DNA of 63,898 nucleotides, filler included, from Chrysochromulina tobinii (taxonomy: Eukaryota), in the NCBI GenBank assembly GCA_001275005.1. It is 5 parts of 5 records of this genome, joined end to end, with 100 filler letters (N's around TTAATTAATTAA, not from the genome) between each part and the next. Parts side by side here need not be neighbours in the genome. Positions count along the whole stretch, not along the records: positions 58,805 to 62,400 come from JWZX01000974.1; 4 more parts are not named here. One strand, 5' to 3'. The position numbers and the translations under genes were made by a program. The notes beneath the pieces are model-generated. The model had not been told where the DNA came from. It did no database searches and saw only the letters and a program-made list of their open reading frames with translations. Of the stretch, positions 1 through 63,898 are shown piece after piece (within the stretch, counting starts at the first letter, position 1; each line of letters begins with the position of its first letter).

Positions 1-2850
1 TCCTCGCACGTGAGCCAGCCCGAGATCGAGTACGCGCTGCCGACGGCCCACACGAGCGGCAGCAGCGTGTACACTGCCGCGGCCGGAATCAGCGCATTGA
101 GCGCCGTCACGAGAAGCGCGAGCGACGCAGAGCCGAGGATGAAGGAAATCTCTCTACCTTTGGAATCCGAACTGCAGAGGATAACGAAAAAGCCTAAAAG
201 CCCGAAGCCTGCGGCGGCGAAGCAAATGAGCGCCCCGATTTCGGAGACCAGCTGCGGCATTCCAAGCTGCAGCGCGAGCGGCAAGGCGATCACGAATGGG
301 CTGCAGAACGCCACTAGCAAACAGAATGGTGCCTCGTCTGGCATCGCCACCATGTAGATCAACATCATCATGCCCGTCGCCACGAGCGACAGGGCGTGAG
401 CGGCCGTCACGCCCGGTGGTGCCGAGTAGGGCGGGGCCATAGGGGGAAGAGGAGGAGCGGGAGGAGAGGGAGGGGGGCTCGGAGAGAGCGCCCATACCGC
501 AGGCGGGGCCACGGTGACAACTCCCTCCAAGAGCGCCAGCCCCATCATTGCCGAGCTCACCCACGCCACGACGATGTGCGGCTTGCCGGCGCTCAGCCAA
601 AACGCCATCGACAAGTGCACCAACGCCGTCGCTGCGCACGCAAACCAAAGAGCGTCAAACAGCCCGCCCGGCATCGCCTCCACCCAAGGCAGCACGGCGA
701 GCGGCAGCGTCACCACCGATCCCACAATGGCCAGGAACTGACCAAAAAAGGAGCGTACGCCTGCACTCCCGACGCGCTCCTTTTCGCACGCGAGCCAGCC
801 CGAGATCGCGAATCCGCTGCAAACGGCCCACACGAGGGGAAGCAGCGTGTACACTGCCGCGGCCGGAAGCAGCGCATTGAGCGCCGTCACGAGAAGCGCG
901 AGCGACGCAGAGCCGAATATGAAGGAATTCTCACGATGTGAGGAATATGCACTGCAGAGATCACCGAAACAGCCAAAAAGCCCGATGCCTGCGGCGGCGA
1001 TGCAAACGACCACCTCGACGTCGAAGATCCATCTCGGCATTCCAAGCTGCAGCGCAAGCGGAAAGGCGAGAACGAACGGGCTGCAGATCATCACGAACTT
1101 GTCGCATGGTGAGGGCCCGTCTGGCTTTGCCACAAGGAAGATGAAACACATCATCCCCGTCGCCGCGAGCGCCAGGGCGTGAGCGGCCGTCACGCCCGGT
1201 GGCGCCGAGTAGGGCGGGGCCGAAGGAGGAAGAGGAGGAGCGGGAGGAGAGGGAGGGGGGCTCGGAGAGAGCGCCCATACCGCAGGCGGGGCCACGGTGA
1301 CGACTCCCTGCAAGAGCGCCAGCCCCATCACCGCAGAGCTCACCCACGCCACGACGATGTGCGGCTTGCCGTCGCTCAGCCAAAACGCCATCGACAAGTG
1401 CACCAACGCCATCGCTGCGCACGCAAACCAGAGAGCGTCGAACAGCCCGCCCGGCATCGCCTCCACCCAAGGCAGCACGGCGAGCGGCAGCGTCACCATC
1501 GACCGCACCACGGTCAGGGTCAAACCGAAGAAGCGTTCACATGAAGACGCGACGCGCTCATCCTCGCACGCGAGCCAGCCCGAGATCGCAAACCCGCTTC
1601 CGACGGCCCACACGAGCGGCAGCAGCGTGTACACTGCTGCGGCCGGAACCAGCGCATTGAGCGCCGTCACGAGAAGCGCGAGCGACGCAGAGCCGAGGAT
1701 GAAGGAATGCTTACGTTGTGAGGAATGTCGACTGCAGAGCATTTCGAAAAATTCGTAAAGAACGTAGCCTGCGACGGCGATGCACACGACCACATCGATG
1801 TCGAAGATCCACTCCGGCATTCCAAGCTGCAGCGCAAGCGGCAAGGCGAGCAGCACAACCACCAAATCAAACACCAACCACCAACAGAATGATGCCCCCG
1901 TTGACCTGTCTGGACTAATCGCAATGTAGATCAGAAATATCATGCCCGTCGCCGCGAGCGCCAGGGCGTGAGCGGCCGTCACGCCCGGTGGCGCCGAGTA
2001 GGGCGGGGCCGAAGGAGGAAGAGGAGGAGCGGGAGGAGAGGGAGGGGGGCTCGGAGAGAGCGCCCATATCGCAGGCGGGGCCACGATAGCGACCCCCTGC
2101 AAGAGCGCCAGCCCCATCACCGCCGAACTCACCCACGCCACGACGATGTGCGGCTTGCCGGCGCTCAGCCAAAACGCCATCGACAAGTGCACCAACGCCA
2201 TCGCTGCGCACGCAAACCAAAGAGCGTCGAACAGCTCGCCCGGCATCGCCTCCACCCAAGGCAGCACGGCGAGCGGCAGCGTCACCACCGATCCCACAAT
2301 GGCCAGGAACTGACCAAAAAAGGAGCGTGCGCATGCACTCCCGACGCCCTCCTTTTCGCACGCGAGCCAGCCCGAGATCGCGAATCCGCTGCAAACGGCC
2401 CATACGAGGGGAAGCAGCGTGTACACTGCCGCGGCCGGAAGCAGCGCATTGAGCGCCGTCAAGAGAAGCGCGAGCGACGCAGAGCCGAATATGAAGGAAT
2501 TCTCACTTATGCTGGAATCTCGACTGCAGAGGATAACGAAAAAGCCGTAAAGACCAAAGCCTGCGGCGGCGATGCAAATGACCACATCGATGTCGAAGAT
2601 CCACCCCGGCATTCCAAGCTGCAGCGCGAGCGGCAAGGCGAGCACGAACGGGCCGCAGATCACCACGAACTTGCCATACCAGTTTTCATACAAGCAAAGC
2701 CATACAAGTTGCCATACAAGTGAGGGTGATGACTCGTATGTCCCTGCCACAAAGAAGATGAGACACATCATCCCCGTCGCCGCGAGCGCCAGGGCGTGAG
2801 CGGCCGTCACGCCCGGTGGTGCCGAGTAGGAAGGGGCCAAAGGAGGGGTA
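1..2850. repeat. Coding tandem repeat, periods 783/789/828 bp with alternating A/B variants
   Basis: Anchor gtgagcggccgtcacgcccggtgg at 396, 1179, 1968, 2796; all spacings are multiples of 3. Confidence 0.95.
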
Positions 2851-3239
2851 AGATAAGTTGACGACCGAGAGCCGCAATCAGTGCAGTCCGTGCCGAGGCT
2901 GCAGAGTGAATACTCGGCTCCGGGGCCGCCATCGTCGCAGAAGCCATCTGATGTACCATAGACGCACGCCTCCGTGCATCCACCGCCCGAACTGCTCCAG
3001 TACCTGCATCGGAAAGGAGGGGCGACGGCTGTGAGGGATGGGCGAGGGGCTCCGGCTCGTGGCCGAGCACGTGTGCGGCCGGGCGGGACATGGCGGCGCG
3101 CGCGCGCAGACCTCCGGCCCGTCTCAGGATGTGACTCTTGCGTCAAGTGTTGTGGGCCTGAGAACGTTCCGAACAGCGCAGCTGCTGCGAGAAACGGCCA
3201 GAGCGGCATCTGCAGGCATCGGGATGTGGACGCTAGCAT
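1..3239 (-). CDS. Large multipass membrane protein (partial, runs off left edge): signal peptide, Cys-rich [13 protein letters not shown] motif, then >=3.5 tandem ~261-276-aa hydrophobic modules separated by SPPP linkers
   Basis: Manual translation from ATG 3239 gives MLASTSRCLQMPLWPFLAAAALFG...[23 protein letters not shown]...HALALAATGMMCLIFFVA...SFILGSASLALLVTALNALIPAAAVYTLLPLVWAVG...SGWLTCE with the frame consistent to position 1. Absent from the ORF track because there is no stop in the window. Possible in-frame GT-AG intron 3004-3111. Confidence 0.8.
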   Translation of the reverse strand, partial: MLASTSRCLQMPLWPFLAAAALFGTFSGPQHLTQESHPETGRRSARARRHVPPGRTRARPRAGAPRPSLTAVAPPFRCRYWSSSGGGCTEACVYGTSDGFCDDGGPGAEYSLCSLGTDCTDCGSRSSTYLTPPLAPSYSAPPGVTAAHALALAATGMMCLIFFVAGTYESSPSLVWQLVWLCLYENWYGKFVVICGPFVLALPLALQLGMPGWIFDIDVVICIAAAGFGLYGFFVILCSRDSSISENSFIFGSASLALLLTALNALLPAAAVYTLLPLVWAVCSGFAISGWLACEKEGVGSACARSFFGQFLAIVGSVVTLPLAVLPWVEAMPGELFDALWFACAAMALVHLSMAFWLSAGKPHIVVAWVSSAVMGLALLQGVAIVAPPAIWALSPSPPPSPPAPPLPPSAPPYSAPPGVTAAHALALAATGMIFLIYIAISPDRSTGASFCWWLVFDLVVVLLALPLALQLGMPEWIFDIDVVVCIAVAGYVLYEFFEMLCSRHSSQRKHSFILGSASLALLVTALNALVPAAAVYTLLPLVWAVGSGFAISGWLACEDERVASSCERFFGLTLTVVRSMVTLPLAVLPWVEAMPGGLFDALWFACAAMALVHLSMAFWLSDGKPHIVVAWVSSAVMGLALLQGVVTVAPPAVWALSPSPPPSPPAPPLPPSAPPYSAPPGVTAAHALALAATGMMCFIFLVAKPDGPSPCDKFVMICSPFVLAFPLALQLGMPRWIFDVEVVVCIAAAGIGLFGCFGDLCSAYSSHRENSFIFGSASLALLVTALNALLPAAAVYTLLPLVWAVCSGFAISGWLACEKERVGSAGVRSFFGQFLAIVGSVVTLPLAVLPWVEAMPGGLFDALWFACAATALVHLSMAFWLSAGKPHIVVAWVSSAMMGLALLEGVVTVAPPAVWALSPSPPPSPPAPPLPPMAPPYSAPPGVTAAHALSLVATGMMMLIYMVAMPDEAPFCLLVAFCSPFVIALPLALQLGMPQLVSEIGALICFAAAGFGLLGFFVILCSSDSKGREISFILGSASLALLVTALNALIPAAAVYTLLPLVWAVGSAYSISGWLTCE

Positions 3240-4223
3240 CAAAATTGTTTTTCGCGGCACAGAAGTCCACCAAGTTTGCGCGTTTGGTTTCGTCTACCGG
3301 TACCGGTCACGAGGCGATATTTCCGCCTAGTCGAGGCTCTTGGGACTTGGCGCCCTGTGGAAGACATGTAAACTACCACGCATCGACGCGTGGGCCGTTG
3401 CTTCCTCGACCCGAGAGAATGCAGAATCGGGGGGTTCTCATGGTGCAACCTGACTGAGAAAGACGACTCTGATTACTTTGGCGACTACGACTTTGATGGT
3501 TCCATGTGGATAGGGCGACTTGGACGTCGGGTATCCGGGAGGAACTTCACCAGCCTGTGGGGCCGGCCTGCAATCCTCCTTCTCCGTGTCACTCGCGGCC
3601 GGTCGGCTCGTCACGACGCCGTTTCAAAAACTTCAGGGGGAGCCGGGACACACGGGACACACGGGACACACGGATCACGCAGATGAACCTCACAACCAAA
3701 CCGACTCACCGTACACTTCTTCCCGGTCGCGGTTGTGCCGTAATATGTTGCTCAAAAACCATAGCGAACTTTTACGGCGGAATGCGTGCGCGCGGCCGCC
3801 CCGCCCCGGCCCCCCCGGCCCCGCGGGCCCGTGCCGTTGCGGCTCGGCTGCGGCGTGTGCTGAGGGTACCGCGCACCGCGGCAATAGCCGTATTGCGACA
3901 CACCGACACCGCTCGGACACTCGCAACTGAGACGCACCTTATCCGTTCTGTGTAACTGCCAACAAGTGCGCGATCCCTCCAGTTGCCACTGCGGAACGGA
4001 CATTTTCCATTTTGCGGCTTGCCGACTTTTCTGGATTCTCGGTACATCTCATGCACTTCGCCTGTCACACCTACAGGCGGATGGCGGCGCCATGCAACTG
4101 CAAACACGCGCGTCCAGCGAAGCCGGAACCCTGCCGACGATCGTGAATCCCATCCCCGACGCACACCCATGTCGCGAGGGTGAGGGGAGCACAATCATGG
4201 TGCATGGCTCAGGAGCGGTTGTA

Positions 4224-5183
4224 TCAAGACACCAAGTTGCCGCCCCGCAGCTGGAACGGGCACATCGCCGGGAGGATGTCTGACTTGGGACCAGCGGCCA
4301 CGACCCGCACAAGCGCATTCGGGAAGCGACGCGACAGTTCCTCAACGAAGGAGCGATGCAGCCAACGGCCTCCGGAGTTTTCGTTGACCGCATTCTCAAT
4401 CACAAGCCTCTGGAGTCGCGGGTAGCGCAAGCCGCCAAAGGGCGAGTGTGCCATCATGGCCGGCCACGGAAAGCCGCTCCACGAAGACGTCTTTATAGTG
4501 AGCTCCTCCAGCGCTGGCAAGTGGCTCGGAAGCCAGAGGGGAGTAAACCCCTCAAAGAAGAGACTCATGGTCCGCAGGCGAGGGTGGCCATCCAGGGCTT
4601 CCAGGCCTTTCTTGACTGCCGAGCCCAACGTCAGCGACAGGTGCTCGAGGCCCGGCGCCAGCGCGATGGCTTTGATCGTGCTCTCGGTCACCCTCATCTC
4701 CTTGCATCTAGAGTGCAGGGGCGTCAAGTCCTGCCTAAAGCCGCGGAGGCGCGGGCCGAGGCCATTGACGAGCGCCTTAACTCCATTCGACGACACGCTC
4801 TGGCAGCCGCTCAGGTCAATCCGCTGCATGCTCGGCAGAAGCGGAGGGCGACCCGATGCCAGAAGCCGAAGGAAATTGTCATCGACCCACTGCACGTCGT
4901 GAGCGTCCAGCGCGGTAGCGCGAGAAAAGGCTCCCAGGCGCTCCGTCAGATGCGTGTCCGCTAAATGCTTGAAGCCATCAAGCAGCAGGGTTCCAGCAAA
5001 CGAGTTAGCAACGTATCGCCGCCACGCTTTGCAAACTCCGGAGCAAGCAAAGATGGCTGGTGGGCATGTGAAGATGTGGTCCCACAGTATGGCACTAGTG
5101 TCAGCGTCAAGCGAGAAAAGGGCTTCGACCTCGTGAGTCGTCTGGGCGATGTCGACGAAGTTCGAGCGCTTGCGTCGTGGCAT
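4224..5183 (-). CDS. F-box-like / LRR (RNI/AMN1-type) protein
   Basis: ILWDHIF...ACSGVCKAWRR F-box-like segment, then LRR-like MQRIDLSGCQSVSSNGVKAL and LPALEELTI. Start taken at MPRRKRS. Confidence 0.6.
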   Translation of the reverse strand: MPRRKRSNFVDIAQTTHEVEALFSLDADTSAILWDHIFTCPPAIFACSGVCKAWRRYVANSFAGTLLLDGFKHLADTHLTERLGAFSRATALDAHDVQWVDDNFLRLLASGRPPLLPSMQRIDLSGCQSVSSNGVKALVNGLGPRLRGFRQDLTPLHSRCKEMRVTESTIKAIALAPGLEHLSLTLGSAVKKGLEALDGHPRLRTMSLFFEGFTPLWLPSHLPALEELTIKTSSWSGFPWPAMMAHSPFGGLRYPRLQRLVIENAVNENSGGRWLHRSFVEELSRRFPNALVRVVAAGPKSDILPAMCPFQLRGGNLVS

Positions 5184-5652
5184 GTGTGAGACGGGCGAGC
5201 GATGAGCGAGCGAAGCGAAGCGCCGCGCCCTCCTCGGCCCCTGGATTCCTGGCCTCTCGCAAAGCCGCGTGTGAACATAAGTTAGCGGAAAGAGACAATG
5301 TTTTTGCATGCCGACCCGCAAAGCTGGCGTGACCTGACCGGTGGTCTCCCCCGTCCCCGGTGTGTGGCTTGTGCGTTCGTGAGCGCAGCAGAAAAACGAG
5401 CCCTAAACGAGCCCGTCTCGCGACCCTTACTGGCCGTCCGCACCAGCGGCGCCTCGGCGGCCTCGAGCCTCTTGCGGCCCTCCTCATCAAGGTGCGCCTC
5501 CGCGCCGCTCACATCGATGCCAATACATACCAACGAGTTAAGCGTCGTCGATTGCCCGTTGGAGTACGTCGAGGTTAATGTCGAGCTCATCGGGGCCGTC
5601 CTTGCCTATAATTGAGCAAGAGCGTACCCGAGTTGCCACTCTGCCAGTTGAT

Positions 5653-6924
5653 TCAGCTGGCTCGGCTGCTTCCGATTGTGTTGGGCGTCGCCACGATCGC
5701 GAGGTGGTTGACGACGATCTGCGTGTCCACCGGCACAATGCCGAGGCGCGGCGCCGAGCGATGATCCACACCAGCAGCCACACGCTGCACGGGCTGCAGT
5801 GCGCCCTTACTGCCGTGATGACGCCATCGATCCTCTTGATCGTGCATCCTCATCGCACCGAGCTGCCGCTGCATCCTGCGCCATTCCTCAATGCGCCGCC
5901 GCGTGCCGTCGCGCAGCTGCTTGTGCCGGTGCAAGTCCTCTTCGTCCTTAGTCCGGATGATACCCGTCCACTTGGCACCATTCGCAACGCGTGTCAGATC
6001 CAGCTTCTGGCTCGGCTCCAGATTGAGTTTGGCAATGGCGCGTGGTGGCGAGATCCTCGAGCTCAACGAGATGCCTGAGTGGCCTGAGTGGCGGGGCAGT
6101 GGGTAGCACACCTCACCCGACTCGACGGGCGAGGGCGGCCCGGACGCTCCGAGCTGCTTCTTCGCGCTCGCATGGGCCTCATCATGGGCGCCCTCGAGCG
6201 CACGCGCAGGGAGCAGACGGCTGCGAGCATGCGTAAAGCTTGGCCAGCTAGGGTGCTTGGAGTCAGTACTGGGGCTCGTGCAGGGCACTGGGCATGGCGT
6301 GAACCATACGATCCCCAGAGGAGTGACCTCATCATGCTCAGCCGGTGGAACTGATCCAGCTAGAGTCTCAACTCCCCCGTAGTACGGTACTGATCGACCC
6401 AGGGCTTCTTGGTCGATGGTGAGGTCCTCGGCAGACAAAGAAGCGTCTGCTGTTGTCCAAGTGTGAGGAGCTGTCCTCGATGGCGGCATCATATGCCGAC
6501 GGTGCTTCGTGGGTGCACGGCGGTGGTTCGAGGGCGCGCGCAAGTGCTCATGAATCACAGGTCTGGGTGCGGACGCTGGCCGCCGCAGAGCTCGCATCGC
6601 CGTTGTGTCCATGGCCTCTCTGAGCGCCTGTCTGCTTGACTCGGAAAAGGCGTGGCCAGTGGCACCAGAAACTACGTTGTGGGCTATCCTTTGCACCAAT
6701 GCCGGCTGCGACGATGAGATCTCGCCATGACTCGCATCAAATTGCGACCGACTCTGTGATTGTTTCTCGAGCACAGTGTAGAAGCTCTTTGTTCTTGTTC
6801 TGACAACATTTTGGCCTGGGCTCAACACGCCATCGGGAACGCGCAGTGGCGGGCGCGAGAAGCGTAGCTTCAGCGGCTCTGAGGCGCCTGTCCACTCATT
6901 TTTGTAGTGCACATAGTGCTGCAT
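5653..6924 (-). CDS. Hypothetical protein, low complexity with short coiled coil
   Basis: Long ORF; no recognised domain. Confidence 0.4.
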   Translation of the reverse strand: MQHYVHYKNEWTGASEPLKLRFSRPPLRVPDGVLSPGQNVVRTRTKSFYTVLEKQSQSRSQFDASHGEISSSQPALVQRIAHNVVSGATGHAFSESSRQALREAMDTTAMRALRRPASAPRPVIHEHLRAPSNHRRAPTKHRRHMMPPSRTAPHTWTTADASLSAEDLTIDQEALGRSVPYYGGVETLAGSVPPAEHDEVTPLGIVWFTPCPVPCTSPSTDSKHPSWPSFTHARSRLLPARALEGAHDEAHASAKKQLGASGPPSPVESGEVCYPLPRHSGHSGISLSSRISPPRAIAKLNLEPSQKLDLTRVANGAKWTGIIRTKDEEDLHRHKQLRDGTRRRIEEWRRMQRQLGAMRMHDQEDRWRHHGSKGALQPVQRVAAGVDHRSAPRLGIVPVDTQIVVNHLAIVATPNTIGSSRAS

Positions 6925-7088
6925 GTCTATCTTGTCTCGCTTTCCGCATGGGCGGACTGCGCACCTGTCAGTTTTAACGTCAGATTCCCCTCCTGTTTCA
7001 CTTGGCATGCATCAGACGAAGAGCCAATTTGAAGGCTACAGCGGGAGAATAGCATCTTAAGAAAGCAACCGCCGCTCTACATTTCCTG

Positions 7089-7999
7089 ATGCATGCAAAC
7101 GCGAAGCGAGAGCTTGATATGCCAGTGACCATGCCGGGCGCAAACTCAGACACAGACGATCTGCTCCTCAGCGACGACGCGGCCATGCCCGCCGCGCGCT
7201 CCGTTCCGCGCAAGCGTCCTGCGCCCAAGAGCGCCGCCGCCGCCCCGAGTGCCAAGCGTGCGTGCGCTTTTGCGTCCGAACCCGCGCTTGCACCTTCGCC
7301 TTCCGAACACCGCGAAAGACCGCGCGCCATCTCCACCTGATGCTCACATGCTCTCTCGCTCGCCCCCGTGCCTTGGCAGGCACTGCGGGCGGCTCGCGCA
7401 CCGTGGCCGCTGCACCCGTCCACCGGCCATCCCTCGCCTCGGAGCAGCACAACGCATCCTCGGAGGATGAGGAGTACAGCCAGGACGCAGGTGATGCCGA
7501 GCACATCCAGCAGATGTTCAAGAATATGATCGCCGCTCTGGACAAGCAGCGGCGCGATGGCAACGAGAAGATCGAGGCGCGCGCTGTGCTCGACCGCCAG
7601 GCCTGCCTCGCCAAGGCCATGGAGGCGATCGCCCAGGCGAAGAATCGGCACGCTGCCGAGCTCGAGGAGACCAAGGTGCAGGTGGTCAAGCGAATGGCCA
7701 AGGTGAGCTCGACGATGACCAAGAGCCTCTTCGACTACATCGCTGACGTGGAGGTCGTCCACAAGGATACCGTGGCCGCCCGCAAGCAGGCCAAGATGGA
7801 GTCTGCCGCGGTCGCCAACGACGTCAAGACCCTCCAGACGTGCGGCGAGCAAGTCTGCGCCAACCTCGAGAAGCGGCTGCAGCAGATCACGAGCAAGTCG
7901 GAGAAGGACTTCAAAGCCGCACTCGACGCGCCGGCTCCGCTCGCCGATGTGATCGCGGAGATCGAGAAGGCTACCAAGACCATCTCGTCGCGCTCGTGA
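7089..7999 (+). CDS. Hypothetical coiled-coil protein, 2 exons (intron 7258-7379)
   Basis: A GT...TTGGCAG intron joins ORF 7089 and ORF 7262 in a compatible phase; helical C-terminus. Confidence 0.55.
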
Positions 8000-8484
8000 G
8001 CGAGCTCATGCGGAGAGGCCGAAACGCTCCCGCTCCGCTCGCCGCTTTTGGAGCGGCGCTCCCGCTCCGTTCGCCGGTCGGTCATGAGCGCGATTCTGGT
8101 CCGCCCTAGGTGGGTCTCGCAGGCTGCTACAGCTGTCGCTTAATCTTTTGTACCAAGGAATGTCACCTTTAAAACCGAACAGCAGCACGACATCGAGACC
8201 CCGACCGGACCCTACCGCCTACCCGACCCGTCTCACAAAAGATCATGCTCAAGATCGACGTCCGACGTCACCCTGACCCACGTCTCGAAAATGATGGAGG
8301 GCCGCTGTCTCAGTCCGCGTATCCTTATCCGACGTAATCCGTCCCGTGCTCCAAGTCCGATCTCTGATGCGCCCTGCGTTGCCGCCGCCGCCACTGCCAG
8401 TCACGGCATCCGGCACCTTCACCGCCCGCCGAGTCCTCTCATGCATGCTTGGACACGGCTCCGCTCCATACCGATCTCCCCCAA

Positions 8485-10547
8485 TTATCCCCCGATCTGA
8501 CCCCCGATCTCCCCCGCGTGTGCTGCATCATGGCCCTCCGGTCCGCAACGCCCCCCCGCATTCTTTCCCACGCCCGCGCCACTCGCAACAGCAAGTTCCA
8601 CAGAGTATTCCACAGAGCTCAGCTGTGCCTCCAGCAACGCGTGCTGGCCGCGCAGGCTGAGTAGCTCGCTCTGCAACACCAAGTTATGGGTGCGCAGCAC
8701 ATCGTTTCCTTCATTTGCCCGTCGGAGTGCCTGCAGCTCTCCTAGCTGCACCGCCTTCTCATCACACGCGGCTGCATGCAATCGGAGTGCCTCCATGCGC
8801 AGCGCTTCGCTCTGCTTCAGCTCCTCGGCCAAGCGCACAGCCCGCCGCGCCTCAAGCCGCTCGACGCGCACCTCGTCCGTCAGCTGTGCCACGTGCGCCC
8901 GGGACGCCTCGAGAGCTGTGGAAGCCGCCTGCAGCTCTGCGCTCAGTTCGGCGTTGCGGGGCTCGAGGGGCTGCAGAGCTATCACTTGGTGCGCGAGGGT
9001 GTTTGCTTGGACGAGGAGGGCCTCCTGGCCAGACTTCAGCGTGTCGATCGTCGCACGCGCCGCGACGAGCTCGGCTTGCATGCTCACGAGCCGCTCGTGC
9101 TCCGCCCGGAGCTCCCCTTGTAGCGACTCTCCCTCCGCACGTGCGTGGATGGTCGCGAGGTCCGACTCGGCGCGGCGGGTCTGCTCCGTCTCGAGCTCGC
9201 TCGTCATCTCGTCGTGCTGTGCGCGGGCGCGGTCGAGCTCCCTTTCAAGCAGCTCCACGTGTTGGAACAGCATCGTGCGCTCACCCTCGAGTTCCAGGCC
9301 CGCACGCCGGCTCGCAAGCAGTAGCGCGTCGGTCTGCTCGCATGCATCTGCCGCCGTCTCAAGGGCCTCAACATGCTCTCGCGTCTGCTCAAGTCGGCGC
9401 GCCTCCTCGTCCGCCCACGTATGCGTGAGCTTGTGCCACCAACGCCAGAGCGCTTGGCCCTCTCTCTGCTTCGCCCTGCTCGGGGGCCCAAGTTGCCTCC
9501 CGTCCACCTGCATGCAATGAGGGGGGCACGAAGCTAGCACTCAGCATGCAATGAGGGGATCCATCAGCATGCTTGGGGACCCAAGTGGTCTCCCATTCAC
9601 ACCTGGTAGCTCCCGCCGCTGCCACGATGGGGCTGTTTGAAGAGGACGAGTTTGAGCGCGGCAAGCTCGCTTGTCAGCTCACTGTGCGCCTCGATGAGGA
9701 ACGGCGGCAGGCCAGCGAGCGCCGGCGCACTCCCCTTGGCCTCGTTGACGGCCTCGTACACCGCCTCAACCGCCTGCTGCCTCGTGATTGCATGCGTCAG
9801 CACATCGTCCTGAGCGCCCTCATTGGCACTATCGGTTTCGCGGCCAAGCCGTCCATCGGCATGTGCCTCGAAGACCACACCCCAGCTCGAGCGCCTCGCA
9901 TCCACGCTCAGGCGCTGGAAGACCTCGGGCGGAGCCCGCCGGGTGCTGATCGGCGAGTGGTGAGCGCCTCGCTCCGCAGCCGCAGCCTGCCGTCGAGCAG
10001 CAACGATGCGCTCTTTCCACTCTGTGAAACGTTGCTGCTCTATTTCGGGGCTCCGGCGTGCTTTCCTTTGGCTCCCGGAGCCGAACGCGACGCTAGTTGG
10101 GGTGCTACGCTCCTGACGCACCGTGGGGCTGTTTGGGAGCTCAAGCGTGTTGCTGCATTCTCTGCTTTGCGAGGGCATGCGCGAGGGCGGATTGGGTGGG
10201 AACCCAGGGCTTGGGCGTTGCTTCGTGTCTGGACTGCCGGATTTGTGCCGCAGCTTGTTGAGGAGGGAATGTGCCGCAGACTCCCTGGTTGCCTGCGGGC
10301 TCTGGGATGCGTGGTCGTCATATGGGTCTTGCAAGTTCTCCGCAGCCCAGGTTCCATTGATCTCTCCCGAGTTCTCGGCGGCAGCGGCACGGGCGTGAGC
10401 TATAGTTCCTACCGCAGCTCTCGCGCGCTCGACAAGGGCCGAGGCGCTCTGGAGCGCGGCGGCATTGGCCTTGTCGCAGAAGATTCGTGGTTCTGCGTGC
10501 TCATTCGCGCGCGCCGCCGCGCTGCGCAGCCTGTGAGACTCCGCCAT
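8485..10547 (-). CDS. Coiled-coil protein, 2 exons (intron 9508-9602)
   Basis: ORF 9597-10547 (...GSYQ) joins ORF 8485-9540 (VDGRQ...) across a phase-0 GT-AG intron; long heptad-rich region. Confidence 0.6.
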
Positions 10548-11274
10548 CGTTACACGCTCAAAATAGAGACCTGATGGCGAAACTCAAAATAATTTGAGGA
10601 CTCGGCTCGCTGACATGCATTTCACTTTGACTACCAGCTCCATGGACACATTGGTCACATGAGCGTGCCACTCGCACAGCCAGAATCACTGCACCACCAC
10701 CAACAAAACAAAACCCAACCCAACTCCCCGTGCGGAAGGCGGGGCGGTTCGAACAGCAGGTTGTGGGGAGGTGGGATCTAGTTTTATACAGTCTCGTAAG
10801 ACCCGAACGCACTCTATGGTTTCACCACCTGTAGGCACATGCGCCCATCATGTTCAGGTGAGCAAGTCTGACCCTTGTGATCACACCTTGGGTGCGTCCG
10901 ATGTGCGCCCTCTCCAGAGCGCCAGGCAAGTGGCATCGTCCATCGTGCATCGAGATGGGACCCGCGACCCGGCCGCGCGCGGCGCATGGGCATGTTTCTT
11001 GCTTGAGCATTGAGGTGCTATAGCGTATAGCGGTGTGTCGCGGGTGTATCATGTATCCGGGTCCCCAAAGTAAACTACACTACAGTAGTACGGTACCTCA
11101 TTCAACGCACATGAGTTTACACATGAGTCAAAGTGAGAGAGAGTGCAGCCCACAGGGACTCACGAGCATGCTCACAAGGCGGATGAGACATCACACAGTC
11201 GTCCGACTCAGACACAAGGCGGACGTGAACTGCTTGCAGAGCACCTCCTCTGCCCTCTCTCCCCGCCCCATCAT

Positions 11275-12213
11275 TCATACCTTCACCGAGCTCCGTGATG
11301 AGGTTGAGCGCGGCGTGCGTGAGCTTGGCGGCGTACGAGAGCTTGGGAGGAGTAGGCCGGAGCTTGGGAGGAGTAGGCCGTCGCGCTGCGCCACGTGCTC
11401 CTTACGCATCCGAATCTGGTCCTTGATGCGCGGGATGAGCTTCTCGTAATGGCCCGGCCCCAGATCGGGGCTCGCGTCGCGAGCGTTGAAATTAGGCAGC
11501 GCGCGCTGCGGAGTAGTGGTGCCAAAGGGCGCCCTGACCTTGCTCATCCGGCGCATCTCGTCTCTACAGTCGTCCAGGAGCGTTCCGTGGTTCTGCTCGT
11601 ACGTCCCCGGACCGTTGACTGTCTCCGTCTGCGGCTTCTGACCGGACATGCCGCCACGCAGCGGGCCGAAGCGGTCGAGTTTGCCGTTGAAAGAGGCCCT
11701 CAATTGGGTATAGATGGCGACCTTTGGATTCGGTGAGTAGTGATCGGGGCCGGGAACAGCCGAGCGCGACTCAGGTCGCTGCAGCGAGGTTGATTCGAAG
11801 ACGTTTCGGCTGCCGCCCAAATTCTTGTAGTACGCGTAATCGTACTGCGTGTGCGTGTTGTCATAGATGGCTCCCGGCGACGAGCTGCCAAAGAGGCTGG
11901 TGGCCAGCTCTCTCACCTCCGTTGAGTCAAAGGGCTTGCGTGTCTCCTTGCTCTGGCGAGTATTGCACATCGGGTTGGTGCCGGCGTCCTCGTACGTGTA
12001 CGGGTTGTAAAGGCCTGGATCCATTTGCGGCGGCACATTCACCTGCACACCCTGCACTCGCTTGTCGCGGACCCACGCGTACTCGGCATCCGCCTTGTGA
12101 GGCGCGTAGCCGGAACGGCCCGACTCGTACATGCCGAAGCCGACGGGAACGCGCGGACGCCCGCCAGTGCTGCCGCCAGTGCTCGTCCATGACGACATGG
12201 CGATCGATTCCAT
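11275..12213 (-). CDS. SHIPPO/ODF3 (STPG PGP-repeat) flagellar microtubule-associated protein
   Basis: Repeated motifs DPGLYNP, SPGAIYD, VPGPDHYSP, GPGTYEQ, LGPGHYEK with F-x-S/T spacers. Confidence 0.7.
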   Translation of the reverse strand: MESIAMSSWTSTGGSTGGRPRVPVGFGMYESGRSGYAPHKADAEYAWVRDKRVQGVQVNVPPQMDPGLYNPYTYEDAGTNPMCNTRQSKETRKPFDSTEVRELATSLFGSSSPGAIYDNTHTQYDYAYYKNLGGSRNVFESTSLQRPESRSAVPGPDHYSPNPKVAIYTQLRASFNGKLDRFGPLRGGMSGQKPQTETVNGPGTYEQNHGTLLDDCRDEMRRMSKVRAPFGTTTPQRALPNFNARDASPDLGPGHYEKLIPRIKDQIRMRKEHVAQRDGLLLPSSGLLLPSSRTPPSSRTPRSTSSRSSVKV

Positions 12214-12462
12214 GGCGCCCGAGAGTCCCTCACAGGTGGGCTCCGGACGGACAGGGACGGGAGACAAGGAAGGCGTTCGGTTTCATGGCACGCAAGAGTC
12301 GCAAGATTGGGAAAGCTGAGAATTGGGAAATGAATGGTTGCATGCCACAAAGAGCATGGAAGAGCCGGAGCCGGTGAACTCAACCTCAAAGCTCCTTCTC
12401 CCCCTTCACCTTCTTTCTACATGTAGTACGAACAGAAGTAATTCCTACTCAAGCCCAACAAC

Positions 12463-13482
12463 TCAAACTCCCACTAAGCTCCTTCTCGTTTCACGCGCCC
12501 CATCAGCACAATGTCTCATCCACATTTCCGCGTCTTGCGAGTACACTTTGCGGATTCGCTCGCACGTACTCAAGGACCTGGGCTGGATGGCCAAGGTGGG
12601 TCCTGCTGCCTTGCCCTTGGCTTTGGGGTGCGGATCTCGCTGGCGGGACGACCTGTAGCCGTGCCACGACTTGTTATGCCGCCGGTTGCGTTGGCGCATG
12701 CCCGTGAAAAAGTTCCAGCTCGGCGCTTCTCCCTCCTGGCTGGTCGGAGCTCTGCCGTCGCGGCGTGGTGCGGCTCCGACCGTGCAGCCCGTCTGCCGTG
12801 CCAGAAAACGGTCGAGCTTCATTCCAAGCCCGTCGCGATCGAAGCAGACGAGCGACTCGGCTGGCCGCTGTATCGCTACAAAGAGCGCCTGTGGGTACAA
12901 GAAGATACGTGAGGGGCCCATGACACGGCGATTGATGGCGTGCACGGCGCAATCGGCGTCTAGGCCGGCACAGCTCCCAAGGAGCTGTTCCACAAAATCG
13001 ACAAGGCTCGAAAGGGTGTCGAAGGCGGTGCCCATCTCTTGAGCCGTCTCCTTGGCATCGCCACGGGAGGTCAGCTCGTTGAGTACCGACTGGAATCGCT
13101 CACAAGGCTCGCGGAGCACGGTGAATGCCGAAGCGCCTGCGACCATTGCGCTGGCGTTGCACACATCGTTCGCACAGCCACTTCCGTGGTCGTGGACGTG
13201 GATGTGCAAGCGACTCGTGTTGGTGCTCGAGCAAGGCAGCTCAAATTCATGTACGTCCGTGATGCGGCGTGGCCGGCGTCTGGCGCCTGAGTGGTACGCT
13301 GTGAGCCGCTCGAGAAGCGCGCTTGAGCCCGTTTTGGGACTCCGGAAGTAATGGAGCATGGTGGGTGGCAGCTGTGATGTTGGAGTGCTCTGCCAGAGGT
13401 CGGTCATGCGGAAGCGCAAGAAAGGTGCGACCCAGTCGCGGGGCGCTCGCATAGGTAAGCCGCCTTCCCACCAGTCGCGCAT
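12463..13482 (-). CDS. Sulfotransferase family protein (Sulfotransfer_2-like)
   Basis: 5'-PSB motif HYFRSPKTGSSAL, 3'-PB motif FTVLREPCERFQS, C-terminal IRKVYSQD. Confidence 0.75.
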   Translation of the reverse strand: MRDWWEGGLPMRAPRDWVAPFLRFRMTDLWQSTPTSQLPPTMLHYFRSPKTGSSALLERLTAYHSGARRRPRRITDVHEFELPCSSTNTSRLHIHVHDHGSGCANDVCNASAMVAGASAFTVLREPCERFQSVLNELTSRGDAKETAQEMGTAFDTLSSLVDFVEQLLGSCAGLDADCAVHAINRRVMGPSRIFLYPQALFVAIQRPAESLVCFDRDGLGMKLDRFLARQTGCTVGAAPRRDGRAPTSQEGEAPSWNFFTGMRQRNRRHNKSWHGYRSSRQRDPHPKAKGKAAGPTLAIQPRSLSTCERIRKVYSQDAEMWMRHCADGARETRRSLVGV

Positions 13483-13769
13483 ACGCGCCGACGCACGGAT
13501 GACGCGCGGAGTATTAGACGGGTCCGTGCCGGTGAAATAACAGACTTTGCCCCAAAAGGAAACCGAGGTGCACTCTAGCTGAGGTCAATAGCCAACCGTG
13601 CCATAAAAATCGCTCCGAGCGTATCCGGATAATGTTCACGTATACGATACAATTGTACGCGGGCCGTCCATGAATTGAGCGTGTGTTGCCACGCCAGACG
13701 CGTCCGATCTTTGGCGGAAGCGCGCGCGAGTGGCGCACCCTCTCCACCCTTTTTGGGGCCTCCACTGCG

Positions 13770-14648
13770 ATGCCCCCAGCAGCAGCCGGCTCGACGTCCG
13801 GCCTCTACTCGCAGTACGCGGCTGCGGCGCAGCCTCGGCCCGGTTCTCCGCAGCGCCGTGGCAACAGGAACGCGTCGGGCCACAAGACCACGCGCTCGGC
13901 CGTTCTGCGAGCTGCTGGCGTCAGGCTCTGCTGCTACCTCAATCAGGAGATGGACCGTGCGTCGTCAACAATCGTGCAGCTGCCGGCGGACTGCGACACG
14001 CTAGAGGAGGTGATCCCGTACATCCAAAAGAAGCTACAGCTCGACAAGCGCATGCTCTTCGTTGCCGAGCTCTTCACGCCGACTGGTGATCTGATTAACT
14101 CGTGGGATCAGCTTGTGCAGGCCGCACAAACTGATACGCCGATCATAATCGGGTGCGGCGAGCCCTTCGACGCGATGCGCGTGCCCAACGCGCTCCTCGA
14201 GATGCACCTCAACGGTGGCGGCCGAAAGGCTGTCAAGCGCGTCACGCGGGAGCTCAAGGACAAGCGCCTCGCCGAGCGGCAAGACCGTGCGGAGATGGTA
14301 CGCCAGGCGGGGCACGGGGTCTTGCCGATTGCAGCGGCGAACGCGCGTGAGCAGAAAGTGGAGTCCAAGCACGAGACCGCCAATCTGATGCGCCAGCGGT
14401 ACATGCAGGGCCTCGCGTACACACAGCAGCAGCAGCAGGAGTTACTCGACAGCGTCTATCAAAACGTGACGGCACAAAAGATGGAGGCGCAGGAGTCGAA
14501 GGCAACTCGGGCAGAGCAGGAGGCAGAGCGGCGCGAGCGGCTTCGCATGGAGAAAATCCAGCAGCAGGAGGAGCTCAAGAGGGCGCGCGAAGCAACGATG
14601 GCCCTCGTGCGGAGGCAGCATGACGCAGCCCTTCAGCCCCTAAGGTGA
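13770..14648 (+). CDS. Doublecortin (DCX) domain + coiled-coil protein
   Basis: VRLCCYLNQE...TLEEVIPYIQKKLQL...ELFTPTGDLINSWDQL...IIIGCGEPF fits the DCX pattern. Confidence 0.7.
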   Translation: MPPAAAGSTSGLYSQYAAAAQPRPGSPQRRGNRNASGHKTTRSAVLRAAGVRLCCYLNQEMDRASSTIVQLPADCDTLEEVIPYIQKKLQLDKRMLFVAELFTPTGDLINSWDQLVQAAQTDTPIIIGCGEPFDAMRVPNALLEMHLNGGGRKAVKRVTRELKDKRLAERQDRAEMVRQAGHGVLPIAAANAREQKVESKHETANLMRQRYMQGLAYTQQQQQELLDSVYQNVTAQKMEAQESKATRAEQEAERRERLRMEKIQQQEELKRAREATMALVRRQHDAALQPLR

Positions 14649-14958
14649 TGCGGCGAGACGATGTGGGGCGTGTGGCACGTTTATGGCGTATAAGCTGTAG
14701 AGCTCTCTATGCGCACAGGGAGCATGGAGCATGGCCAAGAGTGTCGTTTCCTCACAAGGGTGCCCCCGACGCAGCGCGAGGATTCCTGATCCTGTGACGT
14801 TTAACTCCAATAACTGTGAGTGCCACATAACTGGCGCATCCGTACTCCGAAAGCAGTCTGCGCCCTCAAAGGTGTGTCTCCACGGGACCGGTGGTCGTGC
14901 GCCATGCCGACTTGGCAACGGAACGTGAACGTGAACTTCGAAAGTGACGAAACTTGCG

Positions 14959-16244
14959 ATGGCGACACGGAGCGATGCCCTCTCGGTCTCGGTGCGCAAG
15001 GACTTCCACACGGTCGCCCACTCTTCGGGCATCGCGCTCGACGAGGCGACCCGCGCTCTCGCGGCTGACGTCGGAAAGGTGCACGGCGAGGTCAATTGGG
15101 TCGCCCTCACATATGCAAAAGGCAGCAAGCAGGCTCTCGAGCTGCTCGGATCTGGCAGCGGCGGCTTTGCAGAACTGAGCTCATCCGGCGCGTTTGAGAA
15201 TGCGCGCGTCGTGTACGCCGTTTTCGTTGCCGTCGCCGGCCGGCGCGGCGGCCGCAAGAAGGTCTTCGTCTCATGGGTGGGCCCTGACGTGAGCGGCCTC
15301 GAGCGAGCACGCGTCTCGCTGCACCGCACCGACGTGCTCAACCTACTGGGTCCCGCGGTTGCCTCGCTCGATCTGCAGGAGCGCCTGCCCTCGGCCGCAG
15401 CCTTCGACGACTGGGCTCGTGCCGCGGTCGCCGAGCAGCTCTTCGTGCCGTCAGACTCTCTGCTTCTCGACTCCAACCTTGCTGCGAAGGCTGCGGGCTT
15501 TGGCAGCGGCGGCGACGCGGAGAACGTGGCCGCCGCGGCTGACGCGGCGTCGGTCACGCCAAGCGAGCTCGAGCCACTGCCCGGACTGCCGCCCTCAGCA
15601 GCCTCGGCGGAGGAGGCGATGGAGGCGCTCGCGTGTCTCGCCCAGCAAACGGGCCTGAGCGCGCCTGCAGCCACACAGTTGTTAGCCGAGCTGCCTCCGA
15701 GCTTGGCTGGCGAGGCGCTGCTCCTCGCACAGCACATGGACGGGTGCACGCCTGAGCTTGCTGCCGAGCTCCTCACGCTCGCCGCCGCCGCCGCCACTTC
15801 CGGCGAGCTTGCGTCGCCAGTGCCGGCTACCTTGGCAGCGGGCGGCGCGCTCGTGAGAGGATGCGGACTGCGGCTTGCGCTGGCAGTCGTGTTGCGCTGT
15901 CACCTGCTCGGGCGTCCCATGGAATGGCGCTGCACCTTTGGGCGCCTCCCGAGTACGCTCCCGACGCTCACGCGACTCGTCGAGTGTGCCCGCGCCGCCC
16001 CCTCTTCCGAAGGGCTGCTGCGAACGCGTCAGCAGGGCTTGCTGGCGCTCACGGCAGCCGCCCTGGGGCGCATCGGCTTGGCTGTGGAGCCGCAGGAGGA
16101 GGAGCCCACGCCGTCGCCCGCGCCCGCCCCCAAACCGCCACCGGCCCGTCCTCCGGCTCCTCTGCCGGTGCCGCTTGTGCCCTCTCCTGCACCGCCACCT
16201 GCACCGCCGCCACCTGCAAGGCCGATGGCGCCGCCGCCGATGGC
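14959..16244 (+). CDS. ADF-H (coactosin/drebrin-like) domain protein with polyproline region, truncated by gap
   Basis: VNWVALTY...GSGSGGFAEL...VVYA...KKVFVSWVGPDVSGLERARVSLHR; Pro-rich tail at contig end. Confidence 0.75.
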
Positions 16245-16344
16245 NNNNNNNNNNNNNNNNNNNNNNNNNNNNNNNNNNNNNNNNNNNNTTAATTAATTAA
16301 NNNNNNNNNNNNNNNNNNNNNNNNNNNNNNNNNNNNNNNNNNNN
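16245..16344. other. Artificial contig linker N44-TTAATTAATTAA-N44
   Basis: Six-frame stop linker flanked by Ns; repeated identically at 34632, 58705 and 62401. Confidence 0.98.
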
Positions 16345-17520
16345 CGAGGGCGGCGGCGGCGAGGGTGGCGGCGAGGGTGGCGGCGGCGAAGGCGAGGGCG
16401 GCGGTGAGGGCGGCGGCGGCGAGGGCGGCGGCGGCGAGGGCGGCGGAGGTGGTGGCGGTGCCTGGCAAGTTGAGACTGATCCATATACGCCGTTAGAGGT
16501 GGCGGAGTTGATGGAGGTCAGGGTCGTTGCCCATCTGCAGACCGAACCTCCGGCGACATAGACATTGGGCGCCCTATGATAGCCAGCTGTGTTCGAACTG
16601 ATGGTGCACGTTGAGAAGGCCACTGTGCCACCCGAGATCCAGACACCACCGCCTCCTCCGCCGCACGTTGTGCACATATATGGAGCTGTGTTCGAACTGA
16701 TGGTGCTCGATGAGATAGTCACTGTGCCTCCAGCGATAAAGACACCACCGCCATTGCCAGCTGTGTTCCCACTGATGGTGCACGATGAGATGGCCACTGT
16801 GCCTCCCCTGATCCAGACACCACCGCCTTCTCCGGAGTATCCAAGCCCAGTGATCCCATCCGATGCATACCGCGGAGAGCTCATGTAGCCTCCCGTGATG
16901 GTGATCCCAATCAGTTGCACGACGCCCGACGCCAGATTGATCTTCAGCACACGACGTTGACTCGAAGAGGTGCCCTGTGCGTTCAGGATGACCGTGCCTG
17001 CCACCGCCGCCTCGAGGACGACGCTCCTGGTGATGCTGAGCTCGGCGATGAGGTAGTAGGTGCCGGAGGCAAGGACGATGCGGCTGACGGCGGTGTTGGC
17101 GAGTGCGCTGGTCAAGCCTGCGCTGGTGCTCACCTGGGTCTGCAGTTCACGGCGGTGGCTGGGCATCGCGAGCTGCAGACCTCGGTACAACCCGGGAACG
17201 TGGCTGGCCTCAGTGCAGGACAGCACGGTGCACGGGAGCGCCATCAGTGGCGACCATGGAGGCGGCGGGGATTGCACCTGAACTGGCACCCGAACGGGTG
17301 GTGGCGGTGTAGCCAAAGGTAGCAGCAAGAGTGGGGGCGATGATGGCCACGGTGACGAGGACCGAGTTGACATGTGCACGTCCGCTTCTGCGGACTCTGC
17401 CCGATTAGCAAGAGTTCCCTCACCATGATATGCACTAGTCCCACCATCTGGTGGTGTCATCGTCGTCGCCGCCGCCATGGCGCTCACCCGCGGCACCAAG
17501 AGCACGAGCAGCAAGGCCAT
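16345..17520 (-). CDS. Secreted right-handed beta-helix (pectin-lyase-like/Pmp-like) protein with Pro-rich linkers, truncated by gap
   Basis: Signal peptide MALLLVLLVPRVSA, HRRELQ motif, RIVLASGTYYL, repeated GGGV.I.GGTV.ISSCTISGNTA units, SPPPP tail. Confidence 0.75.
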
Positions 17521-20500
17521 TTCGAACCACTTATTACGGTAGAGGCGATTGTGCCTCGCCCACATTGCGAAGCACTTATTTGGTCCGGACCGTTCCTGCT
17601 CCGAGCAAGCTGCCAAGACGAGCAACCCAAGCCTGAACAGCACGAGTGCGCCGTCCAAACACTCCACCCACCGCAAAGGCACACCGCCCTTTTCACCGCT
17701 TCCGGGGTCCTCCTTCGAGTTCGTCTGGTTGTACGGGAACGAGTACTTGATGTCGGCGTCCCTGATCTTGCCCGCATTGAAGAGCTCCTCGAGTGAGGTC
17801 TCGTCCAGGAGCATATGGATGAACTTGTCGTGCAGTAGGCCACCGGTGCGCCTCGAAGCGCCACCGCCAATGACGGTAATTGAGTAGAAGGTTGGGAGCG
17901 ACCGTATAGTGATGTCATACTTCGAGTCCATCTTCGTGCCAGGGTCCATCTTCATGCCAAGGTTGTACCATGGTTGTACCAATGCAAACATGTCGAAAGT
18001 ACCATTGCCCATGAAGAGCACCGACAGGTTGCTGCTGAAGATGTCATCCGTGTTGTATGCGACCTCGCAGTGGTCGACCGTCATGCCAGAGTCGATGCCA
18101 ACAATGGTGATGCCTCTATTGGTCTTGTTTGTTGCCATCAGCATAGGAGCCCAGAGTGTCATAGGATTGAGATCGCCAAGCACGGTCGCATGCGTGAACA
18201 AGTGGAAGGGGTCAGTTCCCCCTTGGAAATGCCTGTTGGCAATGCCGCCCTGGATCTGCTTGTAGGCGCGGACCGCGTTGACCACGGCCGACTTATGGAC
18301 GATGATGCCGTCGAGCCAAGCAGTGTCGATGGTCTTCGGCTTGAAGGCATCGATCTCCAGGAGCTCGCCAAGGCACTCGATGGTCATACGGATGTCGGCG
18401 CCCATGATGAAGAGCTCCATGAGGGCCATCACCAGGTTCTTGCGCGCGACCTCACGGGTGGGGTGGGTAGCGAGCAGGTGGCCAAAATGCGAGTCCGCAT
18501 ACTCGTGCACGCCGCTGTTGGCCGTGACGGAGAAGTACCCTCGCAAGTTCGAATTTGACTGGAAGGTGATGCGGCCGATCTTGCACGAGGTGGGCTTGAA
18601 ACCCATGCCGTCGGGGTTTTCGGCGGTGATGCGCTCGGCGATCACGTGCTTCGAGTGGCGCTTGAACGTCGACAGATCGAACTTGCCAATGCCGCCGTAG
18701 TCCTGGCCGTAGAAGCGGCGGATCTCGGGGATGTTGCACAGCTTGATGCCCATCGTGATGTGGATCAGGGCCGCCGGTAGCGAGACGCCGGTGATGCCCT
18801 CGGTGACTGTATGCTCGACCTGCAGACGCGGGTTGAGCTCGAGGAAACAGTACTTCTTCTTCGCCGGCAGGTAGAGGTACTCGACGGTGCCCGCCGAGAC
18901 GTAGTCGAGGGAGTTGATGTCGCAGAACTTCTCCATTGACATCATCAGCGTCAATCCCGCCGTCATCGTTGAGTCCGACTTGGCCAACTTATCGAAGCAC
19001 ACCTTGAGCTGCGACTTGCGCGGACGCAGCAACAGCTGCAGCTCCAACACCTGCACCTCCGGGTCCTTCTCGATCATCTTCTTCATCTGAGCGAGCGTGT
19101 CCGTCTTCGCCTCGATGAGCCGGTGCTTCTTGAGCAGCGTCTCAAAGCAGCCAAGCAGCGGGGAATCGGCAGACGCATTGTTCCCGACCGTGCCAAACTT
19201 CGGGTTCGCCTTGGCGAGCGCCTTGACCGCGGCCAGCGAGTCTTTCTTAGCAATATTGAGCACGTGCTTGTCGAGCAGCGTCGCGTACGCCGTGCCGACG
19301 TCGATCTCGGCCTTGCCATTGTAACCGACCGAGTCGTACTTGGGGTTGGCGCGCGAGAAGGCGATATTGACGTTGGCATAGTAGTCGAATATCGAGGCGA
19401 GCTCGGGGAACGATCTGAGCGTGAGCTCAAAGACTACCTTTTCCCACATTGGGAAGCCAAACATGTCCGACAGGTCCATCTTCTTCCACACCTCGAGCAT
19501 CTTCGGATCAGTGTCCGCAGGCGGAACGTGACGCTTGAGGGGCGGGATGAGCGCCTCCGAGATCGCCTTCTCCTTCTCCTTCTGAACGAGGAAGTTGGCG
19601 TACACACCGGCCACCTGCTGCTCGAGACTCATGCTCTCGACCTCCTCGCACAGCGCTAGGATGTTGAGGAACTCGTGGGCGTCAATCTTGTCCTTATCCT
19701 TGCCCTCGCCCTGCGCCGTCATGAAAGCACCCTTGATGTCGAGCTGCGACAGGTTGGAGTGCACGTCGGGCACGATGGCGCCCGACACGTTGGTCTCGGG
19801 CTTGACGATCGTGTCCTTGCAGACGCGCCGCTCGACGCACTGTGCCACAAAGGTCTCCATGGTCATTGTCGGGTTAGCCGTCTTCGAGTGCGTGGCCGTC
19901 GACTTCGACAAGAAGAACTTAAGGAGCTCGGGCTTGTTCCGGGCAAAGACAGCCTGCACCTCGGGCTCCTTTTTTATGCGCTTGAGCGTCTTTGCGAGGT
20001 TGTCCGACTTGGCGCGCTTGAGGATCGACTTGTTGAGCAGCGTGTCGAGGAGCTGGGCAGCGGAAACTCGACCGACGCGTTGTGCCCCACAGAGCCGAAC
20101 TTCGGGTTGGCATTCTGCAGCGCGATCATCACGAGGCACTCGAAGAGCTTGTGCAGCTGGAGGCCGCGATCGCCGCCCCCAGCCGTCTCCCCCTTGACCA
20201 CGCGCTTGTCCGCCTTGGACACGACGAAGGTGTCGTCGACCCGGTCGGCGCGCTCAAAGACGTTGATTACGCGCGTCATCGAGAACTGCTCGTTGCAGAG
20301 CTGGCAGTCGAGCGCGAGTTTCTGCAGCTCGGTCTGCTGAATCGTAAGCAGTGCATTCGCTGACGTCGAGCCGGCGGTGCCGCTCTTGGCATAGAAGGTG
20401 AAGATCGACGCAAGCTCACCGAACGACTTGTACAGCAGCGCGAAGACGCCCTGCTCAAATGTGGGGAAGCCAAAGACGTGCGACAGGTCCATCTTCTGCC

Positions 20501-20933
20501 ACACGGTGAGGAAGAGCGGGTCGATGCCCGCGGGCGGCACGAAGCGCTCGACGGGCGGGAAGAGGATCTCGGTGATGACCGCATGCTCGTCTTTCTCCGC
20601 ATGGTCAGGCATCGAGAGGCCGCTGGCGCCCACGAGGGTCATGCTGTACATGTAGAGGGCCGGGAGCGAGCGCGGCGTGCTCGCGAACCTCAAATTGCCC
20701 ACGGCGCCGAGCATCGCAAACAGGAACAGGCCCTTGCCTCGCATTTTTTCGAAGGGCCAGCTCTTGATGTGAGCAAATCCGCTGGGAGGTCGTTCAGTGT
20801 GTCCCCAATAAAGGGATGCGATAACACTCGTTATCACGCCCTTTGTGCATAAGGAGCCATGTTCACACCGGAGAGCGGCCGTGTACGTGCGCCAGCCAGA
20901 GGGTGATCCGTTCACACTCAAAATCAAAATCAT
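17521..20933 (-). pseudogene. Mosaic of degenerate gene fragments, mostly in one frame
   Basis: Abrupt joins between (i) repeats of a large helical protein (DLSHVFGFPTFEQ / DLSDMFGFPMWEK, ANPKFG), with a frameshift near 20055, (ii) an ACC fragment, (iii) a beta-helix-like fragment (GITIVGIDSGMTVDHCEVAYNTDD). Confidence 0.6.
18250..18910 (-). pseudogene. Internal fragment of eukaryotic acetyl-CoA carboxylase (biotin carboxylase C-terminal part), degenerate
   Basis: YVSAGTVEYLY...FLELNPRLQVEHTVTE...HVIAERITAENPD..GFKPTS...VHEYADSHFGHL...AWLDGII. Normally conserved residues are altered (EHPVTE, AARIT, DSQFGH); no BCCP or CT domains. Confidence 0.85.
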
Positions 20934-20993
20934 CTGCTACGTAGTATCGGGTACTCTACATGTATCTTATATGTTTGGCTTGCCATTTTTCAA

Positions 20994-22730
20994 ATGATGA
21001 AACATATGTCAAGGAAGAAGGGAGTGCCGCCTCCGGACAGGGTGGTCGCTCTCTCTGTGATGCCTAAAAGGAAGCGAGGACCTGCTATCGGCAGCACAGT
21101 GTGCGACAGCAAGGCGAGCGCGTTCACTGCTTGGCTCCTCGATCACGGCACCGTCTTCCAAGGCGTGCGGCTCCAAGATCTGCCTGATGGCTCCATCGGC
21201 GTGGTCGCCACTCGCGCCATTCGGAGGCGTGAGCCTCTCGTGACCGTCCCTCAGTCGCTTGTTCTTTCGCTCAAGACGGCGTCGAGTGAAGCGACCGAGG
21301 CGCTGCTCGACCAGGCCCAGCTGGACAAGGAGCCAGCCGACGGCGGCTTCCCCGACTCCGCTGTGCAAACCCTGCTTGTCGCCTATCACATCTCACTCGG
21401 CGCCGCCTCCCGCTGGTACCCTTACTTTGTCGCCATTTCGACGCCGCCGTGCGAGGACCTGCCCATCGTGTGGGACGAGCGGTCGCTCACATGGCTGTGC
21501 GGCACCGGCGTCGACGATGACGCGCGCACGTGGCGTGCGGAGCTCCTTTGCGAGCATCAGAATATGGTCACCTTCCTGCGGGCGGCCGCTCGTGGTGCAG
21601 AGGGCAACGCGATGGCGGCACTCTCGTTCGAATCGTACGTCGCCGCGGCGAGCTTGATGGCGTCACGCGCCTTCTTCGTCGACGATAGCCATGGTGACGC
21701 CTTGTGCCCGGCCTGCGATGCGTTCAATCACAAGGCATCGCTCTCGCCGCGCTCGATGAACGCGAGCGACGACGACGACGAGGAGGAAGAGGGCGAGGGT
21801 GAAGGCGACGGCGACGACGACGGCCATGGCGATCAGGACGACGAGGACGAGGACGACGAGGAGGAGTGCCTCTCGGGTCCACGTCCACTCCGATCGGCTT
21901 GTGCTTCCGTCCGAGCCGTTGCTCGGATGCATGCAGCGGCGGCTGGCATGGACCTGGGGGTGGACTGCACCTTTGACAGCGCGGGTGGTGGCACCCAGAG
22001 CGACGATGAGGAGGGTGAGGAGGAGGGCGATGAGGAGGGTGAGAGCGAGGGCGAGCTCGAGTCCGGGGACGGTGCGGAGGTCGAGGACGACGCTCAGGAC
22101 GACGCGTGTGCTCAGGACGACGCGTGTGGCGTGGTGATGCAGGTCGCGATGCGCCCGATACGGCGCGGCGCGCAGGTGCATACCTCGTACGGCGAGTACG
22201 GCAACGCGAAGCTGCTGCTCGACTACGGGTTCGCTCTTGAGGATAATCCGCTCGACACGGCGCGGCTGCCGATGGCACGCGTGCGCGCCGTACTGGGCAC
22301 TTTCGGGCTGTCCCCCTCGCAGCTCACTGCGCGTGAGTCGGCTCTGACGAAGCTCAAAGTGCGCTGGATGGCACCACTGCTCGCGTGCGATGGATTCGAA
22401 TTTGACCGCAGCGGCGTGCCGCCACGTCGGCTGCTGCTGCGCTTGTGGCTGACGCTGATGCCCAAACCGCCCACACGAGCGGCCGAAGCCGAGGCGATCA
22501 GAGACGCCTTCGGGCAGATGGGGCTCGCAATCAGGCTGCAAGGACCGGCACGGGCGTCCCTCTCCGTCCGAGCCGTGCTGCAGAAGGCCGTGGCGGAGCA
22601 GTTGAAGGGGCTACGAGAGCGACCAGCAGCCATCGGTGATGGTCGGCGGGAGATTGGAGCTCGGCGGCTCGTCCGCGGACACATCCTTATTTGGCAGTCA
22701 GTGCTCGGAGTCAGTGGCGCCGCGGACTAA
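20994..22730 (+). CDS. SET-domain lysine methyltransferase (SETD6/Rubisco LSMT-like) with acidic insertions
   Basis: GVVATRAI, SRWYPY, SRAFFVD..LCPACDAFNH, SYGEYGNAKLLLDYGF. Confidence 0.85.
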   Translation: MMKHMSRKKGVPPPDRVVALSVMPKRKRGPAIGSTVCDSKASAFTAWLLDHGTVFQGVRLQDLPDGSIGVVATRAIRRREPLVTVPQSLVLSLKTASSEATEALLDQAQLDKEPADGGFPDSAVQTLLVAYHISLGAASRWYPYFVAISTPPCEDLPIVWDERSLTWLCGTGVDDDARTWRAELLCEHQNMVTFLRAAARGAEGNAMAALSFESYVAAASLMASRAFFVDDSHGDALCPACDAFNHKASLSPRSMNASDDDDEEEEGEGEGDGDDDGHGDQDDEDEDDEEECLSGPRPLRSACASVRAVARMHAAAAGMDLGVDCTFDSAGGGTQSDDEEGEEEGDEEGESEGELESGDGAEVEDDAQDDACAQDDACGVVMQVAMRPIRRGAQVHTSYGEYGNAKLLLDYGFALEDNPLDTARLPMARVRAVLGTFGLSPSQLTARESALTKLKVRWMAPLLACDGFEFDRSGVPPRRLLLRLWLTLMPKPPTRAAEAEAIRDAFGQMGLAIRLQGPARASLSVRAVLQKAVAEQLKGLRERPAAIGDGRREIGARRLVRGHILIWQSVLGVSGAAD

Positions 22731-22908
22731 CGCAGACTGTATAGTGGGAAGTCGGCAGATCATACACGAACGAAAGCTGAACATTACCGTATATAGTCGC
22801 GTATATAGGTTCACAACACCCATACACCCTCGCTCGGCAGCCACGTCACACAGTGCGGTCATCCACCATGTGCGATGTGTCTCCACTCTGGGACCACAGC
22901 AGTGATGC

Positions 22909-23364
22909 TCACGTTGCTCTGTAGAATTGCAAGATGACGTCATCGCAGGAGAACTGCGGCTTATTCGATTGGATCGCATCGACGACGGTGTCAAAGTCCC
23001 ACTTGCGACAATCGAGCATCCTACGCTCCCATTTGGCGCCCTGGAATTGGATGGCGGTGACGCCAACCAGGTAGTCCCCCACAGCGATGAGGCCGCTCTT
23101 GGCCGCGTTGCTATCCGGCACCAGCCCAACCACGGAGACACCCTTCTTTGGGTAGTCGTTCTCCTCGAACTGGATGCCCAGTGGTGTGGGCAGGACTACC
23201 TCAAAGACATTCTCCGGCAGCGGTCCTGTTGCTCCGCTGTAGTACTTGTCACCGTACTCTGCACGCGGCTCGCTGCATCGCTGCACACGTGCGGATCCGG
23301 AAAATGTCCCGAGTCCAGAGTGTGTCACGAGTCCAGGGTGTAACACAAGAAGGCAAAAGAGCAT
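22909..23364 (-). CDS. Small PDZ-domain protein, probably plastid-targeted
   Basis: Hydrophobic leader; EVVLPTPLGIQFEE...VSVVGLVPDSNAAKSGLIAVGDYLVGV. Confidence 0.75.
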   Translation of the reverse strand: MLFCLLVLHPGLVTHSGLGTFSGSARVQRCSEPRAEYGDKYYSGATGPLPENVFEVVLPTPLGIQFEENDYPKKGVSVVGLVPDSNAAKSGLIAVGDYLVGVTAIQFQGAKWERRMLDCRKWDFDTVVDAIQSNKPQFSCDDVILQFYRAT

Positions 23365-23366
23365 AA

Positions 23367-23522
23367 TATCTCGTCAGTTTCTCGTTCGCGGAGAATCGCG
23401 ACGCCTGGCTCCGCCGGTCGGAGGTGGGTCGGCGACAGTATGGGGAGGCCTCTTGCTCGAGAAGGAGGCTGTGAATTCACGCGACACCGAATTCCGCAAG
23501 AACGAGTGGGAAAAACACAATT
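23367..23522. repeat. Dispersed ~140-155 bp repeat with imperfect inverted ends (MITE-like), copy 1
   Basis: Aligns with 25104-25243 (atatctcg.tcagtttctcg.tcgcggagaatcgc...tatggggaggcctc...ctcgagaaggagg...gaattccgcaaga.cgag). Confidence 0.6.
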
Positions 23523-23872
23523 GAAGCGACGGCTACTGCACAAAGCGCTTTTAACGACAGCGCTCAACGGAAGCCTACACAGCCGGTCTGGCACTACGTC
23601 TCCTCCCGCTCCCCTCTATCTTCCTGTTCACCCTTCACGTCTTCCAACGCTCTGTGAGCACGTGTCGCCTTTCCTCAAGCCCTAGATAAATTAAATAGAA
23701 CGAGAGGCGGAGGCAACACGTGCAGAGTCTCCGCCGCCCTCAGGCCCTTTCGGATGATGATGTTGGCCTTCTCGCGCATCTACGCTCGCCGACTGATATC
23801 GATAAGGAAACGCCGCACAGCCGTGAATCAGCTGACAGTCAGGACCTCCGGCGCACACTTCCACCATGTGAC

Positions 23873-24427
23873 TTACTCGGTTTTTCCATGTGTGATCGGC
23901 GGAGTCCCTTTGGTGGAAGACCTGTGGAAGACGCGCTCATAGGAGATACCGGCATTGGTAGCGGTCTGCACGAGCGCGCCATCGTCTCGCCGGATGCTCC
24001 GGCGCGTGATCGTATCCGCAGTCCTTCTCGCCTTGTCCCTGGCCCTGGCGACGGTGACGAGGGTAGATCCCTCCCACCACGACGTCTTGATAAAATCATT
24101 GCCATCGGGGTCGACGTCAATCACCTCCTGGTGCAGTGGCAGCAGCTCGAGCCGCTCGCCAATAGGCGACGGCATCAGCACCTGCAGCACGCCATCGATG
24201 ATAGCAAACGAGAGCTCTGGCTTGAATGCGCCGGCCAGCTTGCGCTTAGCCCAGGGGATGCCAAGGTGCTTTAGGTACCCCTCGAGGTTCGTCACGCTCA
24301 CCTGCCTCCAGCTGCCCACGAATGCGAGCGCCTTCTGTGCGGTCTCGACGCTCGAGATCGTGTTGGTTCGGCGCACACGGACGGGTGGAGGATGATAAAA
24401 AATCTCGTCCGCGCGCCTCTCTGCCAT
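23873..24427 (-). CDS. Fatty-acid-binding protein / cytosolic lipocalin-like protein
   Basis: FVGSWRQVSVTNLEGYLKHLGIPWAKRKLA...KP, then beta strands ending TRRSIRRDDGALVQTATNAGISYERVF. Confidence 0.75.
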   Translation of the reverse strand: MAERRADEIFYHPPPVRVRRTNTISSVETAQKALAFVGSWRQVSVTNLEGYLKHLGIPWAKRKLAGAFKPELSFAIIDGVLQVLMPSPIGERLELLPLHQEVIDVDPDGNDFIKTSWWEGSTLVTVARARDKARRTADTITRRSIRRDDGALVQTATNAGISYERVFHRSSTKGTPPITHGKTE

Positions 24428-25103
24428 CACAACGCTGCACACGTCGCCTGGAGGCCTGTTCACCCTGTTAGGAGAGGCAGACGAAGAGGGTGAAGGATGA
24501 ACAGATCAGGAGGCCTTGGGAGAGGCAGATCTGGTAAGGATAGCAAAGAGCAGCGTATACAGAGGATCCCTCGAGGGAGACGAACCCACAGGTGAATACA
24601 GCCCAGCCCCGAAGCTCGTCTGCACCACCCAAAGCTCTGCGAAAAGCATAATCATTGCTCTTGTCCATGTGCCCATCTCGTTCAAGTTCCTGATCGACTC
24701 TGATCGAGACGGTCCGGGACTGCAGTCCGGGAAAAAGACGTCAGTCCGGGACTTACACGGGAAGTGGCCGTCCCCTGCGAATTTTCGTTATGAACGAAAA
24801 AAACCCGCAATCAAGTGGGCGGTGTGTGATGCGTACCGAGTGGGCGTGTGTGATGCGGACCTGTGGTGGCGCGTCTTGCCGAGAGGGAAAAATTTAACGA
24901 GAACGTGATGCGTACCGGTTCGAAAACACCGGGGGGAGCAAGGGGGGAGGAGCCGTCGCGCCCTATGACCGCCTCGTCCCACTTGAGCATCCGTAACTTT
25001 AAGGTTGGATTAGGCCAGAGTGACCTCACGACGGACCGGGGAGTCCCCCACGGCCGCGCCGCGTCCCCGTCCCTCACCGCCCTCAGTGACCGGCAAGCCC
25101 TGA

Positions 25104-25243
25104 TTATATCTCGATCAGTTTCTCGATCGCGGAGAATCGCTGACGCCTGGCTCCGCCATCCGGTGGTCGAGGGTGGCTATGGGGAGGCCTCGCTGCTCGA
25201 GAAGGAGGGAATTCCGCAAGAGCGAGAGGAAATAAAACAATTC
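25104..25243. repeat. Dispersed MITE-like repeat, copy 2
   Basis: Similar to 23367-23522; immediately upstream of ATG 25269. Confidence 0.6.
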
Positions 25244-25268
25244 ACGCCTGTGGTGACGGCCCCACGCA

Positions 25269-28200
25269 ATGGCGCCTCGTCTCGCGCTGGCGCAAAGCGT
25301 GCTGTGGCAAAGTCTGCGGACGCAACTACGGGCGGACGTAGCCGGCACCGCTACCTCCTCACGCCTCCTCAAGTCGTTCGACTCTCTGCCATATCGTTCG
25401 AACATCGGACGATCGTGGCTTCCTGATGTGGATGACCTGCGTGCTGTGGTCGGTGGATCGCTGTCCGACAGTCAGCTCCTCCGGAGACTCGAGCAGTCGG
25501 CTGAGTCGGCACGCGTGCAGCTTCTGCAAGTTGCCTCGGCCAGCGACGATCCTCGTGGCCACGTGATTGACGTGATAGACAAGGGCGCTCGCCAGGGCCA
25601 CCTTCACGCTGTCCTGTTGCAGAATCAAAGCAGCGTGGACCTCGAGCTCTTGATGGCCAATTGCGTCGTGCAACTGCGTCGTGGCGAACTCCGCTCGGCA
25701 TTGCAGGACATCCGGCGTGAGTTTTCAGAGTTCACGATCAGCGAGCCTCGACTACGGTGGCTCAGGGCCGTCCACTACGCACGCCAAGGCGCCGCATCGC
25801 CGAGCGAGTCGCTCTTCCGCACGGACCTCTTCCGCATGCTGGCGCGCTACGAGGGCCTCGCGGGCCTCAATGGAGCTGGCAATCAAGCGGCCGTCCCGCA
25901 CCAGGTATACTCGTGCTTTGAGTCATGGGCGGGCGCGCCCAACGGAAGCGCCGTGGAGGCCTTCGCCTCCCCTCTCAACCATCGCATGGAGCCCGCCATG
26001 GAGTCTCGAGTCCAGTTCGGCTCAGCGTTCCCTGACGTCGATGCGCCATTTGGCAGCCTGGGTCGCTTCACCGAGCTCCCTCGACTGCCACGTGGCTCGG
26101 ACGAACCTCGACTGCCACGTGGCTCGGACGGATGGACGGATGGACGCACAGACGGACGCACGCCCCCTCGCTTGCCACGTGGCTCAGCGCACACCTTGGT
26201 CCTCGCCAACCCTCCCTTTTTCCAGCCCACTCTCGACGCTCTGGAGCCCAAGCTGAGGGACTTGCTTCGTGCCGCCCCCGATGCGATCGCGCTGTGTGTC
26301 GTACCCGCGACGGGCGCACGCGAGCCCTCCGAAGCGCCGCACGTGCAGGCGCTCCGCGCCTCGCCCTTGACACGAGGTTCCATCAACCTACCCGCAGGAG
26401 AGCACGCCTACGCCTCGGGCGTCGCGCATCGGCTCACATGGCGCGAGCCGAGCGCCACGCGGCGCAGCACACGGCATCGCTGGCCCTCCCGCTACGCGAC
26501 GGAGGTGTTCGTGATGGCCGCGAAGCCTCTCGAGCTTCGGGGCGTCCGAGAGCTGCTCGAGATGGTGCGAGTGGCATTTGGCGTCGAGGATCGGCACGTG
26601 ACTGCTGATTTTCACGCGTCCACTGCTGACCTTCACGCGTCCACTGACGGTCAAGCTTCTACTCATCAGCATGCTCCTGCTCCTTCGAGGCACCGTCTCA
26701 GAGTCGTCGCCGCCTCCTCCGTCGCCTCTTCCACAGCCACCTCTTCCACAGCCACCTCAGCAGACAGCAGCGGAGAGGAGAGCCTTGAGCTTGAGAAGGG
26801 CACCCGACTCTTCGGCTGCGCTCCCTCTGGACCTGCCCAACGCGACCTCTTCGACGAGGTTCTCGTCGAGGCATCACAGCGCGACGCTGCGGCTCGTGCG
26901 GCACTAGCCCACGCCAAGAAGCGACAGAACACGCGGGTGTACAATCGCCTGCTCAAGAACGCGAGCGACCATCGCATCCTTTCGGTCGTCGAGGAGGCGG
27001 TTGAGCAAATGAGGCGCGATGGCGTGCCGGAGAATGAGTTCACGACGGCGCTCCGCATCAATGCCTTTGCACGCGTAGGCCGCATCGAGGACGCAACGGC
27101 AGTGGTGCGGGAGGCCGAAGCCCGAGGCTGGGCGCCGCTCCAGAGCAACGCGGCCCTCGAGCCTCTCATCAAAGGGATCCTTGAGACGCGCTTCGGTCCG
27201 CCGGGCGTAGGACCAGAGCACATTGCGAGCATGCCAACCGTTGGACCAGAGCACATTGCGAGCAGACGATCAGCGACAGCGCTCGGCAGTCGTCTCAACA
27301 GGCATCCGGACCAGTCGTTCGCCCGACTCTCTCAGGCACATCCGAGCGGAACTCGCTCACCTCCTCCATCGACCGCGCGGCATCGTATTCTGAGCGCCTT
27401 GCACTTGGTCCACGATCGTCTCGGTGTGGCCGGTTCGGAGCCCCCAAACTGGCGCACCGTCAACACGTTGCTTCGTGCATGCAAACGGTGGGAGCCGGAG
27501 CTGGGCCCCCACGTGCTCCACAGCTTCGATGGCTCGCTCCATCAGCACCCTTCCACCCTCGCGCTCTGCGCCGAGATTGCATGCGCAAACCTCGATGTGG
27601 AAGGCGCGACGGCGGCTGTGGAAGGCTTAAGGGCTCAGGCTGTCCCACCGGACCCTAGGCTACTCATTGGCCTCGCGTTGGCTATGGCCCTACGTGGCGA
27701 TCTGGGAGGCGCGTCCGCAACCATCGACGCCGCCGCTGCGTCCATCGAGTCAATCGCCCTAGAACGGGAGCCCCCCTCTCCAACCGACGCAAGAGCCGAG
27801 GGCGACATGGTGGCGATTCATCCCTTGGTACGCCGTGGCGTGCCGATGCGGTGGCTGCGGGCAGAGCACGCCATGGTCGCGCGCTTTGTGGCCGAAGGGG
27901 GGGGCGTGCAGGAAGAGGGGGAAGCAGCAGAGGGAGCAGAGCAATGGAGCAGCAGTGAAGGAGGGACTTCAGGTAGCTCGACGGCGCTGATGAGCTCATC
28001 AATTAGCTCACCGTTCCGGCGCAGCCCTCTTGTGAGTTGGCCACGAGAGCTTGAGGGATGGACGGCGACTGATCGGCTGCACCATCTGCTCACGAGCAAG
28101 GCGGCTACACGCGTCGAGGTGGGCGCTGGCTCGGGCGATTGGCTCGTCGCGCAGGCGGCCGCACAGCCAGACGTGGCGTGGGTGGCGATCGAGCCGCAGG

Positions 28201-28700
28201 TGGACCGCGTGTATCACATCTGGTCCAAGGTACAGATGCATCGACTGAGCAACGTGCACATCTGCGCGACCGATGCCACCGACGTCCTTCGTCGAGAAGG
28301 AGGGCTGATGAAACACATCATCGGCTCGCTCGATGCGATTTATCTGCGCTTTCCTTTCCCGCCAAGCCTCGAGCTCCGCGATCTCGCGCGCACCTCGCCG
28401 TCTCCAGATGCGCTGCTCAACGGCGCCTTCCTCGCTGACGCAGCGCGAGTTCTGCGACCGTTGGGGTCGCTCCAAATCCTCACCGACGAGCCTGCCTGCT
28501 GTGCCCTCATGCTCGCCATCCTCCAGACCCACCCAGCCGGCTCGGCGTTCCGCTCCGTCCACGGTAGGGATGGCTTTGCCAAGAGCGGCCCGACTCCCGC
28601 CACGGCGCTCGACGACTCCTTCTTTGACGCTGTGCTGGCGGACCGCGGACGCCGGCAGGCGCACGAGCGGTACGAATTGCATCTTAGGAAGGTGGCGTGA
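25269..28700 (+). CDS. Fusion of PCIF1/CAPAM-like adenine methyltransferase domain + PPR-like repeats + TrmB-like SAM methyltransferase
   Basis: EAFASPLN, FGSAFPDVDAPFGSLGRF and ANPPF (PCIF1-type); NTRVYNRLL..MRRDGVPENEFTTALRINAFARVGRIEDA and PNWRTVNTLLRAC (PPR-like); VEVGAGSGDWL..VAIE..IYLRFPFP..GSLQILTD (TrmB-like). Confidence 0.75.
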   Translation: MAPRLALAQSVLWQSLRTQLRADVAGTATSSRLLKSFDSLPYRSNIGRSWLPDVDDLRAVVGGSLSDSQLLRRLEQSAESARVQLLQVASASDDPRGHVIDVIDKGARQGHLHAVLLQNQSSVDLELLMANCVVQLRRGELRSALQDIRREFSEFTISEPRLRWLRAVHYARQGAASPSESLFRTDLFRMLARYEGLAGLNGAGNQAAVPHQVYSCFESWAGAPNGSAVEAFASPLNHRMEPAMESRVQFGSAFPDVDAPFGSLGRFTELPRLPRGSDEPRLPRGSDGWTDGRTDGRTPPRLPRGSAHTLVLANPPFFQPTLDALEPKLRDLLRAAPDAIALCVVPATGAREPSEAPHVQALRASPLTRGSINLPAGEHAYASGVAHRLTWREPSATRRSTRHRWPSRYATEVFVMAAKPLELRGVRELLEMVRVAFGVEDRHVTADFHASTADLHASTDGQASTHQHAPAPSRHRLRVVAASSVASSTATSSTATSADSSGEESLELEKGTRLFGCAPSGPAQRDLFDEVLVEASQRDAAARAALAHAKKRQNTRVYNRLLKNASDHRILSVVEEAVEQMRRDGVPENEFTTALRINAFARVGRIEDATAVVREAEARGWAPLQSNAALEPLIKGILETRFGPPGVGPEHIASMPTVGPEHIASRRSATALGSRLNRHPDQSFARLSQAHPSGTRSPPPSTARHRILSALHLVHDRLGVAGSEPPNWRTVNTLLRACKRWEPELGPHVLHSFDGSLHQHPSTLALCAEIACANLDVEGATAAVEGLRAQAVPPDPRLLIGLALAMALRGDLGGASATIDAAAASIESIALEREPPSPTDARAEGDMVAIHPLVRRGVPMRWLRAEHAMVARFVAEGGGVQEEGEAAEGAEQWSSSEGGTSGSSTALMSSSISSPFRRSPLVSWPRELEGWTATDRLHHLLTSKAATRVEVGAGSGDWLVAQAAAQPDVAWVAIEPQVDRVYHIWSKVQMHRLSNVHICATDATDVLRREGGLMKHIIGSLDAIYLRFPFPPSLELRDLARTSPSPDALLNGAFLADAARVLRPLGSLQILTDEPACCALMLAILQTHPAGSAFRSVHGRDGFAKSGPTPATALDDSFFDAVLADRGRRQAHERYELHLRKVA

Positions 28701-29566
28701 TAGAGGTTAGTATGCGACAGTTAGAGCGCTTCTGAAAATGGCATCTTAGGAAGGTGGCGTGATAGAAGTCAGACGAGAGCGCTTCTGCTCTTTCGTTTAG
28801 AGCGGACCTGCGCGGCCGCACATATCCGCACATCGCTGCTGTCTTTCGAAGTACGTTTGTACAAGTTTCAATTGACAAGTTTGTACGCATCTACTTTTTC
28901 ATGGCGGTCATGGCGGCGGAAGACATACAAGACGATTGACTAAACTGAATCGGGCGTCCGGTCCGTTACTCACGCCGCCACGGGCAGGGGCACGGCTCCC
29001 CCCGGCTCTCGGATCGGATGCGTCTCGCGACAAACGCTACAGACTCGCTGCACTCGCCCTCGCGGCCCTTCAAGAACGTTCAAGGCTCAAGCCTCTGCAT
29101 GCAATTCTTACTGTACCCGGTATCTACCGTAAGTTCCTGCGCGCGCGGGCGAGGTACCAACGGCAACACAGAGCCAGGACCCGCCCCGCGCCTCGACATG
29201 CGGCAACATGATTTCGCTCGAGACAGCCCCTGACGATCAGAACTCACGCACGTCACCCGCCGGCCGCCGCCCAGAACCATTCTATGCTGTTAAGTCACTG
29301 TCGTCGGCGCGGGCCTTTGTCGCGACCGTCGATTTGGGCACGACGTGGAGGGTGGGCATCGGCTCCTCGTGGAAGGTGAGGCGCTGCAGCAAGTCGCGGT
29401 CTCCCCAATATCCAATATCCCCCTGGATCCTCTGCCTCCCCAATATCCAATATCCCCCTGGATCCTCTGCCGCTCGCACAATGGACGGCTGGTTCATGTG
29501 GTGTCCATAGGGTCCCCTCAACAACACGGGTAGGGCTCCCACTTTGGCGAACGCATCTGGCGTCCC

Positions 29567-29990
29567 CTAGAAGTGCACCACGTACTTGGGGAGGAGCTGA
29601 GCGCCCGTCTTGAAGACGACCCAATCATCCCTCGGGTACCAGCTGTCGTCCACCTCCTGTCGTCCACCCTTTCCAGGGAGCGCCAAGCACAGTATCACCG
29701 ACCTGCTGTCTTTGCCGTAGAACTTGGGCGACTTAGGGCCCGTTGCAGCGTAAATGCCGTTCCCGTGTACTGCGCCGTTGGCTATCGGCGGACCTCCCGG
29801 TTGCCCCGCCACCTTGAACCCTCCGGTGCAGATGCTCTGGACTGTAGCAGCACTTGACGTGCCATGCCGCGTCGTCTTTGACCTGCTTCGCGGCCAGCCT
29901 GCGCTCGAAATCTTTGCCTGCAGCTTGTGACGCCGCACCCTGTTGTGCGGCCGTACCGCATACCGGACGAGCTTGAAGCCATCCTTCGTG
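29567..29990 (-). pseudogene. Orphan PARP-like (ADP-ribosyltransferase) catalytic fragment
   Basis: RHGTS...ICTGGF...HGNGIYAA...VILCLALPG...DWVVFKTGAQLLPKYVVHF; no clear start of its own and in a different frame from the upstream PARP gene. Confidence 0.65.
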
Positions 29991-30042
29991 CGAGTGCCTC
30001 TCGTATCAAGTTGCCCCACAGGACACTCTAGCGCATCCACGC

Positions 30043-33000
30043 TCACGCCATCGGCCCGCGGTCGCCCTCGTACCGCTGGTAAGCCAGCAGGTACTCGGGG
30101 TAGATGTACTCCGAGTGGAAGACGATGAACTCGCGGTAGCGATAGGGTGGTGAGACGTCGGCAAGCAGCGAGTGGTGAAGCACGGGCGGAGAGACGCCGG
30201 CCACCGTATCGAGCTCGCGGAACGAGATCGGAAACACGCGTCGACCCGTATCGGTGCTCGTGGCATCCCGACCAGCCTGCTTTGTGCGCACGTGATGGCC
30301 GAGCGCCACACGGCACACGAGGATGTAGAAGACCTTGCCTGGGTGGTGGCGCGCGCCGTGCGCGTACAGCCGCTTGTGCAGCTCCGAGCTCCCATCGTAC
30401 TGCAGATCCACTTTGGTGTACTGGTCATTCTTGCCCGCGTCCTCGGCCAGGTAGAGTCCCTCGCCGTACGCGGCTCCTACGGCCGTGCCGGCGAAGCGCT
30501 CGTTCAAGCCCGTGGAGAGGATGTTGATGAGCACGCCGGCGTTCGTACCGTGCATCAGGAAGGCCTCATTGGCGTCCACGCGCAGGTCGCCGGGCAGGGC
30601 GTCCGCTACGCGGCATGTAAGGGGCGGCGCGCCGCCCGCGGATGCCACTCGCCCCTGCCGGATGCGCTTCATGTCGTTCATCACACCCTGCACGCCGCTC
30701 ATGTATGTTTCCCACCGCGCCGGGTTCTCGAGGCGCCACGCGCTCGCGAGCTTCAGTCGGTCGTGCGTGGTGCCCCCCCGATCGGTACCGCTCTGTTTCA
30801 GCTTCACTGGGTCGGTCTGCAGCAGCCTTTCGAGTGCGGCCCACGTGCTACGGTCGCGGCCAGGGTCGAGGGCAATCGAGGCGAAGCCATCCGGCGAACT
30901 GCGCTTCTCCCAGTAGTTGGGCATGGCGCGGGCCTTTTTGCGCTCGATGCGAAGCTCATCACGCTCCTTGGTGGCCTTGGCCTCAGCGCTCTCCGCCTCG
31001 GCCTTTCTCAGCGCACACTCGAGCGCCACTCGCTTCTCCTCAGCTTCGAGCTCCTTGCGCCTTGTCTGCGCCTGTGCGCGCTGCTGCGTGGCCTCGCGGT
31101 CCGCCTCCGCGCGCTCTGCCCTGGCGTCACTCATGAGCTGCGCCGCCGCCCGTGCCTTCGCCTCCGCCTCCGCCTCCTGCTCGCGCACTTTTTGCCGCTC
31201 TTGTTCGAGGCGGCGCTGCTCGCGCTGTATCTCGTTGCGCTTCGCCGCCGCTTCGAGCTCGCTCTGCTTAATGGCCGCCTCTAGCGCCTCCTCCTGCTCC
31301 GCCTGCCTGCGGCGCTGCTCGGCCTCACGCCAGGCAGCCTCACGATCCCGACGCGCCGCCTCCTGCTCGACGGCAGCCATCTGCTGCGCCGCCTCTTGTG
31401 ACGCCTTGGCGGCCGCCTGCTGAGCCTTGGTGCTCACCTCGAGCGCGGCCGCCGTGTCGAGGAATGCATGCCGAAGCGTCTGGCTCGCGCTCAGTCGCCG
31501 CGCGAGTGCCTCTTCGCTGGTCGCCGCGTCGGCAAGAAGGCTCTCGAGTAAATGCGGCAAGTGCGCGTCCGCCTGATTCGCCAGGTCGCGCGACCAATCG
31601 CTGAGCTTGCGGTCGTCCTCCTTTTCGAAGTGGCGGATGGCGTCCTTCTGCTCCTTGGCATTCGGTGGCAGGCAGCACGCGAAGAGGCAGCAGACGCCGT
31701 AGGAGAACATGTCGCCCATCGCTGTGGGCTTCGCGTCTCGCTCGCGGCCCTCTCTGCTCGCCTTGAGGATCTCGGGCGCCACGTAGAGCTCGGTGAAGGC
31801 GATGCCACCGCCCGTGCTCGCCCTCAGGCTGCTGCGCGTGTCCATCGAGTGTTGGCGGCGCGCGGACTCGAAGTCGGCCAGGTGCGCCGTCGCGCGCTCG
31901 CCCTCGAGCGACACGAGGACATTCTCAAGCTTGACGTCGCCGTGCGCGAGGCCGTGGCTGTGCATGTGGCGGAGCGCCTCGCACAGCTGCCCAAGCAGCA
32001 CCTTACGCTGCGAAATCCTGGGCTTTCTATGGCTCAGGAGCTGCTCCAACCAAGTCTGATCGGGAACCTCACCGTTGAGCCACCTGAACATGTCGCCGCC
32101 ATTGTAGTACGGCAGCTGCACGTACGCGGCGTAGCTACCTGGCGCGTTGACGTCGAAGACGGCGTCGACGGTGGCGATGAACAGGCATTCTGAGAGCTGG
32201 TCAAGCAAGTTCACCTGATGAGGGAGGTCATCAGTGATGAGGGAGGTCATCAGTGATGTCATCAGGCATTATGAGAGCTGGCCGAGCAGTTTCACCTCTT
32301 TGAGCAGCGCCTTCCACTCGGATGCATCGCTCAGATTGTACTCCTTGAGCACACAGAGCTCAGCCTTCGCCCCGTCACCGGCGTAGCTCGCACGCCACAC
32401 CTTGTGCCTCCCGTTCGTGGCGCTGATAAGTTTCATGTCGTTGTAGTGCGAGAGCTCGCGCTTAACGAGCACACGCCGCAGATCGTCCGAGTCGAACCCC
32501 TCCGCCGCGCCCAGCTTGAGCAGAGGCTCCATCGCGAAGAGCTCCGGGAAGTGCGCGGCGGCCACCTGGGCCAGCCTCATGCGCTCGGCGTGCAGCGCGC
32601 GCTCGGCGCGCTGCACTGCACTTCGCGCTTGGCGGGTGGCCTGGATGGCTGTGGCTGCGTCTGCTGCACTCGCATGGCGCTTCGCCTTATTCTCGTCGTT
32701 TTGCCTGTCACCGAGATCGTCAGTGGCGGCGATCCATTCCTTATGCAGAGCGTGGAGCTCGACGGTGCTTGGCCGCTCAGTGTGGTGGAGCAAGTCCTCT
32801 TGCTCCTCGCGCACTGTGCCGATCTCGAGCATGGGCAGCACATGATTGTGCAGACGCTCGAGCCACACCTGCTCGGCAAGCGTGAGCCCGCACTCCCCCT
32901 GCTGCTTCTGCTGCAAATCGGCCGCCTCCGTGTTCAGGCTCTGCCGCTCCTCCTCGCCCTTGTTGTGTACGTGGAGCGCTTCCTCGAGCACACGGACCAA

Positions 33001-34227
33001 GGCGACGCGTGCCTCGTCTCGCCTTTTCGTGGCGTCGTCGCGCAATGGCTCGTCATCGTTGGCCTCGCGCACGCGATGCTGCTCCTTGCAGAGCTCCGCG
33101 CGGGCGTTGGCCATCTTGTCCAATTCCATCTTCCAGAGCCTCAACTTGGCCTCCGCCCTCTCGTCCGCTTCCCTCTCGGCCTCGGCCACGAGCTCTGCCT
33201 TTTTTTTCGCCTCCTCTGCCTGCTTCAACTCGGCGGCCACCCTCTCCGCCTCCTCGGCCTCGAGCATTGCTTTCTTGTTCGCCTCCTCGGCCGCCGCCCT
33301 CTCGGCCGCCGCTTTCTCAGCCGCCGCCCTTTTGGCCGCCGCCTTCTCGGCCGCCGCCTTCTCGGCCGCCGCCCTCGCGGCCGCCGCCCTCTCGGCCGCC
33401 GCCCTTTTGGCCGCCACCCTCTCGGCCACCGTTCTTTCGGCCGCCGCCTCCTTGGCCGTCGCCACATGCGGCATCTCAAAGCCCTCCCTCGCCGTCGCCG
33501 TCATCGACGAGCGGAGCTTATCTTTACGATGGCGACGAAAGAGCATGAAGACGAGGGGGGCAAGGGCGATCGTAACGCCGATTGAAGCGCCAACGATGAG
33601 CCCAGTTATGCTTCTCGTCTCGAGTTCCGGCGGAAGCGACGGCGGGGCCGGCGGAAGCGAGGGTGGCGAGGGTGGCGATGATGGTGGCGGAAGCGAGGGT
33701 GGCGAGGGTGGCGATGATGGCGGCGGAAGCGATGGTGGTGATGGTGGCGGCGGCGGCGATGGTGGTGATGGCGGCGGCGGTGGCGATGGTGGGGGGGCGC
33801 GGTTTGAAACTCGACGGCGGCGCGGCTCGCCGCAGCAGGCGGTGGCGGCGGCAGCGGCGGCGGCAGCGGCAGCGGCAGCGGCGCCGACGCCGGCGGAGCA
33901 ATCGTTGCAGTCGGTGCCCCTACCGCAAAAACTATATTCGGCTCCTGGCCCGCCGTCTTCGCAAACGCCATTTCCTGAAACGGAGCACGTATTGGTGCAG
34001 ACGTCCCGAGGGGGGCATGTGCCGCATGAGAGCGGGCAGTTGGCCCACGCCTCGGAATAACCGCAGCACTCGCTCGGGTCTGTTTTGCAAAAGCTGCACG
34101 GCACCGATCCAACAGCAGTGCCATCAGTCCAGAACAAGCCGCTCTTCACTCCATCCAAGCAGGTTTGTCCCACCGTGCCGCGCAGCTGGAGGAGGATCAG
34201 CAAGGCCCCACAGGATTTGGCCAACAT
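30043..34227 (-). CDS. Receptor-like protein: signal peptide, Cys-rich ectodomain, Pro linker, TM, coiled coil, Ser/Thr kinase, coiled coil, PARP catalytic domain; exons 34227-32296 and 32214-30043 (~1367 aa)
   Basis: [13 protein letters not shown] motif; [28 protein letters not shown]; kinase [66 protein letters not shown]. The 81-nt intron preserves frame. Confidence 0.85.
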
Positions 34228-34731
34228 GTTTTCTGCACACAAAAACATATTCGGGTTTCGGATGTACCGGGTACCAGTAACGAGTCTTACTCCGGAAAAA
34301 AGACCCCGAAGGGAGCCCGGGACACTCACGGGACACACACGGGACACGAGGGCGCACAAGGGCACACGGATACCGGGTTATTTGATCAACATTCTTTGTG
34401 TTTCTTTTATTTCTTGGGTCGCAGGGTCGCGCTGGCGAGACTTCTGAGACGGCCGCGGATTCGGTCGTCGCGCTGTCGCGCCATGCGTGTGTGTTGCCGA
34501 ACCCAAGTACAATGAACATCCGTGTTGGATCGCCGGGCCCCGTCTACTGCCGCTTGACCCCAACAGTTAAGCGGCCGTGAACTCAACGTGTGATGAGACT
34601 GTTGGCAGAGCTACCACAGGGGCCCAACCAGNNNNNNNNNNNNNNNNNNNNNNNNNNNNNNNNNNNNNNNNNNNNTTAATTAATTAANNNNNNNNNNNNN
34701 NNNNNNNNNNNNNNNNNNNNNNNNNNNNNNN

Positions 34732-34741
34732 GGCGGCGACG

Positions 34742-34773
<32 letters not shown>

Positions 34774-36658
34774 TACTGGCGCGATGGACTCGACGGCGTG
34801 GCACCGATCGAGGTCATGAGCACCGAGGATCGCGAGCAGCTCCGACGTTTCCGGTCCCTCGTAGCATCGGAGGCGCACCGTACCACCGCAGACGGCCGGC
34901 CGCCGTTCACGCTGCCGTTGGCCGAATGCTCCCGCGACGAGTCCGCACGTCGCCTCGACGCCATCTCCATGGCCACCTGGCTTGATCGGCATGGACTCCA
35001 TTCGGAGCCGCTGCGTTGGTTCGTCGAGTACGCGACGCGGGATGACTATGGAGCCAGCCTGAACGCGACATCGGCATGGGCGGCGCTGCACTACTTCGCA
35101 TCGCGTGACTCTGAGGAGCGCTTCGAATTCCCAGAGGGCAACGGCCAGATTGTATACCGGCTGCTGCAGGAATTGAGCGCCGAGGAGCAGCGGCCGCAAT
35201 TCCCCACAAGCAGCAGCGGCGCCGGCTCCAGCAGCAGCGGCGCCGGCGAGGTAGAAGGTTGGCTGCGCACTGGTACACTGGTCTACACCATCGAGCCCAC
35301 AGCCCCTGCGCGCGCATGCAAGTGCTCATCACGGCGCTCATCTCTCCCTAATTAGGTGCCCTGGTCTACTCCATCGAGCCCACAGCCGGCGGCGCCGTCG
35401 CGGGCGTCCTCGTGCGTTACGCGCAGCAGCCGAAGCCGCGCCCGGCGCCCGACACAGCGCGCCCGACAGAGCGCGCGACCGGGGACCTCCGCAGCGAAGC
35501 TCTGGTGCGGACGCTGCACGCACGCCGGGTGATCTACGCAGCCCCGCTCTTCACCGCCGCGCACATCATCCGAGGCTGGCATGCGACGTGGCTTCGAGAG
35601 TTCACGTAAGCGCCGTCGTAGGCGCCTGTGGCCCGTGGGCCCACCTGCGGCCTGTGGCCTGTTGCCTGTTGCCTGTGGCCTGTGGCCTGTGGCCTGTGGC
35701 CTGTGGCCCGTTGCCACGCCCACCTGCGCGCGCATGCTTTGCTGACCCGCCTGTCAGCACTGGCACTCCCCCTATTTTCGTCGCCACTCGCCACTTTCCC
35801 TATTCAGGTATGCGCCGTGGGTCGTGGCCAACATCCACCTGCGCGCGCCACCCGCCGACGGGCCCGCGCGCTGTGACAATGTCATCTATCGAGCGCCGGG
35901 CTTGGGGTATACACTCTCCATCCACCCGCCCTCAAGCTGGCTCACCGCCGCCGCTAGGGTGAGGAGCAGGCTGGGTGGCGGAGGCACTCGTAGCACGACC
36001 AGCAGCAGGGGCAGTGGGGGCGGCGGCGGCGCGGTGCTCACCTATTACAAGGCGCTCGCGTCGGAACCGCCCGAGACGGCGCGTGTGCGCATGGCGGCTC
36101 GCTCGTGGGAGCAATGGCGGGATGAGGTGCTCGACTTATGATCACACCTGGTTGTCATTCACACCTGGTTGTCATTGATTGCGCTCGATTGAGGGATGAG
36201 GTGCTCGACTTATGATCACACCTGGTTCTCATTGATTGCGCTCGATTGAGCTTGATTGAGCTTGATTGAGCACATGCTTGCCTCCCTCCTCAGGTGCTCG
36301 ATGAGCTTGATTGAGCTTGATTGAGCACATGATTGCCTCCCTCCTCAGGTGCTCGATGAGCTTGATTGAGCTTGATTGAGCACATGCTTGCCTCCCTCCT
36401 CAGGTGCTCGATGAGCTTGAGATCGCGCACCCGGGACTGCGCGCGCTCGCCACACAGCTGGACGTGCGGCTGCTGGGCCATGCGATGACCCGACCGACCC
36501 CCGGCCTCGTGCATGGCGTGGCGCGCGCAGCGGCGAGCGGCGAGCGGCCGCACGGCGTCGTCCACTTTGCCCACTCCGACCTGAGCGCGCTGCCGCTGTT
36601 TGAGGAGGCCGTCTATTGGGGGCAGCGCGTGGCTGTGGAGGTGGCGTTGGCACTCTGA
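34732..36658 (+). CDS. FAD-dependent (amine-oxidase-like) oxidoreductase of bacterial type, 5' truncated by gap; introns 35273-35355, 35606-35807, 36127-36403
   Basis: YATRDDYG..SAWAALHYFASR, FPEGNG, TYAPWVVANIHL, LTYY, GHAMTRPTPG, HFAHSDLSALPLFEEA; all three splices restore the frame. Confidence 0.8.
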
Positions 36659-37092
36659 GCCGCGAGGTGGCCACGCGCTCAAGTCCACGCTCAAGTCGTA
36701 CTTCATTTAATAATGTTCATCAATTAAATCAGAAAAATGCTACACCTACGGTAGAGGTTCTTCGTAAACGTCCCCTTTTCATGTTTGGTCAGTGTCGTGT
36801 GGTCTGCCGGGACGTCCCGCTCGCCCGGCCTCCCCTCGGACGAGAGCGAGAATCCGAGCACTGACGTGTCAGGCTCGTGGCGTGCGGCGAAAACTTCATC
36901 CTATCGCTTCCAAATCGAGCTCTGGGATGAAGATTAAGTTTCTGCAATTCTCCAAATACCGTCTAAATCGTCCAAATTTGTTTATTCATTATTAACGACG
37001 AAACAAGAAGCAATCAGAAGGTGCGAGCGCCGCCTCCTGTGGGGTTCGAGAGAGATCGCGTAACAGGGACAAGATCTCATCAACCCTTGTGC

Positions 37093-39282
37093 ATGACGCT
37101 CTGCGCAAGGCCGAGGATGCCATCCTCGAGCTGGGCTCTGTCGTGGCTCGTAATGGCGTACGTCGTGATGGCCCACGCCGCTGCGCAAGCGGTCGCGCTT
37201 CTTGCGCTCGATCTAGTTGCACTGCTCGCGGCTCACTCACTTGGTGCTTGGGCACTGAGATGCCGCGCGTTGCCCTGGCTGCAAGTATTGGCAATCGTGA
37301 TCGCTCCTGTCACCATGAGTGGCGAATCGAGACTCCTCTGCGCGACTGCGTCCTCTGCTCTACTGCTTCATCACAGCATCCAGAGACTCGGCAATCAGAG
37401 ACATTGCACATCCGACACGATTGCATTCGTAATCCTCCAGCTTGTTCTGTGCCCTTCGACGTGCTTTGCAGAATCAAGCTCCTCCTCCTCTGCCAGTGTG
37501 TTCTTCCAGAGGCCTTCCGGGTTTCATTGGGTGCTGTGCTGCGCGGTTGTGCTTTTCGGAGCAGCTCTTGGCCGTGTCATCCTTGAATTGATGGCCTCGG
37601 AGTGCACCTCAGCGGAGAAGGTCGTCAGCTTGCCAGCTGCGCCGGCTATGCCATCTGTGCAAGCTGTTGTGCGGCCAGCTCTGCCAGCTCTCCTATCTGC
37701 ATCAGCTCCCGCACCTGCTGCGCCTCACGCAGCCGCAGCCCTGGCGTCGGGGCCAGCTTCTTCTCTAGGGACAGGTCTCATCGATTGGGACCAGATCGAG
37801 GTCCTCCACCAAATCGGCAGAGGAGCGTACGGCTCGGTCTTCGCCGTCCGTTACTTTGGCTCGATGGCCTCTCTCAAGCTTGTGCACCGGAGCCAGACGA
37901 GCCAGCAGTGCCTGAGGCGCGAGACGGAGCTGATGCTGACGCTCCGCCACCCGCACGTGTGCTCGACGCTCGGGTTCGTGAGCGACGGCCTCGAGCGCCA
38001 CGGGCTGCTCATGGAGCTGATGGCGAAATCGCTCGAGCAGCTTCTCAAGGATGATCACAAGCGGCAGGGTGGCGGCAAGCTCACTCACGTTCACGGAGCT
38101 AATGACGAGCCCAGCAAAGATCTGCTGTGCTGGGCCACACCGTTGCTTCGCATCGCCTTGCAGGTCGCCCAAGGAATGTCCTATCTGCATGGTCGACACG
38201 TCATCCACGGCGACCTCAAGGCGGCGAACGTGATGCTCGGTCCAGAGCCGCTCCTGCAAGTCAAGCTAGTCGACTTTGGCGAGGCGCGCCGTCTTGAGCA
38301 GAGTCCGAGCGGCACGTTCATGGGGCGTGAACTGTCCGAGCGAGCTGATGTGTGGTCCTTCGGCGGTCTGCTGGTGCACCTTGAGAGACGCCAGCCGCCG
38401 TTCAACCCGGCGCCGCCCTTGCCGTGGCTGACGAGCATGGAGCGTGGCGAGATAGAGACGAGCTGGCCGCCTGCTCTAGGTACGCTGGCGCTTCGATGCT
38501 CGATGCTCGGTGCGGATTGTAAAGGCGTGCAAGTGAGCTTTGCCGAGTGCGTCGCATCCTTAAGGGCTGTCGCGAGTAGCCTCGGTGTGGCCACGCCCTT
38601 TATGGAAAGCAGCACCGACTGGCCGCGCGCAATCTCTCCAATCCAGCTCTCACGCCAGCTCTCGCCTTGGGCTTTCTCCCCACGATCTCAAACGTCAGTC
38701 TCCCTCTGGTCAGCGAGTAGCCGAGAAGACTCTCAACTAGACTCTCCCTCTGGCCAGAGCGATAGTGCACTTACCGGTAGCACGGCACCGGGTAGCACGT
38801 GCACCGCAACCTCCAGGGGGCTAGCTCGCTCAGGGATTTCAGAGACCAGCCTGCTCAACATGAGCGCAAGCCCAATCCCCGAATGGTGCTCAGGCCGAGG
38901 TGCTGCTGCCGAGGCCATCCCGGGTGCCGCTGCCGCTCACAAAGCTAGCGTCACTGCTGGCCGGTTTGCGAGTTGCGGCTCGTCGGATTCGCTCGCGCAA
39001 GATGCTGCGGATCTGACGCATCATTCAACTTCCGGTATGCTGATCAGCAGCACACCGCCCACACCCACGCCCAGCGATGCGCGGCTATCGATGCAATCCA
39101 CGGAGGAGGCAATGTTGGCGCGGCCTATGCATCCTCTACTCCAAAGTCGGCCTCAGGTGAGCCTGTCTCTCCGGAAACGAAGGAGCTCAGCTGAGTGGAA
39201 CTCGCCGCTACTCCGCACAACTTTGGGGTCGCGGCGCCTCAGCAGGGATGACGCACCAGATCTCCAGATCGTCTTTGGCTGA
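37093..39282 (+). CDS. TKL-type protein kinase with N-terminal hydrophobic/TM region; activation segment atypical
   Basis: IGRGAYGSV, LRHPHV, IHGDLKAANV, VDFG, ADVWSFG; no APE motif. Confidence 0.75.
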   Translation: MTLCARPRMPSSSWALSWLVMAYVVMAHAAAQAVALLALDLVALLAAHSLGAWALRCRALPWLQVLAIVIAPVTMSGESRLLCATASSALLLHHSIQRLGNQRHCTSDTIAFVILQLVLCPSTCFAESSSSSSASVFFQRPSGFHWVLCCAVVLFGAALGRVILELMASECTSAEKVVSLPAAPAMPSVQAVVRPALPALLSASAPAPAAPHAAAALASGPASSLGTGLIDWDQIEVLHQIGRGAYGSVFAVRYFGSMASLKLVHRSQTSQQCLRRETELMLTLRHPHVCSTLGFVSDGLERHGLLMELMAKSLEQLLKDDHKRQGGGKLTHVHGANDEPSKDLLCWATPLLRIALQVAQGMSYLHGRHVIHGDLKAANVMLGPEPLLQVKLVDFGEARRLEQSPSGTFMGRELSERADVWSFGGLLVHLERRQPPFNPAPPLPWLTSMERGEIETSWPPALGTLALRCSMLGADCKGVQVSFAECVASLRAVASSLGVATPFMESSTDWPRAISPIQLSRQLSPWAFSPRSQTSVSLWSASSREDSQLDSPSGQSDSALTGSTAPGSTCTATSRGLARSGISETSLLNMSASPIPEWCSGRGAAAEAIPGAAAAHKASVTAGRFASCGSSDSLAQDAADLTHHSTSGMLISSTPPTPTPSDARLSMQSTEEAMLARPMHPLLQSRPQVSLSLRKRRSSAEWNSPLLRTTLGSRRLSRDDAPDLQIVFG

Positions 39283-40162
39283 TTGTCCATGGGAATGGCA
39301 GTCCACTTCGGATAGATGTACAATTATCGAAATGGCGTTACGTACTACGTACTATGATACAATGTTATTTCCCGCAGGTGTAGTTGAGAAGGGGAACGTA
39401 CGTACAGATTCGACAAATGTGCCATTGGAATGAAAGAATGGGATGACATGAACATGGTCTTAACTTCCGAGAGTTATGCGTTCAAGACATCTGAAATTTC
39501 GGAGGCATCTCGTGGTCGCGGATTCTTGGTTAGCGTGTCTCGATCAATCGATTCGCCTTTTCGAGCGAGTGGCAAAGGTACACAGTAATGATACATGGTA
39601 CAATGGGCATGGTCACATCTAATGCACACTTTCTACTATCTGGAATGGCGTTCTATTCCGGGCAGCCGCGAGCCGAGTAAAGCCGTATAGCCGTATAGCA
39701 AGGGGTGGGCATGTGCCCCCATGAACGCTTGCTTCATTATTGCGGTGTGGCGTGCGCGTCCGGCGTGCGCGTCCGGCGTGCACGTCACCTTTGCCACGTG
39801 TTGTGAGATGTCACGCATCGGCATGCACATCGCACTGTGTGTGCACGTGACCGGACACGCCGCTGGCGCCGCACTGACACGCACTGTGCAGGGAGTGCAG
39901 TACATACTATTCATCTGGTGACTGGTCGTCAATTAGAAGTATATACACTATACTGTTCGCTGTACCCTAAATAATTATGCGTCCAGAAATCGCAATACGT
40001 CCAATGGAAACTTCCGCTAACGCTTAATATGTCTATATGATATAAAGAAACTCCGGTTCTCCGCGCGGGGGCGCGGCCCACCTCCTCTGGCGTGGTCTAT
40101 CTGGGATTGGCTCTGCGAAGTGCTCTGCACTTGGCTCTTTTCGCTGGACTGGACGCTGAGGC

Positions 40163-43100
40163 TTATTCCTCTTCCTCCTCGACGATGTCGTCCCCGTCGT
40201 CCTCCTCCTCGGGCATCGACTCAATCTTAGGGCCGATTGAGTCCTGTACCTTTGTCATGACTGTCCCTGTCATGATCTGTCCTTCGGCGTTCAACTTAAA
40301 GTTTCGCTGGCTCGTGAGGGTCGGTTTACGTTGTGTAAAGGATCCTTCGGAGACCTTGTGGTCCGCCTCTGCCGCCTCCGGCACCTCCTCCTCCTCGGAC
40401 TCCTCCTCCTCCACGTCGCCATGTTCGAGCAAATACTCGATGATGGCCTGATTACCCCGTGATCGCGCCGCCTCGAGCGCGGTGGCGCCCCGCGCGTTGC
40501 AGACTTTGACGCTGGCACCCTTTTCAAGGAACCACTTGACCCCGGGCATGTCGCCCTGCTCGCACGCGGCCACCAGCTGCAGGCTCGCGCGGTGCCTTGC
40601 GGCCACGGCCTCTTCGGCAGCCTTGACCTCATCCTGCTGCCGACGCACCTCGCCATCGAGCGCAAATTGGTCCGCGGGCAGCCCATGCCACGTCAGCAGG
40701 TCCTGCAGCTCGCCGATAGACGCCTCCGCCCGCGCCAGCCCCGTGGCCAGCTCAGCGACCCAATCTCTAGAGAGGGGCATCCTGTCGAGTGTGGCCCTCT
40801 CGGGCGACGCCTGTCGCGACGACTGTCGCGATGCCTGCTGCAGATCCGCGGCAAGCGCAGCTTCATCCGTCGGAGGCGCTTGCCAGTTGCGCATGGCGCG
40901 CTCGTCATGGGGAGTACGAGGGGGCGAGCCCACCCCCAGGCCAAGCTGCCCAAACGGGCCCAACTCCATCTCGCGCCCTAACGCGTCGCCGAGCGCCGCC
41001 GCACCGCCGCCGCCTTCAAAAGGCGGTGCCACGAGCATCGGCGGAAACGGCGAGTGAGGCGTGTTGCCGCGAGATGGTGGCGAGAGGGCGTGGCGTGGCG
41101 AGCGAGGCGTGGCGCGGCGTGGCGTCGGCGCGAGCTCAGGGAGGTGCTCTTCGAAGGTCTGCAGTAGTTGCGGATCCTTGCCGACGGAGTCACGGAAGCA
41201 TTTGAGGGCCCGGAGGCGAGCCTGCACGCTCGCAAGAGCCAGCTGGCTCGTCTGCTTGGTGAGCATCTCATCGCGAAGCGCTATGCGCATCTGACGCTGC
41301 CACGCGGAGGCGCGTGTGCGTGGTGAGGACCAGCCCTTCGGCTCGTGCTCGCTCACCTTCGTGTTCATGCGCACGTGAGCGTGATGGTCTCGCTGCGAAC
41401 CCATGCGCATCAGATGCGCCACGGAGCCAGGCCCATCCCCCTCTGCCGCGAGCGAGCCACCCCAACGATCATCGACGGATGGCTTCACGCCGCCGCCGCC
41501 GCTGGCGTTCACACCGCCGCCGCCGTTGGCGCGTCGGCCTGGGGAAGCACCTCCCCCCCCCGCTTCTCCCTCGGCCGGAAGAGTCAGAGCGCCGAGGCCG
41601 CCGCGTTTCAGACTGCGGGTCGAGTCCGTGCTGAGCGTCGGTCGACCGAGCGGCGCCGTGGCGCTCGCCCCTGTGGGGATCCGTGGCAGGTCGTTCACAC
41701 GCCCTTCACACCGCCCGATCGCCCCTGTGGGGATCCGTGGCAGGTCGAGGCTAGGCGGAGGGCGAGCCGACGAGCGTGGGGTCTGGACGTGCAGACCCTC
41801 ACGCACGCCCCGCAAGCCACGCGCCGTGTCCGGGGGTGAGCCGGCGGTGTCCGAGTGCCCATCACGGCGCCCTCCAGGCCAGCCGCCTGCCGATGGTGTG
41901 TCCATCGTCTCGCCCACCCCGGCGCGTGGCGTGGCACGTGTCGTGGCGGTGGAGGCTGCAGCGGCGGTGTCAGCGTCGTCACGTGTGAAGGGCGGCGGGC
42001 GCACGTCACGCGGCACGTTCGAGGGCGGGCGCCGCGCCTTCGGGGAGTGGTTTGCCTCAGCTCGCACGTCGGCCCGCCGCTCGCGCTTGAAGCCGCCGAT
42101 GCTCCGCGGGGAGGGGAAGCCGCCGATAAGTCGAGACGAGGGAGGGGGCGAGGGCAAGCACGCAGCGCCGTGATGGGCGCTCGCTACGGCGCCCGCCCTC
42201 GGCACGTCACTGGGCACGTCGACAAAGACGACTGGCGTCTTTGGGCGGAAGCTCTCCTCTGCAGCGCCGTCTCGGGCAGCGCCGTCTTGGGCAGCGCCGT
42301 CTCGGGCAGGCGTCTTCGGGCGGAAGCTCTCCTCTGCAGCGCCGTCTCGGCCGCCGTGGCCACTGTGGGCAGACGGGGGTAGGGGGGTGCGAGGGGTGCG
42401 AGGGGTGCGAGGGGTGCGCGGCGCCGTTGCAGGCTCGGCCATGCCGTCGAAGACGAGGGCGCTGAGGTGGGCGTCGTGGTGGGCGCTGTGGTGGGCGCCA
42501 TGGGCGCTGTGGTGGGCGGCCATGCCGTCGGAGTAGACGAGGGCGCTGAGGGTGGTGATCCCGTCAGGGCTGAACCCCGGAACGTAGCGCTCAAACGAGT
42601 ACGGGGGGAAGCGCTGGGACGGGTCGACGGACGTGGGGGGGCGGCGACTCCGCGCCGTGGCGGGCGGCGGATGCACTCTCGCCCCTTGGACTCTCGAGCT
42701 GGTCGAGCGCCGAGTTGGGCACGCTCGCTCGCGTCGCCTTGAGAGCATGCTGATGCTTCTCCTCGGCGGGGGGCGATCCATATATGGGAGTCTTGGGCAT
42801 CTGGGTCGCTTGAGGGGAGCGCGCGCGCTTCGCCGCGAGGCTCCGGCGCGGCGACAGCATCTTGACGAGATGGGGCGATAGCGCGCTGTGATGGGCGACC
42901 GGCCCGAGGCGCGCTCGATGCTCTCGGTACTTATCATAAGTCTCCTGCACCTCGTTCACCAGCTCGAACATCCTGAACGCATTGTCAGGCGAGATGGCCC
43001 CCGCGCCGGCGCCCGCCTTACCGTCGGCCGAGGCGCTCGCTGGAAGCGCACGCGCGGCGGCCGCCTGCAGGCGCTTGCGCAGCCGACGTAGCGCGACCAC

Positions 43101-46100
43101 CTTCCGCTTCGTCTGCGCGAGCGAGCTCGCGATCTCGGCGTATTCGAGATGGCCCGAGCCGTCCGCGTCGAGCGCGTGGAAGACCGCCTCCACATCCTCG
43201 TCCAGAAACCCCGCCTCGGCCGACAAGCCCAGCGCACGGATGCCATGTGTGAACTCGGCGAGGTCGATGGAGCCGTTCTTGTCCGAGTCCCAAGCCATGA
43301 AAAGTGTCACGATGCGCGAGGCAGCAGCCGCGAGGCGTTCGAGGACCACCGATTGCACGTACTCACGCCGGTTGATGGTGCCAGAGCCGTCCAGGTCGAT
43401 GGCCCGAAAACGTGCGCGCAGCATCTTGTCGTGCAGCAGCTCGGCATTCGGCTCCGTCCTGCGCACGAGCGCGCAGTATGCCTCAAAGTCAATCTCGACA
43501 GCCTCGCCGCCGTCAGCATCGAGCTCGCCACCGCTACCGAGCAGCGCCGCCATGCCGTCTTCACGAAGCTCAACGCCATCCGAGGCACGCAACGAGACAC
43601 GGCGCACGGGCACCAGGTTGCCCTTGGCATCGCGTGGATACCTGATGAGGGATGCATTCATACGCAATCATACGCAATCCAGATGCAATCCAGATGCAAT
43701 TAAGGAGCGTGGGCAGGTACTTGATGAGGCGATTATGAGGTCATCAGTGCCAATCAATGGTCATCAGTGCCAATCCTTGGAGCTCACCTGATGAGAGGAT
43801 TACTCAGAGGTCATCAGTGGCAATCAGAGGTCATCATTGCCAATCCTAGGTGTCGCGTGCGGTACCTCGCCATGAACCCTTCGCCGAGCTGCAGCTGCAG
43901 CCCACGGCGCGTCGTGTAGGCGGTGAGCAGTAGGGGCAAGTTCAAGATTGGGTCGGAGACGCCGCCGCCGCCGCCCGCGCCCTTATCGCCGCCCTCGAGC
44001 GCGTCGGCGCTCTGAGCCGAGGCGGCAGCGACGGCCGCTAGGAAATCTTTGAAGGTGATGCGCCCGTCGTCGTCGCCGAAGTTGCTCGTGCCGTCGCCGG
44101 TCGTGTCTAGGCTCTGTAGAGTTTTGCCGACCGTACCGGTAATCGAGTGCGGCGCGTCCGGGTTGGCGACGTCGATATCTCGGAGCACCTCGAGGATCTC
44201 CGCGAGCGAGATCGAGCCTCGGCCGTCGTGGTCCAGCTCCTTGAACGCCTCGCGCATCTGGAGCTGCGCGCCCTCGGATAGAGCGCCTCCCTGAGGGGCC
44301 GCGACCGCGATGTGACCTACCGGCGCGTGCTTTTGGAGCCATGAGGCAACCGCCCACCCATACACCTTGGGCGGCTGCAGCGACTCGAGAGGCTTACGCT
44401 TCAGCACCGCGAGCATCGCGTGCTGCTTGAGCTGCCCAGGCACGCGCACGAGCATCGGGCGTTCGATGAACTCGAAGCGCGACCGGTTGGCTTGCGAGGT
44501 CGGCCAGTCGACAAGAACGGGATGCTCCGCAGTGCAGAACGCGAGCATCTGTGAGGCGAGTTGGAGCGGCTCGCCAATGAGCATGTACTCTCGGCGCGTC
44601 TCGCTGCCCGCCGAGCCGATCCAGACTTTGCCGGTGAGCACCACCGCGAAGGACTCGATCCCGAGAGGACGCAGCTCGGAGCGCACCTAATTAGGGGCGC
44701 AATCATGGCTCATCAGATGCAATCAAGTCATCAAGAGGGCGCAGCTCGGAGCGCACCTCCGTGGCCGCCTGCATGGCGCCCAGCGCACAGCCCACTTCCG
44801 AGTGCTCGAAGGGAGGCAGCCCGAGGCAACCGACGACCGTGCACCCCTCTTCCGACTGAATCATATGCTTAAAGGTCCCCCTGCACTTGTACAGGGCGCG
44901 CTGGAAGAGAGCCGTCGCCGCCGTGTACGCGGCCACTTGGTTCATCCGAGAGGCTACCATCGGGGGCTTGAGGCGCACCAAGAGGAGAGTGACTATGCGC
45001 GTCTCGGAAGGCTTCACAATCCAGTCGGCGTCGTTGGCGAGGATCCGCCCCCAAATCGGTCCGGGCACGTACCTGTGGGGAAAAGGGAACACGCGCCATG
45101 GTGAGCACTCGCATGCTAGGCGAGGATCCGCCCCAAATCGGTCCGGGCACGTACCTGATGAGCGAGGCAATCAGAGGCCATCAGAGGCCATCAGAGGCCA
45201 TCAGAGGCCATCAGAGGCCATCAGAGGCCATCAGAGGCCATCAGAGGCCATCAGAGGCCATCAGGGAGGCAATCAGGAGCCATCAGGGGGCACGTACGAG
45301 CGGAGCGCCTTGAGCGGCACGCGTCTCATATACTCCTCCCGTTCGGCCTGCGCGGCGACACCCAGGGCCTCCGAGCCTGCCGCGTACGGCGCGAGGCCAT
45401 TCTCGACGGGCAGTCGTTTCCATTCCTCGAGCCCCATCGCGGGTTGGAGGGCTGTCATGCCGTACTCGCCCCACAGACCCTCACCGATGAGGAGCTCGCC
45501 CGGTTCACACCTCGATAAGACCTCCTGAGCTGCCGCGAGCTCGGCCCCGCAGACGACGTACTCCCACCTGCCGTTGGCACCGCCCACGTGCATCGCCTGC
45601 GCCCTAGCGAGATGCAGGCAGCCGCTCACATGGAGCCGGAAAGAGAGGCCGCCCTCCGCCTCCACGCGCTGCGCCTCCTTAACCGCATCAAGAAAGCTCA
45701 GTCCCCCGCTCCCCTTGTTTGCCGCCTTAGGCCGTAGCGCCCCAAACTTCGGAGTCTTCTCTCGGGACTTGGGTCGATACCCATCCCCGCCCGTGCCGTG
45801 CGCGCTCATGCGCGCCCAGAGCGATTTATTGGGCTTGTCCTCGGACGCGGCCTCCGAGGCCGCGGCAGGCGTGGCGGCGGCGGCAGGTGTGGCGGCTGCG
45901 GCAGGCGTGGCGGCATCGGCAGGCGTGGCGGCTGCGGCAGGCGTGGCAGCTGCGGGCTCGGCAGCCGGAGTCTTGGGGTGTCCCAGAGGCTCAGGCCGCC
46001 ATAGGACGAGGTTATTGAGCTGCTCGAGCGTCTCGAGCGCCGCTGCACTCGCCGCATTCACCGCCTGCTTCATCGCCGCAGCTGACGGTTGTGACGCGCT

Positions 46101-46664
46101 CGGTGGCTGCGGGGCATCGGACGCGTCCAGTGTGCTGTCGCCCTCGACATCGGGCGCGAGCGACCAGACGGCGAGCGCCATGTCGCCAGCCAGGCGCAGC
46201 AGCTCGCCACCGCGCTGCGCCACCACGGATGCGATCGTGGAGGCCACCTTTGCCACGCGCTCTGCGGTGCCGTTGGCGTCGGCTGGCCATGGTAGCTCGG
46301 GCAATGAGTGCATGCCAGTGAGGCGCAAGCAGAGGTAGACGCCGAAACGCTCGCGCGGGAGCCGTGGGTTGTACGCCTCATTGTGCACGCCATCGTGCAG
46401 CTGCAAGATCAGCCCAGTGGGCAGGTATGAGGCGATCGCCAGATGCACGCGCCGCTCCTTGGACAGCTTGGTGGCCGTGCTGATGGCGCCGAGCACATTG
46501 CCGCTGATCTTCGCACCGCGCTTCCACGCTCTCGAATGCAAGTTGATGCCACGACTGGGAGCAACGACTGCACGTGTGGCATTGGGCGGTGATGTGGGAG
46601 CAACGACTGCACGTGTCGCCTTGGACGGTGACGAGGGAGCGAGCGCTTCCTTGGCCTGGTCCAT
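40163..46664 (-). CDS. Multi-exon protein: degenerate soluble-adenylyl-cyclase-like double domain + EF-hands + low-complexity region + ankyrin repeat; introns 45073-45297, 44687-44756, 43642-43865; frame change near 42640
   Basis: GGELLRLAGDMALAVW, HVGGANGRWEYVVCG, RREYMLIGEPLQLASQML; EF loops DHDGRGSISLAE, DLDGSGTINRRE, DSDKNGSIDLAE, DADGSGHLEYAE; ankyrin GATALEAARSRGNQAIIEYLLEHG. Confidence 0.65.
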
Positions 46665-46994
46665 CGGCACGCCTCAGCGCTCAACAACTTCGAGTGTCGT
46701 TACATGTACATTCGTGCGGTGCCTGATTACCATGAAACAGTTTTGTCCGACGAGCACGCGACCCTTCCCTTCCGTGAATTCACTGTCTTGCCGAAACCCG
46801 ACACAATTGTCTTGCCGAAACTCGGAAAAACTACGACGTAGAGTGCAGACGTAGATGATGGCGACTTTGCTGCTGCAGATTCACAGCCTTGCCGGCGATC
46901 TGACCCCTGCCGAGCGCGCCGCACTCATCTGCGACGAAGCGTATTGGAAGCGACTTTGTCCAAAGCTGCACGTCGGCTGCTCCTGAAGCCCGCG

Positions 46995-49900
46995 ATGGCG
47001 CCTGAAGCCCCTGAGGTTCCTTCCGAGGAATGGGGATGGTCTCGAACGGCCTTGGAGCGCTTCAGCGCGCGGACGGCCCTCACTTGGGTCGATGCCTCGG
47101 TGAGGCCCGCGAATGCACGCTCCGTGACTTACGCATCGCTCGTTGCATGCGCGTCCAAGGTGACCGATCTCATCCGTCGTCTGGATGACGAAACGCCTGC
47201 CTCGTCGCCGATCGCATTATGCCTCGACAATGGCCTAAGCTTCGTCACGTGCATGCTCGGCGCTCTGTGGGCGGGTCACTCCTTCATGCCCGTGGCGATC
47301 GACCCGCAGGTGATCCAGATGCAGATGCTCGGCATGCTGGCCCAGATGCATGTGAAGATCCTCTTCTGTGCCCCCGAGCTCGTGCCCGCCGTGCAGGCCG
47401 TCGTCGCACGGTGCGCGCACCCCGTGCACGTGTGCGTGCTCGACGACGACGAAGTCCTCTTTCCCGCCAAGGCGCGGCACTGCATGGCCCTGGCGCGTTC
47501 ACTGTACGGGGCATACAGTGACGCGCCGGTGCTGCCCGCGCTGCCAAGAGCGCGTTGCCACGAGCGCGTGTGTACGTTCCACACCTCGGGTACTACGGGT
47601 ACGCCCAAACCGATCCACAACAGTCACGCCGAGTGGGCCGCGTTCGTACGAGCCGCCGCGGCGGCGTATCACATGACGGCGGACTCTCGTGTCTTCGTCG
47701 CGACCTCCCATATCTTCGACCCGTCGGCAGGTCTCACCTTTGCCGCACTCGCTCTGGGCGCGTCGGCATGCCTCGCGCCGTGGGCGCACACGCTCACCGA
47801 GCTGCGCGCCTCGATCGAGCTGACGCACGCAACCCATGCGTGCTCGACACCGTCCGTTTGGGAGCTGTATGAATTAGGTATGCATCACGCCGCCGACGAC
47901 GACGACGCGCAACACACCGCCGCCACCACCGCCGCGCATCACGCCTCCGCCTCCGCCTCCGCCGCCGCCTCAACCACCGCCTCCGCCACCGCCACCGCCA
48001 CCGCCACCGCCACGCTGCCACACGCCGCCGCCTCTGGCACACCCCCTGGCACGCCCCGCGACTCTGAGCCCATATTAGGCAATGGCACGCCCCGCGACTC
48101 TGAGCCCAAATTGGGCGACTCGCCCATATTAGGCAATCTGACGCCGTCGTCGACGTTGCAGACGGTGATGCTCGGGGGGGAACCGATGCCTGTTGCGCTG
48201 GTACGCCGTTGGCTTCGGCGCGGCGTGCGGCTCATCAACACGTACGGCACGACAGAGGCCACCGTGTACCAAGCGACACACGAAATCCCACAGGACGTTG
48301 CTGAGCTTGACGAGGAAACGATCCGCGAGCACGCTCATACCATCGGCATCCCATTTGAGGGCATCCAGATGAGCGTGATTCGGTGCGCCGATGATGACGA
48401 GGGCCATCAAGAAGCTGGAGGGATGGCAAGAGCAATGGGCAGCGTTGGTACCGTCCAGGCAGCAGCTGCGGAGCAGGCGGGGGAAGAGGCGGAGGCGAGG
48501 GGGGGGCTAGTCGAGCTTGTGCTGCATGGGGTCCAGGTCGACGGCGGAAGCGCGGCGGGATTTCGCACCGGCGACCTCGTCCGTCGGTCAGTATCGGGTC
48601 AGTGGCTCTTTGCAGGGCGCGCGGATCGACAGGTCAAGCTCGACGGGCGGCGCATCGAGCTCGGCCCGATTGAAGAAGTCATCAGTCGTAGGATGCGCCC
48701 GCTTGTGCAGCGGACGGTCGTGCAGCTCGTAGGCTCCCCTCGCCGCTTGCATGCCTTCTGTCAGCTCGAGCAACCAGAGTCTCTCGGAGCTGCCTCTGGC
48801 GAGCTGGCAATGGCGCACGCCGCGACGGTGCGTCAGCTCTGCGCGCTCGAGCTGCCGCGCTACTTGGTCCCCGCCGGTGTCACGTTCCTAGAGCGACTAC
48901 CCGTGACTCCCACAGGAAAGCTAGATCAACGGACCCTTGCGCTCCTGCACGAGCGCCAGTGCTCCTTGGCCGCCAGCGCGGAGCTCTGTGCGCGCTCCGA
49001 GGAATCTGCCCGTGACGGCATGTGGTCACCAGACGGCAGCTGGCTGCACACAGTTGCATGCTGCTGGGCTGCGGAGCTTGGCTTGCCGCTAAGCCGGCTG
49101 AGTGCGCGCTCCAACTTCCAACGGCTGAGCGGCAACTCGCTCGTGGCGCTTCGCATTGGCTCACGGCTCTGGCAGCAGCGCGTGTCATGCCGGGCGGAGC
49201 TTGGAGGTGACCGAATTTGTCACTCGGAGTTTGGAGGCGCCTTTGGAGAGCGGATGGGCGTCTTTGCGCCGATCACTCTGCTGACTACGCCGGTGCTCGA
49301 GGAGTACGCTCAGGCTACGGCGCCTGCCGCGTCGGAAGCTGCCTTCGATGAAGCTCCCTCGACGGAGGAGGTGGTTTCAATACCCCTCGACGAAGCTCCC
49401 TCGACAGAGGAGGTGGATTCAATACCCTTCGACGAAGCTCCCTCGACGGAGGAGGTGGATTCAATACCGGTGGCCGCTGCTCGGCCCACGCAGCTAGGGT
49501 CGTGCTCGGCCGACCCTAACTCTGCCGTCCGTCCGTCCTCGAGCTCATCGGAGATCGATGAGCTCGCGGGTCAGGCAGTGAGCCTGGACGCGGTCGCACT
49601 GCTGCGCCTGCTCCTGCTGCAGCACGACTACACGCACACGGTCGACAATGACCTTCTCATCGCCGCAGCGCGATCGAGCTCGAACGGTTGCGCGGAGCTA
49701 CTGCTGCAGCACGGTGCCTCACCCAACGCCATAGGGTTTGGTGCCTTGACGGCCCTGCACTTTGCCTTGCAGCGCCGGAACACGGTACTCGCGCAGCTCC
49801 TTCTGATGACCTCTGATTGCATGCTGATTGCCACTAATTGCCTCCTCGAGGCAGGTACTCGCGCAGCTCCTGCTGATGACCTCTGATTGCATGCTGATTG

Positions 49901-50649
49901 CCACTAATTGCCTCCTCGAGGCAGGTACTCGCGCAGCTCCTGCTGATGACCTCTGATTGCATGCTGATTGCCACTAATTGCCTCCTCGAGGCAGGTACTC
50001 GCGCAGCTCCTGCTGATGACCTTTGATTGCATGCTGATTGCCACTAATTGCCTCCTCGAGGCAGGTACTCGCGCAGCTCCTGCTGAGCAGCCGGGCCGAC
50101 GTGCGTGCGACGGACGAGAATCAGCAGACGGTGCTGCACCATGCTGCCCGTGCGGGAGGTGACGCGCTCTGCTTTGAGATGCTCCTCCGAAGCTATGCGG
50201 CAAGTACGTCCGAACCTGGAACACCTGGAGCAGCAGAGGCCGCAGAGACGGCAGAGACGGCAAGTGTGGCCGAGGTGCGGGCCGAAGCGCCGGAGCCTGG
50301 CATCGGTCGTGTCAGTAGTCACACAGGCACACATTCGCATTCACACGTCGATCATGAGGCGTGTGGGCGGCTGGACAAGTGGGGGCGACTGCCACTGCAC
50401 TGGGCGATCGTCAACGGCCATCGAGACGCGATGGTGGCGCTCGTCGAGGCGGGCAGCAACGTGTGGCTCCGAGACTTTCAGCATCAGTCGTCGATGGACT
50501 TGGCCGAGGAGAGAGCGATGTGCCGCGAGTGGTTGAATGGGTCCGGCAACGATGGCGGGAGGTGCGATCAGCTCACTCTCTCGATGCTCAAGCTGATGGC
50601 TGGTGGTGCGGATGCTGCCACGGCAGTGCGGTGCGAGACAAAGGTGTGA
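46995..50649 (+). CDS. NRPS-like adenylation + carrier (T) domain + ankyrin repeats; intron 49785-50064, possible in-frame intron ~47878-48132
   Basis: FHTSGTTGTPK, NTYGTTEAT, FRTGDL, GRADRQVKLDGRRIELG, LPVTPTGKLD; carrier NFQRLSGNSLVAL; ankyrins TALHFA, TVLHHAA, LPLHWAIVNGH. Confidence 0.85.
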
Positions 50650-50950
50650 GTTGAGCTTTCGTATCGTAGATAGGTAACCTCAACAGGATTACATATGAAA
50701 TAACGTGAATGCGTGTCCGTGTCGCGTGTGTTGTCTGTTCCTGTTCGCTGTTGAATCCTTCGATCATGGATCAATACGAAAAATCGTGCGAACGTCGAAC
50801 GAGCCGTTTCACAGGATTGTGGCGGCGCAACGAGCGTTCACACACGCCACCAGACAGATAAGACCCCAGTGCGCGGGGGGGCCGCGACGAAACTTTACGC
50901 GAGACGAAAAAGTAGCACGACCACGCAAATTTCGTCAAGCACGCTTTTTT

Positions 50951-52181
50951 ATGCTCGTTCTGTATACCCCTGTTGTCGCCTCCGTGATGTGGTCCGCCGC
51001 AACGGCAGGGCCGCCAGACTTCTCCAACGTCAGCTACGCCGACTTTCAGCACCAGTACGGCCGCGAGCCCTATGCCCTCCTCGGTGGCCTCAACCGTGAG
51101 GCGCTGTTTGAGGAGAACAAGAAGAAGGTGCTTGCGCAGAATGTCAAGTACGCAGCCGGCGATTCAACATGGTGGGCGGCCATCAACGAGTATGCCGATT
51201 GGACGGACGCCGAGTTTGCCTCGCAGAAGACCAGCCGCAGCCCCATCCTCGGCAACCTCAAGGCATCCGGCCGCGCACTGGTCGAGGAGCGCGCCAACAA
51301 CCCTGCTGCCTTTGACTGGCGCACCCGTTCGCCTTCCATCACGACGCCCGTGAAGAACCAGGCCTCTTGCGGCTCGTGCTGGGCCTTCGCGAGCACTGCC
51401 GTGCTCGAAAGCCACTACGCACTGTATGCCAAGTCCAAGGGCCTTCTCGTCCTCGCACCGCAAACGCTCGTCAACTGCGCCCCCAACAATCTCCACTGCG
51501 GCGGCACCGGCGGATGCGAGGGCTCGATCCCGGAGCTCGCGTTCAACGTAAGGAGATCGCAGTCGAACCACTCCCTTGCGCGCTCCTGACTCATCGGTGA
51601 CGCCAGCGCTCACCACGGCGCTCGCGTTCGACTGCTCCTCGCCGAGCGATGCGCGCGCGTCTCCGCAGTACACGATCGCACACGGCATTGCTCTCGAGAG
51701 TGACCTGCCGTACGAGGCGCACGACGAGCCGTGCGACGAGTCCGTGCCCAAGGCGGTCACGGCCACCTCGTACGTCAAGCTCCCCGAGAACTCGGGAGCT
51801 GCACTCGAGATCGCGATCTCGACCGTTGGACCGATCGCCGTCAACGTGGCCGCAAACTGGAAAATCTACGGCGGCGGCATCTTCTCGGGGGGCTGCGACA
51901 CGAACGCATGCACGCTCAACCACGTGGTGGTGGCCGAGGGCTATTCGCAGCCGGGCGCGACCGACCCGGAGGGTTACTGGACCATCCGCAACTCGTGGGG
52001 CGAGGGGTGGGGCGAGAAGGGCTACATTCGACTCTCTCGAAAGTTCGATAACACCACGTTCGTGGACACGGACCCGGCCTCGGGCGTGGCGTGTATGCCC
52101 TTCCCGCGCACTCAGATCGTCGGTGGCGAGTCAGGCCTCCTCTTCGACATGAGCTACCCGACCGGCATGAAGGATGCGTGA
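50951..52181 (+). CDS. Papain-family cysteine protease (cathepsin L-like); intron 51548-51668
   Basis: Signal and propeptide (INEYADWT), FDWR, KNQASCGSCWAF, NHVVVAEGY, YWTIRNSWGEGWGEKGY. Confidence 0.92.
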
Positions 52182-52787
52182 AACAAAGACTCACACAGAG
52201 GCAGAAAAGGTGGCGAAAAATATTCTCGCAGGACTCTCGCACGCAGAGTTGCCAGTTGGCCCCGAGGGTTGTACACGGAGGCGGTCAATCCATGCGGAAC
52301 CCGGTCTTTTCTACTGTTTTCAGCGATGAAAAGTATCGCGTAGTACTACGGCTACGCTACCGTCGGTATGAGTAACTCAGTATCAACCAATCAAGTAACG
52401 TAATCAAGAGAGAAGAGTCGCAACCGAACGGAGCGGTAACGGTACCCGGGCTCGCCCGCGCGAGATACTTCCGAGACTTCAAGTCTGCCGGAGCAAGCGG
52501 CGGACCAGCGGAGGCCGTCCGGACGAGACCGTCGCGTATGGGCGATCTGTATTATATAAAGTCAAGAGTAAGTGGAAGCGTAAGATCTTAATAACAGTCT
52601 TGCTCAGGTGAGTTGTGACCGTCTCGAGCGGTCGGCGGTGCGTCGTCCGTGTTCCGGCCGAATAGGGATCGGCCACTCCAAGATGTGTCCGAGATGTGGG
52701 TCCGAGATGTGTCCGAATAGGGATCGGCCACTCCGACACATCGTCGAGCAGCGTCCGTCCGGGACGCACAGTGCTTTGAATCAAGCC

Positions 52788-54689
52788 TCAACTGATGATG
52801 GTGATGCGCCTTCGCTGCGGGGTGATTGTGGGCCGAGGGTCCAGCTCCGATGGTGGGGGCAGCTTAGGTGTGGGGAGCTCAGATGGGAGCATCTGTGGAA
52901 GCATCTGTGGGAGGATGGCGTCTGATTGCGTCTGATTGCGTCTGATAGCCTCACTCATCAGATGGCCTCCCTCATTAAGCATCTGCGGAAGGATGGTGTC
53001 TGATTGCGTCTGATTGCGTCTGATAGCCTCACTCATCGGATGGCCTCCCTCATCAGGCATCTGTGGAAGGATAGTGACGCGCCTCCTCTGCGACCGAACA
53101 GGCATCGAGGGATGAGGGAGCAGCGCCGGCGGTGGCGGCGGCGCAGGTGGTGGCAGTGCGCCAGCGCTCAACGTGACGGTGCCAACGGTCGTGGCGGGCC
53201 GTGGCAGCAGAGCTGGTGACCACGCAGCTGGTGTCTTCACAGCTGGTGTCTTCACAGCTGGTGTCTTCACAGCTGGTGTCTTCACAGCTGGTGTCTTCAC
53301 GGCTGGTGTCTTCATGGTCTGCGTCAGCGGTGGTCCTACCGGTGGAGCGCCGTGTTGGGCATTTGGCGCGCTGACCATGAGCGTACTCAGCGTATCGAGG
53401 AGCACATCGCGATCACGCCGCGCCGCATGCTTCTCACGATCCGCCTGCAGCAAGGCCGCCTGTGTCTTCGCAAGCTCGGCAGATCGGCTAGCGAGCTGGC
53501 TCGCGAGATCCTCAAGGCTGGCGAGCTCCGCAGATCGGCTCGCGAGCACAGCGGTGCGCGCCTCGGCGGCCTCGAGAGTCTCCCGAGATCGGATCTCGGC
53601 GCCAATCTCGGCGCCAATCTCGGCGCGCGCCTCGGCGGCCTCGAGAGTCTCCCGAGCCGATCTCGCGAGCTCGGCGGCCTCGAGTATCTCGGCGTCCATC
53701 TCGGCGCCAATCTCTCTCGAATCATGAGCGCCCTCCCTAAGCTCCTCGCCGATCAACCTGCTCACGACAGCGCTCTCGCGCACGACAGCGCCCTCCCTCA
53801 GCTCCTCGCCGAGCAACCTGCGAGCGGCGATGGCGAGGCCGTCGGTGGGCAGGGTGCTGCGAGGATGCCGCCGCTCGACGACAGCGCTGCCGCTCGGCGA
53901 CGTCGGCAGGCTTTCCAAGCTCTCCCGAAGCTTCATAAAGGGGTGTGCTTTCTCACACCATTGGCTCCATGCAGGGAGGAGTCGGCGCATGTACAGTGCG
54001 GCCAATGCGGGTGCGAGGCGCCGCTCCTCAAGCTTCCGAACTCGAGCGTGCGCGCGTAGCCGACGCAGCGCTCCACGGCAACTGTGGATGCGATATAGGC
54101 TAGCGGCGACGTGGCGCTCGATGCCGTTCAGCAGAACCAGCCGGCACGCCGCTATCCACCTATGGACTGCGCGCTTGCACGCTGCGCACCATCGTAGCCT
54201 CTGAGCCTCTTGCGTACTCAATGCGTGCCAAAGCGCGAGACATCGCAGCGTGGAAAAGCAGCGGCTGACGCGGTGCACGTCCGCCCGTACGACGAGCCGG
54301 TCGACAGAGCGAAACGCACGTAGCTTCTGCAGATTCCTGCGCAGCCACCACTCAGCTGCACTCTCGAGAGCGCTCCGGAGCGCCAGCCGTTTCGAGACGA
54401 AGCGTCGCCATTTCGCCCATCGGAGCCGCTCATCTGTCAACTGGTCAGAGCTCAGCTTGCGCAGACCAGCGAAATTGCGCTCCTCTGGTGGTGCCGGTCT
54501 CGACCATCGCTCCACTCGTCGCTGTGCGAACACCTTCTTGAAGTGCCGTTCTCGGAAGTGCACCGGGCAGAGCAACTCGCCCGTGCTCGTATCGACGCAC
54601 GCCAGCGCGCGCTCGACTGGCCGCGCACATACGGCGCAGGTTCCATCCGCAGGGCGCAGCTCTCTGGCGCTCGAGGGCCACATGAGCAT
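52788..54689 (-). CDS. Hypothetical protein: N-terminal Cys/His zinc-finger-like motif, Trp/Arg (Sfi1-like) helical repeats, coiled coil, (VKTPA)n repeat
   Basis: CAVC...LCPVH motif; periodic W residues; 15-nt tandem repeat at about 53225-53312. Confidence 0.5.
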   Translation of the reverse strand: MLMWPSSARELRPADGTCAVCARPVERALACVDTSTGELLCPVHFRERHFKKVFAQRRVERWSRPAPPEERNFAGLRKLSSDQLTDERLRWAKWRRFVSKRLALRSALESAAEWWLRRNLQKLRAFRSVDRLVVRADVHRVSRCFSTLRCLALWHALSTQEAQRLRWCAACKRAVHRWIAACRLVLLNGIERHVAASLYRIHSCRGALRRLRAHARVRKLEERRLAPALAALYMRRLLPAWSQWCEKAHPFMKLRESLESLPTSPSGSAVVERRHPRSTLPTDGLAIAARRLLGEELREGAVVRESAVVSRLIGEELREGAHDSREIGAEMDAEILEAAELARSARETLEAAEARAEIGAEIGAEIRSRETLEAAEARTAVLASRSAELASLEDLASQLASRSAELAKTQAALLQADREKHAARRDRDVLLDTLSTLMVSAPNAQHGAPPVGPPLTQTMKTPAVKTPAVKTPAVKTPAVKTPAVKTPAAWSPALLPRPATTVGTVTLSAGALPPPAPPPPPALLPHPSMPVRSQRRRVTILPQMPDEGGHPMSEAIRRNQTQSDTILPQMLNEGGHLMSEAIRRNQTQSDAILPQMLPQMLPSELPTPKLPPPSELDPRPTITPQRRRITIIS

Positions 54690-55518
54690 CGTGTTCTGCA
54701 ATCGTGTTCGATCGCCTTTGTGAACGTGAACAGGGTTTGTGAACGTGAACAGGTTTTTGAACGTGAACACGACACACGCGTTGTGTGTGAACAAGAATGT
54801 AGACACAACTCGGCCACTAGGAATCCATAGTAGGAAATCCCTAGTAAGATAGATTATTAAGGAGGCGTGGAGGGCGTAGGTACGTGTAGCCGCCCATGGT
54901 CGCCCACCTCGTTAGTTACTTGAACTTGAACTTGAAATTGAACTTGAACACTTGAATGGTACGGTCCGGTGAGACAAAAGACAACTTTTCTAAGCACTAA
55001 GGAGGGCGTACAGGCCCTTCAGTAGTATACATGTAGTATCTTGGGGGGTTGTCGTGTCTTGACTCTTGTTGAGATAGTTCTAGAGAAAGACTACGGGAGT
55101 GAAATGGGCGGGAATGGGCGGTTCATATATTGGCTCTATTGCGTCATGCTAAACGTTGCGTATGCCGTATCGTTAAGTATCGGCCGCCGCACGCGCCGCC
55201 GGGGGCGCGTCACCGTCTTATCACCGTCATATAACTCGAGCCTGCGCACGACCGTGCAAGCCTGCAACGCGTCCGTCGACGCTCTCGAAGTGTTGCTGTC
55301 GGGCACTGACATCGCGAATCTATTTCGCTGAAGTCTCAGAAGGTCGGGTGTGTGCATTATATAAATCGGTCCCCTTGCATGCTCGTATACATGTAGTACG
55401 TCTGTAGCGTCTGGGAGCATCATGGTGAGTACGTGAGAGCTCACACAGGACGTATCTGGGTAATATGTACCTCCCACCAATCATCAGTCAGTCCGCGGCG
55501 ATGGAGTGCAGTAGCTCG

Positions 55519-56718
55519 CTACGGGCCACGGGAATGCATGCGGGCACCCGGCGGCGGGGAGCCGGTGCGCACGCGTTCCTCGAGTGCGGCGAGGCGCTGA
55601 AGGAGGACCTCAGTGCTCTTGTCCCCGCGACCGCCGCCGCCGCTGCCGCTTCGGCCGACGCCGCGGCCGCCTTCGCCGTCGTCGCCGAGGTCTGGCTTCC
55701 AACCAGGGGTCATCTCGAGCAGGATCTTCTCGAGGTCGATCAAGAAGCTCTCGATGGGCAAGTCGTTCGCGTCGTTGCCAAAGGGCCCCTCGATCTCAAC
55801 AGCCATCTGCTCCACACTCAAGAAGAGGAAGGCGATCAGGGACGACACCGGCACCGCCAGCCAGCCGAAATCGCCGATGAGCGGGATGCACAACGTAGAG
55901 AGCCAGAGGAGCATGAAGGTGCGCAGCGTGGCAATGTACGAGAATACCATCGGCGTGCGCTTGATCTTGATGCACGCGCCCACCATGTCGTTCATCTCGC
56001 GGAGCGCTTCGGAAGTTTCGTCATAGATTGCGGCGCCCAGCTTCTCAGGTAAGTTCTGGCGCGCCGTGTGCGAGAGGCGGTTGAGCGCCGTGGCTGGCGG
56101 GCAGTACGCCGCATTGAGCCTGCGGATATAGTTCCAGTCCATGCGGGGACCGATCTCCTCGCGCTGCACCGTCGTGTCGCGTAGCCAAGCCTTGAGGCAG
56201 AGGACGAACGCCATGAGCTCCATGAGCATCTGCTCAGTTTGAGCGGCCGTCGGCAGCGCAGGCGCAGTCTGGCAGCCGATCGATACGCAATTATTCAGGA
56301 TCGTCTGCCACGAGCACCGCGCCTCCCACCAGCGATTCATCGACGTATCGGTGCGCATGACGACGAGAAATGAGAGCGCGCCGCCCAGGACACCATGCGC
56401 GGTCAACGGCATCATGATCAGGTCCACGTGCTCGGGGTGGAGCGACAGAAGATCGTAGGCCAGCAGGAACGTCGACAGCGAGATGAGGAACCACGGCCAG
56501 AACATCATGCCTTTGACGGAGAAGCGGATGGTGGGCAGCCACAACGTGGGATCGTAGATGTTGAAGCCGTCGAGCGCCTCCTGGTAGTAGGTTGTATCCA
56601 GCCATGGCTCCAGGTTCATCTCTGGGGTCTCGGGGGGCAATTCCTGGTAGGCGTCGGCTGGCGGCGCGTAGTACTGTGGCGGAGCGCCAGCCGCCTGGCC
56701 ACCCCTCAATCCGTGCAT
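55519..56718 (-). CDS. Bestrophin-like (UPF0187/VCCN-type) anion channel
   Basis: ALSFLVVMRTDTSMNRWWEAR, KIKRTPMVFSY, IEGPFGNDANDLP. Confidence 0.88.
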   Translation of the reverse strand: MHGLRGGQAAGAPPQYYAPPADAYQELPPETPEMNLEPWLDTTYYQEALDGFNIYDPTLWLPTIRFSVKGMMFWPWFLISLSTFLLAYDLLSLHPEHVDLIMMPLTAHGVLGGALSFLVVMRTDTSMNRWWEARCSWQTILNNCVSIGCQTAPALPTAAQTEQMLMELMAFVLCLKAWLRDTTVQREEIGPRMDWNYIRRLNAAYCPPATALNRLSHTARQNLPEKLGAAIYDETSEALREMNDMVGACIKIKRTPMVFSYIATLRTFMLLWLSTLCIPLIGDFGWLAVPVSSLIAFLFLSVEQMAVEIEGPFGNDANDLPIESFLIDLEKILLEMTPGWKPDLGDDGEGGRGVGRSGSGGGGRGDKSTEVLLQRLAALEERVRTGSPPPGARMHSRGP

Positions 56719-56952
56719 GTTGCAAAAAGCCAAAATAAATGAGATGCCGTGACGGGAGCCGAGTTTTCCTAATGGAGACGACTGTCCGGATAGGTCCCTG
56801 AACTCCAAAATAATCGTAAGTGAACTTGTTTGGAAGCGTGAATCTAGGTGCCCCACGTTGGACACTAGAGTGTAACGGGAAAAGGGTGATGGTCCGAGTT
56901 GACTTGCCTCGTCTTGTGTGACTTTGACGAAACAACCGCAATAGGGTAATCA

Positions 56953-58704
56953 ATGCTCTTTCGCGTCATAGGGGGGTCTCGCCTCGCGAGCTCGGCCCGC
57001 CCGCTGCTCGCGGCCCGCCCACTGCTGGCTACCCGCCCGCTCTCAACACTGCCCCCCAAGCGCAACCAATCTACGGCCATCGTCGACGACGTCGACGAGG
57101 AGGCGGAGTGGGACGCTGCCTTCTTGGAAATCGCGGACAAAGTGTACGACTCTTCGCGCAACCACCAGGACTCGGCCGCCGGGCTGCGGCAGCTGATCAA
57201 GAGCGGCCTACTCAAGCACACCGATCTCCGCGACCGTCCGGACCGCTTCTTCCGTGCCCACCGCCTCCTCGGCCGCTACGCGGTCGACCACGGCCCCGGC
57301 TTTTGGATCCGATTCACCGTGCACTACAATCTGTGCTTCGGCACCGTGCTGGCCGTGGGCGGGCCCGAGCAAGTCGACAGCATGGCGCGCGTGCAGGAGG
57401 ACGGCCTCCTCGGCTGCTTTGCGCTCACCGAAAAGCTCGCGGGCGTCCAGTCGGGCCTGATCGTGCAGACGCGCGCCGAGTACGACAGCAAGACCGACAC
57501 GTTCGTGCTCAACAACACGGGCAAGACGACCGGCGCGTACAAGAACTGGATCTCGCAGGGCTTCGTCGCCGACAAGGCCTGCGTGGTCGCCGATCTCACC
57601 GTCGGTGGCGAGCGCAAGGGGCCGCACGCCTTCCTGATGGACCTGCGCCGCAACGGCCAGCTCGTCGAGGGTGTCTCCGTCGGCGACATGGGCATCAAGA
57701 CGACCGGCAACGACCTCGACAACGCCTGGATCGCGCTCGACAACGTGCACGTGCCGCGCACTGCCTTGCTCAACCGGTACGCCGCGGTGGGCGCGGATGG
57801 TGCGTACAAGCAGGCGTCGGCCGACATCAAGCCGTTCGAGATGATCGGCCAAAGACTGTACACGGGTCGCGTGGCGGTGGCCCAAGCGGCCCTCTCATAC
57901 CGTCGGCGCCTCTTCGAGAAGACGAAGGCGTACGCGGACGCGAAGCCGATCCCCGCCTTCGGGCGCGGCACGGCCACCCTCTCGTCCATTCCACAGCTCA
58001 GGGCTCTCTTCGCCGAAGCGGAGGTGACAGCGGCGGCCCTCGAGGAGTATCTGAAGATCTCTGATTGCATCTGATGACATCTGATTGCCTCCCTCATCAG
58101 GTGACCGCGGCAGCCCTCGAGGAGTATCTGAAGATCTCTGATTGCATCTGATGACATCTGATTGCCTCCCTCATCAGGTGACCGCGGCGGCCCTCGAGGA
58201 GTATCTGAAGATCTCTGATTGCATCTGATAACATGACATCTGATTGCCTCCCTCATCAGGTGACCGCGGCGGCCCTCGAGGAGTATCTGAAGATCTCTGA
58301 TTGCATCTGATGACATCTGATTGCCTCCCTCATCAAGGTGATGGCCCTCGAGGGCGAGCAGCTGCTGCCGGCGCTCCTCGCGCAAGTCGAGGCCACGCTC
58401 ACAGAGTGCGCGCGTGCCAAGGGGCTGACGCTACGCCCCCGTCGCGCCGCCGCGGGCACCAACGACAGCGGCACATCCGACAGCGGAATCGCCGTATCGA
58501 GCGCCGTTTCGAGCGCCGTTTCGAGCGCCGTGCGCGCCGTCGTGGTGAGCGCAATTGCCAATGTGCTCAACCACGCCTTCCGACGCCACGTGGCGAGCGT
58601 TACGTGGAGCGCGGGCGGATTCGATCGCTTCAGAGACTCGAGTGGGGGCGGCAATGGGGGCGCGGTGGTGGCAAGGGCGGCAAGGGCGGCAAGGGCGGCG
58701 GCGG
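56953..58704 (+). CDS. Acyl-CoA oxidase/dehydrogenase-family flavoprotein; intron array 58024-58337; 3' part uncertain and truncated by gap
   Basis: RFTVHYNLCFGTV, GCFALTEKLAGV, AYKNWISQG, GPHAFLM, DMGIKTTGNDLDNAWI, LYTGRVAVAQ. Confidence 0.8.
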
Positions 58705-58978
58705 NNNNNNNNNNNNNNNNNNNNNNNNNNNNNNNNNNNNNNNNNNNNTTAATTAATTAANNNNNNNNNNNNNNNNNNNNNNNNNNNNNNNNNNNNNNNN
58801 NNNNTCACACCTACCGGTAGCCCCTGCGATGAACGGTAGCGGCGCGCGACTGAAGGCAGCGCCCGAGCGTGCCGATGAGGATGGTGCACGTCAGTCTCCG
58901 CTGTCTTCGTCAGTCGTCTCGGCGCTATTCATAACACATCGTAAGCGCTTGAGTCGAAAACTTCGAGTGAGGGCCGGC

Positions 58979-59117
58979 GTGAGTGAGTGAGTGAGTGAGT
59001 TATTGAGAAACAGACACACCGTGGGACAACTCGGACAACTCACTCACTCACTCACTCACTCACTCACTCCGACCGTCAGGCGTCACTCACTCCACCGCTC
59101 ACTCACTCACTCACAGC
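58979..59117. mobile_element. MITE-like insertion with (GAGT)n/(ACTC)n inverted arms and 10-bp direct flank GAGGGCCGGC
   Basis: Direct repeats at 58969-58978 and 59118-59127; element absent from the paralogous site near 60190. Confidence 0.55.
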
Positions 59118-59341
59118 GAGGGCCGGCCGCCTGTGGGCGCGGTAGCCATTTCTAAGTTGTGGAGAGCCAAAAGCTGACAAACACATTCTGTGCACCGGAG
59201 CGTTACGTTACCTAATTTGTTTACTTGTATTCGAAGTTCGTCGTACACCCGATCTCCCGATGACAGTGTACACCCGATGGCAGTACACCCGAAGACAGTG
59301 TAAATAACCGACGCTTGTGCATGGAAAGCCGTGGGCAGCTT

Positions 59342-59412
59342 GGCACAAACTCCCTCAGCCAGCAGTCACCACCTTTCGGCGCTGTGCTGCTGCTCGCGTC
59401 ATCGTGTGTGCC
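59342..59412 (-). promoter_or_regulatory. Weakened SECIS-like hairpin in 3' UTR of the Cys paralog
   Basis: GGCACACACG-AUGAC-GCGAGCAGCAGC-ACAG-CGCCGAAAGGUG-GUGACUGCUGGC-UGAG-GGAGUUUGUGCC; two extra helix II mismatches relative to copy 2. Confidence 0.5.
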
Positions 59413-59523
59413 GAGCGTGCTCGAGAATGTCGTCGGAACCAGGCGAGGACGGTCGTGCAGAACGGCCGTGCGGGACGATCTGCAGGAATGTCTGCACGGT
59501 TCGTGCAGGACGGTTGCGCCACT

Positions 59524-59736
59524 CTATGAAATGTCGCACTGCTGAGCCTGATTTGAAGCGGCTCCAGCCTGCGCTTCGGTGGTCTCACCCTCGGCCAGCT
59601 TGTGCGAGCCCGCGCCAGTCTTCCACGCGGGGCACCGATTCTCCTCGGGAATGCCTCTGAGTGCCGACGCAACGTGTTGACCACACCCAGTCCAGGTCGG
59701 AAGCTTGCACACGACACAGGTCGTCTTGAAGCACAT
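59524..59736 (-). CDS. 70-aa Cys/His mini-protein (MCxxxxCxxCxxxTWxGCGxH...RC) with C-terminal CDIS (CaaX-like); Cys paralog
   Basis: MCFKTTCVVCKLPTWTGCGQHVASALRGIPEENRCP...QQCDIS*. Confidence 0.8.
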   Translation of the reverse strand: MCFKTTCVVCKLPTWTGCGQHVASALRGIPEENRCPAWKTGAGSHKLAEGETTEAQAGAASNQAQQCDIS

Positions 59737-60563
59737 CTTGCTCCTGAATGCGCTTCTGGCGGCGGCCGGAAGGACACCGAGTTGCTCGCCGGGTTTAGCC
59801 GCCGAGGATGGGAGAATGCGAGCTTGTACCGGTTCGAGCATGAAACGTCAAGTCAAGTCAAGTCATACCCGCCCTCTCCCTTCCCACCACAGCGGCTGCC
59901 GCTTGGGACAGACCGGTCAACACGTAAACGCAGGCAGACAAACACACTCAAGCTCACGCTTTCACGCCCCCCACTCCGTCGCCGCCGCCGCCGCCACGCG
60001 CGCGCGCGCGCGACGCGAAGTCCCGGTAGTTTGCTGCGTTGCGGCTTCACACCTACCGGTAGCCCCTGCGATGAACGGTAGCGGCGCGCGACTGAAGGCA
60101 GCGCCCGAGCGTGCATGAGGATGGTGCACGTCCATGAGACCATGTGCACGTTTTTAGTGCACGTCTGGCGCTAATTATAAACTTCGAGTGAGGTCGCGGT
60201 TGCCAATTCTAAGTTGTGGAGAGCCAAAATCTGACAAACACTTTCACTTTTTACTGTGCACGAGTGTACACTATTTTTCATGTTTATAGGCTTGTTATAA
60301 GCAATAAGGCCCCGGACCCTACACCTGTTTGGGAATTGAATGGTCCATACAATGGTTGACCCAAGGTAGAGTGGTCTACTATTTTTCATGTGCATAAGGC
60401 CCCCACCCTATACCTGTTTGGGAATTGAATGATTAGTACTTCTACTTGCGACTCGTTCGTCGTCCGTACACAGAACACCCGATGACAGTGTACACCCGAT
60501 GGCAGTACACCCGATGACAGTGTAAATAACCGACGCTTGTGCATGGAAAGCCGTGGGCAGCTT

Positions 60564-60634
60564 GGCACAAACTCCCTCAGCCAGCAGTCACCGCCTCTCG
60601 GCGCTGTGCAACTGCTCGCGTCATCGTGTGTGCC
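60564..60634 (-). promoter_or_regulatory. Candidate type II SECIS element
   Basis: Helix I GGCACA/UGUGCC; AUGAC...UGAG core; 12-bp helix II with one mismatch; apical ACAG bulge plus CGCC-GAGA-GGCG mini-stem; about 105 nt after the stop codon. Confidence 0.6.
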
Positions 60635-60739
60635 GTGCGTGCTCGAGAATGTCGACGGAACCACGGCGAGGACGGTCGTGCAGAACGGCCGTGCGGGACG
60701 GTCTGCAGGTGCACGGTCGTGCAGGACGGTTGCGCCACT

Positions 60740-60961
60740 CTATGAAATGTCGCACTGCTGAGCCTGCTTTGAAGCGGCTGCAGCCTGCGCTTCGGTAGGT
60801 GTCCAGGTCTCCCCCTCGGCTAGCTTGTGAGAGCCCGCTCCTGTCTTCCACATGGGGCACCGATTCTCCTCGGGGATGCCTTTGAGTGCCGACGCAACGT
60901 GTTGACCTCACCCAGACCAGGTCGGAAGCTTGCACACGCCACAGGTCGTCTTGAAGCACAT
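60740..60961 (-). CDS. 73-aa paralog with in-frame TGA (codon 18, 60908-60910) at the conserved Cys; candidate selenoprotein
   Basis: MCFKTTCGVCKLPTWSG(TGA)GQHVASALKGIPEENRCPMWKTGAGSHKLAEGETWTPTEAQAAAASKQAQQCDIS*; frame intact after the TGA and SECIS-like hairpin downstream. Confidence 0.65.
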
Positions 60962-61155
60962 CTTGCTCCTGAATGCGGGGGCCGAAAGGTGACCGTGTTG
61001 AACCGCCGGGGTTAGCCGCCGAGATTGCGAGAAAGCGAGCATGGAACGTAAACCGTCAAGACAGTACATGTAATCTCCCTCCCGTGCGACGCACGCACGC
61101 ATGCCGTCACTGTGCTGCCGGCGGGGCTCCCCCCGTGTCATTTTACCGGTACGAC

Positions 61156-61215
61156 TGTCCCGGCTCCCCCCGGTGTCTTTTTACCGGTAAAAAGACACCG
61201 GGGGGAGCCGGGACA
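61156..61215. repeat. Perfect 60-bp palindrome centred on ACCGGT
   Basis: tgtcccggctccccccggtgtctttttacc|ggtaaaaagacaccggggggagccgggaca. Confidence 0.95.
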
Positions 61216-61220
61216 CACAC

Positions 61221-62400
61221 GGGGAGGATGATGCCAAACGGGCTGTCATCAACTTCACGTCGCAGACGCCCTTCCGCCCCCTCACCGCCGCCGACGTCGC
61301 CGACGAGCCTGGCACCGCGCCCATCCAGTTCACCGAGCGGCAGGTCTCACGCGCAGCCGAGGGCCTGCACGACCTCAAGGCGCCCGGCACCTTGCCGGAG
61401 GACAACCGCCTCATCAAAATGCTTGTGCGCCATGGCGGCGCTGCCGCGATCACAGGGTGGATCAACTCTGTCGCCCGCGGCGTGGGCCACCCACTCCTAC
61501 GCGACCTCCTCGCCGGCGCCATCCGAGCGGCCCTTCTCGTCAAGCTCCATGCCGTGACCGGCGAGCGGAAGGGGTACCGCCCCTTGGGCATGTGCGAGAA
61601 GTGGACGTGCCTGGTGTGGGCCGTCGTCAACCTTGCAATTCGCAAGGACCTCGACCACCACCTCACCCACCCGCTGCCTGAGGACGTTCGGGCGCACGAA
61701 CTTCGCGTCGCGGCGGCGGAGACGCGCCTAACCGCCGCCACCATCGAGCACGATGCCGCCTCCGCCACCGGATCCTCCGCCCTCGCCGCAGCTCGCGCGG
61801 CCGTCGCGGCCGCCGAAGCATCGGTCGCCGACTCCAAGCGCCCGCTCAAATTCGTGGCAAACTTCTGCTACTCACCAAAGGGCACCGCCAAGCTCGCGTT
61901 CCTCGCGCGTGGCTGGACGGAGCGCGACCCCACCTCGGCCACCACTTCCGATGATGTGAAGGAGATGTACCAACGCGTTTGTCGGAAGTCAGGATTCGAC
62001 TTCCTCCGCCTCCGCCTCCCTCGCCTCCTCCCCATCTTTAGATTCTTCCTCGCCATCGCCGCCTCCATTTGGTTTGGAGGTTGCACCATCCCTGTTGCCA
62101 CCGCCGGCAACGGCTCCACCGTCCTGTGCCCCGGTAGCACCACCATCTTACGCTCCTTTGAGGGGGGTGGCCAGGGGGTTGGTAGCTCGACCATCCTCTG
62201 CGTCGGCGCCTACCACGAGGCCTGCTCGGCCGCGCAACGCCTCCACCCAGACGTGGAGAACATGGCGGCCACGGCGGACGACTTCTACTGCAACGGCTCC
62301 CCCGTCACCACCGTCGAGGACACCTTGCCTCCCGTCTTCGCCGCCCTCGCCACCAAACGCCGCCTGTGCCACGAGATGTGCCACGTCGACTCCGCGCCCT
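61221..62400 (+). mobile_element. Non-LTR (CRE/R2-like) reverse transcriptase fragment, 5' truncated and cut by gap
   Basis: Domain 0 FTERQVSRAAEGLHDLKAPG; LVK..GYRPLGMCEKW; SDDVKEMYQRVCR; EGGGQGVGSSTIL; ATADDFY at the YxDD position. Confidence 0.7.
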
Positions 62401-62500
62401 NNNNNNNNNNNNNNNNNNNNNNNNNNNNNNNNNNNNNNNNNNNNTTAATTAATTAANNNNNNNNNNNNNNNNNNNNNNNNNNNNNNNNNNNNNNNNNNNN

Positions 62501-63898
62501 GCCGCATTGCTGCGTCGCGCTCGCCCTCGCTCCACACATGCTCGTGCCACGTGCTGAACGCGACGCGCTCCTCGCGCAGACGCATCGCTGAAGCAGCGCG
62601 GTACGTACACTTCAAAGCGTTGCATTGGTCAGACCAGCTGTTGAACACCCTGCGCATCGCGCGGCCCTCAGGCTGCAGCGAGCTCAGAGCGCCGGCCAGC
62701 ACGCGCGACGCCTGCGCGTGCTCCTCAGCATACGACATCCACGTGTTCAGGCTCGCACGCACGCTCGACTGCAGCATCGACGCGACCGCGCGCCGCATTG
62801 CTGCGTCGCGCTCGCCCTCGCTCCACACATGCTCGTGCCACGTGCTGAACGCGACGCGCTCCTCGCGCATACGCAGCGCAGCTGTGGCTTGGCGCACGGA
62901 GTGCAGCGCGTTCACATACTCGATCCAGCTGTTGATCGCCTTGCGCATGCTGCGCGTCGCTGGAGACAGCGAGCGGATGCACGCTCGCAGTTGCTGCTTC
63001 GTCGCAGAGACCTCCGTCGCGGACACCCACGACGCGAAGCCGGCGCGCTGAAGACGCAGCGACACACAGTTGACGGCCGACGCCATCACCTCCCGATCGT
63101 GCAGCAGGCCCAGCCAGCCGTTCCACGCCTTGCGCATACCGTCGCCGCGGAACGCCGACGCAGCTGAGAGCAGCGCCTGCTGGTTGCGCTGGCGAGCCTC
63201 CGACATCGCGGTCCATGTGTTCATCGCCGCTCGCAAGCTCCGAAGCGACATGCTCTGGATCGCTCGGCGCGCCGTCTCCTCGACACGCTCCCGCTGCCTG
63301 CGCACAAGCGCCGCGTGAGCGCTCCACGTGCGCAGACCCCACAGCTGCTCGCTAAAGAACATCGCTGAAACAGCAACGTTCATCGACCGTCGATGCACCA
63401 TGATGCAAATCCAGGAATACTTCCAAGAATTGAGGCATGCACGCATGCTCGATTGCAGCATCGACGACACCGCACGCCGCAGGGCAGCGTCGCGCTCGCC
63501 GTCGCTGCACACATGCTCGTGCCACGAGCTGAACGCGACACTCTCCTCGCGCATGCGCAGCGCAGCTGTAGCTCGGCGCACAGACTGCAGCGCGTTGACA
63601 TACTCGATCCAGCTGTTGATCGCCTTGCACACGCTACGCTTCGAAGGAGACAGCGAGCGGATGCACGCTCGCAGTTGCTGCTTCGTCGCAGAGACCTCCG
63701 TCACGGACACCCACAACGCGAAGCCGGCGCGCTGAAGACGCATCGACATACAGGTGACGGCCGACGCCATCACCTCCCGATCGTGCAGCAGGCCCAGCCA
63801 GCCGTTCCATGCCTTGCGCATACCGTCGCCGCGGAACGACGACGCAGCTGAGAGCAGCGCAAGCTGGTTGCGCTGACGAGCCTCCGACATCGCGACCC
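62501..63898 (-). CDS. Sfi1-like (centrin-binding, Trp-periodic) repeat protein, partial at both ends
   Basis: Repeated RKAWNGW / RKAINSW / VAFSTW / ASLNTW motifs; internal DNA repeats with 684-bp (63206 vs 63890) and 291-bp (62501 vs 62792) periods. Confidence 0.7.

Follow-up and report, generated by a model that had tools for sequence, protein, structure and literature searches.

The tandem genes

The window, a stretch of 63,898 nucleotides from Chrysochromulina tobinii, consists of contigs joined by N spacers, and one piece of it holds two tandem genes, copies A and B, each followed by a SECIS-like hairpin. In eukaryotes, selenocysteine (Sec) insertion uses a UGA codon together with a SECIS element that lies in the 3′ UTR. 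The features discussed below are as follows.

58805-62400: piece holding both tandem genes
60740..60961, minus strand: copy A coding sequence, 73 codons; predicted selenoprotein
60908..60910, minus strand: in-frame TGA, codon 18 of copy A, where the family has the invariant cysteine of GCG; likely Sec
60743..60754, minus strand: CDIS, CaaX-like C-terminal tail of copy A; candidate prenylation motif
60564..60634, minus strand: SECIS-like hairpin A, with helix I, AUGAC/UGAG core, helix II, ACAG and mini-stem; type II shape
59524..59736, minus strand: coding sequence of copy B (70 codons), whose ancestor was likely a Sec copy
59683-59685, minus strand: TGT (Cys) at codon 18 of copy B
59342..59412, minus strand: hairpin B, following the Cys gene and weakened to 9 pairs in helix II; likely relic

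Copy A encodes an MCxxxxCxxCxKxTWxG-U-GxH...RC domain, a low-complexity linker and the CDIS tail, and CDIS-stop is the end of both copies. An earlier, sequence-only reading had described the pair as tandem paralogues with TGT or TGA at codon 18, the frame of copy A remaining intact past the TGA to the CDIS end. The coordinates and codons were borne out and the counts reproduced: 3′ of codon 18, a 9-nt in-frame indel separates the copies, together with six synonymous and four non-synonymous codon differences. Two further non-synonymous differences precede codon 18. Upstream in-frame ATGs (61141 for A, the 59841 region for B) were rejected as starts on two grounds: MC is where the homologues begin, and the RNA contigs stop near 60969-60989.

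The stretch is present in lake and freshwater sequencing runs, and the best named match of a nearby gene is from Prymnesium parvum (63%), which makes a freshwater haptophyte the likely host. Haptophyte selenoproteomes are described as large in section 5 of PMC7539508, and a selenium requirement of several Chrysochromulina species is stated in PMC6254913.

The TGA in RNA and in other strains

RNA evidence was taken from contigs of four runs from four studies (X14, X16, X17 and X18), libraries of a kind that can include DNA. By a rule of 31 letters on each side, contigs from three of the four studies span the codon: X16 record 16 and X18 record 20 run through the TGA without a difference and with more than 31 letters on either side, and in X17 record 18, which also spans it, the codon shows no listed difference. 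X14 record 8 also has no differences over the TGA, one side being only 29 letters long. No splice joint was seen near the TGA in the RNA contigs of the four runs. The TGT copy was found in RNA contigs of X14 and X16.

Hairpin A is covered by RNA contig X17 record 17, which speaks against the possibility, raised in the sequence-only reading, that the transcript ends before the hairpin; no single RNA contig among the four runs contains both the TGA and the whole hairpin. At 59219, which is 123 nt past hairpin B, one X16 RNA contig runs out into a poly(A)-like loose end. None of the four RNA runs covers the region between the genes (59789-60285), which hints, though only weakly, that the contigs derive from RNA.

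The TGA is also carried by strains 95-96% identical to the window (L067, L091 and L126); L016, L029 and L060, identical to the window over 2045 nt, were left out as non-independent. A read error, the other technical explanation that had been foreseen, is contradicted by the presence of the codon both in RNA contigs of independent studies and in these strains.

A family of small Cys/His proteins

A phmmer search gave 317 representatives at E ≤ 0.001. The family motif is M-C-x4-C-x2-C-x-K-x-T-W-x-G-C-G-x-H-x13-C, in which seven Cys/His positions are near-invariant, and residue 18 is Cys in 249 of 250 homologous proteins. The only non-Cys homologue has Trp, and its downstream peptide is common to the TGA locus L131. 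Named members come from oomycetes, chytrids, a choanoflagellate, a rotifer, a green alga, a haptophyte, a diatom and bacteria; Cys forms occur in the first five of these groups and in about 10% of sampled Actinomycetota. All named homologues are annotated 'hypothetical protein', as the sequence-only reading had stated. In a 46-column tree, too weak to order gains and losses, Sec forms are scattered among Cys forms.

No Pfam family was assigned to 104 of 106 members and none was held in common, and searches of NCBIfam and of PDB sequences gave no match. AlphaFold predicts a small domain (pLDDT about 90 over residues 1-40) with strands at 3-6 and 13-16 and a helix at 22-25. Fold searches returned a best Foldseek E of 5.4 and no VIA-align match at Z ≥ 2, while the ESM Atlas returned unnamed clusters only and no structure. 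The domain resembles small zinc-finger domains of the treble-clef and zinc-ribbon types in having a CxxC knuckle at a β-hairpin, Cys-x-x-His at the start of a helix and further C-terminal ligands; it differs in the absence of a common Pfam family and of a fold match.

The sequence-only reading had proposed that the CaaX-like tail anchors the protein to a membrane. The tail is indeed common in the family: among 144 Cys representatives, 20 have Cys at position -4, where other terminal positions give 3-8, and the same holds for 10 of 23 complete TGA-type proteins and for copies A and B. It is, however, missing from the TGA-bearing allele L092/X17, having been lost in L092 through a hairpin insertion. 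An acidic a1 residue is atypical of CaaX boxes. Bacterial members carry a basic-aromatic tail in 22 of 31 cases, which we take to resemble the membrane-targeting helix of MinD.

Recurrence of TGA at codon 18

Metagenome, genome and viral-contig collections were scanned for the family motif with TGA at codon 18. The metagenome scan covered 44 of 64 parts, so its counts are lower bounds. The 205 pattern matches were filtered with an HMM of Cys homologues (score ≥ 30), which 38 passed: at least 37 of at least 121 from metagenomes, 1 of 73 from genomes and 0 of 11 from viral contigs. The other 167 scored below 30 and were discarded as chance. L090 is borderline at 34 bits.

The TGA-type loci comprise at least 25 distinct cores in at least 18 clusters at 80% identity. 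Thus the TGA is not unique to copy A, as the sequence-only reading had allowed that it might be: the same codon is TGA in 17 further clusters, 38-61% identical to copy A. C35 is kept in all 17 full-length cluster representatives and R34 in 16 of them; H21, which was in the search pattern, is present in all 17. Behind the TGA, synonymous changes outnumber non-synonymous ones in four of seven close pairs, equal them in one and are fewer in one (not counted as support); the most distant of the seven pairs gives 5:3.

In 23 distinct TGA-type ORFs the other Cys codons are TGY 122 times and TGA once, the Trp codons are TGG in all 48 cases, and the stop codon is TGA in five loci. In L054 a second TGA lies inside the CxxC. 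GT-AG introns restore the frame after the TGA in L014, L099 and L132, which are therefore eukaryotic genes, and probably also in L028.

Two TGA clusters, Galactobacter L141 and L022, look bacterial. Neither SelA nor a tRNA-Sec above the cut-off was found in the Galactobacter L141 genome, and the two TGAs are taken as the background of chance nonsense at codon 18, which therefore exists. The remaining 16 clusters are eukaryote-like, as judged from introns, hairpins or tree neighbours; for several of them we infer this. The scan of 185,579 genomes left one match to the TGA pattern. The gene itself is present in 40 of 401 sampled Actinomycetota genomes (about 10%), with Cys at codon 18 in 30 of 31 inspected bacterial loci. 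Three more TGAs flagged among the bacterial matches proved to be normal stops where checked.

The SECIS-like hairpins

Helix I of hairpin A pairs 60634-60629 with 60569-60564 and begins 105 nt past the stop; for the AUGA core, at 60624, the distance is 115 nt from the stop and 284 nt from the UGA, on the 3′ side of both. Over its 12 positions helix II forms 11 standard pairs, the remaining one being a G.G mismatch, and the apex consists of an unpaired ACAG followed by a 4-bp mini-stem with a GAGA loop. The distance from AUGA to the unpaired stretch is 13 nt, as in L054 and L118. The sequence-only reading was right about the place of the hairpin, helix I, the AUGA...GA core and the mini-stem, but not about helix II, which it gave as 12 bp. 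Its caveat that the apex has ACAG instead of AA applies to both window copies.

Hairpin A folds with z = -2.8 (3 of 200 shuffles as good). Its antisense strand gives z = -3.1, so folding alone is not strand-specific. Among 289 core-constrained, SECIS-shaped candidates on both strands of the window, hairpin A ranks first and hairpin B third, and hairpin A is among the top 4 of 909 RUGA sites by helix II pairs. Hairpin B was absent from the first reading and was found on re-examination. It differs from hairpin A at four positions: two break helix II pairs, one changes a mini-stem G-C to G.U and one is neutral in the GNRA loop.

A canonical SECIS has an apical AA or CC and a 3′ KGAW quartet, according to the descriptions in PMC3753652 and PMC2761289. 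The apical AA/CC is absent from both window hairpins, because of which hairpin A is filed as SECIS-like and non-canonical. Its 3′ quartet is UGAG, with G at the W position, as in six other relatives. Canonical AUGA..AA..GA elements are present in L036, L041, L061, L062, L127, L054 and L014, while the apical AA is missing in L085, L038, L088 and L118. Two of these latter, L085 and L038, are the nearest TGA relatives, and their helix II has 12 pairs.

A scanner for RUGA, constrained helix II, GA and helix I, with thresholds set after the sequences had been seen, passed 11 of 20 3′ regions, namely both window copies and 9 of 18 loci; by cluster, 6 of 11 eukaryote-like and 0 of 2 bacterial-looking ones passed. 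Among the controls it passed 4 of 133 non-family regions and none of the 20 antisense or 15 upstream regions. The scanner found no candidate for L079 or L026 and weak ones for L044 and L051, several 3′ UTRs being incomplete. SECIS-shaped hairpins of varying sequence follow the stop in several relatives; the sequence-only reading had named a lack of structural covariation of the hairpin in relatives as a refuting outcome.

Rfam found no SECIS family in the window (E ≤ 10) or in 20 relatives (E ≤ 5), a null result without weight because canonical relatives were missed as well. Covariance model R1 was built from 12 relatives on MAFFT alignment A3, in which 5 of 12 rows are visibly out of register. 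It recovers its training set and misses both window hairpins in a window-wide search; in a local search with this model, built on a flawed alignment, hairpin A was the top match but scored only 7.9 bits (E 0.36). Pair counts from alignment A5 exceeded all 500 shuffles and were discounted as evidence because A5 had been fitted to the model and contains two chance rows. MAFFT alignments A2 and A4 were too poor for use. Hairpin A is likely to be a functional SECIS without the apical AA.

Probable exchange between Sec and Cys

On one contig both tandem copies, L091 and L092, have TGA, L092 being the copy in the B position. Database proteins include Cys versions of both copy types, some with mixed features, and many close alleles have Cys, which indicates that Sec is dispensable. 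These alleles, together with the decaying hairpin B, point to an ancestral Sec gene, a change from TGA to TGT in some copies and exchange between copies. Copy B has likely lost Sec recently, and wild populations of the alga probably contain Sec alleles alongside Cys alleles. Section 10 of PMC7539508 describes a comparable arrangement in the Fragilariopsis GRX pair and in Symbiodinium PRX, namely adjacent similar Sec and Cys copies with a SECIS-like element behind the Cys gene. Here, unlike in those cases, either tandem position is Sec or Cys across strains, suggesting a standing polymorphism with exchange between copies.

Relation to known selenoproteins

To our knowledge, new families of eukaryotic selenoproteins seldom come to light, and the known ones are almost all thioredoxin-fold or other oxidoreductases. 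The present genes resemble the algal genes with type II SECIS elements treated in PMC2375036 and PMC7539508 in that a UGA aligns with the Cys of homologues and is followed in the 3′ UTR by a stem-loop with an AUGA/GA core, helix II and mini-stem; they differ in the ACAG at the AA position of the window hairpin. Sec and Cys forms scattered over aquatic protists are also a feature of the algal selenoproteins in these sources. Unlike those listed there, the family has no thioredoxin-type CxxU, the Sec lying instead in W-x-G-U-G-x-H of a 40-residue Cys/His domain.

Inspection showed no homology to hypothetical proteins 1-3 as given by Lobanov 2007 (PMC2375036), and the families named in Jiang 2020 (PMC7539508) and in Table 4 of PMC7435645 have other folds by their descriptions there. 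The literature searched contained no description of the family. The sequence-only reading had not recognised a catalogued selenoprotein family, and there is no match in the lists compared, to the extent that these sources set them out; the family is quite probably unlisted as a selenoprotein. The recoding mechanism is of a known kind, and what is likely to be new is the protein family and a SECIS that seems to work without AA.

Bacterial gene neighbourhoods

From 43 bacterial matches, 31 actinobacterial loci (L141 included) were inspected and 102 neighbouring ORFs, at most four per locus, were scanned. A TauE or rhodanese-domain gene is among the four nearest ORFs in 12 of the 31 loci, where 0.8-0.9 would be expected, given how densely these domains occur in five genomes; the 12 loci are not phylogenetically independent (two are 92% alike) and kinship inflates the count. 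The sulfur-gene neighbours are on the same strand in 8 of the 12. They include TauE, MBL-rhodanese fusions, pyridine-nucleotide-disulphide reductase-rhodanese fusions and rhodanese-YgaP; further neighbours are a CsoR-family repressor at one locus and thioredoxin at four. The other 19 loci have no TauE or rhodanese neighbour, and no metal ATPase or metal efflux gene was found among the 102 ORFs.

The staphylococcal cst operon is related to the actinobacterial sulfane-sulfur clusters. In Streptomyces, PDO-rhodanese/TauE/rhodanese/CsoR-like clusters oxidise sulfane sulfur (PMC7533328), and the same gene types adjoin the bacterial Cys homologues at the 12 loci. The account of the clusters in that paper describes four genes, a small Cys-rich protein not among them. 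These neighbourhoods suggest a role in sulfane-sulfur or persulfide handling, which for the algal protein, linked to them through its bacterial homologues, can be put forward only tentatively.

Interpretation

The family as a whole is very probably a selenoprotein family and copy A is probably a working, Sec-encoding member of it. This had been the central claim of the sequence-only reading, that copy A is a Sec member of the MC..CxxC..TWxGCGxH family, and it is supported by the recurring TGA, the RNA contigs and the hairpins in relatives. Taken as a whole, our reading makes copy A the likely gene of a selenoprotein of 73 residues, from a family that seems not to be catalogued, predicted to be zinc-bound and likely membrane-tethered, whose exposed Sec or Cys at position 18 would most likely take up or carry sulfane sulfur; its probability is put at about 0.8.

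In this proposal SBP2 and eEFSec would recognise the hairpin and insert Sec at UGA-18, a step that can be assumed with high confidence for copy A and with still more for the family. On the structural model, C2, C7, C10, H21, C35 and a further Cys or His would probably bind zinc, which would hold the β-hairpin against the short helix and leave the reactive site to the G-U-G loop, where the helix begins. Tethering to membranes by the CaaX-like tail in eukaryotes, and by an amphipathic GFLxRLFG-type tail in bacteria, has slightly better than even odds. The reactive residue might then take up persulfide or polysulfide sulfur, a step with somewhat less than even odds that is modelled on the bacterial operons, and pass it to a rhodanese, a persulfide dioxygenase or a CoA-persulfide reductase. 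Sec at position 18 would be the faster nucleophile.

That copy A instead descends from a Cys gene as a recent nonsense allele or a pseudogene, its hairpin a relic or chance even if distant relatives are true selenoproteins, would fit the common Cys alleles of both copy types, a hairpin that is non-canonical, missed by profiles and present also behind the Cys copy, and a bacterium lacking Sec machinery in which codon 18 is TGA by chance. Against it, the TGA is shared by 95-96% identical strains and by both L091/L092 copies, and it appears in RNA contigs from four studies. Helix II has 11-12 pairs behind the TGA copy against 9 behind the Cys copy, the nearest TGA relatives combine a missing apical AA with a 12-pair helix II, and bacteria gave one TGA in 185,579 genomes despite the gene's presence in about 10% of sampled Actinomycetota, while eukaryote-like loci account for 36 of 37. 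This explanation is improbable. Less probable still is that the TGA is untranslated, as part of a splice donor, or that UGA is read as Cys or Trp by a changed code. The codon does sit in a donor-like GG-GTGAG-G, as in 6 of 25 distinct loci, and one database protein does have Trp at codon 18; but 19 of the 25 loci lack GT before GA, the RNA contigs run through unjoined, TGA stands at only 1 of 123 other Cys and 0 of 48 Trp codons, and five loci end in TGA. Both readings were rejected on the unspliced contigs, the codon usage and the missing GT.

The alternatives for function are far closer. A selenoprotein serving metal binding or sensing (Zn, Cu, Hg or Cd) or ordinary thiol-disulfide redox chemistry at a membrane, in which Sec would either bind the metal or form a C2-U18 selenenylsulfide, is about as likely as one that handles sulfane sulfur, and neither reaches even odds. 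It would account for the seven near-invariant Cys/His positions and the extra Cys or His within 11 residues past C35 in 133 of 138 proteins, for modelled strands (3-6 and 13-16) that place C2 near residue 18, for fusions to other small metal-binding domains (the DUF1059-like domain of L054, E 0.001), and for the thioredoxin and CsoR-family neighbours and the 19 of 31 loci without sulfur genes. Against it, the enriched neighbours are specifically TauE, MBL-rhodanese and reductase-rhodanese fusions, and none of 102 is a metal ATPase or efflux gene. As for novelty, the family could already be listed for Aureococcus, Emiliania or Micromonas as one of their 'hypothetical' selenoproteins, given that Jiang 2020 (PMC7539508) has a 'Hypo' family beside the named ones compared here, and that Table 4 of PMC7435645 ends with 'other hypothetical proteins'. 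This seems unlikely, as the Ostreococcus hypothetical proteins 1-3 are unrelated in sequence, the named homologues are all 'hypothetical protein' and the family motif was not found in the literature searched.

A selenoprotein reading of copy A makes it a member of a family built on a 50-70-residue Cys/His domain without a family model or a solved relative, hidden because gene callers stop at the UGA or start after it. The presence of Sec in at least 16 eukaryote-like clusters and of Cys in other taxa makes a direct comparison of Sec and Cys possible, and the window offers a Sec-to-Cys change caught in mid-course. A SECIS without AA, if functional as is likely, would reveal the kind of element that today's SECIS predictors overlook in haptophytes. 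The bacterial context provides a first testable function, sulfane-sulfur handling, for the whole family. In its furthest and more speculative form, which we consider rather unlikely, this would be a widespread, unlisted eukaryotic selenoprotein family, with a fold that the PDB searches did not match, whose membrane-tethered zinc mini-domain uses Sec as a carrier or sensor of sulfane sulfur. In algae and protists it would be the counterpart of an overlooked component of bacterial persulfide-detoxification operons, and the tandem copies of wild freshwater haptophytes would segregate for Sec and Cys alleles, possibly as a hedge against low selenium.

Repeats in and around the duplicated unit

Separate contigs, joined by spacers, make up the window, and gene order across contigs is therefore meaningless. 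The repeated elements around the two tandem paralogues, copy A (TGA at codon 18) and copy B (TGT at this codon), are listed with the spacers.

Spacers and repeats in the window
16245-16344, 34632-34731, 58705-58804 and 62401-62500: spacers of N's around a TTAATTAATTAA core
60047-60132 and 58805-58892: 88-bp repeated segment, 98% identity, one downstream of each copy
61156-61215: perfect palindrome of 60 bp, lying some 200 nt upstream of copy A
58965-59080: inverted repeat made of a GAGT/ACTC microsatellite, downstream of copy B

The 88-bp repeats delimit the tandem duplication unit of copies A and B, which is roughly 1.2 kb in length; there may be a third such unit past the end of the contig. 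The 60-bp palindrome, of which partial copies are found at 61125-61151 and 34292-34332, is likely to be a MITE-like repeat; it was matched by many RNA contigs and also by several miRNA models, all below the model cut-offs. The GAGT/ACTC inverted repeat forms a long hairpin.

Elsewhere in the window, the 3' part of an acyl-CoA oxidase-like gene (56953-58700) is broken up by a roughly 80-bp repeat present in several copies, which may be repeated introns or may result from faulty assembly.

Variant members of the family

Among the TGA-bearing metagenome loci, the family member at L054:983-1255 has two in-frame TGAs, at CxxU and GUG, a C-terminal DUF1059-like domain (E 0.001) and a canonical SECIS 3' of the gene. 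Several TGA members (L088, L051, L131, L105, L112, L098 and L085) carry a second, C-terminal Cys/His motif, which takes the form CxxC...H or, in L085/L038, of a four-Cys finger; L088 has a close counterpart of the Cys type in the database protein P0308. In another TGA-bearing allele, a short inverted-repeat insertion directly before the stop (L092:1190-1240, oriented coordinates; also in RNA run X17) converts the CaaX-like CDIS tail to a longer basic tail.

One member that looks bacterial (L022:890-1063) has its codon 18 as TGA and is flanked by glycosyltransferase and aspartyl protease genes. No clear hairpin was found at this member, and its TGA may encode Sec or may be a nonsense codon. In bacteria, the Cys form is encoded by a small gene, probably unannotated or labelled 'hypothetical', that recurs in persulfide-dioxygenase/TauE/rhodanese clusters of Actinomycetota (L206-L243). 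This gene merits study for itself.
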